Below are positions 1 to 64,000 of a stretch of DNA of 64,000 bases, piece after piece. The notes below the pieces were generated by a model. It did no database searches, was not told the DNA's origin, and was given only the letters and a program-made list of their open reading frames with translations. The DNA lies in the NCBI RefSeq assembly GCF_030028105.1, contig NC_092401.1, positions 8,714,984 through 8,778,983 on the forward strand. Reading direction: 5' to 3'. Position numbers and translations under genes: made by a program. Position 1 is the first letter of the stretch. Each line of letters opens with the position of its first letter. The stretch comes from Mobula birostris (Eukaryota).

Positions 1-88
1 CTTAGATGAAGATTAGACCCCATTTTCCGAGTAATTAATGCAGAAAATCAGGTAATTGCAAAGGGTTCACAAACTTTCTTGCAACTAT
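1..88. mobile_element. Terminal fragment of a Tc1/mariner-like DNA transposon
   Basis: gggttcacaaactttcttgcaact (63-86) resembles the reverse complement of the fish Tc1-type TIR CAGTTGCAAGAAA..GTTTGTGAACCC; the rest of the element is outside the window. Confidence 0.45.
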
Positions 89-94
89 GAGTCA

Positions 95-1241
95 ATTAAG
101 ATCTTTCTTAGGACTACTAACATACTACAAAGTTTGTTCCTAACCCAGCTAGAAAGCTAAAAACTTCAGATTTTAAAACAAATCAACACACACTGGCAGT
201 TGACAGATCACTGTGAAGAGGCTTTTAAAAACCCAAAGCAGTTTTGTCACAATCTGAAGCACTCATACACTTCCACCTGTCACTGCCCATACAGTTGACC
301 TGCAACCCATCACCCTATAGCGTGGGGGCAGTTATCTCACACATCACTGCATCGGGTGAAGTCCCCAATCGATTTTACTTCAAGGACATCAAGCAAGCCA
401 GAAAGCTACTATGCCCATATTGGGCAGGAAGCACATGCAATTGTCTTTGGAGTTAAATCCATCAAATCTTTAGCTAACAATTTACATTACTGACAGGTCG
501 CCATGACACCAATTTTTGGTCCCCAGGGAGGCATTCCTTCCCCGGTTGTTAGTCAAGTGGAACATTGGGCTCTGTTACTATCTGCACATCAGCATGATGT
601 AAAGTACAAGAGATCCAAGCACCATTTAAATGCTGATGGACCACCCAGACTTCCCTTTGCTGTTAGCTGCAGGGTAAGCCCGGAAGCGCACACGTACTGA
701 AAATGCAGTAACCAAGCCAAGATCTATACATACACCACCAAGAGATGAAATAACTTTATCATCCCTAGGTCGTCCATACACTCACAGGAACAGGCAGACC
801 CCCACCCAATTGAATCACATTTAGTGACTAACCCTTAACACAGAGCAGAATAACCCCCAGGGTTACATCTGGGAATAAAGGCAGTGTATCCGCTTTCCCG
901 AGTTTAGAAAAAAAAAGTTTCGTTGTTGGTTGAATTTGATGATCACTCCATTGTATGTGAAGAGTTCAGCAGCTAGTCTATATATGGGAAGGGGGAGAAA
1001 CCTTTAAAATAAGGGAGGAAGGATATGTTATGTATTCACGTAAATTTTGACCTTACAGGTTGCGATCAAGCTTCCCCACTCGTTACGTACTAAACGTGAT
1101 GATGTAATGAGAGGGGGCATTCTGGGTAGACTTACAAGTATAATAAACTGCGTACATTTTGTTTCATCACCCCCCCCGCCCCCCCAAATCTTTCGTGTGT
1201 TATTTGCGGCCATCTGGTTTTGCAGCACCACAAACATAACA
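95..1241 (+). mobile_element. Degenerate Ty3/Gypsy LTR retrotransposon 3' part (RT-connection/RNase H remnants, PPT, 3' LTR)
   Basis: ORFs 244-456 (LIHFHLSLPIQLTCNPSPYSVGAVISH, a decayed L.CDASPYGVGAVLSH) and 503-700 (WALLLSAHQHDVKYKRSKHHLNAD) match the Gypsy RNase H motifs. A purine tract at about 1010-1025 precedes the LTR. Confidence 0.8.
1026..1241 (+). repeat. Gypsy 3' LTR (216 bp)
   Basis: Starts TGTTATGT (1026) and ends ACATAACA (1241), an 8-bp inverted terminus with TG..CA ends; internal AATAAA at 1142; immediately follows the PPT aagggaggaaggata. Confidence 0.8.
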
Positions 1242-1975
1242 TCCAATGCACAAGCTTTTGATTCCAGATGCCAGAGAACAGCCACCCTCACTGAATTTTC
1301 CTCTCCCAGCTCTCCATTGACCAAATCTTAGAAGGCAGCAATGGAGAAAAACAGAGCACTCAGTGGACCTAAAGGTTGGAGGCACTGACTTCAATGACTG
1401 AGGTAAAAGCTATTAACTACCTGATGCAGCACTACCCAAAGCAAATGCAATTTTACTGCTCAGGAAGTCATTGCCCATGCAGAGTTACAATGAAGGAAGA
1501 AATGGGAACACCCACCCTCAGCAACATCAGGCCCCAACTGGTGGAATGCATATCCACCCAGAATTAAGCTCATCAATAGGTGATATAGTCACGTAGCACA
1601 CACTTGCTACCCACCACTTTGCCATCAAGCACAAATTACATTAACCCTATATTTATCCCATTTTATTCCGCCCACATTCCAAACAACACTACAGATCCTA
1701 CAACTCATCCACGCATTTGGAAGCAGTTTATAGCAGCCAGGAACCCCATGCAACGGTAGAGAGAATGTGCAAATTCCATGTCAGGAGATACGAGATCACT
1801 TCATTTGGAAGTACCAGCAGCAATGCTGACTGTTTCAGGGAACTGGCCGGCACATCAGGCACAATTGAGTATACTGACAACTGGTTCACTATCTAAAGAA
1901 TTTGATAAGTTGGCAGTCCAAGTTCCTAAATCAGAGAGACTGGCTGCCTGGCTGGGATATGACCGAGCAGATTTA

Positions 1976-2170
<195 letters not shown>

Positions 2171-3084
2171 TCAGGACACCAGCACCAGTTTATAACTGCA
2201 TAACTTGCAGGAGAAATTAAATCAGATAGCAGAAAAGATAAGCAAGCAGAACTAAAAGCACAACCAAGGTCGCATCTGACTGCTGGGCGAGTCCAAATGT
2301 ACAAAACTAGTAAGTGGGGTCACCTCAAATTAAACAAGCAAACCAGTCACTCTGAGCCTGGTTAATATAAAATGTAACAGACACATTATAGTTTCTAGAC
2401 ACTGTCCTCTTCCATGATACCCTGTACAACCTAACAAATGCATGCAGCTGAGCATAATATAAACTTTCACTCAACATAAGCAATACCTAGAGATCATACA
2501 TGAATCATTGATGAGAAAGCCTGAAGAACAAGTGATGAATATTACTATCACGAGTAATACCCAAGCCTCTCTGGAACTTGTGGATTGTCAATATCCATTT
2601 CTAAACAAGCTTAAATGGCACTTTGTTTTATAGGCCCAAAACAAACCTCTTTCAATAAACAGGCCATACAATTAACAAAACACATCCTCCACTTCAGCTC
2701 GTACCACTAATCAAGTCTGAGAAACACTTTGAAACTGTCCCCAGCCTAGGTGAAATTTCCTGAAAACATTAAATACCACCAATAAGGCTCCGAAGTGTTC
2801 AATTGGGATAATATCAGCATTGATACATTTGCTGCAGAAGAATTTGCTCAGCATCTAGTTTAACCAAAAGTTAACATACGGCTAGCAGATAAGCTGAAGG
2901 ATCAGAGGCTGAATTTAATACCAAATCATATAAAACTGGATATTGGAAGAATCCGTAATGCTGATGGAAAGGACAATTTTTGACATTGAAAGAAAGTCTG
3001 TAAAGCCAGAGTACAACAGTTATAGGCAGATTTTAGCTGTCGCTTGTTTAATCCGTAGGCTCAAAGTAAAAACACAGTACTTTA

Positions 3085-4420
3085 CAAAATACACAGAACA
3101 TGCTAGCAGGACTCAGAATCCCTGGAAATGAATAAGCAGTTGATGTTTTGGGCTGAGATCGTTCTTCAGGATTGAGAATGAATGGAGAAGATGCCATAAT
3201 AAAGAGGTGGGGGGGGAGAAGAGAAGGGGAAGGAGGCTAGCTGGAAGGTGCTGGGTGAAGTCAGGTGGGAAAGGTCAAGGGCTGGAGAAGAAAGAAATTA
3301 GTGTCACAGTAGCATTACAAGGGCACAGATATAAATATTTGAAGAGAAGTAGAAAGAATAAACAGAAACAGGCGGGGGTCATCAGTTCCCCGGCTATAGG
3401 TTGACTCATTATAAAGCCGAATGGCAGAGGACAAGAATGACCTCATTTGGAGAAGTGCAGTTATCTTAATCTATTACTAAAAGTACTCCTCTGTTCAGTC
3501 AAGGTGAGAAACCTTGACCAGAATTGCCAGGATTTTCCATAGGGTCCTTTGTTCTACCACAGCCTCCAATGTGTCCAGTTTGACTCCTATAACAGAGTCT
3601 GCCTTTCTAATCAGTTTATTGAGCCTGTTGGCATCACCCCTGTTGATCGTCCGAGAGGAGAGTGAAAAAGAAAAGTGACGGGTAAGTGAGAAGAGGTAAA
3701 AGAACAGATTGGAGAATAGAGGGGACGGGGGATTTACTGGAAGCCATCAGGCTGGAGGGTCCCTAGACAGAATACAAAGTGTTGCTCCCCCACCGAGGGT
3801 GGCTTCATCTTGGCACAGGAGGCGGCCATGGACCGGCACGTCAGAGCAGGAATGGGACTCTGATAAATGTTTAGCTGCTGGGAAGTCTTACTTGTGGCAG
3901 ATGGTGCAGAGGTGCTCGATGAAACTGTCCAATTTACAAATGGTCTCAGCAATGCAGAGGAGGCTGCATCGAGAGCACTGGCACAATCGACAACCCCAGA
4001 TCTGCAGGTGGAGTGTTGCCTCGCTTGGAAGGACTGTTTGGGGCGCTGAATGAATGGAGGTGGTGTATGGGCAGGGGTAGCACTTTGGCCGCTTGCAGAG
4101 TTAAGTGCCGAGGGGATGATTAGCGAGTAGGTACAAATGGACAAGGAAACTGTGGAGGAAGTGATTCTCAGAAAGTGCGGTGGGGGCGGGGGAGAAGTAA
4201 AGAAATGTTTAATGGCAGGATCCCTTTGTAGATGGAAGATGTGTTGGATGCGGAGACTAATGGGGTGGTAGGACAAGAAGAACTCTGCCACCGTTAGGGC
4301 AGTGGGAGGATGGGGTGAGCGTGAATACATGGGAAATGGAAGAGACACGGGTGAGAGCAGCATCAACAGTGGAGGAAGGGAAACCCTGTTCTTTAAAAAC
4401 CATGTCCTGAGAACAGGCAA
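3085..4420 (-). mobile_element. Penelope-like element fragment (GIY-YIG C-terminus plus pLTR), interrupted by a Rex1/Babar 3' fragment at about 3300-3650
   Basis: ORF 3734-4441 ends EQHFVFCLGTLQPDG, the same C-terminus as the other Penelope-like copies here; degenerate hammerhead remnant at about 3137-3175. Confidence 0.65.
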
Positions 4421-5199
4421 AGAAACAGAAGGGAATAGCATTTTTACAAACAGGTTTTTACATTTTTTAACAAAGAATTCAGAAAAGAACTCAGGTGACA
4501 GTGTTATCTATGGTGTCTTGTCAACTTAATAAAAACAGCTTTGTAAAATCATTTGCTTTGGTTCCTGAATGCCTTCAATTGTCTGACAAAACATGTGCAA
4601 TATTTCAGCAGTTTTAACAAGATGTCCCACACAGACACCATCTTATTCAATTGTCTGTGCATCTTTCACACTGCTTTAATATACAGTCCATCGTTCATTT
4701 TAATTAATTACAATGAATCCACTGTTGCTCAGGGTCACACTGAACTCAGGAGCGATCTCAGAATCTACTGTAGTGATTATGACAGCAAGTACAAATCAGA
4801 ATCCCTGCTTTACCCGACTATTTTCGTCAACTTGCACATTATGGGACACAATGGCAGAAAAAAAAATGCTCTTAACCGAGTGGAATAGTACAAGTAGAAA
4901 GGGACAAATAACTACTACATTAAAATTTATTGAGCTGTGTTGTAAAAACGCGGGCATTAAATTTAAATCCTGACCCTGCTCATCATACAATTCTCCCAGT
5001 GTTCGGATAGCAACCTTGTAGATCACCCCACAGAAAGAATACTTAGTTCACCAAGGCCCAAAGTCTGTGCAGAAATCAATACCTTTGTTCTCACCATTCC
5101 TCCCAGTAATCATTTGGAGGCTTGAGCATGAAGTAATCGGACATGGTGCAATGGCCTGTCGCCTAAAAGCACACCACTACCAATTCAGACTAACTTCAC

Positions 5200-5680
5200 C
5201 CAGGACCGCCGGCCGGGTGTCCAGGCCTCGATATATGCAGCCGCCAACACGGGGGCGTGTGGCTCCGCCTATGGGCGGGAAGCGGGTTGAAGCGAGCGAG
5301 GCCTAAAGCCTGCAGTTGCTCGGAGCCGGCCGCGACCGAGACGAAAGGAGAGCCCTAAGCAGCGGCTTGCACACATCCCGGTCCCAAGCAGCGGACCTTC
5401 CTCTCAGTCCCCGACCGCCACGGCGATTGACTCACTGGATCCGGCGCCTTGTCCCAGTGTACCCATCCTCCCAGTCCACCGCTGAACTCCCGCCTCGGCT
5501 TCCCCCACCGCCAGAGCTACGGAACCACTTCGCCCGCTGCCCGAACGGACATCATCACCCACTGCCTTCGGCATCAGCTCATCTGCTCGCAGACCCAGCC
5601 CATTCACTCAATCCCCACTACCTCCCCCCAAGGCCCACACGACCTCTCCGCCCCAAGGCCTAAACCTCCATCCTCTCCCC
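5200..5680 (-). promoter_or_regulatory. CpG-rich region: probable alternative TNPO2 promoter or 5'UTR exon (donor CA|GTGAGT at 5436/5435)
   Basis: Locally high CpG density in an otherwise CpG-poor window; GC-box-like GGGGCGTG and GGGCGGG at about 5251-5280; consensus donor on the TNPO2 strand. Confidence 0.5.
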
Positions 5681-5899
5681 TCCATTCCGGAGCTTTGTGC
5701 TACATGCCCTGCCTTTAGCTATGCCGCCCTCCAACCCCACGCAGACAATCACAGGCCTCAACTCCTGGGGTTCTGTTCAGGCCTCCGCCGTCTCATTCTA
5801 CGACCTAGTCAAAATTACTCCCCTCCACTTGCTCCTCATCCGGCGACCAATATCAGCACCCCACCCCCACACCGTGGAATACACCCACACCGCTTCTAC

Positions 5900-8180
5900 A
5901 CATCCTCCACCTCCCTTACCCTCCAACACCCCTCGTCCTCCACCTCCCTTACTCCTCCTCGTCCTTCACCTCCCTTACCCTCCAACACCCCTCATCCTCC
6001 ACCTCCCTTACTCCTCCTCGTCCTTCACCTCCCTTACCCCCCAACACACCTCGTCCTCCACCTCCCTTACCCCCCAACACCCCTCGTCCTCCACCTCCCT
6101 TACCCAACACCCCTCGTGCTCCACCTCCCTTACTCCTCCTCGTCCTTCACCTCCCTTACCCCCCAACACCCCTCGTCCTCCACCTCCCTTACTCCTCCTC
6201 GTCCTTCACCTCCCTTACCCCCCAACACCCCTCGTCCTCCACCTCCCTTACCCCCCAACACCCCTCGTGCTCCACCTCCCTTACCCCCAACACCCCTCGT
6301 GCTCCACCTCCCTTACTCCTCCTCGTCCTTCACCTCCCTTACCCCCCAACACACCTCGTCCTCCACCTCCCTTACCCCCCAACACCCCTCGTCCTCCACC
6401 TCCCTTACCCAACACCTCTCGTCCTCCACCTCCCTTACCCCCAATACCCCTCATCCTCCACCTCCCTAACCCCCAATACCCCTCATCCTCCACCTCCCAT
6501 ACCCCCAATACCCCTCATCCTCCACCTCCCTAACCCCCAATACCCCTCATCCTCCACCTCCCTTACCCCCAACACCCCTCGTCCTCCACCTCCGACCCCC
6601 CAATACCCCTCGTCCTCCACCTCCCTGACCCCCCAATACTCCTCCTCGTCCTCCACCTCCCTTACCCCCAACACCTCTCGTCCTCCACCTCCCTTACCCC
6701 CCAACACCCCCGTCCTCCACCTCCCTTACCCCCCAACACCCCTCGTGCTCCACCTCCCTTACCCCACAACACCCCTCGTCCTTCACCTCCCTTACCCCCC
6801 AACACCCCTCGTCCTCCACCTCCCTTACCCCCCAACACCCCTCGTGCTCCACCTCCCTTACCCAACACCCCTCGTGCTCCACCTCCCTTACCCCACAACA
6901 CCCCTCGTCCTCCACCTCCCTTACCCCCCAACACCCCTCGTGCTCCACCTCCCTTACCCCCAACACCCCTCGTCCTCCACCTCCCTTACCCCCCAACACC
7001 CCTCCTTGTCCTCCACCTCCCTTACCCCCCAACACCCCTCCTTGTCCTTCACCTCCTTTACCCCCCAACACCCCTCGTCCTCCACCTCCCTTACCCCCCA
7101 ACACCCCTCGTCCTCCCTCCCTTACCCCCAACACCCCTCGTCCTCCACCTCCCTTACCCCACAACACCCCTCGTCCTCCACCTCCCTTACCCAACACCCC
7201 TCGTCCTCCACCTCCCTTACCCAACACCTCTCGTCCTCCACCTCCCTTACCCCCAACACCCCTCGTCCTCCACCTCCCTTACCCCACAACACCCCTCATC
7301 CTCCACCTCCCTTACCCAACACCCCTCGTCCTCCACCTCCCTTACCCAATACCCCTCATCCTCCACCTCCCTTACCCAATACCCCTCATCCTCCACCTCC
7401 ATAACCCCCAATACCCCTCGTCCTCCACCTCCCTTATCCCCAACACCCCTCGTCCTCCACCTCCCTGACCCCCCAATACCCCTCGTCACCTCCCTGACCC
7501 CCCAATACCCCTCCTCGTCCTCCACCTCCCTTACCCCCCAACACCCCTCGTCCTCCACCTCCCTTACCCCCCAACACCCCTCGTCCTCCACCTCCCTTAC
7601 CCCCCAACACCCCTCGTCCTCCACCTCCCTTACCCCCCAACACTCCTCGTCCTCCACCTCCTTTACCCAATACCCCTCCTCGTTCTTCCCCTCCCTTACC
7701 CAATACCCCTCCTTGTCCTCCACCTCCTTTACCCCCCAACACCCCTCGTCCTCCACCTCCCTTACCCCAATATCCCTCCTCGTCCTTCACCTCCTTTACC
7801 CCAACACCCTTCGCCCACAACCTCCCTTACCCCTCATCCACAACTTCCCTTACCCCTCATCCACAACCTCCCTTACCCTCAATATCCCTCATCCTCCACC
7901 TCCCTTACCCCAACACCCTTCGTCCACAACCTCCCTTACCCCTCAATACCTCTCGTCCACAACCTCCCTTACCCTCAATATCCCTCGTCCATAACCTCCC
8001 TTACCCCTCAATACCCCTCGTCCACAACCTCCCTTACCCCAACACCCTTCATCCACAACCTCCCTTACCCCTCAATACACCTCATCCTTCACCTCCCTTA
8101 CCCCCCAACACCCCTGGTCGTCCACTTCCCTTACCCCCAACAACCCCTCCTCGTCCTCCACCTCCGTTACCCCAAACACC
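5900..8180. repeat. C-rich minisatellite, about 33-nt unit CCCCTCGTCCTCCACCTCCCTTACCCCCCAACA with length variants
   Basis: Directly visible tandem array of about 2.3 kb; produces the spurious Pro/Gly-rich ORFs in the ORF track. Confidence 0.95.
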
Positions 8181-8289
8181 CCCATTGCCCAAGCCTCTCC
8201 TCGTCCTCCCCCTCACTTGCCCCCCAAGCCTCTCCTTGCCATCCCCCTCACTTGCTCCCCCACACCTCTCTTAAAGCCCCCCCCAACAC

Positions 8290-8650
8290 CTCTTCTCATC
8301 CTCCACCCACGGCCACCCCACACCTCTCATCCTTTACCCACGGCCACCCCACACCTCTCATCCTTTACCCACGGCCACCCCACACCTCTCATCCTTTACC
8401 CACGGCCACCCCACACCTCTCATCCTCCACCCGCGGCCACCCCACACCTCTCATCCTCCACCCGCGGCCACCCCACACCTCTCATCCTCCACCCACGGCC
8501 ACCCCACACCTCTCATCCTTTACCCACGGCCACCCCACACCTCTCATCCTCCACCCGCGGCCACCCCACACCTCTCATCCTCCACCCGCGGCCACCCCAC
8601 ACCTCTCATCCTCCACCCACGGCCGCCCCACACCTCTCATCCTCCACCCA
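8290..8650. repeat. Second C-rich minisatellite, 31-nt unit CACCTCTCATCCT(C/T)(C/T)ACCC(A/G)CGGCCACCCCA, about 11 copies
   Basis: Directly visible 31-nt period (for example units starting at 8321 and 8352). Confidence 0.93.
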
Positions 8651-8849
8651 TGGCCCCTACATTTCCTCATCCTGGGCCCCACACTCGGACCCTCCAACTC
8701 ATCCTGCTTCCTGGGTACCATATATTCCGTCCACTCCCACCACTTCCTCCTCATGGAACCCGCGGTTCTCTTTCTTTGGTCTGCCTCCAAAGCATCTCAT
8801 CATTACAAATCTGGCCAGCAATCCCCCCCTCTGGAGGGCGAGGAGCCCG

Positions 8850-9300
8850 CCCTCGCCGCTCTCCTTCTCCTCCTCCTCCCTTCGGGCCTATTTGATCCGA
8901 ACTTCTCTCTCCTCCCCTCACCCTTCACATCGTGAGACTCCAGCACGCCACCCACCCCGACCTTCCGCTCCTCCAGCAGATCCTTACCCTCACCCGGTCC
9001 TGCCTCCCTCCCTTCCCCTTTTCACTCACCTCCTTTTCCCTTTTCTCTCGCTCTCTCCGGGTTGCTCGCGCCGCTGCCCTGGACCCGGTTTAAATTCTCT
9101 TCCGCCAATCCTAGCCGCAGCTTCTCTACACGTGACCGTGAGCCTATTCTACCCAGAAGGCGCTGCGCTCCGAGCATGCGCTGTTGGATGAGGGCGGCTT
9201 ACCTCCACTACCCCTCCCCCCCATGCCGTGTTGCTAGGATACGTGCTTGGATCCCCGGCTTCAGCTTGAAGCCCACAGTAGCTGCAAACGGCTAATTATG
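8850..9300. promoter_or_regulatory. CpG-island promoter, probably the main TNPO2 promoter
   Basis: CpG-rich; CCAAT 9105-9109, E-box CACGTGAC 9129-9136, NRF1-like GAGCATGCGC 9172-9181, RFX X-box-like GTTGCTAGGATAC 9230-9242. Confidence 0.65.
9030..9095 (-). other. TNPO2: Putative non-coding first exon of TNPO2 (5' boundary approximate)
   Basis: Strong donor GAG|GTGAGT at 9030/9029 at the edge of a CpG island, directly downstream (minus strand) of promoter motifs. Confidence 0.5.
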
Positions 9301-10107
9301 TTTTTAGAGATTGTAGCTATCCATTTTTATTAATTCAACGGCATTAACTAATTCTAGAGAGAGAGAGAGCATAACTTGTATTTATGCAATTGTTCCAGAC
9401 TGAAGCAGGGATTGTGGGGAGGTGCCCGCTTTGGCCGGCATGAGGCTGCAAAGGATATCGAGGCAACGAACGAGGTAGGTAGGTGAGCTGCTAAGTACGA
9501 GCGAGGGTCAGAACAAGAATTAGGTGATTCTAAAGAATAGAGAGTATTAACGTGAGTGGGCTGGAGCAAATAGATATCAAATTCAGTTGTTCTGAGGTTG
9601 CAGTCGGCATGGCACCCGTTGGCTGGAGTGGGATGTGCGCAGCTGGGTAGTTGGGTGAATGGGCAGCTTGGATGGTGACACATTCCTTCCGTAGTTTGTC
9701 CTTCACTATTGTTAGAGCCTGATGCATAAACACAATTTCTCAGCAAAAGCACAGATGATGATCCCTCGTGAGCGGTCATGAACTAGGTGTTCTCTTGGGT
9801 CATTGAGAGTGAACCTATTGTCATTTTATCAAGAAGACATAGAAACCTAGGACCAGCATCAGAAGAAGCACACTACACACAAACAACCCAAAAGTAATCC
9901 CTGTGCTTCCTGGCATGGAATGTGTGGGTTCCACAGTAAACCTCAAAACCTATTAAATTGGAGTGGAAGTAAGTCACCCTTGATCGTGAGGAACGGAATA
10001 GAAATCATTGAAATTGTGAAAACTTAGCAAATTCAACATCCTGCATAATTATCTTACAAAATTGTTTGTTGAAGAAAACAGGAAATTATCACTCCCTTTG
10101 TGGCGTG

Positions 10108-11440
10108 TACTGGTGCCCAAGAACAGTGTGGTGACCTGCCTCAATAGTTATCATCTAGTTGCACTTAGATCCACAGTGATGAAGAGTTTTGACAGGTTGG
10201 TGTTGAAATATAGCAGCTCCCGCCTGAGAGGCAACTTGCATCCACTCCAACTTGCCTAACGGAGCAACGGGCCCACAGCAGATGGCATCTCATTGGCTCT
10301 TCTCTCAATCCTGGGACATCTGGACAGCAAAGATGCATACAGCAGGTTGCCCTTTGATGACTACAGCTCAGCATTCAATATCATCATCCCCTCAAAACTA
10401 ATCAATAAACTCCAAGATCTTGGCTTCAATACCTCCTTATGCAATTGCATCCTGGATTTCTTTACTTGCAGGCCCTAGTCGGTTCAGATTGGCGAAAACA
10501 TCTCCTCCATGATCTCCATCTGCACAGGTGCACCAGAAGGCTGCGTGCTTAGTCACCTGCTCTGCTGTGTGACTAAGCACAGCTCCAATGCCATTTTCAA
10601 GTTTGCTGTTGTGGGCTGAATCAAAGGTGGTGATGAGTCAGTATACAAAAGGGAGAATGAAAATTTCCCTGAACAATGTCATAACCACAACCTCTCACTC
10701 AATGTCAGCAAGACCAAGGAATTGATTAGAGACTTCAGGAGAGGGAAACTGGAGGTCCATGAACCAGTCATCATCGGAGGAGCAGGGGTGGAAAGGATTA
10801 GCAACTTTGATTTTAGGGGACCTGTCCTGGACATAGCACGTAAGTGCAATTGCAAAGAAAGTATGGCAGCACCTTTACTTCCTTAAGAGTCTGCAGATGA
10901 TATCTAAAACTTTGACAAACTTCTATTGGTGTGTGGTGGAGAGTATATTGACTGGCTGCATCACGGCCTGGTATGGACAAACACCAATGCCTTTGAACAG
11001 AAAATCCTACAAAAGATAAGTGAATTTGGCCCAGTACATCACAGTTAAAGCCCTCCCAGCCATTGAGCACATCTACATGAAATGTTGTTGTAGGAAAGCA
11101 GCATCCATCAGGACTCGCACTACCACCCCTCAACCATCAGGCTCTTGAATAAAAGGAGATAACTACACTCACTTATCCCATCAGAGAAATGTTCCCACAA
11201 TTAATGGTCTCACTTTAAGGACTCTTTATCTGATTATTTCACGTTCTCATTATTTATTGCTATTTATTTATATTTGCATTTACTCAGTTTGTTGTCTTCT
11301 GCACTCTGGCTGATCTTCCGTTGATCCTGCTGTAGTTACCATTCTATACATTTGCTGAGTGTGCCCACGTGGAAAGGAATCTCAGGGTTGGATTTGGTGA
11401 CAATTACGTACTTTGATAATAAAATTTACTTTGAGCTTTG
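10108..11440 (+). mobile_element. Rex1/Babar-type non-LTR retrotransposon, 5'-truncated and degenerate
   Basis: RT remnants VPKNSVVTCLNSY..VAL.STVMKSFDRLV and [23 protein letters not shown]; 3' end with aataaaatttactttga. Confidence 0.8.
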
Positions 11441-11719
11441 TGCAGCTGTTCCTTACTGCTTGACACAGCTGCCAAAGTTAAGGATCAGTTGTGGCTGGAA
11501 AATTGGGCTCATAGTTGGACTTGTTCATTTAGCTGTAAATTATATGGGCACAGTAGTTTTATGAATCAGAACAGAGCCACACCTCTCTCTCACACACTTA
11601 GAGGTGCTGTGGATATCTTCCACTTGGCAATACAGCAATAAGAAAATAAGCAATAACTTGGGTCCAAACAATTATCAATTATCATTATCAAAATGGTAAT
11701 GGTTCCTTAAGGTTGTTAT

Positions 11720-12022
11720 AGCCGGGGGTGAAAATGGGGACAAGCTCTCTCTGCCTATTAAGTGCTCCCAATGGTGTATGCCTCAAATAGCCTCTGACAA
11801 CAAAGTTCAACTCCTGAGTTCAATGTCAACTGGCAACTCTTGTGATGCTGCTGGTAGCAAACTGTATCGGTCTCTGCCATTCCTTTGGGTTCATCAGATG
11901 TGTGGACAGGGGGAGCTTGCTACATGGGCAACAGCTTGCTCTCCATATTGTACTGACCAGGCTTGAGTATTGAGACAGATAGGATGCATTATCCATGGTC
12001 AACTCTGACCGATGGAATCCCC
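11720..12022 (+). mobile_element. Short non-autonomous RTE-derived (bipartite) element
   Basis: Its 3' 170 nt are homologous to the 3' half of the SINE at 16959-17273 and end ..atccatggtcaactctgaccgatgg; the 5' part resembles fish RTE 5'UTRs (from memory). Confidence 0.5.
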
Positions 12023-12029
12023 CTTCATG

Positions 12030-15000
12030 AAAATGGTAATAGAGCTTTGACCAGCAACCAAACTGGACATCAGATGTTGGCGAGGAGGGGATTTCATTCG
12101 CATCCACTGGCTGAGTAGAAAAGGGAGCAGTGGGTTGCAACAGCATATTAAAACTTTGCCCAGCAGCAAATCCTGACATGGTAAGTTTGACAGGAGGGGA
12201 TTTCACTGCCAGAGTAGAAAAGGGAGCAGCTGGTTGCAGCAGCGTAGTAGAGCTTTGAACAGCGACCAATCCGCGTTTGAGATTGATTAGCAAAAGCAAA
12301 CTAAAGAAAGACGGGCAAGCGCAGCGGCCATCATCTGGGGGGACAGAGTCAGAGGGGTGATCTTGAGACTTTACTCTTTGAGGCTTTAGTCAGAGAAAGC
12401 AAAAACAAAGAAAAGCTGTAGGTTATGTTTCTTTTCCTTCCCTCCTTCATATCTGCTCAGTTAGGATGACTAGACATGCCAGGCAGGATAGTGGAATGCT
12501 GCTCTTGCAGGATGTGGGAAGATAGGGAAACCTCCAATGTCCCTGACGACTATAACTGCGAGAAGTGCGTTCAGCTGCAGCTTCTAACAATCCACATTCA
12601 GGAGCTGGAGCTGGATGAATTCCGGATCATTCGGGAGACTGAAGGGGTAATGGATAGGACATATAGAGAGGTAGTTACGTCCATGGTGTAGGACACAGGA
12701 AAATGAGTGAGAGTCAGGAAGGGGAAAGGGGTTGAGGGGCCAGTGCAGAGTACCCATGTGGCTTTTTCCCTCAACAACAGGTATGTGACTTTGGATACTG
12801 TTGGGGACGTTGATCTTACAGAGGAAAATCACACTGGTTGGCTCTCTTGCACTTAGTCTGGTTCTGTGACTCAGAAGGGAAGGGGGAAGAAGAGGCACGC
12901 TGTGGCAATAGGTGACTCATTAGTTAGGGGAATGGACAGGAGGTTCTGTGGGTGAGAGTGAGATTCCCGGATGTTATATTGCCTCCTGGGTGCCAGGGCC
13001 TGGGACATCACTAGATTGAGTCCTCCGCATTCTTAAGTGGGAAAGGAAGCAGCTGGAGGTCATTGTCCAGGTAGGTACGAATGATGTGGGTAGGATGAGT
13101 GACGAGTTTCTGCATAGGGAGTTCTGGGAGTTAGGTGCTAAATTCAAGGGCAAGACCTCTCAGGATTGCTACTCGTGCCGTGTGCTAGTGAGGCCAGAAC
13201 TAGGAAGATTATACAATTTAATATGTGACTTAAGGAGTTGGTGTAGGAGGGAGGCATAAGATTTTTGGATCATTGTGCTCTCTTCCATGGAAGTTGGGGC
13301 CTGTACAAAAGGGATGGTTTGCACCTGAACTGGAGGGGGACTTAATATCCCAGTGAGAAGGTTGGTTAATGCTGCAAGTTGGAGTTTAAATGAGAGCTCC
13401 AGGGAGATGGGAGTGAGAGTGCCAGAACAGTTAGTGGTGAGGTTGTGGACGCAGATGTTGGTAAGACCTCTGACAAAGTTAGAAATCAAAAGGTTGAGTT
13501 CGGTGCGACTGGTGCCCTGAGCTGCGTGTATTTCAATGCAAGTATCGTAAGAAAGGTGGATGAGCTCAGGGTGTGGATCAGCACCTGGAATTATGACTTT
13601 GTAGCCATTAGTGAGACTTGGTTGCAGGAGGGACAGAACTGGCAGCTCAGTATGCTGGGGTTCCATTGTTTTAGACATGACAGAGCAGGAGGGATTAAAG
13701 GAGGAGGGGTGGTGTCAGGGAAAATATCATGACAGTGCTCTGTCAGGATAGATGGGAGAACTCCATAAGCGCGGGTGGAACTGAGAAATAAGAAAGTTTT
13801 GACCATGTTAAAGTTGCTATATTACAGACCACCCAAAAGTCCTAGGGATTGGGAGGAACAGATTTGTAAAGTGATCGCAGACTGTTGCAGGAAAAATAAG
13901 GTTGTTACAGTAGTTGCTTTTAACTTCCCACATATTGACTGGGAATCTCATACTGTAAAAGGACTAGATGGGATAGAGTTTGTCAAATGTGCTCAGGAAA
14001 GTTTCTTTCATCAGTACATAGAAGTCCCAATGAAAGGGCATGTGATATTGGATCTGCCATTAGGGAATGAGACAGGGCAGGTGACAGAAGTTTGTGCAGG
14101 GGAACGCTTTGCATCCAGTAACCACAGTGCCATTAGTTTCAAAGTAATTATGCAAAGAGATAGGTCTGGTCTGCGGGTTGAGATTCTAAATTGGAGAAAG
14201 GCCAATTTTGATAGTATCAGAAATGATCTGGCAAGTAGGGATTGGGACATGCTGTTGTCCTGGAAAGTGGGAGGCCTTCAAAAATGAAAATTTGAGAGTA
14301 CAAATCTTGTATGTGCCCGTCAGAATAAGAGGTAAGAATAACAAGTGTAGGGAACCTTGATTTTCAAGAGATATTGAGGCCCTGGTTAAGAGTAAAAAGG
14401 AGGTGCCTAACAGGTATACGCAAGTAGGAATAAATATTGTGCTTATGGAGTACAAGAAATGCAAGACAACACTTAAGAAACAAATCAGGAAGGTTAAAAG
14501 AAGGCATGAAGTTGCTCTAGCATACAAGGTGAAGGAGAATCATAAGGGATTCTACAGGTATGGTAAAAGCAAAAGGACTGTTAGGGACAAAATTGGTCCT
14601 CTGGATAACCAACATGGTAATCTACGTGAGAACCAAAACAGTTGGAGGAGATCTTAAATGCATTATTTGCATCCTTATTTCCTCAGGAGGTGGATGCAGA
14701 GTCTATAGAAGTGAGGCAAAATGGCATGAACTTGATGGATCCTGTACAGATTACAGAGGAGATGTTAGCTTGCTTGAGGCAAATCAGAGTGGATACATCC
14801 CCAGGGCCTGACAAGGTGCTCCCTCAGACCCAACGGGAGGCAAGTGCAGAAATTATGGGGCCCAAGCAAAGATATTTCAGATGTCCTTTGTGACGGGAGG
14901 GGTACCAGAGGACTGAAGAATAGCCAATGTTATCCTTCTGAAGGCTCTAAACAGACACCTGGAAATTATAGGCCAGTGAGTCTGACATCAGTTGTGTGAA

Positions 15001-16316
15001 AGTTCTTGGAAGGTATCCTAAGGGGCCAGATAAGGGGCCAATTATTTGGATAGACTGATTAGGGACAGTCAACATGGCTTTGTGCGTGGTAGGTCATGTC
15101 TAACCAGTCTTACAGAGTTTTTTGAGGAAGTTACCAGGAAAGTGGATGAAGGCAGGGCAGTGGATGTTGTCTGCATGGACTTTAGTAAGGCATTTGACAA
15201 GATCCTGTGTGGGATGCTGCTCAAGAAGGACAAGTCGTTTGGCATTCAAGCTGAAGTAGTAAATTGGATTAGACATTGGCTTTGTGGAAGAAGCCAGAGA
15301 GCGGTCGTAAAGGGTTGCCTCTCTGACTGGAGGCCTGTGACTAGTGGTGTGCCACAGGGATCGGTGCTGGGCCCTTGTTTTGTCATCTGGATCATAATGT
15401 GGTTAACTGGATCAGCAGATTTGCAGATGACACCAAGGTTGAGGGTGTAGTGGACAGTGAGGAAAGCTGTCATGGCTTGCAGAGGGATCTGCATCAGCTG
15501 GGAAAATGGGCTGAAAAATGACAGATGGAATTTAATGCAGACAAATGTGAGGTTTTGCACTTCGGAAGGATCAACCAGGGTAGGCCTTACACAGTGAATG
15601 TTAGGGCACTGAGGAGTGTGGTAGAGTAAAGTGATCTGGGAATACAGGTACATAATTCTTTGAAAGTGACATCACAGGTAGATAGGGTTGTAGAGAAAGC
15701 TTTTTGCACATTTGCCTTCAAAAATCAATGTATTGAGTACAGAAGATGGGGTGGAAGTTGGAGTTGCATAAGACTCTGGCGAGGCCTAATTTGGAGTATT
15801 GTGTGCAGGTTTGGTTACCTACCTACAGGAAAATGTAAACAAGGTTGAAAGAGTGCAGAGAAAATTTACAATGATTGTTGCTGGGTCTGGAGGATCTGGA
15901 TTACAAGGAAAGATTGAATAGGTTAGGACTGTATTCTTTAGAATGTAGAAGACTGAGAGGAGATTTGAATGAGATATACAAAATTATGTGGAGTACCGAT
16001 AGGGAAAATGCAAGCAGGCTTTTTCCCACTGAGGTTAGGCGGGAATACAACCAAGCGTCATGAGTTACGTATGAAAGGTGAGAAGTTTAACGGGAACATG
16101 AGGGGAAACTTCTTTACTCAGGGGGTCGTGAGAGTGTGGAATGAGCTGCCAGCACAAGTGGTGCATGCGAGCTTGATTTTAACGTTTAAGAGAAGTTTAA
16201 ATAGGTACATGGATGTAGGGATATGGAGGACTATGGAGTAGGCAGTTTAAATGGATTTTGGCATGGACTGGATGGTCCAAAGGGCTTGTTGCTGTGCTGT
16301 ACTTCTCTATGACAAT
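12030..16316 (+). mobile_element. Near-full-length CR1 LINE (ORF1 zinc finger plus SGNH esterase; ORF2 APE endonuclease plus RT), disrupted
   Basis: ORF1 VECCSCRMWE..NCEKC (12476) and AIGDSLVRG (about 12900); ORF2 [53 protein letters not shown]; 3' tail ctgtacttctctatgac; many stops and frameshifts. Confidence 0.9.
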
Positions 16317-16394
16317 GATTCATCAGAAAAGGCATAAGTCAATACCATTGCTCGGAGAAGGTGACATCAATCAATGGTATAAGTTACGGTTATG

Positions 16395-16825
16395 GATTCC
16401 ACAACCTGCCTGGGTCATAGGGGTGCTGTATAGATCAGTGCTGCACCAGTTGCCTCCATCTCTCTCAGTTGTGGGTGAGTGCCTGGGTTGCGGCAAAGCT
16501 CTGTCTGGTCCACTCTGTAATGTTGACTGCCCATTTCTTCCTTTGTCTGCCCCTTTTCCTTTTCCCCTGCACCTTTCCCTCAAGAGCAGTCTTTGAGAGT
16601 CCACTTGATCTTGCTATGCGGCCATACCATCTCAGTGTCCTCTTCTTTACTGTGGACAGTGGGTCTTTGTAGTGTCTCATATGCTGGGTGATGGTTCTTC
16701 ACACTTCATTGTTTGAGACATGGTCAGTATAGGAGATGCCGAGGGGCGTTCTGAAACATCTCATTTCTACTGCCTGGAACTTCTTTTGCAGTTCTCCTGT
16801 CAAAGTCCATGATTTGCATGTAGGA
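16395..16825 (-). mobile_element. RTE-clade LINE 3' fragment
   Basis: ORF 16465-16680 LRWYGRIARSSGLSKTALEGKVQGKRKRGRQRKKW is the typical RTE ORF C-terminus. Confidence 0.8.
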
Positions 16826-16958
16826 CTTTCAACTTGGATCTGAGATCCAATAGAAGTAGAGCTGTTTGTGGAGAATAGTTATTGTGTGTGGTGGTGTGTT
16901 TGCACCTCATTGTGTCCTCTGACGTGAAAAACGTAATTCATTGTGTTTACAACAGTAA

Positions 16959-17273
16959 GTAATAAAGGCATCCGTTAGTCTTGCGAGACCATGGATCTGC
17001 GCCTGGAAGGTCTTCACTCTCCAGGGCACAGGCCTGGGCAAGGTTGTATGGAAGACCAGCAGTTGCCATGCTGCAAGTCTTCCCTCTCCACGACACCAAT
17101 GTTGTCCAAGGGAAGGGCATTAGGACCCGTACAGCTTGGCACTAGTGTCGTCACAGAGCAATGTGTGATTAAGTGCCTTGCTCAAGGACACAACACGTTC
17201 CCTCGGCAGGGGCTCGAACTCACAACCTTCAAGTAGCTAGTCCAGTGCCTTAACCATTTGGCCATGTGCCCAC
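16959..17273 (-). mobile_element. tRNA-headed SINE with CORE-like segment and RTE-type tail
   Basis: Head GTGGGCACATGGCCAAATGGTTAAGGC..GTTCGAGCCC (A and B boxes), then GTGTCCTTGAGCAAGGCACTTAA; flanked by a 12-bp TSD ttacaa(c/t)agtaa at 16947-16958 and 17274-17285. Confidence 0.85.
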
Positions 17274-17702
17274 TTACAATAGTAACAAGTACAGTTAAAA
17301 GTGAATACAGTTATTTGGACACATCGACTTCAATGAGATGAAGAGAGTGGCCCATTTTTAGTTTTGTTGGATGGAGAATTAACTGTGGCCAAAGTTCCAC
17401 CTCTAATTTTGCCATGTGACATATCTATTTGGTAGTGCAGTCCTTCTCTTTGGACTAATTAAATTATGTGCTTAAGTGTGGAATACCAAGTTTCCTGAAA
17501 GTACGTAACAATAGACAATTAACACGGAAATGAGTGCTGCCAACTGAGCCAAAGTAATTCTGTGTATGTAGGAAATGCATTAGGTGACAAGTATTTGTAC
17601 AAGGAGTAGGTATCCTATGTGGCAGCACTAAAGATAGTGTTAATTACATGCAGCATGTTTACTCACAAGCTGCCTAATTATTGACAGTGTAACTTAAGTG
17701 TA

Positions 17703-18890
17703 CAGGTTTCCCCCACAATCCGAAGGTAGAGCGTTCCTATGAAACGGTTCGTAAGCCAGAATGTCGTAAAGTGAATAAGCAATTACCAGTTATTTATATG
17801 GGAAAAATTTTTGAGCGTTCCCAGACCCAATAACCTACAGAATCATGCCAAATAACACATAAAATCTAAAATAGCAGTAACATATAGTAAAAGCAGGAAT
17901 GATATGATAAATACACAGCCTATATAAAGTAGAAGTACTTTTCTGCAGCACTGTCTAGCGCTCTTGGCAGAAACACAGTGCAAGTGCTCTTGGCAGAAAC
18001 ACTCTCTCCAGTAACCTTTAAGTTATGAAGCTGCTAAATCATACCAAATAACACATAAAAACACATAGCCTATGTAAAGTAGAACTAATGTATGTACAGT
18101 GTAGTTTCACTTACCGGAATCGGGAAGACTCCAATAAATTGCAGTTTTGTCACAGTTAAACACTTGCTTATACAAATAACCACCTTCTGTAATTATTTTC
18201 TTCAGTTCTGCTAGGAACTTTTTGGCAGCTTCAGTATCAGCTGAAGCGCTCTCTCCAGTAAACGTTAAACTATGAAGCTGCCCTTGCCTCAGAAACTGAT
18301 CAAACCACCCATGACTACCTTTAAATTCCACTTACGCAACACTTTCACCACCATCGTCCAGTGGTTTTTGTTTCAGCTTATTAAAAAGACTGACTGATTT
18401 CTCCTTAAGTAGAAGAAAACTTAACGGAACACCACGCTTTGTACACCCATCAATCCACTCAAGCAATAGATTTTCCATTTTATCCATTATTGGACGCCGA
18501 CTAAGAGAGACCACTTTGCTACGAGCAGAACCAACAGTAACATCGGCAGCTTTCAAAATTCTCTCTGCGTATAAATAGTGCGAATGGTGAACGCAGGCAA
18601 GTTCAACGCACGGACAATGTCCTTACTTCGTTCACCATGATCGAAAGGCTTAATTATGTCTAGTTTTACGCTAAGCATTACACCCTTACGAGCTCTTTTA
18701 GGCTTTTCCGATACCTTAGGACTCAGCTTGCTAACGGATGCACAAAATAAATCGAGATAAAGCACGTGTTTAAGCAATGGCAGCTAGAATGCAGTTCTGG
18801 GGGAAGAGCTTGACTGTTCGGGCAGGCACTGACTTCTTTCGTAACAGCGAGGTGTCGTAAAGCGAACATTTGGAAAATGGGGGCCACCTG
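17703..18890 (-). mobile_element. Tigger/pogo DNA transposon, internally deleted, with fragmented CENP-B-type transposase
   Basis: TA flanks on both sides; imperfect TIRs CAGGT(TT/GG)CCCCCA; ORFs 18777-18107 give HTH (KLDIIK..GE), MENLLLEWI, FKGSHGWFDQF, TGESASAD, QVFNCD.T.IYW typical of TIGD/pogo. Confidence 0.88.
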
Positions 18891-19071
18891 TACTATGTAA
18901 GTGCTAGGAGGCCCTGAATGAACTGTGCATGTTTACACAGTCCACATGGGAGAAATACCTGTAAGAACAATGGGTGCAGAGACAGCTGATATATGGGGAA
19001 TAGATAGTGGCAGCCTCACTGACTACAAGCTTAGAGACATTTTATGCACAGACCACACAGCATGCAGGCAG

Positions 19072-19338
19072 ATCTTTATTGTTATTTATTGCGATACAAC
19101 GCAGAATAGGCCTTCCAGCCCTTAGAGCCGTGCTACCCAGCAACCCTCTGACCTAACCCCAGCCTAAACATGGGATAATCTACAATGACCAATTAACCTA
19201 CCAGCCAGTACGTCTTTGGGCTGTGGGAGGAAACCAGAGCACGTGGAACGTACAAACTACTTACAGACAGCGGCAGGAATTGAACACAGATCGCTAGTAC
19301 TGTGAAGCGTACTAAGCACTATGCTATCATGCTGCCCC
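19072..19338 (-). mobile_element. V-SINE (HE1/mermaid-like tRNA-derived SINE)
   Basis: GTTCAATTCC B box followed by the V-domain tgctctggtttcctcccacag..aaagacgt..ggttaattgg. Confidence 0.7.
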
Positions 19339-21501
19339 ATCTTGTATGGGGTGTGTCTGTGTGTAAAACTGCTAAAGGGACCTATGTGTATGTGGCCAGG
19401 CAGTGTGGAAACTATGTGTGCAGTATATTTTTGAAAGGGGTATAGGTGTATTGGGAGTCCCTGCATAGACAGTATGTGTATGTGGTTAACTCATAAATGG
19501 ATCTTAGTTATACAAGGTCTTAGGGGAAGGTACGACCTGTATAAAAGGAAGGGGTTACATCTGACCCTGAGGGGATCCAATATCCTTGCAAGCATTTTAG
19601 CTAGAGTTGTTCGGGATGGTTTAAACTAATTTGGCAGGGGGATGGGAACTGGTATGATAGTGCTGAGGGTGAAGTAGTTGGTTTACAAACAGAGGCAATG
19701 TGTAGTGAGGAGAGGCTGATGACAGGGCAAAATTGCAGTTAACAGGATGAGTTGGAATGTAAAAGGCAGACAAATTTTTTTTAAAGGGTCAATACAGGAC
19801 TCAAGGTGTTATATTTGAACGTTTGCAGTACACGGAATAAGGTAGATGAACTTGTAACGTAGTTACAAATTGGCATCTATGATGTAGGCATCACCGAATC
19901 ATGGCTGAAAGAAAACTACTGTATAGTTGGGAGTTTAATGGCCAGGGATACTCATTGTATCAAAAAGATAGGCAGGAAAACAGAGGAGGTGGCATTGCTC
20001 TATTGGTTTAAAAAAAAGAAATCAAATCATTAGAAAGAGGTGACATAGGGTCAGAAAGTGTTGAATCATTGTGGATACAGCTAAGGAATTGCAAGGGTAA
20101 AAAGACCTTAATGGGAGTTGTATACTAGCCCCCAAATAGTAGTAAGGATGTGGTTTACAAATTACAACAGAGATAGAAAATACAATAGTCGTGGGGGATT
20201 TCAATATGCAGGTAGGTTAGGAAAATCAGATTGGTGCAGGATCCGAACAGAAGGAATTTCTAGAATGCCTAGAAGATGGCTTTTTAGAGCAACTCGTGGT
20301 TGAGCCCACTAGGGGATTGTATTGGATTGGGTGTTGTGCACTCAACCAGAATTGATTAGAGAGCTTAAGGTAAAAGAACCTGAGGGGCAAGTGATCATAA
20401 GTGGGCAGGGATGATGGCAGAGCAGCAATTCGGAAGCCACAGGATATATACATTCCAAAGAAGAAGAAGTATTCTAAAGCAAAGATGACACAACCATGGC
20501 GAATAAGAGAAGTCAAAACCAAAACAAAAGCCAAAGTGAGGGCATATAATAGAGCAAAATTTAATGGAAATTTAGAGGATTGGGAAGCTTTTAAAAACCA
20601 TCAGAAGGCAACTAAAAGTCATTAAGAAGGTAAAGATGGAATACAAGAGTAAGCTAGCCAATAATATTAAAGAGGATACCAAAAGTTTCTTCGGATACAT
20701 AGTCTAAAAGAGAGATGAGAGTGGATATGTCTGCTGAAAAACGATGCTGAAGAAAGTGAATGTGATTGGTGGAAGGGAATGATGCTGGGGGACAAGGAAA
20801 TGCCGGATGAACTGTATAATATTTTGCATCAGTCTTCACTGTGGAAGACTCTTTAACAGTATGCCAGGAGTTTGAAGGTGTTGGTGGACAGAAATGTGTG
20901 AAGTTGCCGTTACTAGGGAGAAGGTTCTTAGCAAACTGAAAGGTTTGAAGGTAGATAAGTCACCTAGACCAGATGGTGTACACCCCTGGGTTCTCAGAGA
21001 GGTAGCTGAAGAGATTGTGGAAGCATTAGTAATGATCTTCCAAGAATCACTGGATCCTGGAATGGTTCCAGAAGATTGAAAATTGCAAATGTCAGTCCAC
21101 TCTTCAAGAAAGGAGAGAGGCAGAAGAAAGGAAATTATAGGCCAGTTAGTCTGATTTCAGTGGTTGGGAAGATATTGGAGTCAATTGTTTCGGGTGTGGT
21201 TTCCGGGTACTTGGAGGCACATGATAAAATAGGCCGTAGTCAGCATGGTTTCCTCAAGAGAAAATCTTGCCTGTTGGAATTCTTTGAAGAAATAAGAAGG
21301 AAGATTGACAAAGGAGAATTGGTTGATGTGTACTTTGACAAGGTGCCACATATGAGGCTGTTTAACAAGTTATGATCCCATGGTATTACAGGAAAGATTC
21401 TAGCATGGATAAAGCTGTGGCTGATTGGCAGGAGGCAAAGAGCGGGAATAAAGCGAGCCTTTTCTAATTGGCTGCCGGTGACTGGTGGTGATCCACAGGG
21501 G

Positions 21502-21865
21502 CAGACATCCCACCCCTCCCGGAAGTTCCAGGAGTCTCCCGCATATTAATAGTGGCTCCCTGATGCCCGCAAATTATATACAATGTCCCGGTAGTCAATT
21601 TTTTTGAGAGAGTGAGCGTGAGAGAGAGAGTGAGAGAGCGAGAGCAACCATGAGAGAGAGCAAGCGTGAGAGAGACCATGAGGGCGGGAGAGCACGGGAG
21701 AGAGAGCGAGAGCGACCATGAGAGAGAGAGAGTGAGAGCGACCATGAGAGAGAGAGAGAGAGAGAGCGCGACCATGAGAGAGAGAGCAAGCGAGTGTGAG
21801 AGAGACCACGAGAGCGAGAGCGACCACGAGAGAGAGAGCGAGCACGAGAGACACCACGAGAGCGC

Positions 21866-21908
<43 letters not shown>

Positions 21909-22064
21909 CGCGTGCGCCATGGCAGAGTGTTCCAAAAAAAGAAAATATGAAACGTACGTCAGTCCAGACTACACTAAAGTGTACCCCTGCCTAATAGGGG
22001 TCAAAAATAATGATAGTGTTGCTCGCTGCACTGTTTGCAACAATGACTTTTCTATTGCCCATGG
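21502..22064 (+). mobile_element. 5' fragment of a hAT-like DNA transposon with a GA-rich microsatellite and a BED-finger-like transposase N-terminus
   Basis: Breaks the CR1 at ..ccacagggg|; starts CAGACATCCC with CCCGG/CCCG subterminal repeats; ORF from 21919 MAECSKKRKY..ARCTVCNNDFSIAHG resembles hAT N-terminal zinc fingers; (GA)n-rich tract 21606-21905. Confidence 0.6.
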
Positions 22065-22776
22065 ATATACATGTCAGAATGGGAATGGGATGTGGAATTA
22101 AAATGTGTGGCCACTGGGAGATACTGCTTTCTCTGGCGGACAGAGCGTAGATGTTCAGCAAAGCGGTCTCCCAGTCTGCGTCGGGTCTCGCCAATATATA
22201 AAAGGCACAGCCTTTTGTCTATCCACGGCCTCCTCTACTGTAAAGATGAAGCCACACTCAGGTTGGAGGAACAACACCTTATATTCTGTCTGGGTAGCCT
22301 CCAACCTGATGGCATGAACATCGACTTCTCTAAGTTCCGCTAAGGCCCCACCTCCCCCTCGTACCCCATCTGTTACTTATTTTTATGCACACATTCTTTC
22401 TCTTACTCTCCTTTTTCTCCCTTCTGTCCCTCTGAATATACCTCTTGCCCATCCTCTGGGTCCCCCCCCACTTTGTCTTTCTTCCCGGACCTCCTGTCCC
22501 ATGATCCTCTCGTATCCCCTTTTGCCTATCACCTGTCCAGCTCTTGGCTCCATCCCTCCCCCTCCTGTCTTCTCCTATCATTTTGGATCTCCCCCTCCCC
22601 CTCCCCCTCCAACTTTCAAGTCCCTTACTCACTCTTCCTTCAGTTAGTCCTGACGAAGGGTCTCGGCCTGAAACGTCGACTGCACCTCTTCCTACAGATG
22701 CTGCCTGGCCTGCTGCGTTCACCAGCAACTTTGATGTGTGTTGCTTGAATTTCCAGCATCTGCAGAATTCCTGTTG
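22059..22776 (+). mobile_element. Young Penelope-like element 3' fragment with inverted 5' segment (22059-22208)
   Basis: Forward part encodes SIHGLLYCKDEATLRLEEQHLIFCLGSLQPDGMNIDFSKFR; inverted part encodes LLYIGETRRRLGDRFAEH (GIY-YIG); closely similar to the copy at 59100-59743. Confidence 0.85.
22646..22681 (+). ncRNA. Minimal type I hammerhead ribozyme (Penelope pLTR)
   Basis: AGTC-CTGACGA-A-GGGT CTCG GCCT-GAAAC-GTC-GACT: stem I AGTC/GACT, core CUGANGA and GAAA, palindromic stem III ACGU, GUC cleavage triplet. Confidence 0.8.
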
Positions 22777-23512
22777 AATGATGGAATTGATGGCTTTTTG
22801 CAAAGTTTGCAGACGATACAAACTTAGGTGGAGGGATGCGTAGTTTTGAGGAAGCAGAGAGGCAATAGAATGACTTAGACAGATTAGGAGAAAATGGCAG
22901 TTGGAATACAGTGTCAGGAAGTGTTCGGTCATGCATTTTGGTGGAAGAAATGAAAAGCTAGACTATTTTCTAGATGGGGAGCAAATACAAAAAACAGAGG
23001 AACTTGAAAGTCCTTGTGCTGGATTCCCTAAAAGTTAACTTGCATGTCGAGTCTGTGGTAAGGAAGGCAAATGCAATGTTATCATTCATTTGAAGAGGAC
23101 TAGAATATAAAAGCAAGGTTATAATGTTGAGACTTTATAAGGCACTGGTAAGGCCTCACTTGGAGTATTGTGAACAGTTTTGGGCCCCTTAGAAAAGATA
23201 TGCTGAAACTAGAGGGGGTTCAAAGGAGGTTCATGAAAATGATTCCAGGATTGAATAGCTTATCATATGAAGAGCGTTTGATGGCTCTGGGCCTGTATTC
23301 AGTGGAATTCAGAAAAATGAGGGGTGACCTAATTGAAACTTACCAAATGGTAAAAAGTCTTGATAGAGTGGATATGGAGAGGCCGTTCCTATGGTGGGAA
23401 AGTCTAAGACCAGAGGACACAGCCTCAGAATAAAGGGGCGTCCTTTTAGAACAGAGATGAGGAGGAATTTCTTTAGCCAGAGAGTAGTGGATCTGTGGAA
23501 CTTGTCGCCACA

Positions 23513-24044
23513 TAGTGTTGCCAACTGTCCTGTATTAGCCGGGACATCCCATATATTGGGCTAAATTGGTTTGTCCCATATGAGACCGCCCTTGTCCCGT
23601 ATTTCCCCCGCTAAGGCAGGGCGTTCCTATGAAACCGTTTGTAAGCCAAAATGGCGTAAAGTGCAGAAGCAATTACCATTAATTTATATGGGAAAAATTT
23701 TTGAGCATTCCCAGACCCAAAAAATAACCTACCAAGTCATACCAATAACACATAAAACCTAAAATAACACCAACATATAGTAAAAGCAGGAATGATATGA
23801 TAAATACACGGCCTATATAAAGTAGAAAAAATGTATGAACAGTGTATCAGAATCGGAAAGATTAAGCCAAAACCGATTTGTAGAAAAAAATCGGCACGTA
23901 CATGCATGCGCATGCACGTATGCTCACACAGGTGTCCGCGCAAGGCTTCGTGGTCATGGTAGTCTTTCTCAGGGTAAACACAAGTGTCCCGTATTTGACT
24001 GCTACTTTTGTCCCTTATTTGGGAGTGAGAAAGTTGGCAACTCA
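23513..24044. mobile_element. hAT (Blackjack/MER81-like) MITE inserted in the CR1 3' region, carrying Tigger-derived sequence
   Basis: Ends tagtgttgccaact ... agttggcaactca; internal TGTCCC/GGGACA repeats; interrupts the CR1 at ccaca|ggcagc; 23602-23860 matches the Tigger element at 17707-17935 and 18078-18130. Confidence 0.75.
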
Positions 24045-24508
24045 GGCAGCTGTGGAGGTTAAATCTTTATGTCTATTTTGGAGCGGGAAGCGCAGAATCA
24101 AATATCGCTGTGATGATTGTACGTTCCAGTATCAATTGTTTGGCGACAATAAAGTATAAAGTATTTAAGGCAGAGGTTGATAGATTCTTGATTGGTTAGA
24201 GCATGAAGGGATATGGGAGGAAGACAGGAGATTGGGGCTGAGAGGAAAAATGGATCAGCTGTGATAAAATGACAGAACAAATTTGATGGGCCAAATAGCC
24301 TATTTGGCTGCTCATTTGTCTTATAATCTAAGTATTCAGGGCTCTGCTTTGCCAGGTCATAGGCATCTCCAATACTCATCTTTAAAGGAAGGAGTTTCCT
24401 TCAGGAGACTTTTGTTTAGATCAAAATATTTGAATATAAAAATTCCAAAATGACGTTCCCAAGTTAATAATAGTCACAGAGTCTGCATTATAAAAATAAT
24501 AAGAGCTA

Positions 24509-24514
24509 TTTATT
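24509..24514 (-). terminator. Candidate polyadenylation signal of IL27RA
   Basis: AATAAA on the minus strand about 780 nt after the stop codon, near the end of the unique sequence before the CR1 begins. Confidence 0.45.
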
Positions 24515-25291
24515 GGGAGAACATCAAGTTCATTCGAAAGTCTTATTTATGACTGTCTAATATGGCTTTATAACATCAAACCATTGAAAAGCTGCTGGTG
24601 AATTGGAGGCACCCAGTTCCTTGGGATCCCAGTATTAGTAGAGAGCAGAGTGAGTGAGGAACAACTTGAGTGATCCTGAGCTTTCACAGTACAGTGCATT
24701 CATGATATTGTTACATGGAGCAGCAACAGTCGGAACTTACTGCCATGAGTAAACATATTGGATGTTGTGCAGGTCGAGCAATTTCTTCATCAAAAGGATA
24801 GGCCATGTTTGACATGACTCTGAGGAACTAACAAATCCATGAACAACTTAAAGAAGGATTGAATTCTCCATTTGCCTCTCAATGCCCAGAGGTAGAAATA
24901 GGTAAGGCTAGACAACGGGGCTCTGGTGAAGTTGTGTAGACCAATCCCCTGTACATTGGATGCAATGGATTACAGAAACATTGATGAACTCCAGCCGACT
25001 TTGTTTGAAGGAGACAAAGAAGTGTACAATGATATATGCTCCACTGGAGTTAAGAGCCCAAGACCAATTCTTCATTTGGAGAATCAAGTTGTTTTCTGTT
25101 GAAGCCTGAGTTGAATAGGTTCCAAGGCTTCCTTCACCAGTCACATTCACTTTCTATGATTAGATTGATTAAAGTTATCTCTTCAGGAATGCCAAAGCTA
25201 GCAGTAATGCACAATGCTCAGAACAAGATGTTGAAATTCTGTGGTAGCTTGGATGCATTTTAGTTACCCCAGCTATTTTGAAGGTTCATTG

Positions 25292-25657
25292 TTAGTGTTC
25301 CTCCAAACCCAGCCACTGCTCTTTTCTGTCTAATTGCCATTCATCTTCAAGCAGTTCTTCTGGCGATGGCACATAGTGTTTCTCATAGCCAGAGGTGATG
25401 CAGGCTCTTCCTGGTATTTTTGTGCTGACTGGCTTTTCTTCAGGTTGTATATCCTGACCAGTGCAGGTGTGTGGAGAGTTTTCTCCATTCTGAGTTGGTA
25501 TGTTTTTCAGTAACAGATCGTCGGTGTCTAAGCTGTTGGTTTCTCTCAGAGTAAAGCTGTTGCTAGTTGTTTGGGGAACCAGTGTCACAGTCTCTTCCAC
25601 TTTAACAACTTCTGGATCATTCTCAATCATTCCAAAATGGTCTGGAGTGATAAGATT
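25292..25657 (-). CDS. IL27RA: IL-27 receptor alpha, last coding exon (box2 and STAT-docking motif)
   Basis: Acceptor tctactttcag; phase 0; NLITPDHF..DPEVVKVEE..SGYEKHYVPSPEELL..LEEH-stop. Human IL27RA has LPILEVEE and DSGYEKHFLPTPEEL. Confidence 0.88.
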   Translation of the reverse strand, partial: NLITPDHFGMIENDPEVVKVEETVTLVPQTTSNSFTLRETNSLDTDDLLLKNIPTQNGENSPHTCTGQDIQPEEKPVSTKIPGRACITSGYEKHYVPSPEELLEDEWQLDRKEQWLGLEEH

Positions 25658-26444
25658 CTGAAAGTAGATGCAGAGTATTGCAGAGTTAGTATTGGGTTCA
25701 AAGGTAATTTGGTCTCCCATGGAAAATGCATCCTTATTAGCTCAAGCTTTATTCCCCCCTTAATATTCTCCCAACCGTGGTCCCAAACTTGCATATTTCT
25801 TCACCTTCAATCTTCTCTCACCTTATTGGCTCTCTCAACTCTGTTCTCACCAAAATGCTCACTATCAGGTTTACTTCCTAGTTCTCTGTCTAACTCAACT
25901 CCACATCTGGGTCATTATCACTATCTTAAAAAATCTAATTTTTGACACTATCATCTTAGAAAATCACCTCCCCATCTTCATCCTCTCTTCCCTCTCTAAA
26001 GTCCTTGAATATGTTAATGCCCCTCTTAATTCATGTCCCTCTTAACCAGAACTCCTGTTGAATTCCAGACACAAGAGGTATTGCAAATGCTGGAGCAATA
26101 CGAAGAATGTGCTGGAGGAACTCAGCAGATCAGGCAGCATCTATGGATGGGAATAAACAGTTGATGTTTTGGGCCGAGATGAAGGGTTTCAGTCCTGTTG
26201 AAGGGTCTCAGCCTGAAATGTGGGCAATGGATCACACCATCTTCCTCCAAACCACTCCACTGTTTTCCACTCATTCAGGGACTGGCTTCGTTGTTCAGCT
26301 CAGCATAATTCTACCTTCCGAATTCGACCTAGCATTCAGCCATTTCATATAATGAATATTTTCAGTATTTTATGTTAGATTTCCAGCAGTTGTTCCACAT
26401 TCCCTCAGTAACATTTTAGAAACCATTTTATATTTGTATAAATA

Positions 26445-27106
26445 CATGGCTACAAAGGTTGATAGGTGGTTAAGAAAGTTTATGGAATGCTTGCTTTTAT
26501 TCGTCGAGGCATTGAGTTCAAAAGTAATGAGGATATGTTGCAACTTTACAGAACTCTGGTTAGGCCACATCTGGAGTGTTGCATACAGTTCTGGTTGCTC
26601 CACTATTAGAAGGATGCTGAAACTTTGGAGATGATGCAGAAGAGGTTTGCCAGGATGTTGGCTTGTTTAGAAGGCATGTGCTATCACGAGAGGTTGGATA
26701 AACTTGGGTTGTTTTCTCTTGAGCAGTAGAAACTGAGGGGAGATCTGATAGCGGTTTATAAGATTATGAGAGACATACATAGAGGAGTATCTTTCTCTCA
26801 GGGTAGAAGTGTCTAATACCAGAGAGCATGCATTGAAGATGAGAGGAGTAGGTTCAAGGGGAATGTGAGCGGTAAGGTTTTACTCAGAGAGTGCTCTGCC
26901 TGGTATGGTGGTAGAGGCAAATACATTAGAGGCTTTTAAGAGATGTTTAGACAGGCACATGAATATGAGGAAGAAGGAGAAATATGGACATTGTGTAGGT
27001 AGGAGGGATTCATTTTTGGGTTTTTTAAAATTTACTTTTTAGCTGGTTTGGCACAACATTGAGGGATGAAGGGCCTATTCCTGTGTTGGACTGTTCTGTG
27101 TTCTAT
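26445..27106 (+). mobile_element. CR1 LINE 3' fragment
   Basis: Decayed RPHLE..QFW, LRGDLI.VYKIM remnants and ctgttctgtgttctat tail. Confidence 0.75.
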
Positions 27107-27419
27107 ATATGCAAGACTTCTGTTATCTTATGCATTTGACCTTTAATCTCTCCCAGAGCCCACCCTATTCCAGGAAATTATAGCTGAAGAAGAGCAATGT
27201 GCCAAAAATGGTTTCAGGTTAGTACCATTTTCCAGTATTTGGTCCTTAGCCGAAATAGTATTAGCATAACAGCCATTTATAATGTTAGGTTGTGTGTAGT
27301 TTATCATTGATTCGACAGTGTTTCTTCCTACTTATTGTGAATGCCTGCAAGAAAATGAATCTCGTTGTAGTATATGGTGATATGTATGTAGTTTGATAAT
27401 AAGCTCATTTTAACTCTGC

Positions 27420-27680
27420 CATGTACCGTCCCCACCCCAGCTGCGGAAGGAGGAGAGTTGGGCCTGGGGCTAGCAACCCCATCTCATAAAAACGCAAAGC
27501 TACAGAAACCATAAACAGAAGCTCCAAAGGCCTCATCCCTGGGAGAAGAAGGATACACCAAGAAGATGGGCTATGCCTGGAAGCAAGATGAAAGAATGGC
27601 CTGGGACTGAGGACCCGGGTGAGCTACTGTTGGCAGCCTTTTCCCCAGTAGGAGTGATTGGCTTCAGAAGGAGAAGAAAC
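27420..27680 (+). mobile_element. Short non-autonomous RTE-derived (bipartite) element
   Basis: 5' part ggagagttgggcctggggctagcaaccccatctcataaaa..ctacagaaac like an RTE 5'UTR, joined to an RTE ORF-end remnant and a GAA-rich tail. Confidence 0.5.
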
Positions 27681-27736
27681 TTACTTTGAACACTTAAGTT
27701 TTTTGGTTCCTTTCTTCCCAACTTACTTTCTTTTCA

Positions 27737-27837
27737 AGCAACACACTTCAAAGTTGCTGGTGAACGCAGCAGGCCAGGCAGCATCTCTAGGAAGAGGTAC
27801 AGTCGACGTTTCAGGCCGAGACCCTTCGTCAGGACTC
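27737..27837 (-). mobile_element. About 100-nt Penelope pLTR insertion consisting of a hammerhead ribozyme plus 3' flank
   Basis: Near-identical to 22646-22747; flanked by tcttttca at 27729-27736 and 27838-27845 (candidate TSD). Confidence 0.75.
27801..27836 (-). ncRNA. Minimal type I hammerhead ribozyme, sense to the IL27RA pre-mRNA
   Basis: Minus strand reads AGTCCTGACGAAGGGTCTCGGCCTGAAACGTCGACT; intact core and GUC site. Confidence 0.8.
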
Positions 27838-29059
27838 TCTTTTCATTTAACGTTAAGTTACCTTTTGCAGATCCCAGTTCTGATGAAAACCTGATTAACT
27901 TGGGACATTGACTTTGTTCTTCTCTTTACAGATCATAAGTTTCAAGACATATTATATTTTTATATCGGACTTACAGAATCTGAAATGTTTTATTTGTCTT
28001 GGTTTTGAGATTCTTCCGTGGTTTTACCCCCTCTGTATCACAGTAATTTTGAGTCTTCTGACCTCCCTGAGTTATCTTCACTTTTACATTTTCGTTCCTT
28101 TGAGTTAATTGTTTTGTCGAAGACCCAAGCTCAAATTCCCCATGTTCACTTTACCACCCTTTACTACACTATTTTTAAAATGTACTTTTTTTTTTGACAC
28201 AGTCACTAGTTGCCTTTGCCAATTTCTCTTAAGTAGTTTTGTATCAGTATTTTTGTTTCAGAATGCTATGAGGTAACCTGGGATGATTTATTTTCTTACA
28301 GGGGCCATCTGCACACACTGCTGGAATTACTGCCTCCCTGTGCATAGAATAGAGCCCGTTTTCTCTTGCTAATATTCCCTTCCCATTTTCTTCCGAAGGT
28401 GCTCATACTCAATGAGGCGCAAGTTCCAAGGGTATCAGTTACCCACAGTTCTTAACCATGTTGTACAAAGGAGCCCAAACCTTAGGTGAGTTTCTTGCTT
28501 TTTGACAAATCCAAGACGAAATCCTGATAATACTTGGCCCTCTGTAAAAGCTTATTATGTATCTTGCCACATTGATAATGATATCAAAAGGAACTTGTAT
28601 TTTGGTAGGTGTTTCATGACCACATCTTTGAATTTGGCACCTCCCTGGATTAAAAAGATGCTTCCTTCTAATTCCAACATGCAAGAGGCTACTGGGCCCA
28701 TGGGGGTTCGTGCCTGTTCACAGCACAGCAATCACATTAATTCCATTCCGCCTCTCTTTCCTGGAATACCTACAACATATTTTCTCACACATGCCCATCA
28801 ACCCTCATTTAATTCTTTCCTTTATCCCATGCGTAGGAGAATGGGAAGATAATGGAGCACATGCCTGTAAATGGCTGTTACTGAGGACGAAAGAAGAAAA
28901 ATTCGGAGTTGGCAAAATCTTAAAAAGCCAATCTACTACCTTCTCAAGAGTAAAGGCAAAAGAAGGGTCTATAAGAACGTATTAATTTTTCCCCTATTCA
29001 TTGTTTTTATTCATTGAATCTTTAGAGGAGACTTGATTAAAACATGTTCAAGTTCTCAC

Positions 29060-29147
29060 CTGCTGGAGCCGAGTACGGATGATTTCAGGGTCTGGGATTT
29101 TCTGGCAACACCACTGAGGTATCAAGAAGGAGATAAGGCTTTTTATC
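29060..29147 (-). CDS. IL27RA: IL27RA exon, cytoplasmic box1
   Basis: Acceptor ttatttttcag, donor CAG|gtgaga; 88 nt, phase 2 to 0; (R)IKSLISFLIPQWCCQKIPDPEIIRTRLQQ with the box1 W..IPDP motif. Confidence 0.88.
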
Positions 29148-29159
29148 CTGAAAAATAAA

Positions 29160-30380
29160 TGGCAGATTTGTTCAAGAAAGGTAGTTGACATAATCCTGTG
29201 AATTACAGACCAGTGAGTCTTAGGTCAGTAGTCGGCAAACTATTGGAGAGGATTCTCAGACAGGACTTATGAGCATTGGAGGAGCATAGACTGTATTAGG
29301 TTTCATCAGCATTGCTTTGTGAAAGGTAGGCCGTGCCTTATGAGCCTGATTGAATTCCTTGAGGAAGTGACAAAACAAATTAATGAAGGGAGAGCAGTGG
29401 ATGTGGTGTATATGGATGTTAGTAAGGAGTATTACAAGGTGCCACATTGTAGGCTTAGTTAGCAGGCAAGGGAATCAAGAGAACTTAGCAGTCTGGGTTC
29501 AAAATTGGGTTGCCTGCAGAAGGCAGAGAGTAGTAGTAGATAGGAGTGTATTCTGTGTGGTGGTCAATGACTGGTGGTGTTCCACAGGGATCTGTTCTGG
29601 GACCTTGCTGTTTATGATGTTTATAAATGATGATTGAGGAAGTGGAGGGGTGGGTTAATAATTTGTGCATAGAACAAAGATGAGAAGTGTTATGGATGAT
29701 GTAGAAGGTTGATATAGGTTACAATGGAACATTGACAGGATGCAGGGCTGGGCGGAGAAGTGGCAGATAGAGTTCAAACTGGAAAAGTGTGAATTAATAA
29801 GGTAATGAGGTAATGTTGCCATTCTATAAGGCTAGTTAGACTGCTCTGGAATACAGTGGTGTGTTCAGTTCTCATTGCCTCATTATAGGAAAGATGCGGA
29901 AGCTTTAGAGAGGATGCAGAGGAGGATGCTGCCTGGATTAGGGAGCCTGTTTTATGAGGAAAGGTTGAGTAAGCTCAGGCTTTTCCCATTGGAATGAAAG
30001 GAGGATGAACGGTGACTTGACAGAGGTGTATAGAATGATAAGAGACAAAGATATAGAAGACAATCAGCACCTTTCTCCCAGGGTAGAAAGATCTAAAACA
30101 AGAGAGCATAATATTAAGCTGATTGGAGGAAAGTATGGGCTGGATGTCAGGTAGGCTTTTTACATGGGAGTGGTGGGTGTGTGGAGCACGCTGCCAGGGT
30201 GGTGGTAGAGGCAGATACATTATGGATATTTAAGAGACTCTTAGATGGGCACAAGAATGAAAGAAGAATAAGAGGGTTATGTGGGAGGGAAGGGGTTATA
30301 ATGATTTTGGATAGATTAAAAGTCAGTGTAACATTATGGACTGAAAGGTGTGTACTGTGCTGTTATGTTCTATGTTCAGA
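29160..30380 (+). mobile_element. CR1 LINE 3' fragment with internal deletions
   Basis: NYRPVSL, LIEF.EEVTK, MFINDD, EKWQIEF remnants; tail gttctatgttc. Confidence 0.78.
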
Positions 30381-30936
30381 TTAGGTGCATCACAGCAGGA
30401 GCAAGCAATTCACCCCAACAGCCCTTTCATGCCATACCATTAGATCACAGCTGATCTGAATCTTAAATCTATCTGTTCACCTTTGTTCTTAATCCACAAA
30501 TATCCATCAACATCTGAGAATTTTATTCACCTGCACTACTGATGAAGAGCATGTTGAATTTCAAATCATCCTCTGCAACAAAGTGTTTCTTAACGTTACT
30601 CCTAAAGGATCTATCTTTAATTTGATTATACCTCTTTATTTACCTAAAGAAATAATCCACTTTATTTACATCAAAGAAGTGGATCATTAGGTCTAATTGC
30701 TTCATATTGAGTTCCTCCAGTATGAAATCCATTTTCCAACACTTGTTGTTCTATCAGCATTTGGTTTCATCATTTTCTCTCTTTTGAGTGGTGCCATATC
30801 CACCACTCTGAATTTCTATTGCTCTCCACCACATATGTCCCACACCTGCTATATCTACCCTTTTAAAAAATGAACTGCATGTTCTTATGAAAGCTGCTTC
30901 TACAATATCTCCAAGCTAATAACTCATAATCTAGAT

Positions 30937-31015
30937 CAGGGGTTCCCAACCTTTTTTATGCCATGGACTAATACCATTAAGCAGGGGTCCATGGACCCCA
31001 TTTTGGAAACCCCTA
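30937..31015. mobile_element. Small hAT-Charlie-type MITE
   Basis: TIR-like ends CAGGGGTTCCCAAC ... TTTGGAAACCCCT(A); flanks atctagat and acatagaa resemble the Charlie NTCTAGAN target. Confidence 0.6.
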
Positions 31016-32020
31016 ACATAGAAGGATTTGGATAAAGCTGACCATTCTTTCATTGCTGGGCCTTAATTCTTGAATTGCAAACTCAGTAACTTTATGGGAG
31101 CATATTCAAAAGATCAGGGCTGTACCACACTGCCATCATCTCAAGGAAAACTGGGGATGGACAATAAGTGAAGTTGTGAATAAAAGAGACTCCTCTGTCT
31201 AAGCAGTTCGCAGGTGGTTCCTCAGAGTTTAAGGTGATCATTTTAGAGAGGAGGACGCCCATGCATGAATTACTTCAATATAGGATGGCTGTTACAAACT
31301 AGTTACTACGTGATGTTCATAGAATAAGGTCACTATCCAATTGTAATGAGATTCAAGATAATTGACATTAGCCTTTGTTTAGATGGATTTTATATGCATA
31401 TATACATGGGCATATAGATAAATTTCTTGAATTTTACCAGCAGGAGTTGGGCTCTTTCCACACACATATGAACACACATATGTGCATACAAACCACTCTT
31501 GCCTGCGTTCTCATACCCTTCCTCAAGATGCCTTCTTCACCAGCTCCCAATTCCCCTTCCCCTGAGCCCCACATCCTCTCCTTTTTTCCAAATCCTCCAT
31601 TCTTTCCCTATTCCTTCCGATTCCCTGTCCTGCATTCCCCTTTCACTCCCTCCACCAACTCACTGCCGCCCCCTTGCTCTAATCACAAATACACCCTATC
31701 ATTTGCCATCTTTGTGTCTTTCACTAGCCGTATTCAATTATATTCTAACTGCATTTTCTAATAGGACGTTATCGGTATCTGCAATATCACATAATAGATG
31801 GCATCTGTGAATATTAGGTCATTAGACATGGAAGCCCACAATGCTTACATGTAAGCACTGTCACATGCATGGCCACATATTTGCATTAGGGTTGAGTTAC
31901 CTGATGCATGCAGGCTCAAATATACAAAATTCCACTAACATAAACATCTAGCTGCATTTTGAGCAACTCTTCATTAATGTCTACAACGTGTGTCTATGCA
32001 CCTGGAAGAGGTCAGCTCAC

Positions 32021-32120
32021 CTTTGGTGAAAACAGCATTTTCCACAGATAACGCAAAGGAAAATACCTGCCAAGATGACAAGTACCGGCACAATATGCTT
32101 CCAGATCGTAGTATGTGAAG
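32021..32120 (-). CDS. IL27RA: IL27RA exon, transmembrane helix
   Basis: Acceptor ctgtgtttag, donor AG|gtgagc; 100 nt, phase 1 to 2; (A)SHTTIWKHIVPVLVILAGIFLCVICGKCCFHQ. Confidence 0.88.
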
Positions 32121-32439
32121 CTAAACACAGCAGAAAAGTAATATTAGAACAGAAAAAGCTATCCCATTGTGAGAGCAGTACACTGATGACTGGATATCTT
32201 AGCATACAACTTGCTATCAATGCCTATTGTCTCTGATTTTTTCAATAGCGGCTCTCCTCAGTCAGATTATGAGTTCAATCCCCATTCCAAAAATTGAATG
32301 TATAATCCAGATGACACTGTAAGCATGGTATAGACTGCCTGCTGCACTGTTGAAGGGGTGGTAGGCAAGCTTTGTTGATGAAGGGTTGGTATTGTCAGAA
32401 AGCTAGTATAGAAGTATATTGCACAAATTCGAGAAAATA

Positions 32440-33997
32440 TCGCCCACCATCAGTAGCCTCCACGCCCAGCACATAATTCTCCATAGCTTCCACCATCTTT
32501 AATGGGGTCCCACCACCAAGCACATCTTTCCCTTCACCCCCCTTTCCACTTTCTGCAGGGAATGCTCCCTACATGACTCCCTTGTCTACTTGACCCTCCC
32601 CACTGATCTCCCTTGTGGTTCTTATCCTTGCAAGAAGAACAAATGCCACATCTGCCCCTACACCTCCTCCCTCACTACCATTCAGGGCCCCAAACAGCCC
32701 TTCCAGGTGAGGTGACAGTTGTGGGATTGAATTCAAGAGCCATGAGGCAATGTTACATAAGACCTTAGTTAGACCCCACTTGGAGTATTGAATTCAGTTC
32801 TGGTCACCTCATTACAAGAAGGATGTGGATACTACAGAGAGAGTGCAGAGGAGATTTACAAGGATGTTGCCTGGATTGGAGAGTATGCCTTATGAGAATA
32901 GGTTGAGTGAACTTGGCCTTTTCTCCTTGGAGTGACAGAGGATGAGAGGTGACCTGATAGAGGTGTATAAGATGAAGAGAGGTATTGATTGTGTGGATAG
33001 CCAGAGACTTTTTTCCAGGACTAACACGAGGGGGACATAGTTTTAAGGTGCTTGGAAATAGGTACAAGGGGGATGTCAGAAGTAAGTTTTTCACACAAGA
33101 ATGGTGGGTGCATGGAATGCACTGCCAGCGAAGGTGCTAGAGGTGGATACAATAGGGTCTTTTAAGAAACTCTTAGATAGGTACATGGAGCTTAGGAAAA
33201 TAGAGGGCTATGCGGTAGGGAAATTCTAGGCAGTTTCTAGCGTAGGTTACGTGGTCGGCACAACATTGTAGTCTGGAGGGTCTGTAATGTGCTGTAGATT
33301 TCTATGTTTCTGTGTTTCACCTGCAGTCTGTTGGGGTCATCTACTTTATCCGGTGCTTCCGGTGTGGCCTCCTGTATATCGGTGAGACCCATCATTAGAT
33401 TGGGAGACCGCTTCGCCAAGCACCCCTGCTCCATCCACCAGAAAAAACGGTATCTCCCAGTGACCACCACTATAATTCTAATTTCCATTCCCATTCCAAC
33501 TTTCAGTCCATGTCATGATGAGGCCACACTCAGACTGGAGCAGCAACACCTCATATTCCATCTGGGTAGCCTGCAACCTGATGGCATGAACATTGATTTC
33601 TCGAACTTCCGTAATTGCTTCCGCCTTTCACCATCCCCATTCCCATTTCCGTCTCTCACCTCATCTCCTTACCTGTCCATCACCTCCCTCTGGTACTCCT
33701 CCCCCTTCCCTTACTTCCATGGTGTTCTAACCTCCCCTATCAGATTCCCCCCCTTCTCCAGTTCATTATCTTTTTCACCTATCAGCTTCCCTTTACTTCA
33801 CTGCTCCTCCTCTCCCAGTTTCACCAATCACCTACCACTTCGTACTTCTTCCTCCCCTCCCCCCACCTTCTTGATCTAACTTCTCATCTTTTGTTCCAGT
33901 CCTGATGAAGGGTCTCAGCCCGAAATGTCGACTGTTTGAACTTTTCTGTAGATGCTGATTGGCCTACTGAGTTCCTCCGGCACTTTGTGTGTGTTAC
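32440..33997 (+). mobile_element. Penelope-like element fragment with GIY-YIG domain, split by a CR1 3' fragment (32718-33315)
   Basis: GVIYFIRCFRCGLLYIGET at about 33333-33390, then EATLRLEQQHLIFHLGSLQPDGMNIDFSNFR; pLTR with hammerhead at 33897-33934; the CR1 insert shows RPHLEY and RGDLIEVYK. Confidence 0.82.
33897..33934 (+). ncRNA. Minimal hammerhead ribozyme variant (stem III C>T)
   Basis: CAGTC-CTGATGA-A-GGGTCTCAGCCC-GAAAT-GTC-GACTG; core intact, stem III palindrome weakened. Confidence 0.65.
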
Positions 33998-34684
33998 AGA
34001 GGTATGTTGTTCAATTGGAGAGGCAGGACGAAGTTATGAGTGTAATATTTTGGAAGTAATGTTATGGATTAGTTTATATGAGTATAGTTAGGAATGTTGA
34101 AGTGTTATTTACATTAAAATATTAACTACATGATATACATATGTTGTAGTCAGGGAAGAAATCATACCAGGACAGAAAGAGCAAAAGGATTTTGAGACAG
34201 TATTCTTTTAAATAGTAAACATAATCACCTTTAACAGAGCTCCAAAACCAATTTCTCGTGTCCTGTGGATTTCAGCCAAGACCAGGTTTCTCACATTTCT
34301 CAGGGGAAATAAAATAAACATACTGGTTTGGCTGCAGTTGAAGGAAGAGGTGACCCTGATGCCAATACTTGTATATACTGATAAGACAGTTGTGCTAATT
34401 AATTCAATTGAAGTGGGCTTAACAGAAAAAGGTTGTCTGAGCAAAATGTACCAAGGGAAAGAATTTGTTATGTGCATTCGGGAAAGTTGTGCCAAACAAT
34501 ATGTAGATGATCCTACGGGTGTGGGTGTGGGAAACACACTCAACCCCCTAATACTCAACCTTCTATTGGGAAATAAGGCTGAGCAACTGGCTAAAGTGTC
34601 AGTGGGAAGGGCTTTGTACCAGTGAACATAATTCTTTAATTTTAAAAATACTTTCGTTGTAAGGTGGGACTTGTCCACAAGCAC

Positions 34685-34949
34685 TGTGGCATGGTATTGT
34701 AGTGATTAGTGTAACACTTTCTAGCGTCGGTGATAAAATCGGGGTTCAATTCCTGCTGCTATCTGTAAGGAGATTGTCCGTTCTCCCTGTCACCACGTGG
34801 GTTTCTGCCAGCTGCTCCGGTTTCCTCCCACATTCCAAAGAAGTATGAGTTAGTAAATTGAGGCATGTTGGGGCTGGAAGTATGGCAACACTTGCGGGAT
34901 GCCCCCAGCGCATATTAGACTGTGTTGGTTGTTGAAGCAAACAACGCAT
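34685..34949 (+). mobile_element. V-SINE running into the assembly gap
   Basis: GGGTTCAATTCC B box; V-domain tgctccggtttcctcccacattccaaaga. Confidence 0.7.
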
Positions 34950-35114
34950 NNNNNNNNNNNNNNNNNNNNNNNNNNNNNNNNNNNNNNNNNNNNNNNNNNN
35001 NNNNNNNNNNNNNNNNNNNNNNNNNNNNNNNNNNNNNNNNNNNNNNNNNNNNNNNNNNNNNNNNNNNNNNNNNNNNNNNNNNNNNNNNNNNNNNNNNNNN
35101 NNNNNNNNNNNNNN
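34950..35114. other. Assembly gap (165 N)
   Basis: Run of N. Confidence 1.
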
Positions 35115-36158
35115 CCCCTTAAATCTTTATCTTTAAAATGTTGAAGTCCAGTATGTACTGCTGTTTCCATATATGTCTGACAAATAAAGCTAATCTTTAA
35201 ATCTTTATTTTTAAAAATTTAGTATCCTAAACTGGAGCTTGGCTTATTATGATAATACTCATGACAGCAAAAAGGAGTGGCTGATTCGGAGAGACTTTTG
35301 GCATATGAAGTGGCATCTGGCAAGTGGGAAGTGAGGTAGGGAGAATCCAGAGCCAATATGTGCCTGTCAGAGGGAAGGGTAAGGCTGGCAGGATTAAGGA
35401 ACACTGGATGATTAGAGATTCAGAGACTGTGGTCAGGAGGGAGGAGGTATATGTCAGGGATATGAATTTATGATCAAGTGAATCCCGTAAGGAGCATAAT
35501 GGATGTAGGTGTACACCTAAAAGGGAAATCAGGAGTGCAGAACAAGGACATGACAGATGAGATAAAGGAGAATCCTAAGAAATTCTGTAGTAATATTAAG
35601 AACAAAAGGGAAACTCGGGAGATAATAGGTCCCCTTATGGATCGCTGTGGTTGTCAATGCGTGGAGGCACTGGAAATGGATGAGGTCTTAAATGAATGCT
35701 TCTCATCGGTACATTTCTCTTGGAGGAGGTCAAGGAAGCTAGGTAATTCAGGAATGGGAATAGTGATGCCCTAAATCATATTCACATTAAAAAAGAGGAG
35801 GTATTGGTGATCTTAAACACGTAAAGGTAGATAGCCACCTGAATCTAATTAAGTGTATCCTAGCACATTGTGGAAAGCCAGGGAAGAAATTTCTGGGGTT
35901 CTCGCAGAGATGTTTGTATCATCATTTTCCATGGGTGAGGTATAGGGAGACCGGATGGGCAAGGGTTCTAATGCTGTGCTTTGTTTAAAAAAGACTGCAA
36001 GGACACACCAGGAAGTTACAGGTCAGTGTCTAACATCAGTGGTGGGAAGGTTTCTGACAGGGATTCTTAGAGACAGTATCTATTTGGAAAGGCAAGGGCA
36101 AATTGCACATGGCTTTGTGCATGGGAAATTATCTGCTCAAGCACCTGTCCAACATTAC

Positions 36159-36296
36159 CTTGTGTCTTCAATTTGAGGCGTAATCCACTTTTGCCCTCCC
36201 CTTTGATAGTGGAAGCTGTCATCCAAATCTCATAGGTACTTGCTGGCTCCAAATTCGATAGTATGAAACTGTGTAATGCAGAACTTATATTGAGGG
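36159..36296 (-). CDS. IL27RA: IL27RA exon, second half of the membrane-proximal FN3 domain
   Basis: Acceptor tttctcatag, donor G|gtaatg; 138 nt, phase 1 to 1; (A)LNISSALHSFILSNLEPASTYEIWMTASTIKGEGKSGLRLKLKTQ (human IL27RA ELWVTASTIAGQGPPGPILRLHL). Confidence 0.9.
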
Positions 36297-36473
36297 CTAT
36301 GAGAAAGAACACATTTTTTAACATTCGGGACATTGAATTCATGCACTCTTTCATCCTCCTGTGAACTTAATTATTCACTGATTAGCTGATCGATCAGTTG
36401 TTCATCAATATCATTGCCAAGCTTAATGGTTCAAGAAAAAGTGAAACAATTAGCCCCACTGCAAGATGACCCT

Positions 36474-36911
36474 TTCCTCCAAGAGGACTACAACCTTGTT
36501 GTTGGGTTTGGAGGCTTGCATGCCTCGATGACATTGAGAACTATGTTAGCTGGAGTCAGGACTTTATGGTTTGGCTTTTGGTAGGGTCACCCGTTCCAAA
36601 CAGGTTAAAGGGCAGAGGGTAGAAGCCAGATTAAGAGTGATCCACCAGTCCTCCATGTTCAGGTGTTCAGCTCAGGGCTAACAACCTTGACAGGTAAAAC
36701 AAAGTTGTTAGGAAACAGCAGTGAAGAATACTTTTACATCTGAGTGTGATGGTATACCTGAGTCTCCACCTGGGACCTGAGTGACTGACAGTAGTGAAAA
36801 CCGAGAGGAGGCTATTGACATGAAGAAGGAAGCCCTGAACACTGCCCTAGATGGAGGACCTTCATTGCTGCCTGAAATGCCAGTGGCTTAATGGGCAGTC
36901 AGTAAGTAAGT
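36474..36911 (+). mobile_element. Complete non-autonomous bipartite RTE element
   Basis: RTE-like 5'UTR start, RTE ORF-end remnant, (TAAG)n tail, exact 11-bp TSD aagatgaccct at 36463-36473 and 36912-36922. Confidence 0.75.
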
Positions 36912-37260
36912 AAGATGACCCTCTCTAGTAAAGCTCCAGTCTAGGTATATGCATTTCCAGTGTTGGAAAACCATAGCAGCATAGCCCAGACAGACCAATT
37001 GGCATATTCATTCTGCTGCCATCATGCTAGTGTGACAAGGCGTAATGAGAGGAAGGTAGCGGAGACTAACTGATGTATCATGAGCTCCTCTGGTACCTGA
37101 TGTTAAATAGATCAAGCCTCTCACAAACCAGTACAAAATTTTTCCAAGCTTTAAGTCAGTGAAAATCAGGTACATCAAATGATTTGCCATTTTTGGGAAT
37201 GGGTTAGGTCTTTGCCAGTGGAAGCAAGATCTGTGTGTGATCCTGGAATATTCCTCTTAC

Positions 37261-37416
37261 CTTGTTGCCTGCTGCCTTCCTGAGGATTCTTTATGTAATA
37301 TAGAGTGTAGTAAAGAATAAACCCCTGGCAGAGGTTCAGGGAAATGGCGTCCCACTTCAGTGTGGCTGAAGTCTGAGAAATGTTATATATTGAGATTTGG
37401 GGGCCTGTGAGTGGCA
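37261..37416 (-). CDS. IL27RA: IL27RA exon, first half of the membrane-proximal FN3 domain
   Basis: Acceptor ctgttttacag, donor G|gtaaga; 156 nt, phase 1 to 1; (V)PLTGPQISIYNISQTSATLKWDAISLNLCQGFILYYTLYY.. (human APLVGP..W..RGHLTHYTL). Confidence 0.9.
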
Positions 37417-37683
37417 CTGTAAAACAGATGAAAGAGGAAACTGTTGAGAACAATAAAGATCACATTTCACATTTTTAGCTGAACGTTTCAAAAACTTACA
37501 CGGCTGCCCAGGGAGGAGAGCCAATGTCAAATAGGATCTGGATTTATTGAACTTGAAATCGGTTACAATATTTGGACCCAAGCACAGGTTTTCCAGAACC
37601 AGAACAGAACATGAATCAAGACCAAGGAATAGCTTTATTAATGGCATTCCATGTTTTAACCACTCTGTAAGGATTGCTTTCTT

Positions 37684-37841
37684 TAAATCTTTTTATTGAA
37701 TAAGTATACAAAAAGGTAAGCCATATAGGCACTAATACACTGTTAGAATATAATGAAATAACAGGAGGTATTAATACAAAAAAAATGATACAAACAACGT
37801 AATTTAAACATAACATACTAAGGTAACATAATAGTATACTA

Positions 37842-37877
<36 letters not shown>

Positions 37878-38603
37878 ATAGAGAAAAGGAAAAAAAAACC
37901 CCAAAAAAAAACTACCGTGCAACTAACTAAAAGCAAAGCAAAGCAATGGGCTAACTTGGAACCAAGCAGAGTTAAAAAACTTAAAATCACGTCCTCAATC
38001 CCGACCTCCATTAAAAACAGTGAAAAAAAACAAGAAGGGTATATAAATATGGAACAAAAAAAGAGGAGGAAAAAAATTACATTAAATGAAAATATTGAAT
38101 AAAAGTTCTCCAGGTCTGTTCAAATTTAAGTGAGGAATCATAAAGATTGCTTCTAATTTTCTCCAAATTCAAGCATAATATCGTCTGAGAAAACCAAAAA
38201 AAGGTGGTTGGAGCGTTAAGCTCTTTCCAATGTTGTAAGATACATCTTTTCACCATTAAAGTAAGAAATGCAATCATTCTACAGGCTGAAGGAGAAAGAT
38301 TACTGGAAATTTTAGGTAGTCCAAAGATAGCAGTAATAGGGTGAGGAGAGATATCTATATTCAATACTTTGGAGATAATATTAAAAATGTCTCTCCAAAA
38401 AGTTTCCAGAGTAGGACAAGACCAAAACATATGAGTTAAAGAGACTATCTGCCCCGGACATCTATCACAAAAAGGATTAATATGAGAATAAAAGCGAGCT
38501 AATTTATCTTTGGACATATGTGCTCTATGAACAACTTTAAATTGAATTAGGGAATGTTTAGCACAGATAGAGGAAGTATTGACTAATTGTAAAATCTGCC
38601 CCC
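37684..38603 (-). mobile_element. 5'-truncated L1 (ORF2 C-terminal zinc knuckle plus 3'UTR)
   Basis: ORF 38077-38625 LIQFKVVHR..CDRC..LTHMFWSC; AATAAA near 37692; 14-bp TSD aggattgctttctt at 37670-37683 and 38604-38617. Confidence 0.85.
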
Positions 38604-38772
38604 AGGATTGCTTTCTTAATATCACATCATCAAATTCCCAACAAGAAACAAAGGGCTTTCTCCATCATTCTATCAAAACTACTTGAGGTGACTATTTCTA
38701 TTAAATCTCATCACAGGCACTCTAATTTACAGAGAACAATTCTTCTACCTTGGGTCACTTCTCATAACCAAG

Positions 38773-40372
38773 ATCGGAATCAGAATCAGGTTTATTATCA
38801 CCGGCATAAGTCGTGAAATTTAACTTAACAGCAGCAGTTCAATGCAATACATAATATAAGAGAAAAATAATAATAATTAAATAAATTACAGTATACCTAT
38901 ATTGAATAGATTAAAAATCATGCAAAAAACAGAAATAATATATATTAAAAAAGTGAGGTAGTGTCCAAGGGTTCAATGTCCATTTAGGAATCGGATGGCA
39001 GATGGGAAGTGGCAGTTCCTGAATCGCTGAGTGTGTGCCTTCAGGCTTCTGTGCCTCCTTTCTGATGGTAACAGTGAGAAAAGGGCATGCCCTGGGTGCT
39101 GGAGCTCCTTAATGATGGACGCTGCCTTTCTGAGACACCGCTCCTTGAAGATGTCCTGGGTACTTTGTCGGCTAGTACCCAAGTTGGAGCCAACTAAATT
39201 TACAACCCTCTACAGCTTCTTTTGGTCTTGTGCAGTAGCCACCCCCCCCCTTACCATAAAGCGATACAGCCTGTCAGAATGCTCTCCACGGTACATCAAT
39301 ATAAGGTTTTGAGTGTATTTGTTGACATACCAAATCTCTTCAAACTTCTAATGAAGTATAGCCACTGTCTTGCCTTCTTTATAACTGCATCAGTATTTTG
39401 GGACCAGGTTAGATCCTCAGAGAACTTGACACCCAGGAACTTGAAACTACTCACTCTCTCCACTTCTGAACCCCCTATGAACATTGGTATGTGTTCCTTC
39501 ATCTTACCCTTCCAGAAGTCCACAATCAGCTCTTGTCTTACAGACGTTGAATGCTAGGTTGTTGCTGCGACACCACTCCACGAGTTGGCATATCTTGCTC
39601 TTGTACACCCTATTGTCACCGCCTGAGATTCTACCAGCAATGGTTGTATCATCAGCAAATTTATAGATGGTATTTGAGCTATGGCAAACCACACAGTCAT
39701 AGGTATATAGAGAGTAGAGCAGTGGGCTAAGCACACACACCTGAGGTGCACCAGTTTTGTTTATCAGCAAGAAGGAGATGTTATCACCAATCCAATTGGT
39801 GATAACATCTCCTTCCTGCTGAGATTGTGGTCTTCCGATTAGGAAATCGAGGATCCAATTGCAAATGGAGGTACAGAAGCCCAGGTTCTGCAACTTCTCA
39901 ATCAGGATTGTGGGAATGATAGTATTAAATGCTGAGCTGTAGTCGATGAACAGCATCCTGGCATAGGTATTTGTGTTGTGCAGGTGGTCTAAAGCCATGT
40001 GAAGAGCCATTGAGATTGCATCTGCTGATGACCTATTGTGGTGATAGGCAAATTGCAATGGGTCCAGATCTTTGCTGAGGCAGGAATTCCGTCTAGTCAT
40101 GACCAACCTCTCACAGCATTTCATCATTGTCGATGTGAGTGCTACTGGGCCATAGTCATTAAGGCAGCTCACATTATTCTTCGTAGGCACTGGTATAATT
40201 GTTGTCTTTTTGAAGCAAGTGAGAACTTCCACCCCAGCAGTGAGAGGTTGAAAGTGTTCTTGAATACTCCTGCTAGTTGGTTGGCACAGGTTTTCAGAAC
40301 CTTACCAGGTACTCCATTGGGACCTTCCGCCTTGTGAGGGTTCACTCTCTTTAAAGACAGCCTAACATCAGC
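38773..40372 (-). mobile_element. Rex1/Babar-type LINE, 5'-truncated
   Basis: ORF 39504-40232 with [44 protein letters not shown]; (TCTGAT)n-type tail at about 38775-38790. Confidence 0.88.
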
Positions 40373-42159
40373 TTAGATTTACCACTCTCAGCTGTGTGTC
40401 CTTTCTACGGTGCTACCCTCCATACTGTTAAAGAGCTGTTAGTGCACAGGGTTTCTGTTCTTGGCAGAGAAACCACTTTCTGCTCAATTCTTTGCAGGTT
40501 ATGCTCTAAACAAGCTTCCTCCCAACTCTCTTTATCTCACTCTGTCAGTTTACCCTTTTGTTCTTTTCTCCTTCATTACTTGATTGCCAGCTCTTGCTAA
40601 GGAATAATGAACATCTTCACAAAAGCTGTTTCCCTGTACAGTATATGAAGAGCGGCAACAAAAAGGACGTAGTGTCAGGTGATCAGTAGGCTGCAGTCCA
40701 AGGCAGGAGACTCAAGCAAACTCCCTAAGTTCAAATAGAGAGGTTTCTTCTGAATTCATTGTTGGATTGATTGGTGCCTCCTTCTGATACCCTACACACA
40801 TGTTCTCCATCAAATTCCTTCATGATATTAAAGATTTTTCTTAGCTTAATGATCAGTTTTGATCTGTACAGGATCTCACTCAGCTTTTTCTAGTGGTATG
40901 TAGAAATAATTGTTAAAAGATCTCCCTCTGCAATAATCGGTATTCACCAATGAAAGGGAACTTGATGACGGTGAGGACAATATGAGTGAGGTTGATGTTC
41001 TGGAGCATGTTGATATTAAGGGAGAGGAGGTATTGGAGTTGTTAAAATACATTAGGACGGATAAGTCCCCGGGGCCTGACGGAATATTCCCCAGGCTGCT
41101 CCACGAGGCGAGGGAAGAGATTGCTGAGCCTCTTGCTGGGATCTTTATGTCCTCGTTGTCCATGGGAATGGTACCAGAGGATTGGAGGGGGGCGAATGTT
41201 GTCCCCTTGTTCAAAAAAGGTAGTAGGGATAGTCCGGGTAATTATAGACCAGTGAGCCTTACGTCTGTGGTGGGAAAGCTGTTGGAAAAGATTCTCAGAT
41301 ATAGGATCTGTGGGCATTTAGAGAATCATGGTCTGATCAAGGACAGTCAGCATGACTTTGTGAAGGGCAGATCGTGTCTAACAAGCCTGATAGAGTTCTT
41401 TGAGGAGGTGACCAGGCATATAGATGAGGGTAGTGCAGTGGTTGTGAACTACATGGATTTTAGTAAGGCATTTGACAAGGTTCCACATGGTAGGCTTATT
41501 CAGAAAGTCAGAAAGCATGGGATCCAGGGAAGTTTGGCCAGGTGGATTCAGAATTGGCTTGCCTGCAGAAGGCAGAGGGTCGTGGTGGAGGGAGTACATT
41601 CAGATTGGAGGGTTGTGACTAGTGGTGTCCCTCAAGAATCTGTTCTGGGACCTCTACTTTTCATGATTTTTATTAACGACCGGATGTGGCGGTAGAAGGA
41701 TGGATTGGCAAGTTTGCAGACAACACAAAGGTTGGTGGTGTTGTAGATAGTGTAGAGGATTGTCAAAGATTGCAGAGAGACATTGATAGGATGCAGAAGT
41801 GGGCTGAGAAGTGGCAGATGGAGTTCAACCCAGAGAAGTGTGAGGTGGTACACTTTGGAAGGACAAACTCCAAGACAGAGTACAAAGTAAATGGCAGGAT
41901 ACTTGGTAGTGTGGAGGAGCAGAGGGATCTTGGGGTACATGTCCACAGATCCCTGGAAGTTGTCTTACAGGTAGATAGGGTGGTTAAGAAAGCTTATGGG
42001 GTGTTAGCTTTCATAAGTGGAGGGATAGAGTTTAAGAGTCGTGAGGTAATGATGCAGCTCTATAAAACTCTGGATAGGCCACACTTGGAGTACTGTGTCC
42101 AGTTCTGGTCGCCTCAGTATAGGAAGGATGTGGAAGCATTGGAAAGAGTACAAAGGAGG

Positions 42160-45100
42160 GGGTTCCGGTGACGCCATCATTCAGAATGCCAGCTTAAATC
42201 AACAGCTGCTCCGGAAAAATGCATATTTTGTCCCGTTAATCCATCAAATATAAGATCTTTCGAAAATATCTGAATTGATGGGGGGGCAAGAATGGGGAAA
42301 AAGAATGGAGATAAGAAAAGCATCACTGCGGAGCCTATGGAAGAGAGAGGTACAACGAGCGGCTCTCCTACACGTGCACGTGGCGGCAAGGCTGACGCGG
42401 GGCCTCGTTCAGGCGAAGCGACAATTATGATAAGGGTTTTGGAAGAGATAAGGGAAATCCAAAAAGATATAAAGCAACAACTCAATGATATAAAATCAGA
42501 GCTCGCCAACGTCAATCAGAAAATAGCAGTGGCAAAGACTCGAATTGAGAAGGTGGAAGATCGCGTGCAAAACGTGGAACAGATACTAAGTAAGACGATA
42601 AAAATATTAAGTCAACAGGAAAGTAAATTGCTTGACCAGGAGGGAAGATCGCGAGGGAAAAATATCAGGATTTATAATGTTCCCGAAGAAGCAGAGGGAT
42701 TGTCGATGATAGACTTTGTAGAAAAGCTGCTGCGGGAAGCGCTGGAGATTCCCTCGACTATGGAGATTGAAATTGAGAGGGTGCATCGTTCGCTTGTTCC
42801 ACGGCCTCCCGGAGACAGACAAAGTAAACTACGCTCAATAGTACTTAAATTCCCTCGATTCAAGAGCAAGGTGGAGATTCTACGAAGGGCCTGGGGTAAG
42901 AAGAGGGTGATTTGGAACGGAAAGTTAATATACTTTGATCATGATCACCTCCCGGCGGTCCTACAGAAATGGAAGTAATGTTCCGAAGCAAAATGAATAC
43001 TAAAGCAAGGAAAGATTAAATTCCAAACCCCATACCCTGCTAAACTGAGTGTATTTTACCAAGAAGGGATACAGCTATATCAGATGGTAGAAGAGGCGAC
43101 TACAGACATGAATAACAGAGGACTGCCCATTAGCGTGGTCAAACCAAGGGAAAGTCTGACTGAGAAGTTATCCCGATCTGCTAGGGAAATAGTAAGAGAA
43201 CCTAGAAAGCAGGGGACGGGAACAGGATGAGAGAAGGATATTAGGAAGACTGAGTTCTCCGAGGACAGTCCTCACCTCCTCCAGAAGAGCCATAAGGTTT
43301 GGCTAACTTTAAAAGTGTTGAGAAACTAAATGGAAGCAAAAATAGACAGTGATATACCTATATCGAGAAATACATACAGTATTATAATATGGATTTTATA
43401 TTACTCAATTTTTAAAAAATTCATTCATTCATTCCTTTTTCCCCACCTAAATGAGAACATATACATGGGAGGAATACACAGGGAAATCATTTCTGTGTAA
43501 TGGACATAGTTTTTTTTACTTACTTTTATAGGTACTGCAACAGGGACCCTCAACCCACAGGTAGGAGGGGCTATCCCCCATGGCTAGACGTTTCTTCTAG
43601 CTCAACCCAGGGTCATCTAGAGACCCCAGCCTTGGAATCACACCTTCGTTACCTTTTTTTTTATTATTCGCGTTTCTTGGCTCTTATTTGTTCAGGGAGT
43701 AAATCGATTAAATTATATTCTGCAAATTTCAATGATATACTAATAGATAAACACACATGGCTAAGGACTAAGTAAAATTCATTTATTTTAATGTCAATGG
43801 GCTGTTGAATCCAGTCAAGTGCAGTAAAATTCTGTCAAAAATGAAAAAAGAACAAGCCCATGTAGTCTATTTACAGGAAACTCACTTAAGTGATGATAAG
43901 CATGGAAAATTAAAGAGAATGGGTTTCACTAATTTGTTTTTCTCCTCATATAAATCAGGGCATAGGAGAGGAGTTACTCTTCTCATCTCAAGCAAGCTAA
44001 ATTTTGAAAAAGTATTTGAAATGGGAGATAGAGAGGGCAGATATATTCTGTTAAGGGGGAATATAGATGGAAATCCAGTTATTTTATTGAATATATACGC
44101 ACCCCCAAGAAGTGATATTAGTTTCTTCCAGAAAATTACTAATATTATGGGAACGGAAACAGACAGTCTCTTGATATGTGGGGGAGACTTAAATTTACAA
44201 TTACCTTAAATTTACAATTACAACCAAAGTTAGACTCTTCCAATAGAAAAACTTATGAAACAAAGTCCTTACATAAGAAAGTTAACACTTTTTTTTGAGG
44301 ATGTTGGTCTAATTGATATATGGAGGGACCTTTTCTCTGACAGAAGGGATTACACTCATTATTCTGCCCCCCATTCCGTATATACAAGAATAGACATTTC
44401 ATAACATTTGGAAAATATAGACAAAATAATCACCTGTGGAATTGGAACAATAGATGTAAGTGACCATGCACCTATATATTTATCTGTTGATTTTGACCTA
44501 CAACCAAAGAATACTATTTGGAAACTAAATGCAAGTCTATTCAATGATCCCTATTTTAAGGAAAAAAATAAAAAAGAAATTGGTCTTTACTTAGAATTCA
44601 ATGAAAATGGAGAGGTTTCACCTTCCATTCTATGGGATACTCTGAAGGCTGTCTTAAGAGGGAAAATTATAGCGATATCTTCATATAAGAAAGAAATAAA
44701 GTATAAAACATTAGAGGAATTACAAAATAAGCTGAAGAAACTAGAAAAAAAAAACAAATTGAGTTTGGCACAGGATACACGAGAGGAAACTAAAAAAATT
44801 AGGAATGAAATTAATAGTTTGGCTGCACAAGAAATTAGAAAAAAATTAATGTTTCTGAAACAGAGACACTATGAAAGTGGATTTAAATCTGTGAAAATAC
44901 TGGCGTGGAAAATGGAAAAAAAATAGCAGAAAATACAAATCATAGAATTAGGGATCCAAGAACAAAAGTGATAAAAAAATAAGCTAAGTGAAATTCATGA
45001 AGATTTTGAAATGTTTTATAAAACTCTATATTCCGAAGTTCCAGAGGGAAACTTAACCCAAATTGACACCTTCCTGAATTCTTTAGAGTTACCCACTTTA

Positions 45101-47877
45101 AGCAAAGAACAAAATAAAACGATGATTGCTGACATAACTGAAGTGGAACTAAAAACTGCAATTGGTAGGCTTAAATTAAGCAAGTCACCAGGATCAGATG
45201 GATATACAGCAGAGTGGTATAAAGAGTTTAGAAGTGAGTTAATCCCTATTTTACTCCCCACACTGAACTGGGCCCTGAGAAAGGTGCAAATGCCACCCAG
45301 CTGGAAGGAGGCGATAATCTCAGCTATACCGAAAGAAGGCAAGGATAAAATGGAATGTGGGTCATTTAGACCAATATCTGTTCTTAATGTGGATTATAGA
45401 ATATTTACCTCCATCATGGCCAAACGATTAGAAGAGTTACTACCCACACTGATACATAATGATCAGACAGGTTTCATACAGCAACACCAAACACAAGACA
45501 ATATATGAAGGACACTTCACATTATGGATCATATTAAAAAAAAATGAAATTGAAGCAATAGTGATATGTGTGGACGCTGAAAAGGCATTTGATTCAGTTA
45601 ATTGGAATTTTCTTTATAGAGTTTTACATAGGTTTCGTCTATATGACACAATTATTAAAACTATACAGGCACTGTACGACAATCCTACTGCCAGGATTAA
45701 AATCAATGGATATTTATCTAATAGTTGTATCCTAGAAAGGGGCACGAGACAGGGATGTGCATGGTCACCGCTACTCTTCGCATTATATCTGGAACCATTA
45801 GCTCAATACATCAGACAAAATGAAGATATCAGGGGAATTACTATTCAAGGGACAGAGCATAAATTGGCCTGTTACGCAGATGACATTTTGATCTATCTAG
45901 GGCAACCAACAGACTCTTTACCTAAATTGATGCAATCCTTCAAATAATATGGCCAATTATCAGGATACAAGATCAACATAGATAAAACCCAACTACTTTC
46001 ATATAATTGTAGCCCACCAAGAGAAATTGAAAGTAGATATCCTTGGGCATGACAAACAGAGTCTTTCAAATATTTGGGCATCACTATGCCAAAAGATTTG
46101 GCAAGATTATCAGATTGCAATTATCAGCCTATATATAAAAAAATTAAGGAAGATATAACAAGGTGGAACCTAATTCCTTTTCTTGGTCTCAGTTCAAGGA
46201 TTGAATCTGTTAAAATGAATATACTGCCCAGACTATCTCTTTCAGACCTTACCAATTGAGATTAACCAAAATCAATTCAATGAATGGAACAAGATGCTAT
46301 CAAGATATATATGGCAAGGTAAAAGGTCTCAAAACTTTGCAATTAGCCAAGGAAAAGGGGGGATGGGGCCTACCTTCTCTTAGAGATAATTATTTTGCAG
46401 TACAGTTGAGAGCTGTGACATGCTGGTCCAACCCAGCGGAAGTGGTTGAGGCAGTTTTGAAGTTGCCATTTGAAGTTAAATTGGATAGCTATATGGACAG
46501 GAAAGGAATGGAGGGTTATGGGCTGAGTGCAGGTTGGTGGGACTAGGTGAGAGAAAGAGTTCGGCGGGACTAGGTGAGAGTAAGAGTTCGGCGTGGACTA
46601 GTAAGGCCGAGATGGCCTGTTTCCGTGCTGTAATTGTTATATAGTTATGTGGTTATAACCCATTATATGATGCTCAATGGAAAAACATTGAGGAGAGGAT
46701 ACTTTCCATCCCCATACAGGCAATTTTGGCTGATGACAACCTACAGTGTTACATAAATAATATTGACAACCCGTGGGTGAAATGGACTCTTAAAATATGG
46801 AAAACTATTATAAAAGAATATAAACCAGAGAGAGACGTTGCAATTCTTAAATGGTGTGCATATGACTGGATGCTAGATTTAAGGACTGGACAGCTAAAGG
46901 AATAACAGCTATTTGCAATATAATGAAAGAAGGAACACTGTTCAGTTTTGAAATGCTCAAAGAGAAACACTTAATAGAAAAACAAGACTTTAACCGGTAC
47001 TTACAGATGCAACAGTATGTTAATAGCACGGTTAAAAATGTGACCAAGGCAAGTACATGTCTGATAGAGCTATTTAGAAAAGCATATAATTCAGACAATG
47101 GTAGTAAAATCATTTCAAGCATGTATAAGGGTTTGTCAAATCTTAAAACACATTCGACTTCATACATTAAAACAAAATGGGAGAAGGAATGAGGGATAAT
47201 AATATCTGGGGAAAACTGGACAATAATATGGAGGTATCAATGGAAGTATACCAGTTCACAGAAATGGAGGGAGTTCGGGTGGAAACACTTGATAAGGTAT
47301 TTTATTACACCCTCTCAGAAATCCTATTATGATAGTAACCCCCCGTTTGCTGGAGAAATTGTGGAAATCAAAATGCAAACCATTAACATATTTTCTGGGA
47401 ACGCCCTGTTATCAAAGACTATTGGAGTGGGATACATAATGCCCTACAAGACATCTTTAAATGTGAAATACCCTTAGAGAGTAAGACCATATATTTTGGG
47501 TATATACCTTAAGAATGGTTGAAAAGAGATAAGTATTTAATGAATGTACTGCTGGTGTAACAGCATCTGTTAATCATAAATTGGAACAATTTTATTCATA
47601 CTGGAAAAATGGTTTACATAACACCTCATAGGCCTGATTTTATTTTCACAAGTCAATGAATATGTTGTAAAAAAAGATCATTCCCCTTTGTACATAGTTT
47701 CCTTCTTTCGATTGTTCTTTCTTTCCTCCCCTTTCTATAAGTGTATACCTCAGATAAATATTATGTGGAGATTTGTGACAAATATGATTATATGAATTAT
47801 ATATGTACAGTACCTGAAATACACCTTATGGAAATATTTGATGATGAAATTCAATAAAAAATAAATTACTAAAAAAA
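42160..47877 (+). mobile_element. Full-length but inactivated L1 retrotransposon
   Basis: ORF1 from 42292 (coiled coil; RS..NIRIYNVPE; IERVHR); ORF2 from 43757 (FNVNGL, LQETHL, GGDLN, SDH, FRPIS, DAEKAFD, GTRQGC, YADD); AATAAA at 47853 plus A tail; 19-bp TSD with 2 mismatches at 42141-42159 and 47878-47896; multiple stops and frameshifts. Confidence 0.92.
46436..46656 (+). mobile_element. Short CR1 3'-end insertion inside L1 ORF2
   Basis: CR1-like EVVEA..KLDSYMDRKGMEGYG and tail ccgtgctgtaattgttatat; 6-bp duplication aaccca at 46430-46435 and 46657-46662. Confidence 0.75.
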
Positions 47878-48394
47878 GGAAAGGGTACAGAGGAGGTTTA
47901 CCAGGATGCTGCCTGGTTTAGAGAGTATGCATTATGATCAGAGATTAAGGAAATCTTTGGAGAGAAGGAGGATGAGAGGAGACATGATAGAGGTATACAA
48001 GATATTAAGAGGAATAGATAGAGTGGACAGCAAGCGCCTCTTCCCCAAAGCACCACTGCTCAATACAAGAGGACATGGCTTTAAGGTAAAGGGTGGGAAG
48101 TTCAAGGGGGATATTAGACAAAGGTTTTTTACTCAGACAGTGGTTGGTGCCTGGAATGCATTGCCTGAGTCAGTAGTGGAGGCAGATACACTCGTGAAAT
48201 TTAAGAGACTACGAGACAGGTATATGGAAGAATTTAAGGTGGGGGTTTATATGGGAGGCAGGCTTTAAGGGTCGGCACAACATTGTGGGCCGAAGGGCCT
48301 GTGCTGTGCTGTACTATTCTATGTTCTAATACATAACACACAATAACAGCTCCCTCTGTTAACACACAGTAACGGTTACACAGTGTTATAGTAC

Positions 48395-48496
48395 CTCCTT
48401 CTTCCTTGTAGACTATTCTGGATACTGGTCCACCCAGGCCACTCTCATATTGAGCATAGACTGAGACTTTGTATGGAATCCGGGGCTGCAGAACAC
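48395..48496 (-). CDS. IL27RA: IL27RA exon (FN3), not in the ORF track
   Basis: Acceptor ctttttccacag, donor G|gtacta; 102 nt, phase 1 to 1; (G)VLQPRIPYKVSVYAQYESGLGGPVSRIVYKEEG (human VPYRITVTAVSASGL..FREE). Confidence 0.9.
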
Positions 48497-49685
48497 CTGT
48501 GGAAAAAGCAAGCTCATCATGATGTCTGCAACTACTTCTAGTTGCTTAAGAACTAAATCAGGAATGAATCAGCACATGGATATACATAAACTCAACACAG
48601 CTATCATTGATAGCCAAGATACCCAGTGATACTAGAAATATCACTAATGTTACAGATCATGATTTTATTTTCAGATTGTATTGGATCTTCTTCCCCTCTG
48701 CCATCCAATTGCTGAATGGACGTTCGACCCACGAACACTGCCTCACCGCTTTATATTTAAATGATATACTTACTGTAATTCATGTCTCTTTTCTCTGTTA
48801 TTATGTATTACGTTGTACTGTTGCCACAAAGACCAACAAATTTCACAGCGTATGCTGGTGATATTAAACCTGATTCTACAGTACAAATTTATCTCTATAT
48901 TCTCACTTCAAGTACTTACAGGTGAAGTTCACCACAGTTCAGATACACAGTAAATGTCCCTCTACATTATCCAACCAAACTCTCCTATTGGACTTGCAGC
49001 ATGAGTTAAATGTTTATTTTTCATCATGTGAGTATCATGTGCAACACCAGCATTTACTGCATATCCCATAATTAATTGATTCTGGCTTTATAAGCTTTTT
49101 CAGATATTCATGAGTCACATATAGGTCAGACTAGTTACGAACAGCAGATTTTCTCTCCTAAAGGACAGATGTGTTCTTACACCAATCTAGTAATTTTGTG
49201 AACTTATTACCGCAGTCCTGGAATTATGCTCCTCCTATTATAGGTGGGATATCAGGGAGGAGTCCAGAACCCTTGTTGACTATCTTTGCAGGAAGTATGT
49301 CTAGCTGCAGCACCTTCAATCAGCATAGATCTCCTGGAGTTATGATTGTATGTAGTAGTGTTAGATTTGATCTTTCCGAATATTGTCAGGAATTGCCTTA
49401 GTGGAAGGTGCTCAGATAGGTGGAATTCATAATGTGCATTGAAGAGCTTTCATTGAAGCAGTACATACAACATCCTACAATGGAGGGGGTTATACTACAT
49501 CTAATCTTTGGGAGTGAGGATGAGTAAGTAATAGAAGAGACTGTAGAGATTTTTTTTTGAAATAGTGACCGTAGTCCTGTAAGGTTAAAAGTAGTCAGGA
49601 GAAAATACATGGTTGAGGTAGTACCCTAAACTGGATTGGGGAAGGGAGTCAGATTTCAATAAGATAGGATCTTATAGAAGTAATG

Positions 49686-49865
49686 CACACAAAATGCTGC
49701 AGGAATTCAGCAGGCCAGGCAGTATCTATCAAGAGTAAACAGTTGACATTTCAAGCTGAGAACCTGCATCAGGACTGAAGGGTCCTGGCCTGAAAGGTCG
49801 ACTGTTTACTCTTTTCCACAGATACTGTCTGGCCTGCTGAGTTCCTCCAGCATTTTGTATATATT
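49686..49865. repeat. Inverted pair of Penelope pLTR ends (imperfect palindrome)
   Basis: Left arm aaaatgctgcaggaattcagcaggccaggcagtatct..aacagttgac; right arm gtcgactgttt..agatactgtctggcctgctgagttcctccagcatttt; degenerate hammerhead cores at the centre. Confidence 0.75.
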
Positions 49866-50362
49866 GCTTTGATTTCCAGCATCTGCAGATTTTCTCTTGT
49901 TTAGGATCTGGAAGCAGCAACCATAGGTGAAAACAGCATCTCAAAAGTGGGAGGTATTTGAAAATGACCTAATAAGAACTTAGACTCATCATTGTCCCTG
50001 TAAGGTGAGAAGCAAAGATGGCAAGTTTGGGGACCTTTGCTAACAAACAATATTGAGTTGATAATGAAGCATATGTCAAATATCGGAAATTGGTATTGAG
50101 CAATTCCTTTGAGATTTATAGAGAATGTAGGAGAAAAATTAGCATGGCAAAAAGGGATCTTAAATGACATTGGCAAGCAAACTTAAGGAGAATCCTAAAA
50201 CCCTCTTACAAGTATAAGCAGATACTAGCTACCTCCTAGATAGCTAAAAGGTACTAAATGGATAATGCATGTGTGAAGCCAGTGGATATGAGGAAATTAT
50301 AAATGAATACTTATCAGTATTCACCAGGGAGAAGGATGTAGAGGCTTTAGAGTCTAAGCATA

Positions 50363-50898
50363 TACATTCACTGCCACTTTGTTAGGTACCTCTGCTGATT
50401 AATATAAATATCTAATCAACCAATCATGTGGCAGCAACTGAATGCATAAAAGTATGCAGACATGGTCAAGAAGATCAGTTGTTCAGACCGAACATCAGGA
50501 TGGAGAAGAAGTGTGATCTGCGTGATTTTGACCATGGAATGATTGTTGATGCCAGCCAGGTTGATTTGAGTATCTTAGAAACTGCTGATCTCCTGGTATT
50601 TTCACACTCAACAGTCTCTAGAGACTTCAGAGAATAGTGCAAGAAATTAAAAAAAACATTTGGTGAACAGCGGTTCTGTGGGTGAAAATGCCTTGTTAAT
50701 GAGAGAGGTCAGAGGAGAATTGCCAGATTGGTTCAAGCTAACAGGAAGGTGTCAGTAATTCAAGTAACCATGCATTGCAACAGTAATGTGCAGAAGAGCA
50801 TCTTTGAAAGTACAGTTCATCAAACCTTGAAGTGGATGGGGTAAAGCAGCTGAAGACGATGAACTTAAATTGGCTACTTTGTTAGGTATAGGAGGTAC
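50363..50898 (+). mobile_element. Tc1-like transposon relic with N-terminal HTH
   Basis: MEKKCDLRDFDHGMIVDASQVDLSILETADLLVFSHSTVSR resembles the Tc1 N-terminus (KGDLSDFERGMVVGARRAG.SISETADLLGFS..TISRV); ccactttgttaggta-like motifs at both ends. Confidence 0.75.
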
Positions 50899-52516
50899 AT
50901 CTGTATCAGGAAGGAGAAACTGTTATAAATACAGGCATTCATTAGGTAGATAAGTGCCCAGTACCTGATGCGATCTATCCAGGGATGCGAAGGGAAACAA
51001 ATCAGGAGATGGCTGGGAGTCTGACAGAGGAAGTTGCATTTCCATTAGTCATAGTCTGTACCAGATTACTGGAGGATAATATGTTGTCCTTTTGTTCAAA
51101 AAGCAAGGTAGGGATAAGCCAGCAGTAGGAAAGTTGTTGGGGAAGATCCTGACAGGTAGGATTTAGAGTATGTTTAGGCATGGGCTGATTAGGAATAGAC
51201 AGCATGACTTTGACATGGTAGGGGAGATCTTGTCTCACAAATCTGATTGAGGTTTTTGAGGAGGTAACAAGAAAATTGATGAAGGCAGCACAGTAGACAT
51301 GATTTTTGTGTACTTCAGAAAGGCTTTTGACAAGGTCCCATATGATAGGTTGGTCTAGAATGTTAAGACACAAAGGATCCAAGGCTTGTTGGCAAATTGG
51401 ATCCAGGATTTGCTTGGTGATAGGAGGTCAAGGATAGCGATGTATGTAAAACTTGGGATAAGAATAATAAGTGGTCTAATTAGTGACTTTGTGAACAATA
51501 TGAAAATTCGTGCAGTTGTGTCTGGTAAAGGAATTCACCTTAGGACGCAGCAGTGTAGATGGGTTGGAAAGTGTGATGGACCCATGGCAGATGGTAATTT
51601 GAACATTGTTAGATAATGCACTCTGGGAAGTCTAATTCTCAACATATGGCAGCAACCTTAGGACTGATCATGTACAGAGGGACCTTTTACTGCAAGTTCC
51701 TAGTCCATGAAAATGAAAGCAGTGTAGGTATAGTAGTGAAAAACGGCTGAGGTATGCAGTATTGAAGTTGGGATATCATGGTGTAGCTCTAAAGTACATT
51801 GCTGAGACCAATGGTCAGACTATTGTGTACAGTTCCCCCAGTCTTAACCCTACAGGAAGAAGTTTAAGCAATAGAGAGATCGCAGAAGAGATTCACCAGG
51901 GTGTCCTTTGAAATAAAGGGTGTGATAAGGAGAAATTGGATAGACTGAGTCTGCTTTCCCTGGACTGAAGTAGGCATAGTGTGTCCTTACAAAGGTTTTT
52001 GAATTTATAAGGGGCATGGATAGGACAGATAGCCAGAGTATTTTACCAAGTGCATGAGGGTATAGAAATAGAGGGTAAAGGTTTAAGGCAAAACAGAAGT
52101 GTAAGGGAGATCTAAGAGGTAGGTTTTTACACAGAGAGGATGGTAGTTATCTGGAATAAGCTGCCAGAGGAAGTGGTACAGGTAGATACTGTATAGGATG
52201 TTTGAACAGGTACTTAGATAGGAAAGGTTTAGAGGGATACGGGCTTAAATGAGATTAGTGTACATGGGTGTCACAGTCAGTATGGATGAAGTAGGCTGAA
52301 GGGGCTCAATTTCCATCCTATATGATTCTACTAGTTATTTTTTAAATTACATTTTTTAGCAATATTTATATAAAAACTTTTGGGATTTGAATTTGGGTCT
52401 TTTGATTGATAATTCGGGTTACAGTACTCGTCTAGTAATCTCTGAATCACCACCATATTCTATGAACAAACCTTCCTCTCCAGCCATCATAAAAATTCAG
52501 TCAGGAGGCTACCTAC

Positions 52517-52699
52517 CACTTTTGAAAGCCATACATTCCTCCAGTGCCGGTATTTTCTTCCATTCTGGTCCGTGTTCTGGCAAGTTCATGTTACTCCATT
52601 CCACCACAAAGTTGAGCACTTTTTTGGCTGGTGCCTTCCAGCACACTTGAATCTCATCATTATACTTGAGAGTAGTTAAATTCAATACAGGTGGCTGAT
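52517..52699 (-). CDS. IL27RA: IL27RA exon (FN3)
   Basis: Acceptor ttattccacag, donor G|gtaggt; 183 nt, phase 1 to 1; (D)QPPVLNLTTLKYNDEIQVCWKAPAKKVLNFVVEWSNMNLPEHGPEWKKIPALEECMAFKS. Confidence 0.9.
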
Positions 52700-53174
52700 C
52701 TGTGGAATAACATGTACAACAAACACCAAGAATGAGTTTAATCTCTCCTCCTAATTCAATGCTCACCCTTTGATACTTTAACCAAGCAGTTACTTGTGGT
52801 TGTTACATTTATCCTTTCCAGATTGTAGATGCTTCTGGCAAGGCCTAGCCTTTTATCCCTATACCCAACTCCCCTTGGACTAGTAGGTTTACAGACTTTT
52901 GGTGTGGGTCTAGAGTCACATACAGGCCAGATCAAGTAAGATACCAGATTGCCTCCCTTTAAGGAATAAAATGGATTTTAGTGACAGTCCAGCAGTTTCA
53001 TAGTTTTCATAACCAATTATAGCATTTTGTTTCAGATTATTTACTGACTTAAATCTTCCAACATCCTTAATGAGGTACCAGGCATACAGGGTCACATTGA
53101 ATTCCATTAGAAACATTTGTGTGTGTATAAGTACATGTCGAAGCTTGTAATCTATGTGCATGCATTGCTGTGCA

Positions 53175-55245
53175 CAAGTTACTTAACCTATTCCCATAAG
53201 GCATGCTCTCCAATCCAGGCAACATCCTTGTAAATCTCCTCTGCACCCTTTCTATCGTATCCACATCCTTCCTGTAGTAAGGTGACCAGAACTGAACACA
53301 GTACTCCAAGTGGGGTCTGACCAAGATCTTATATAGCTGTAACATTGCCTCATGGCTCTTGAGCTCAATCCCAAGGTTGATGAATGCCAATACACCATAC
53401 GCCCTCTTAGCAACACTGTCAACCTACCGAAATGAACAGCTTCACACTTATCTGGGTTGAACTCCATCTGCCACTTCTCAGTCCAATTCTGTATCCTATC
53501 GATGTCCCGTTGTAACCTCTGACAACCCTGCAGACCATCCACAACACCCCGCACTTTTGTATCATCAGCAAACTTACTAACCCACACTCCTACTTCTTCA
53601 TCTATGTCATTTATAAAAATCACAAAGTGTAGGGGTCCCAGAACAGATCCCTGTGGAACACAACTGGTCACCAACCTCCATGTAGAATACAAACCATCTA
53701 CAGCCACCCTTTGCCTTCTGTGGGCAAGCCAATTCTGGATCCACAAAGCAAGGTCTCCTTGTATCCCATACATCCTTACTTTCTGAATGAGGCTGCCACG
53801 GGGATCCTTATCAAATGCCTTACTGAAATCCATATACATTACATCCACTGCTCTACCTTCATCAATGACTTTTCAGAATCAGAATCAGGTTTATTATCAC
53901 CGGCGTGTGACGTGAAATTTGTTAACTTAGTAGCAGTTCAATGCAATACATAATATAGAACAAAAAAAATCAATTACAATATACATATATTGAACAGATT
54001 AAAAATCGTGCAAAATACAGAAATACTGTATAGTTAAAAAAAGGTGAGGTAGTGTCCAAGGGTTCAATGTCCATTTAGGAATCGGGTGGCAGAGGGGAAG
54101 AAGCTGTTCCTGAATCACTGAGTGTGTGCCTTCAGGCTTCTGTATCTCCTTCCTGATGGTAACAGTGAGAAAAGGGCATGCCCTGGGTGCTGGAGGTCTT
54201 TAATAATAGTCGCTGCCTTTCTGAGACACCGCTCTCTAAAGAAGTCTTGGGTACTTTGTAGGCTAGTGCCTAAGGTGGAACTGACTAGATTTACAACCCT
54301 CTGCAGCTTCTTTCGGTCCTGTGCAGTAGCACCCCGCCCCCCACTCCATACCAGACAGTGATGCATCCTGTCAGAATGCTCTCCACGGTACATCTATAAA
54401 AGTTTTTGAGTGTATTTGTTAACATGCCAAATCTCTTCAAACTCCTAATGAAGTATAGCCGCTCTCTTGCCTTCTTTAAAACTGCATCGATATGTTGGCA
54501 CCAGGTTAGGTCTTTAGAGATCTTGACACCCAGGAACTTGAAACTGCTCACACTCTTCACTTCTAATCCCTCTATGAGGATTGGTATGTGTTCCTCTATC
54601 TTACCCATCTTGAAGTCACATCTTGCTCCTGTACATACTCTCGTCACCACATGAGATTCTACCAACAACAGTTGTATCATCAGCAAATTTATAGATGGTA
54701 TTTGAGCTATGCCTAGCCACACAGTCATGTGTATATAGAGAGTAGAGCAGTTGGCTAAGCACTGCTTATCATCCTCAAAGAATTCAATCAAATTCATAAG
54801 CACAACCTGCCCTTGACAAAGCCATGCTGATTATCCCTACTCAGATTATGTCTCTCCAAAAGCTCATAAATTCTGCCTCTCAGGATCTTCTCCAACAACT
54901 TGCCCAGCACTGAAGTCACATTCACTGATCTATAATTTCCTGGGTTATCTCTACTCCCTTTCTTGAACAATGGAACAACATTTGCAACCCTCCAATCCTC
55001 CAGTACTTCTCCCATCCCTATTGATGAAGCAAAAATTGTCGCCAGAGGCTCAGCCATCTCCTCTCGAACTTCCCACAGTAGCCTGGGGTATATCTCATCC
55101 GGTCCCAGCGACTTGTCAAACTTAATGCTTTTTGAGTTTTCCGGCACATCCTCTTTCTTAATATCTATATGCTCAAGCATTTCAGTCCACTGTAAGTCAT
55201 CCCCACAATTGCCATGGTCCTTTTTCCTGGTGAATACTGAAGCAA
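53175..55245 (-). mobile_element. CR1 RT fragment split by a Rex1/Babar 3' fragment (53872-54768)
   Basis: ORF 54794-55303 (GNYRSV..QHGFVKGR) continues in ORF 53252-53848 ([22 protein letters not shown]); the insert has a Rex1 tail (tcagaatcagaatcagg) and KARERLYFIRSLKRFG. Confidence 0.82.
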
Positions 55246-56132
55246 TTTTAATTTTGGTTTTATCATGGCTCCTCAGTACCCCCAATGACTGTCTTGATGA
55301 CAAGGGAAGACCACCCTTGGAATTCAGCCCCTTTATCCATGTTTGGATAAAGAAAGAGATGTGTCTAGAGCAGCATACTGTAGTACTGGTGAAACTCTAA
55401 ATCAACATCAATGAGTATGCTTGTATAGTAGTGAGTAAGTGCTTTGCTAATGACTTGTTTGGACAGTAATTAGCCAGATTTGATTTTCCTTCATTTTGTG
55501 AGTATAATTTTGGACACACCTGGGAAGATAGCAGTGTTCTCACTGTACTGGATGCTTGACCAGTGGTACAGCTGGTTCTGGAGTGTAGGTCTTCAATCTT
55601 ACAGCAGAGGTATATTCTTGTCCCATAATGTTTGCTGTACCTAACACCCTTAGTAATTTCTTGATGTTATCTTGCCAGGAAACTAACTCCTGTGATGGAG
55701 AGGATCTCTGAAGAAAGCCAAGGTAGATTCCAATTGGTGCTTCTGGCTGAGTATGTTTGCGAATACTTCAATCTTGCCTTTGTCAATTATACTCTGTGCC
55801 TAGTCATCATGGGGATTTCTTTGAAGCCTCCTCCTTCTCATAAGCTGTTGAATTGTCCACCATCATTCACAACTAGATGGTGCAGTACTATAGAACATTG
55901 ATCTAATCAGCTGGATGTATGATTATCTGTTTCTGTCTTTTGTGTGGTACGTTTTCTGTCAAGCATTTATGTGGTTCTGTAAATGCATATTTGCAGCGTA
56001 TTGCTGTTTCCAATGTATTTTTCTGCCCTCCTGATTGAACTAGGGGTGATCTTCAGCTTGATGATAAGGTAAAGTGCAAGTGATGCCAGTTTATAAATTT
56101 ATAGATTATGGTAAAATAGTTTTCTGCTGCTA

Positions 56133-57402
56133 ATCAGAAATCAGGTTTATTATCACCGGCATGTGGCATGAAATTTGTTAATTTAGCAGCAACAGTTGAT
56201 TGCAATACATAATCTAGCAGACAGAGAGAAAAAAAAAATAAGTTAAAAAACATAATAAATAAAGAGGTAAATCAATTACGTATATTTAATAGATTTTTAA
56301 AAATGTGCAAAAAGAGAAATATAGTATATTAAAAAAAGTGAGGTAGTGTCCAAAGCTTCAATGTCCATTTAGGAATCGGATGGCAGAGGGGAAGAAGCTG
56401 TTCCTGAATTGCTGAGTGTGTGCCTTCAGGCTTCTGTACCTCCTACCTGATGGTAACAGTGAGAAAAGGGCATACCCTGGGTGCTAGAGGAGCTTAATAA
56501 TGGACGCTGCCTTTCTGAGACATCGCTCCCTAAAGAAGCCCTGGGTACTTTGTAGGCTAGTGCCCAAGGTGGAGCTGACTAGATTTAAAACCCTCTGCAG
56601 CTTCTTTCGGTCCTGTGCAGTAGCCCCCACCCCCCATACCAGACAGTGATGCAGCTTGTCAGAATGCACTCCACAATACAACTATCGAAGTTTTTGAGTT
56701 TATTTGTTGACATGCCAATTCTCTTCAAACTCCAAATAAATATAGCTGCTGTCTTGCCTTCTTTATAACTACATCGATATGTTGGGACCAGGTTAGATCC
56801 TCAGAGATCTTGACACCCAGGAACTTGAAGCTTCTCACTCTCTCCATTTCTGATCCCTCTATGTGGATTGGTATGTGTTCCTTCGTCTTACTCTTCCTGA
56901 AATCCACAATCAGCTTTTTCGTCTTATTGACATTGAGTGCCAGGTTGTTGCTGCGGCACCATTCCACTAGTTGGCATATCTCACTCCTGTACGCCTTCTC
57001 GTCACCACCTGAGATTCTACGAACAATGGTTGTACCGTCAGCAAATTTGTAGATGGTATTTGAGCTATGCCTCGCCACATAGCCATGTGTATACAGAGTA
57101 GAGCAGTGGGCTAGGCACACACCCCTGAGGTGCACCAGTGTTGATTGTCAGCGAGGAGAAGATGTTATCACCAATCTGCACAGATTGTAGTCTTCCGGTT
57201 AGGAAGTCGGGGATCCAATTGCAGAGGAAGGTACAGAGGCCCAGGTACTGCAACTTCTCAATCAGGATTGTGGGAATGATAGTATTAAATGCTGAGCTAT
57301 AGTCGATGAACAGCATCCTGTGTGTAGGTGTTTGTGTTGTCTAGGTGGTCTAAAGCCGTGTGGAGAGCCATTGAGATTGCGTCTGCCGTTGACCTATTGT
57401 GG
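56133..57402 (-). mobile_element. Rex1/Babar-type LINE, 5'-truncated (same family as 38773-40372)
   Basis: [44 protein letters not shown]; tail aatcagaaatcagg. Confidence 0.88.
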
Positions 57403-59007
57403 TCTATAGTATCTCACAGACGCTGACTTTGAGCTGCTGGATTTGTTCTGAGGCTGTCCTGTTCACAGCATGTGATCTATCCTGCACAAAACCATGATGA
57501 CTCCTGGCTGGTCCCTGTCTTCCCAAGTAAATATAAATCTAGTCTCTCGTGATCTTTTCCAACAACTTTCTTACCATTGATGTAACCGGCCTGTAGTTTC
57601 CAGGCTTAGCCTTATCATCCTTTTTTACCAAAAGGCCAACAGTACCTATCCTTCAGTTTTCTGGTATTCTGACCTGTGGCTAACGAAGCTGCAGAAATGT
57701 CCATCCAAGTCCTGGCAATTCTGTAGGTTTAGTCCTTGAGTTGGCTCATTCACTATCTCCCATAGACTTAATTCAGAAGATAAGGCCTTCAGGGCTTGTC
57801 CAGCTTAAGTCAGTGTGCTGCATCCAACCATTTTGTCCTTCTTCCAGGTGTTATGCATCATAGAGGAACACTATTCATCAGCTGAAGGACAGTAGGTGGA
57901 GATCAGAAGATTTCTTTGCCTGTATTTGACCTGATGCCTTGGAACCAAGCACAGACAAGGAGCCTGGGGTAAATGCCAATGGCTACTCCCTTCCATCTGT
58001 TTATTAGCACTTCTGGTGGGTTTAACTTGCTGGTAGGATAATATGTGTCCACGATCTAGCACACTGTCTGTAAATCATGGTCCTATGAGTAAAATAATAT
58101 CATGCTGGTGCTTCACAAATATGTCTGTTTTTGACAAAGATTTTTCAAAATTAATTGGGCTAGAAGTCACTCAGCTATTTACAAATCAAATGTCTATGTT
58201 ACTTGCTGGATAGTTTGGCTGTCTTACTCTTTCTTTTTTCAACATAGTGATAATGGTACTATGATGAAGATGGCACCAGAGGTTATTGCAGGGGTGGGGG
58301 CAGGGGGCAGGGGAGACTTTGGAGTTCTGACATTTCTGTCATTCACTTTCTTAGGGATTTTTTTTTCTGTTTTGTGGATGTCTGTGAAGAGTAAGAATTT
58401 CAGGTTGTATACTGTATACATTCTCTGAACCGTTGAGGAATTTGCTTGGCCATTTCAAAGGCAACTTTGTTAGTGGATCCTGAACCACACGGAAGCCAAA
58501 CCAGGTGATGATGGTAGATTTCCACCCCTGAAGGGCATTAACAAATTAAATTTGTTTTTATAATTGGTTGTTTTGTTGACATCATTACCAATTTATTTTA
58601 TAATTCCTGATTATTAATTTGGATTTAATGTCCGTGATTGTCATGTAGAATTTGATTTCAGGGTTCTGGAGCCATTCTTTTGGTTTCTAGGCTATTAGAC
58701 CAGTTCCTAATCAACTGTGTGAATAGGAACAAGATGTCAAACTGGTGAAGTTGCAGAACATAGCAACATGCTAATCAGCAAAAACATTTGTAATTGGCAG
58801 AGCAAAAGCAATCCCATAAACAAAGCATCAGATCATATTTCTGCAGTCCTGCTGATTGATACAAATGCTGATGAACAAAATCAGAATCAGGCTTAATGTC
58901 ACTGGCATATGTCATGAAATTTGTTGTTTTGCAGCAGCAGCACATTGTAATATGTTCAAAAATAATAAAATAATGACTACAGTATAACAATATATATATG
59001 TTATAAC

Positions 59008-59045
<38 letters not shown>

Positions 59046-59099
59046 TAAATAAGTAGTGCAAAAATAGAGGGAAAAAAGAAAAAATAATGAGATAGTGTA

Positions 59100-59743
59100 A
59101 ACACGAGGAATTCTGCAGATGCTGGAAATTCAAGCAACACACATCAAAGTTGCTGGTGAACGCAGCAGGCCAGGCAGCATCTCTAGGAAGAGGTACAGTC
59201 AACGTTTCGGGCCGAGACCCTTCGTCAGGACTAACTGAAGAAAGAGCTAGTAAGAGATTTGAAAGTGGGAGGGGGAGAGGGAGATCCAGGATGATAGGAG
59301 AAGACAGGAGGGGGAGAGATGGAGCCAAGAGCTGGGCAAAAGGCATATGAGAGAATCATGGGACAGGAGGCCCAGGGAGAAGGAAAGGGGGGAGGGGGGG
59401 GAAACCCAGAGGATGGGCAAGGGGTATAGCGAGAGGGACAGAGGGAGTAAAAGGAGAGAGAAAGAAAGAATGTGTGTATATAAATAAATAACGGATGGGG
59501 TACGAGGGGGAGGTGGGGCATTAGCGGAAGTTAGAGAAGTCAATGTTCATGCCATCAGGTTGGAGGCTACCCAGACGGAATACAAGGTGTTGTTCCTCCA
59601 ACCTGAGTGTGGCTTCATCTTTACAGTAGAGGAGGCCGTGGATAGACATACCAGAATGGGAATGGAATGTGGAATTAAAATGTGTGGCCACTGGGAGATC
59701 CTGCTTTCTCTGGCGGACAGAGCGTAGGTGTTCAGCAAAATGA
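59100..59743 (-). mobile_element. Young Penelope-like element 3' fragment
   Basis: GIY-YIG C-terminus LLYCKDEATLRLEEQHLVFRLGSLQPDGMNIDFSNFR plus pLTR; 14-bp TSD aatgagatagtgta at 59086-59099 and 59744-59757. Confidence 0.85.
59197..59232 (-). ncRNA. Minimal hammerhead ribozyme (GUU site), sense to the IL27RA pre-mRNA
   Basis: Minus strand AGTCCTGACGAAGGGTCTCGGCCCGAAACGTTGACT; core intact, stem II GGGT/GCCC, stem III ACGU. Confidence 0.72.
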
Positions 59744-60449
59744 AATGAGATAGTGTACCTGGGTTCATTGTAAATTCAAGAACCTCATGGCTGTGGGGAA
59801 AAAGCTGTTCTTAAAATGTTCAGTGTGTGTCTTCACGTTCCTGTGCCCCTTACTTGATGTTAGCAATAAGAAGAGAGCATGTCCTGGGTGATTAGGTCCT
59901 TAATGAGGGGTGCACCTTTTTGAGGCATCACCTTTTGAAGATAGCCCCACGATGCTAGTGCCTATGGTGGAGTTCGGTGAGCTTGTAACTTTCTGCAGCT
60001 TTTCCCAATCCTGTTAGAATGCAACCAATTAGAATGCTCTCCATGGTACATCCAAATAAATTTGCAATAGTCTTTAGTGACATACCAAATCTTCTCAAAC
60101 TCTTAATGAGATTTAGCCGCTGTTGTGTGTTCTTTGTAATTGCTTCAAGTTATTGGGCTCAGGATATATCTTCAGAGATGTTGACATCCGTAAGCTTAAA
60201 ACTGCTCACCCCTTGATGAGGGTGTGTGTTCCCTCAACTTCCCCTTCTTAAAGTCCACTGAAGGATGAGACCACCAAGAATCCAAGTGCGAAAGACAAAG
60301 CTGAAGTGCCTGCAGTCACATTCAGTGAGAATCGCATAGTGGATGATCCAACTTGACTTCCTCCTGAAATTAGTCTTTTGTCAATTTGGTTCACTCCATA
60401 TTTAGAAATAGATGAAAGCACTGGATACAACAATGGCTATGGGACCAAA

Positions 60450-61760
60450 CAATTGACTGGATACAGGACTGAAAGCTTGCATTCCTGAACTTGCTGTGTC
60501 TGTAATCAGTCTGGTGCTACTGACTGTGTGGAAAACTGCACAAGTATAGCAGGACAAATTAAATCTGGCTATTTGCTGCCAAGCAGTGTTCTCCTAGTCA
60601 TTAGCAAAGTAATGGAAGGTGTCATTGCCAATGCTGTCAAGTGGCACTTACTCATTACTAATGTGCTTACCTGATTTGGGATTTGCTAGGACCACCTAGG
60701 TCCATACCTCATCGTGGTCTTAGACCAAATATAGGTAAGAGAGTTGAGTTCTAGTGAAGAGGTGAATGTGACTGCATTTGACATCAATCCAGTAATTAAC
60801 TGAATGTGGCAGCAAGCAGCCCTGATAATGCTGATGTCAAAGGGTATCCTAGGTCCAATGTTTCAGTGGCTTGAATCGTACCTGGCACAAAAGGAGACGG
60901 TTATAGTTATTGGAGCCAAATATCCCTGATTAGGACATCATTGAGGGTCCTACTCCTCAATGACCTTAGACTGTCAAAAGGTCAGAAGTGGAGATACTTG
61001 CTGATGATTGCACAATGGTCAATGAAAACTTGTAGTTCTTCGCTAAACAAAGCAACATTCAGGCATAGACTGATAAGTAGCCAAGTAATGTTTACGCTGC
61101 AACCAAGAAGTAATAATTTCAACGAGAGAGTCTTAACTACCTACTATTGATAGTCAATGGCATTATTGAGTGCTCCATCATCAACATCCAGGGAGTTACT
61201 GCTGACTGGGAACACAAATAATCCAGCCAAATAAGTATGGTGGTAGCATGTGCAAGACAGAAGCTAGATCTTTTGCACTAAGTAATGCATCGTCGGGTGT
61301 ATGAAAGAATACTCTCTATTTATCTAGTGTGGTTGCAGTACCATTCAAAAAAAGGTGCCTTCTTAGTTAAGTCTCTGTCCTTGAACCTACATATTCATAT
61401 CCACCACCATTGGCACAGAATGGCTGCAGTGTAGCCCATCTACAAAATGCAGGCCTTGGCTGATCTGACAACATTTTGCTAACCTACGTCCTCTGTCACC
61501 AAAAACGATAAATGCTACAGGTGCATTGAGGGCATGACCAGCTGCAGGTTCTCTTCAAGATGCAAACCATTATCTGTACAGTATCTGCCCTTTATTGCAA
61601 GTCACACTGAATTCTCAAACTCCAAACCTAACACAGCCAATGGAGCACCTTCACTAGAAGGATGGCAACTGTTCAAGATCATGGCTCAGCATCATTTCTG
61701 AAAGGCTTTTAGGGATGGACTAATTCTTGGCACCAGCGATGCCTAGATTCCAAAAAAAAT
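60450..61760 (+). mobile_element. Ancient degenerate CR1/L2-group LINE
   Basis: Decayed ISKVMEGVI, FDI, QWLESYL.Q and DD remnants; 3' end tagggatggactaattcttggcaccagcgatgcc..A-run. Confidence 0.5.
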
Positions 61761-61865
61761 ATATATATAAATGTCCAAGCTCGGGCATTGACAGATGCAT
61801 TAGAATGTTCACTGGGACAGTTCTCTGTGAGGGCACTTGAATGAATGTGTTATGGATATGTTTAC

Positions 61866-62058
61866 CTTTAACCAGATTGAGTTTAGCCGGCTCAGTAGCT
61901 CCAACAGAGTTGTAAGCAGTGACATTCACATGCCGAGTGTTCTCAGACAGGCTGATGTTGCAGCAGGTAACGGTGGTCACCTTGCTCATTTCTTCTCCAT
62001 CCCCTTCACTCACAGAGTATTGGCGAATTATTCCTCTTGCTTGATGTTGTTCAAGAGG
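61866..62058 (-). CDS. IL27RA: IL27RA exon (FN3)
   Basis: Acceptor gggttttgcag, donor G|gtaaac; 193 nt, phase 0 to 1; PLEQHQARGIIRQYSV..VTCCNISLSENTRHVNVTAYNSVGATEPAKLNLVK (human IL27RA ITCC..VSAVN..NLSLV). Confidence 0.9.
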
Positions 62059-62859
62059 CTGCAAAACCCAATTCCCACCCCCCCCCCCCACCAAAAAACA
62101 AATTATTGCTTTTTGATTGAGAGACTCGGTGAAAGGCCAAGGGGTTTATGACAGAACGCTAAGCAAAGCAAAAAAAGAACTGTCTTTACCAAACACGATG
62201 AAACACCTTTGAAATTTAAAAGCCCACTGATTTAAGAGCAGAGGCCAAGGGATAAGGTTACACTTTTGTCAGGTCCTGAGATCTAATGAGTGAGTGGGAA
62301 ATACACAGAATATCAAGGAAGAGTATGTTGCATCAAGTCTTTGGAGCATCAGAAGAAGAGCATAGAAAGTGGACCTTTATATGATTACTGAGAGAAAAGG
62401 CCACCGAAGTTTGCAACAGAGAGATTTTGGAACTTAATGGCAAAGACTTTAAGAGTTGGAGTCAGAGTAGAAAGAACATTCGAAACTTCAATTAGAATTG
62501 AACCTTGAGGAATTGAATAATAATAATTTATCAGTGAAAGGCAGAGAAAGATCAAAGACGTGTGAGAGACCCAAAATATGCAACCCTTACAATCAGCAGT
62601 GCAACCTGTGGTATAGACTAGACATAAAGAAACTGTAGTTGAAGAAATAGAAACAGCAAAGGTGCCTGTTAGATCATAGTGTCAAGGTTCACCCAGCAGG
62701 TCATGAAGGTCTGCAATTCAACGGTAGACAACTCGAGTGGATAATTCAGTGCAAAACAGGAAGAGGCAACATTTGTAGTAGAAGCTATTATTTAACTCTT
62801 AAGGTGATTCTGGTATTAATGAAAAATGAAATGACCTTCAATCATCAATTCAGAGAGGA

Positions 62860-63175
62860 AGTAAACCAGCTATACAGTGTGTCACTGTTGTGCAGCCTCA
62901 ACAGTTCCAGTGATCCAGATCCTGACTACTATTTCAGTCTTTGTGTAGCTTGCACATTCTCCCTATATGGACTTTTCCCAGTACTTCAGTTCCCTACCAC
63001 ATCTCAAAGTCATGCTAGTTGATAGGTTAATTAACTACAGTGAATTATCCTTAATGTAGTTGGGTGGGAGTTGATGCCCATTTGATACAGAATAGGTCAC
63101 AGGGAAACTACTGGGAGAATGGAATTGCTCTGAAAGCCACTATAGACTCAATGGGATTAATGGTTTCATTCCATT
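62860..63175 (+). mobile_element. Degenerate V-SINE
   Basis: tgtgtagcttgcacattctccct..ttccctaccacatctcaaag..ggttaattaactac..attatcc resembles the V-domain. Confidence 0.5.
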
Positions 63176-63912
63176 TTGTAAGGGAACATAAAATAATATA
63201 GTAGCACCTTTGTAAGGAGAGCCTGATGAAGGAAGAAGGCAGCTAACAGCTTGCAAAATGCTCAAGCCAAGTTTTACCAAACAAGCATCAGTAACCCTGC
63301 TGACAATGTAATCATGGCATTTTCTGTCCCATAATCAATTCTGCATAGCTTGGGCTGGTGATTGTCTTCTGAACTGATCATTCAACCTTGTTCCTTGGCT
63401 GTACTGTTGATGCATCCTTGGGAAGATGACTAATTTTTGGACAAATCACTTCTACTAATGATCAGCCCTTGGAATGGTGCTCTTCCTTCTCCACACTCCT
63501 TGGACTGATGACCAGATATTATACCGTTGACTAGTCTTTGCACCTCATACTCTTTTCTCCATCCAATGGCTTAGTATCATTTGTAACCATATAGCTAATA
63601 TTAGCTAACAAGAAAGGGACCCTCTGACTTTTCAAGGTGAGGTGGACACTACACAGTATGCTTAATCACTGAGAAGCTTAATTCTATTGAATCAACAAAT
63701 CAAATGGAAAATTGTCGGTTAAAAATTCTGGGGATAAGTTCTGCAGTATGCATATTTCAGGGCTGTAAAGAATAATCCTACCCACCATTATCTATAAAGA
63801 GGGCTGCCTTGACAGTGCAAAGAATATGAAAGTTTAACTGATTAATGTCAGAGTGCTGAATCGTTGGGCCAGTGAGATAATATGGAAGAAATTGGAACAG
63901 TTTACTCTGTAC

Positions 63913-63980
63913 CTTCCACAGTAGAGTAATAGAACCTTGTCTTCTTTGCATAAACCACACATCGAGAACACCGTCAGGAC
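63913..63980 (-). CDS. IL27RA: IL27RA exon (start of the FN3 region); upstream exons lie beyond 64000
   Basis: Acceptor ttgaatcctag, donor AAG|gtacag; 68 nt, phase 1 to 0; PDGVLDVWFMQRRQGSITLLWK (gp130-family P...DVW...LLWK). Confidence 0.88.
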
Positions 63981-64000
63981 CTAGGATTCAAATGAGAGCA

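What the first reader, a model, noticed from the sequence alone, without database searches (positions are those of the whole stretch)
27737..27837. A 100-nt hammerhead-ribozyme cassette inserted in sense orientation in the last intron of IL27RA
Seen: a very short insertion that starts almost exactly at hammerhead stem I, has an intact core (CUGACGA, GAAA, GUC) and a candidate 8-bp TSD (tcttttca), on the strand transcribed as IL27RA pre-mRNA, between the box1 exon and the exon encoding box2 and the STAT motif. Inference: cleavage before splicing would separate the signalling tail from the rest of the message, giving ribozyme-dependent attenuation or a truncated decoy transcript. Minimal hammerheads are weak as monomers, so the effect may be nil. 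It may also represent a tiny non-autonomous ribozyme-bearing retroelement.
Basis: partly seen in the sequence, partly recalled or inferred. Interest (0 to 1): 0.7.

Follow-up and report, generated by a model that had tools for sequence, protein, structure and literature searches.

The report
Penelope retrotransposon stub in receptor intron
This 100-base insert in an intron of a ray's cytokine-receptor gene is real but ordinary: it is the cut-short end of a very abundant Penelope-type jumping gene, and the tiny self-cutting RNA motif it carries is predicted to be inactive on its own, so it likely leaves the host message alone.

Summary
A 101-base insert with a minimal type I hammerhead lies on the sense strand of the last intron of a gp130-family receptor (likely IL27RA). 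The 8-base duplication fits an empty site in a relative's contig (31 letters where the window has 140).

The insert is the 5'-truncated, tail-less 3' end (pLTR) of a Neptune-type Penelope-like element. Its first 21 bases occur 45,232 times in the genome. Longer copies carry the reverse transcriptase and GIY-YIG frame upstream.

Regulation is not supported. The motif has no helix III and no intact partner in the intron, and it is predicted to fold with its core paired. Such motifs did not cut as monomers in published tests. Spliced full-length mRNA is present in 4 of 4 RNA-type runs from two carrier species. Fully intact copies lie 11 sense to 10 antisense in sampled introns, though looser classes lean weakly antisense (p about 0.06).

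One mild point of interest: 5' ends pile up at stem I (2,216 copies, against 149 ten bases upstream), not at the cleavage site. The scan has reported this family on other DNA before.

The parts
27737..27837 (-). Inserted stub: 3' end of the pLTR of a Neptune-type Penelope-like element. It is 5'-truncated at the first base of stem I (27836), tail-less at its 3' end, and has one extra base at 27837.
   Evidence: 97% identical to the 3' ends of longer PLE copies in the window; 1 difference in 104 bases from the majority of young copies
27801..27836 (-). Minimal type I hammerhead motif: 4-bp stem I, CUGACGA, unpaired A, 4-bp stem II opening with G-U, GAAA, palindromic ACGU in place of helix III; predicted cut 27805/27804
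   Evidence: sequence; fold; matches the min-HHR description in PMC4209133
27729..27736 (.). Target-site duplication, left copy (4 bases overlap the element's consensus end)
   Evidence: empty-site arithmetic
27838..27845 (.). Target-site duplication, right copy
   Evidence: organism C contig leaves the window at 27838
25658..29059 (-). Last intron (3,402 bases, GT-AG) of the host gp130-family receptor gene, likely IL27RA
   Evidence: tblastn of P0001; spliced joint in 4 of 4 RNA-type runs
29060..29146 (-). Host exon with the box1-like IPDP motif
25292..25657 (-). Coding part of the host's last exon (box2-like EVVKVEE, GYEKHY tyrosine motif, stop)
59100..59739 (-). Longer young copy of the same PLE end (GIY-YIG C-terminus, pLTR, hammerhead, tail; 14-base duplication). 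It is also sense to the host gene, in an upstream intron.
22052..22776 (+). Young copy of the same PLE end downstream of the gene, with an inverted GIY-YIG piece at its 5' side
26094..26221 (-). Old, broken copy of the same pLTR end in the same intron (core lost, short inverted piece); cannot serve as a dimer partner

Best explanation
The insert is a 5'-truncated, tail-less end of a Neptune-type Penelope-like retrotransposon that landed in this intron with an 8-base target duplication, and its minimal hammerhead is likely silent there, so the intron is likely spliced out with no effect on the receptor.

Shown: family identity, copy number, empty site in a relative, presence in a second close species, and spliced full-length mRNA in carriers.

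Inferred for its origin, from the published PLE model: the element's GIY-YIG domain nicked the target. Reverse transcription began at the inner of two start sites (about +100, hence no tail) and stopped at the first base of stem I, where thousands of other copies also stop.

Inferred for its silence: with no helix III the motif needs a second copy or the PLE protein. Alone it is predicted to fold into a rod that pairs the core (GACG with CGUC). The core is intact because the copy is young (1 change in 104 bases), not because it was selected.
For: Family: longer copies carry RT (DKG, YIDD), a CKRNKCYTC linker and a GIY-YIG domain upstream of the same end (Pfam matches below the curated cut-offs).

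Abundance: 45,232 exact copies of the first 21 bases. 68 young copies in 1.45 Mb sampled, 28 of all 203 hits fully intact.

PLE signatures: 3' ends fall in two groups, 29 of 67 at +95..108 and 30 of 67 at +125..140. 36 of 66 young copies have an inverted partner, and in 15 of 19 pairs one arm has the tail and the other does not. These match PMC8557442 and PMC11167929. Duplications of 8 bases or more flank 8 of 30 solo copies, against 3 of 870 mismatched controls.

Inactivity: single min-HHRs showed no cleavage (PMC4209133). The anole PLE hammerhead cut only with PLE protein, and no RNA-seq reads ended at its site (PMC11167929). The open-core fold has predicted probability 1e-3 to 2e-5.

Host: spliced joint 29060/25657 in 4 of 4 RNA-type runs of two carrier species. 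Intact copies 11 sense to 10 antisense in introns of three CSMD-like genes. 26 of 40 young copies that span the motif are equally intact. No consistent conservation of the motif over its neighbour sequence (p 0.09 one way, 0.23 the other).
Against: Cleavage was not measured, and contigs cannot show RNA ends or levels, so partial attenuation is not excluded.

The orientation test is weak (95% interval 0.30-0.74). Looser classes lean the way that selection against sense copies would predict: core-bearing 20 sense to 28 antisense, against 69 to 49 without a core (p 0.06); young 22:30 against old 67:47 (p 0.065).

Before subfamily sites were removed, the motif looked less mutated than the downstream part (0.9-1.1% against 3.1% at non-CpG sites). 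The flank could extend stem I by 5 pairs in the 110-base fold. The element's transcripts appear abundant in the RNA-type runs, so trans partners may exist. ViennaRNA does not model the tertiary fold.
Confidence: 0.87

Rival explanations
1. Incidental leak: the motif cuts a small share of pre-mRNA when PLE protein is present or when it pairs in trans with another pLTR transcript through the ACGU palindrome. This would slightly lower receptor mRNA without being an adaptation.
For: All core bases are present. The anole PLE hammerhead is protein-assisted (PMC11167929). Two 48-mers are predicted to pair (-31.9 against 2 x -11.8 kcal/mol), though the dimer structure found is not the hammerhead fold. 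Weak antisense lean of core-bearing copies, p 0.06.
Against: Protein binding in the anole element needed the first 172 bases of the ORF, and this stub has no such part. No intact partner in the intron. Fully intact copies lie 11 to 10. Spliced mRNA is present in carriers.
Confidence: 0.07
2. A separate non-autonomous mini-retroelement (SINE- or retrozyme-like) of about 100 bases with fixed ends, which copies itself from its own short transcript.
For: 5' starts peak at +1: 2,216 against 1,197 at +3, 376 at -3 and 149 at -10. 12 of 60 copies that start at +1 are solo and tail-less like this one, about 440 genome-wide by extrapolation.
Against: Of the same 60, 13 are solo with a tail, 2 solo with other ends, and 33 have an inverted arm. 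Their 3' ends scatter from 96 to 110. Short and long copies share the same variants. No tandem repeat of the unit at this locus and no tRNA-like part. Ends are not at the cleavage site (1 of 65 starts within 2 bases of +33).
Confidence: 0.04
3. Domesticated regulatory ribozyme: cutting before splicing removes the box2/STAT exon and gives attenuation or a signalling-dead decoy receptor.
For: Sense orientation in the intron just before the signalling exon. Present in two species. Conserved intronic hammerheads exist in amniotes (PMC6155905).
Against: The insert is recent: absent from organisms whose flanks differ by 7%. It is one of tens of thousands. At one intact copy per 52 kb, a 3.4-kb intron holds a sense copy by chance in about 3% of cases, which means thousands of introns. 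The gene holds a second intact sense copy. A cut 5' fragment has no poly(A) and would normally be degraded (established knowledge). The amniote examples are full hammerheads with tertiary contacts, and even for them proof of a role in splicing is lacking (PMC6765202).
Confidence: 0.02

Closest known systems
Minimal type I hammerheads (min-HHR) in pLTRs of metazoan Penelope-like elements, including fish Neptune (Cervera and De la Pena 2014, PMC4209133)
   Same: Type I core, 4-bp helix I, unpaired base before stem II, palindrome in place of helix III, location in the pLTR, mostly single dispersed copies from truncated PLEs.
   Different: Stem II is 4 bp, not 7-8 as in Schistosoma. G10.1-C11.1 is G-U in this sub-lineage (31 of 45 young copies scored). 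Copy number is far above the 4,000-9,000 reported for coelacanth and Xenopus.
Insertion units of endonuclease-positive PLEs, Neptune clade (PMC8557442, PMC3846280; mechanism for anole Poseidon in PMC11167929)
   Same: RT, Zn-finger-like linker and C-terminal GIY-YIG; heavy 5' truncation; inverted partner arms; optional 30-40-base tail from two RT start sites; 8-14-base target duplications.
   Different: This copy is only the last 100 bases. A sharp peak of 5' ends at stem I is not described in the parts of these papers that I read.
Non-LTR retrozymes of animals (bioRxiv 10.64898/2026.07.22.740005; PMC7229834 seen as a search listing only)
   Same: Small, non-coding, type I hammerhead, PLE-related.
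   Different: Retrozymes are tandem units with a hammerhead in each and make circular RNA. This is a single unit whose ends are set by reverse transcription, not by cleavage.
Conserved intronic ribozymes of amniotes (RECK and CTCL hammerheads, CPEB3 HDV-like)
   Same: Self-cleaving motif on the sense strand of an intron.
   Different: Those are single-copy and deeply conserved, and the hammerheads among them carry tertiary contacts. This is a recent repeat copy without helix III.

Membership tests
PLE minimal hammerhead (min-HHR) | Core CUGANGA and GAAA..UH in type I order | tested here: met
   CUGACGA 27832-27826, GAAACGUC 27812-27805
PLE minimal hammerhead (min-HHR) | Helix I of 4-5 bp, helix II, unpaired base before stem II, palindrome in place of helix III | tested here: met
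   AGUC/GACU, A at 27825, ACGU; stem pair probabilities 0.85-0.97 in the 48-mer but 0.02-0.08 in 300-500 bases of context
PLE minimal hammerhead (min-HHR) | Conserved G10.1-C11.1 pair (typical, not in the descriptor) | tested here: not met
   G-U at 27824/27813; the C form exists in 14 of 45 young copies scored
PLE minimal hammerhead (min-HHR) | Located in the pLTR of a PLE | tested here: met
   the same sequence follows the RT and GIY-YIG frame in long copies
PLE minimal hammerhead (min-HHR) | Self-cleavage (as a dimer or with protein) | not testable with these tools
   needs an in vitro assay
Endonuclease-positive PLE, Neptune clade (parent element) | Single ORF with PLE-type RT and C-terminal GIY-YIG | tested here: met
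   (L043, L102, L017); RVT_1 E 2e-5, GIY-YIG E 3e-4, both under the curated cut-off
Endonuclease-positive PLE, Neptune clade (parent element) | CX2-5CxxC linker between RT and endonuclease (Neptune and Nematis) | tested here: met
   CKRNKCYTC in L043 and CKRNKCCTC in L017; criterion from PMC8557442
Endonuclease-positive PLE, Neptune clade (parent element) | Inverted truncated arm and optional tail | tested here: met
Endonuclease-positive PLE, Neptune clade (parent element) | RT phylogeny placing it in Neptune rather than Nematis | not tested
   no reference PLE proteins were at hand
Non-LTR retrozyme | Tandem units, each with a hammerhead | tested here: not met
   single unit with a target duplication at this locus; tandem arrays elsewhere in the genome were not surveyed (L182 is a direct repeat)
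Non-LTR retrozyme | Ends set by ribozyme cleavage; circular RNA | tested here: not met
   1 of 65 5' starts and 1 of 65 3' ends near the cleavage site; circular RNA not testable
Domesticated intronic ribozyme | Conserved at the orthologous site across distant species | tested here: not met
   empty site in organism E, likely also in C, flanks about 7% different
IL27RA orthologue (host gene) | gp130-family receptor without N-terminal Ig domain, short tail with a distal STAT tyrosine, chr19-type neighbourhood | tested here: inconclusive
   Match to solved IL-27R alpha starts at its residue 7, while gp130 scores higher. DCAF15 lies on the same contig 4 Mb away. No paralemmin match on this contig. 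NCBI name IL12RB2-like. Likeness of GYEKHY to the human Tyr613 motif and the human neighbours are recalled; PMC8099432 passages gave the residue but not its sequence.

The most novel reading that the evidence does not exclude
The hammerhead region sets where Penelope reverse transcription stops, so this family has scattered thousands of ready-made 100-135-base ribozyme cassettes, half of the intronic ones in sense. When PLE protein or pLTR RNA is abundant (for example in the germline), they could act together as a switchable, genome-wide set of pre-mRNA cut sites, this receptor intron among them.
Probability: 0.06. Interest if true: 0.65.

Novelty: new member of a known kind. Interest (0 to 1): 0.13.

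Why it matters
As it stands it matters little: it is one copy among tens of thousands of a described retrotransposon end.

It would matter if it cut, because no intronic ribozyme from a recent transposon copy is known to me to regulate its host gene (recalled, not searched for exhaustively), and this genome would then hold thousands of such sites.

The family is useful as a natural record of PLE mechanism. Two 3' end classes, tail on one arm only in 15 of 19 inverted pairs, and a peak of 5' ends at stem I can be counted at single-base resolution.

Tried and rejected
Rfam scan of the window: 0 matches at gathering score. tRNA-like promoter part: none in 27000-28600.

Cap signature: an extra G before +1 would mark run-off from a capped 5' end. 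Found 679 G against 1,537 A or C, no excess; rejected.

cDNA fold-back as the cause of the 5' peak: the cDNA hairpin is only -2.6 kcal/mol and not among the most stable windows; not supported. In inverted pairs part of the +1 peak comes from AG or AGTC microhomology with the other arm, so the exact base is partly an assignment effect.

Apparent conservation of the motif vanished or reversed once CpG and subfamily sites and alignment ends were removed. A first-pass sense excess of old copies (47:27, p 0.027, half the sample and another reference) weakened to 67:47, p 0.075.

The T-to-A variant of this copy is not a subfamily marker: 1 of 46 in the unbiased sample.

No holder was on record as RNA; four runs guessed as RNA showed spliced joints. 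The bin 27941-28197, just upstream of the predicted cut in transcript direction, had no contig in those four runs; contigs cannot show absence, so this is not counted as evidence.

PALM3 synteny: no paralemmin match on the window's contig. The search for a paper printing the human IL27RA tyrosine motif failed. The search on intron cleavage and exon tethering gave only a reference-list line. The search for hammerhead + Penelope + shark gave 4 papers, none on this family. No 5' pLTR-ORF junction was found in the loci read. Look-ups of earlier findings by sequence and by place were empty.

Full report
WHAT IS THERE. The minus strand at 27836-27801 reads as a type I hammerhead: stem I AGUC/GACU, CUGACGA, an unpaired A, a 4-bp stem II, GAAA and GUC, with the palindrome ACGU where helix III would be. 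The predicted cut is 27805/27804. TCTTTTCA flanks the insert at 27729-27736 and 27838-27845. Rfam reports nothing at gathering score. The 101-mer is no more stable than shuffles.

HOST GENE. The last exon's product is 100% identical to P0001, which NCBI labels interleukin-12 receptor beta-2-like from Mobula birostris. Nine exons in the window map to the minus strand, and the insert lies 1.2 kb into the last intron, 25658-29059. The protein is a gp130-family receptor. Its match to solved IL-27R alpha begins at that chain's residue 7, which fits a receptor without the N-terminal Ig domain, but gp130, LIFR and IL12RB2 score higher. DCAF15 lies on the same contig 4 Mb away; no paralemmin match does. 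That these are human neighbours of IL27RA, and that GYEKHY resembles its Tyr613 motif, is recalled. IL27RA is likely, not proven.

IT IS A TRUE INSERTION, AND RECENT. Contigs of four DNA-type runs were laid on 27000-28600. In organism E one contig covers both flanks with 31 letters between them where the window has 140. The difference, 109, equals the 101-base insert plus one 8-base copy. In organism C a contig matches up to 27838 and then leaves. Organism B has contigs entering the element from both sides. Flanks differ by 15 of 785 in B, 53 of 752 in E and 14 of 202 in C. So the insert arose after the split from E and likely C, and before the split from B. It differs from the majority of young copies at 1 of 104 bases, as its age predicts.

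IT IS THE END OF A PENELOPE-LIKE ELEMENT. Eight matches lie in the window alone. Two are longer and carry the end of a GIY-YIG frame upstream. Sampled loci hold longer pieces with an RT (DKG, YIDD), a CKRNKCYTC linker and GIY-YIG (Pfam E 2e-5 and 3e-4, under the cut-offs). The linker points to Neptune or Nematis (PMC8557442, passages); no tree was built. The first 21 bases occur 45,232 times in the 4.0-Gb genome. In 1.45 Mb sampled (200 kb spread over chromosomes, 1.2 Mb from three CSMD-like genes, and the window) there were 203 hits, 68 young and 28 fully intact. That extrapolates to roughly 190,000 young and 77,000 intact copies (the sample is not random).

ITS ENDS FOLLOW PLE RULES. 3' ends fall at +95..108 (29 of 67) or +125..140 (30 of 67), with 8 elsewhere. 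36 of 66 young copies have an inverted partner. In 15 of 19 pairs one arm has the tail and the other lacks it; one locus contributes two pairs. This is the optional tail of PLEs (PMC8557442; PMC3846280, passages), explained by two internal RT start sites (PMC11167929, parts 1-2 of 4 read). Duplications of 8 or more bases flank 8 of 30 solo copies against 3 of 870 controls. The finding is a solo, tail-less copy.

THE START AT STEM I IS NOT CHANCE, BUT NOT SPECIAL. Whole-genome pattern counts give 2,216 starts at +1, 1,197 at +3, 376 at -3 and 149 at -10 (longer patterns lose a few copies to mutation). Among 60 loci that start at +1 (the first 30 listed in each of two searches), 12 are solo and tail-less, 13 solo with a tail, 2 solo with other ends, and 33 inverted. 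About 440 copies would thus look like this one. Ends do not sit at the cleavage site. Short and long copies share variants. So these are stubs of the parent, not a separate element. The cause of the peak is open. A cap-derived G was not found, and cDNA fold-back is weak. In inverted pairs microhomology with the other arm contributes. An RT stop at the end of the RNA hairpin (-10 kcal/mol) or an RNA boundary remains possible: upstream lies a branch-point-like, pyrimidine-rich, AG-ending stretch, and in Drosophila virilis Penelope the intron ends at helix I.

DOES IT CUT THE HOST RNA? Probably not. In PMC4209133 (parts 1-2 of 4 read) a single min-HHR showed no cleavage and multimers cut weakly. 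In PMC11167929 the anole PLE hammerhead cut only with PLE protein, was not needed for insertion, and left no read ends at its site. Here the monomer is predicted to pair the core with itself; the open-core fold has probability 1e-3 in 48 bases and 2e-5 in 500. The other copy in the intron has lost its core. G10.1-C11.1 is G-U. The GT-AG joint across the intron is in one contig with the neighbouring exons in 4 of 4 RNA-type runs from two carrier species. This shows that full-length message is made, not how much.

SELECTION TESTS. In introns of three CSMD-like genes (strand), fully intact copies lie 11 sense to 10 antisense, all copies 89 to 77. Against my reading: core-bearing copies lie 20:28 and core-less 69:49 (p 0.06), young 22:30 and old 67:47 (p 0.065). 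These are uncorrected, do not hold in the strict class, and need the whole annotation. The motif is not consistently better conserved than its neighbour sequence. 26 of 40 young copies that span it are intact, so an intact core is the norm for this age.

COMPARISON. It is a member of the PLE min-HHR class by anatomy and location; activity is untested. It fails the retrozyme tests of tandem units and cleavage-defined ends (bioRxiv 10.64898/2026.07.22.740005, parts 1-2 of 5 read). It fails the conservation test of amniote intronic ribozymes (PMC6155905 and PMC6765202, passages). Supplements of these papers were not opened; they may list chondrichthyan motifs. My search for hammerhead, Penelope and shark found no paper on this family. 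Earlier notes of this scan, 17 by words and 8 shown, describe the same family with the same verdict; they are unchecked AI notes and not counted as support.

VERDICT. New member of a known kind; interest 0.13.

Noticed in passing
window 27157-27217, 28399-28485, 28838-29042 (+ strand): A spliced antisense transcript runs inside the host's last intron, with GT-AG sites on the + strand and no long open frame. RNA contigs of both carrier species hold parts of it, and one splices across the element. Its upstream exons lie outside the stretch laid.
   Followed up: partly
window 59100-59739 (- strand): A second young, intact, sense copy in an upstream intron of the same gene. It keeps a branch-point-like, pyrimidine-rich, AG-ending stretch just before stem I, so it could act as a cryptic splice acceptor; not tested.
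   Followed up: partly
inverted pairs in L034, L044, L047, L055, L057-L059, L094, L097, L110, L111, L119, L138, L142, L145: In 15 of 19 head-to-head pairs one arm has the tail and the other does not, as if the two RT start sites were used on opposite target strands in one event.
   Followed up: yes
genome-wide, element positions -10 to +3: 5' ends peak at the first base of stem I (2,216), against 1,197, 376 and 149 at +3, -3 and -10; no cap-like G; cause unresolved.
   Followed up: partly
window 5900-8700: A 2.7-kb C- and T-rich degenerate tandem repeat with extreme GC skew (-0.9); long low-complexity frames, no gene recognised.
   Followed up: no
window 25292-64000 (- strand), protein P0001: NCBI names this receptor IL12RB2-like, but it seems to lack the N-terminal Ig domain and ends in a GYEKHY motif; likely a mis-named IL27RA.
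   Followed up: partly
L007 and L017: Two loci on different contigs are identical over 3,100 bases, likely an uncollapsed duplicate in the assembly.
   Followed up: no
L182: A direct repeat of a 73-base piece of the pLTR end puts two hammerhead motifs next to each other, the one arrangement in which a cis dimer could form.
   Followed up: no
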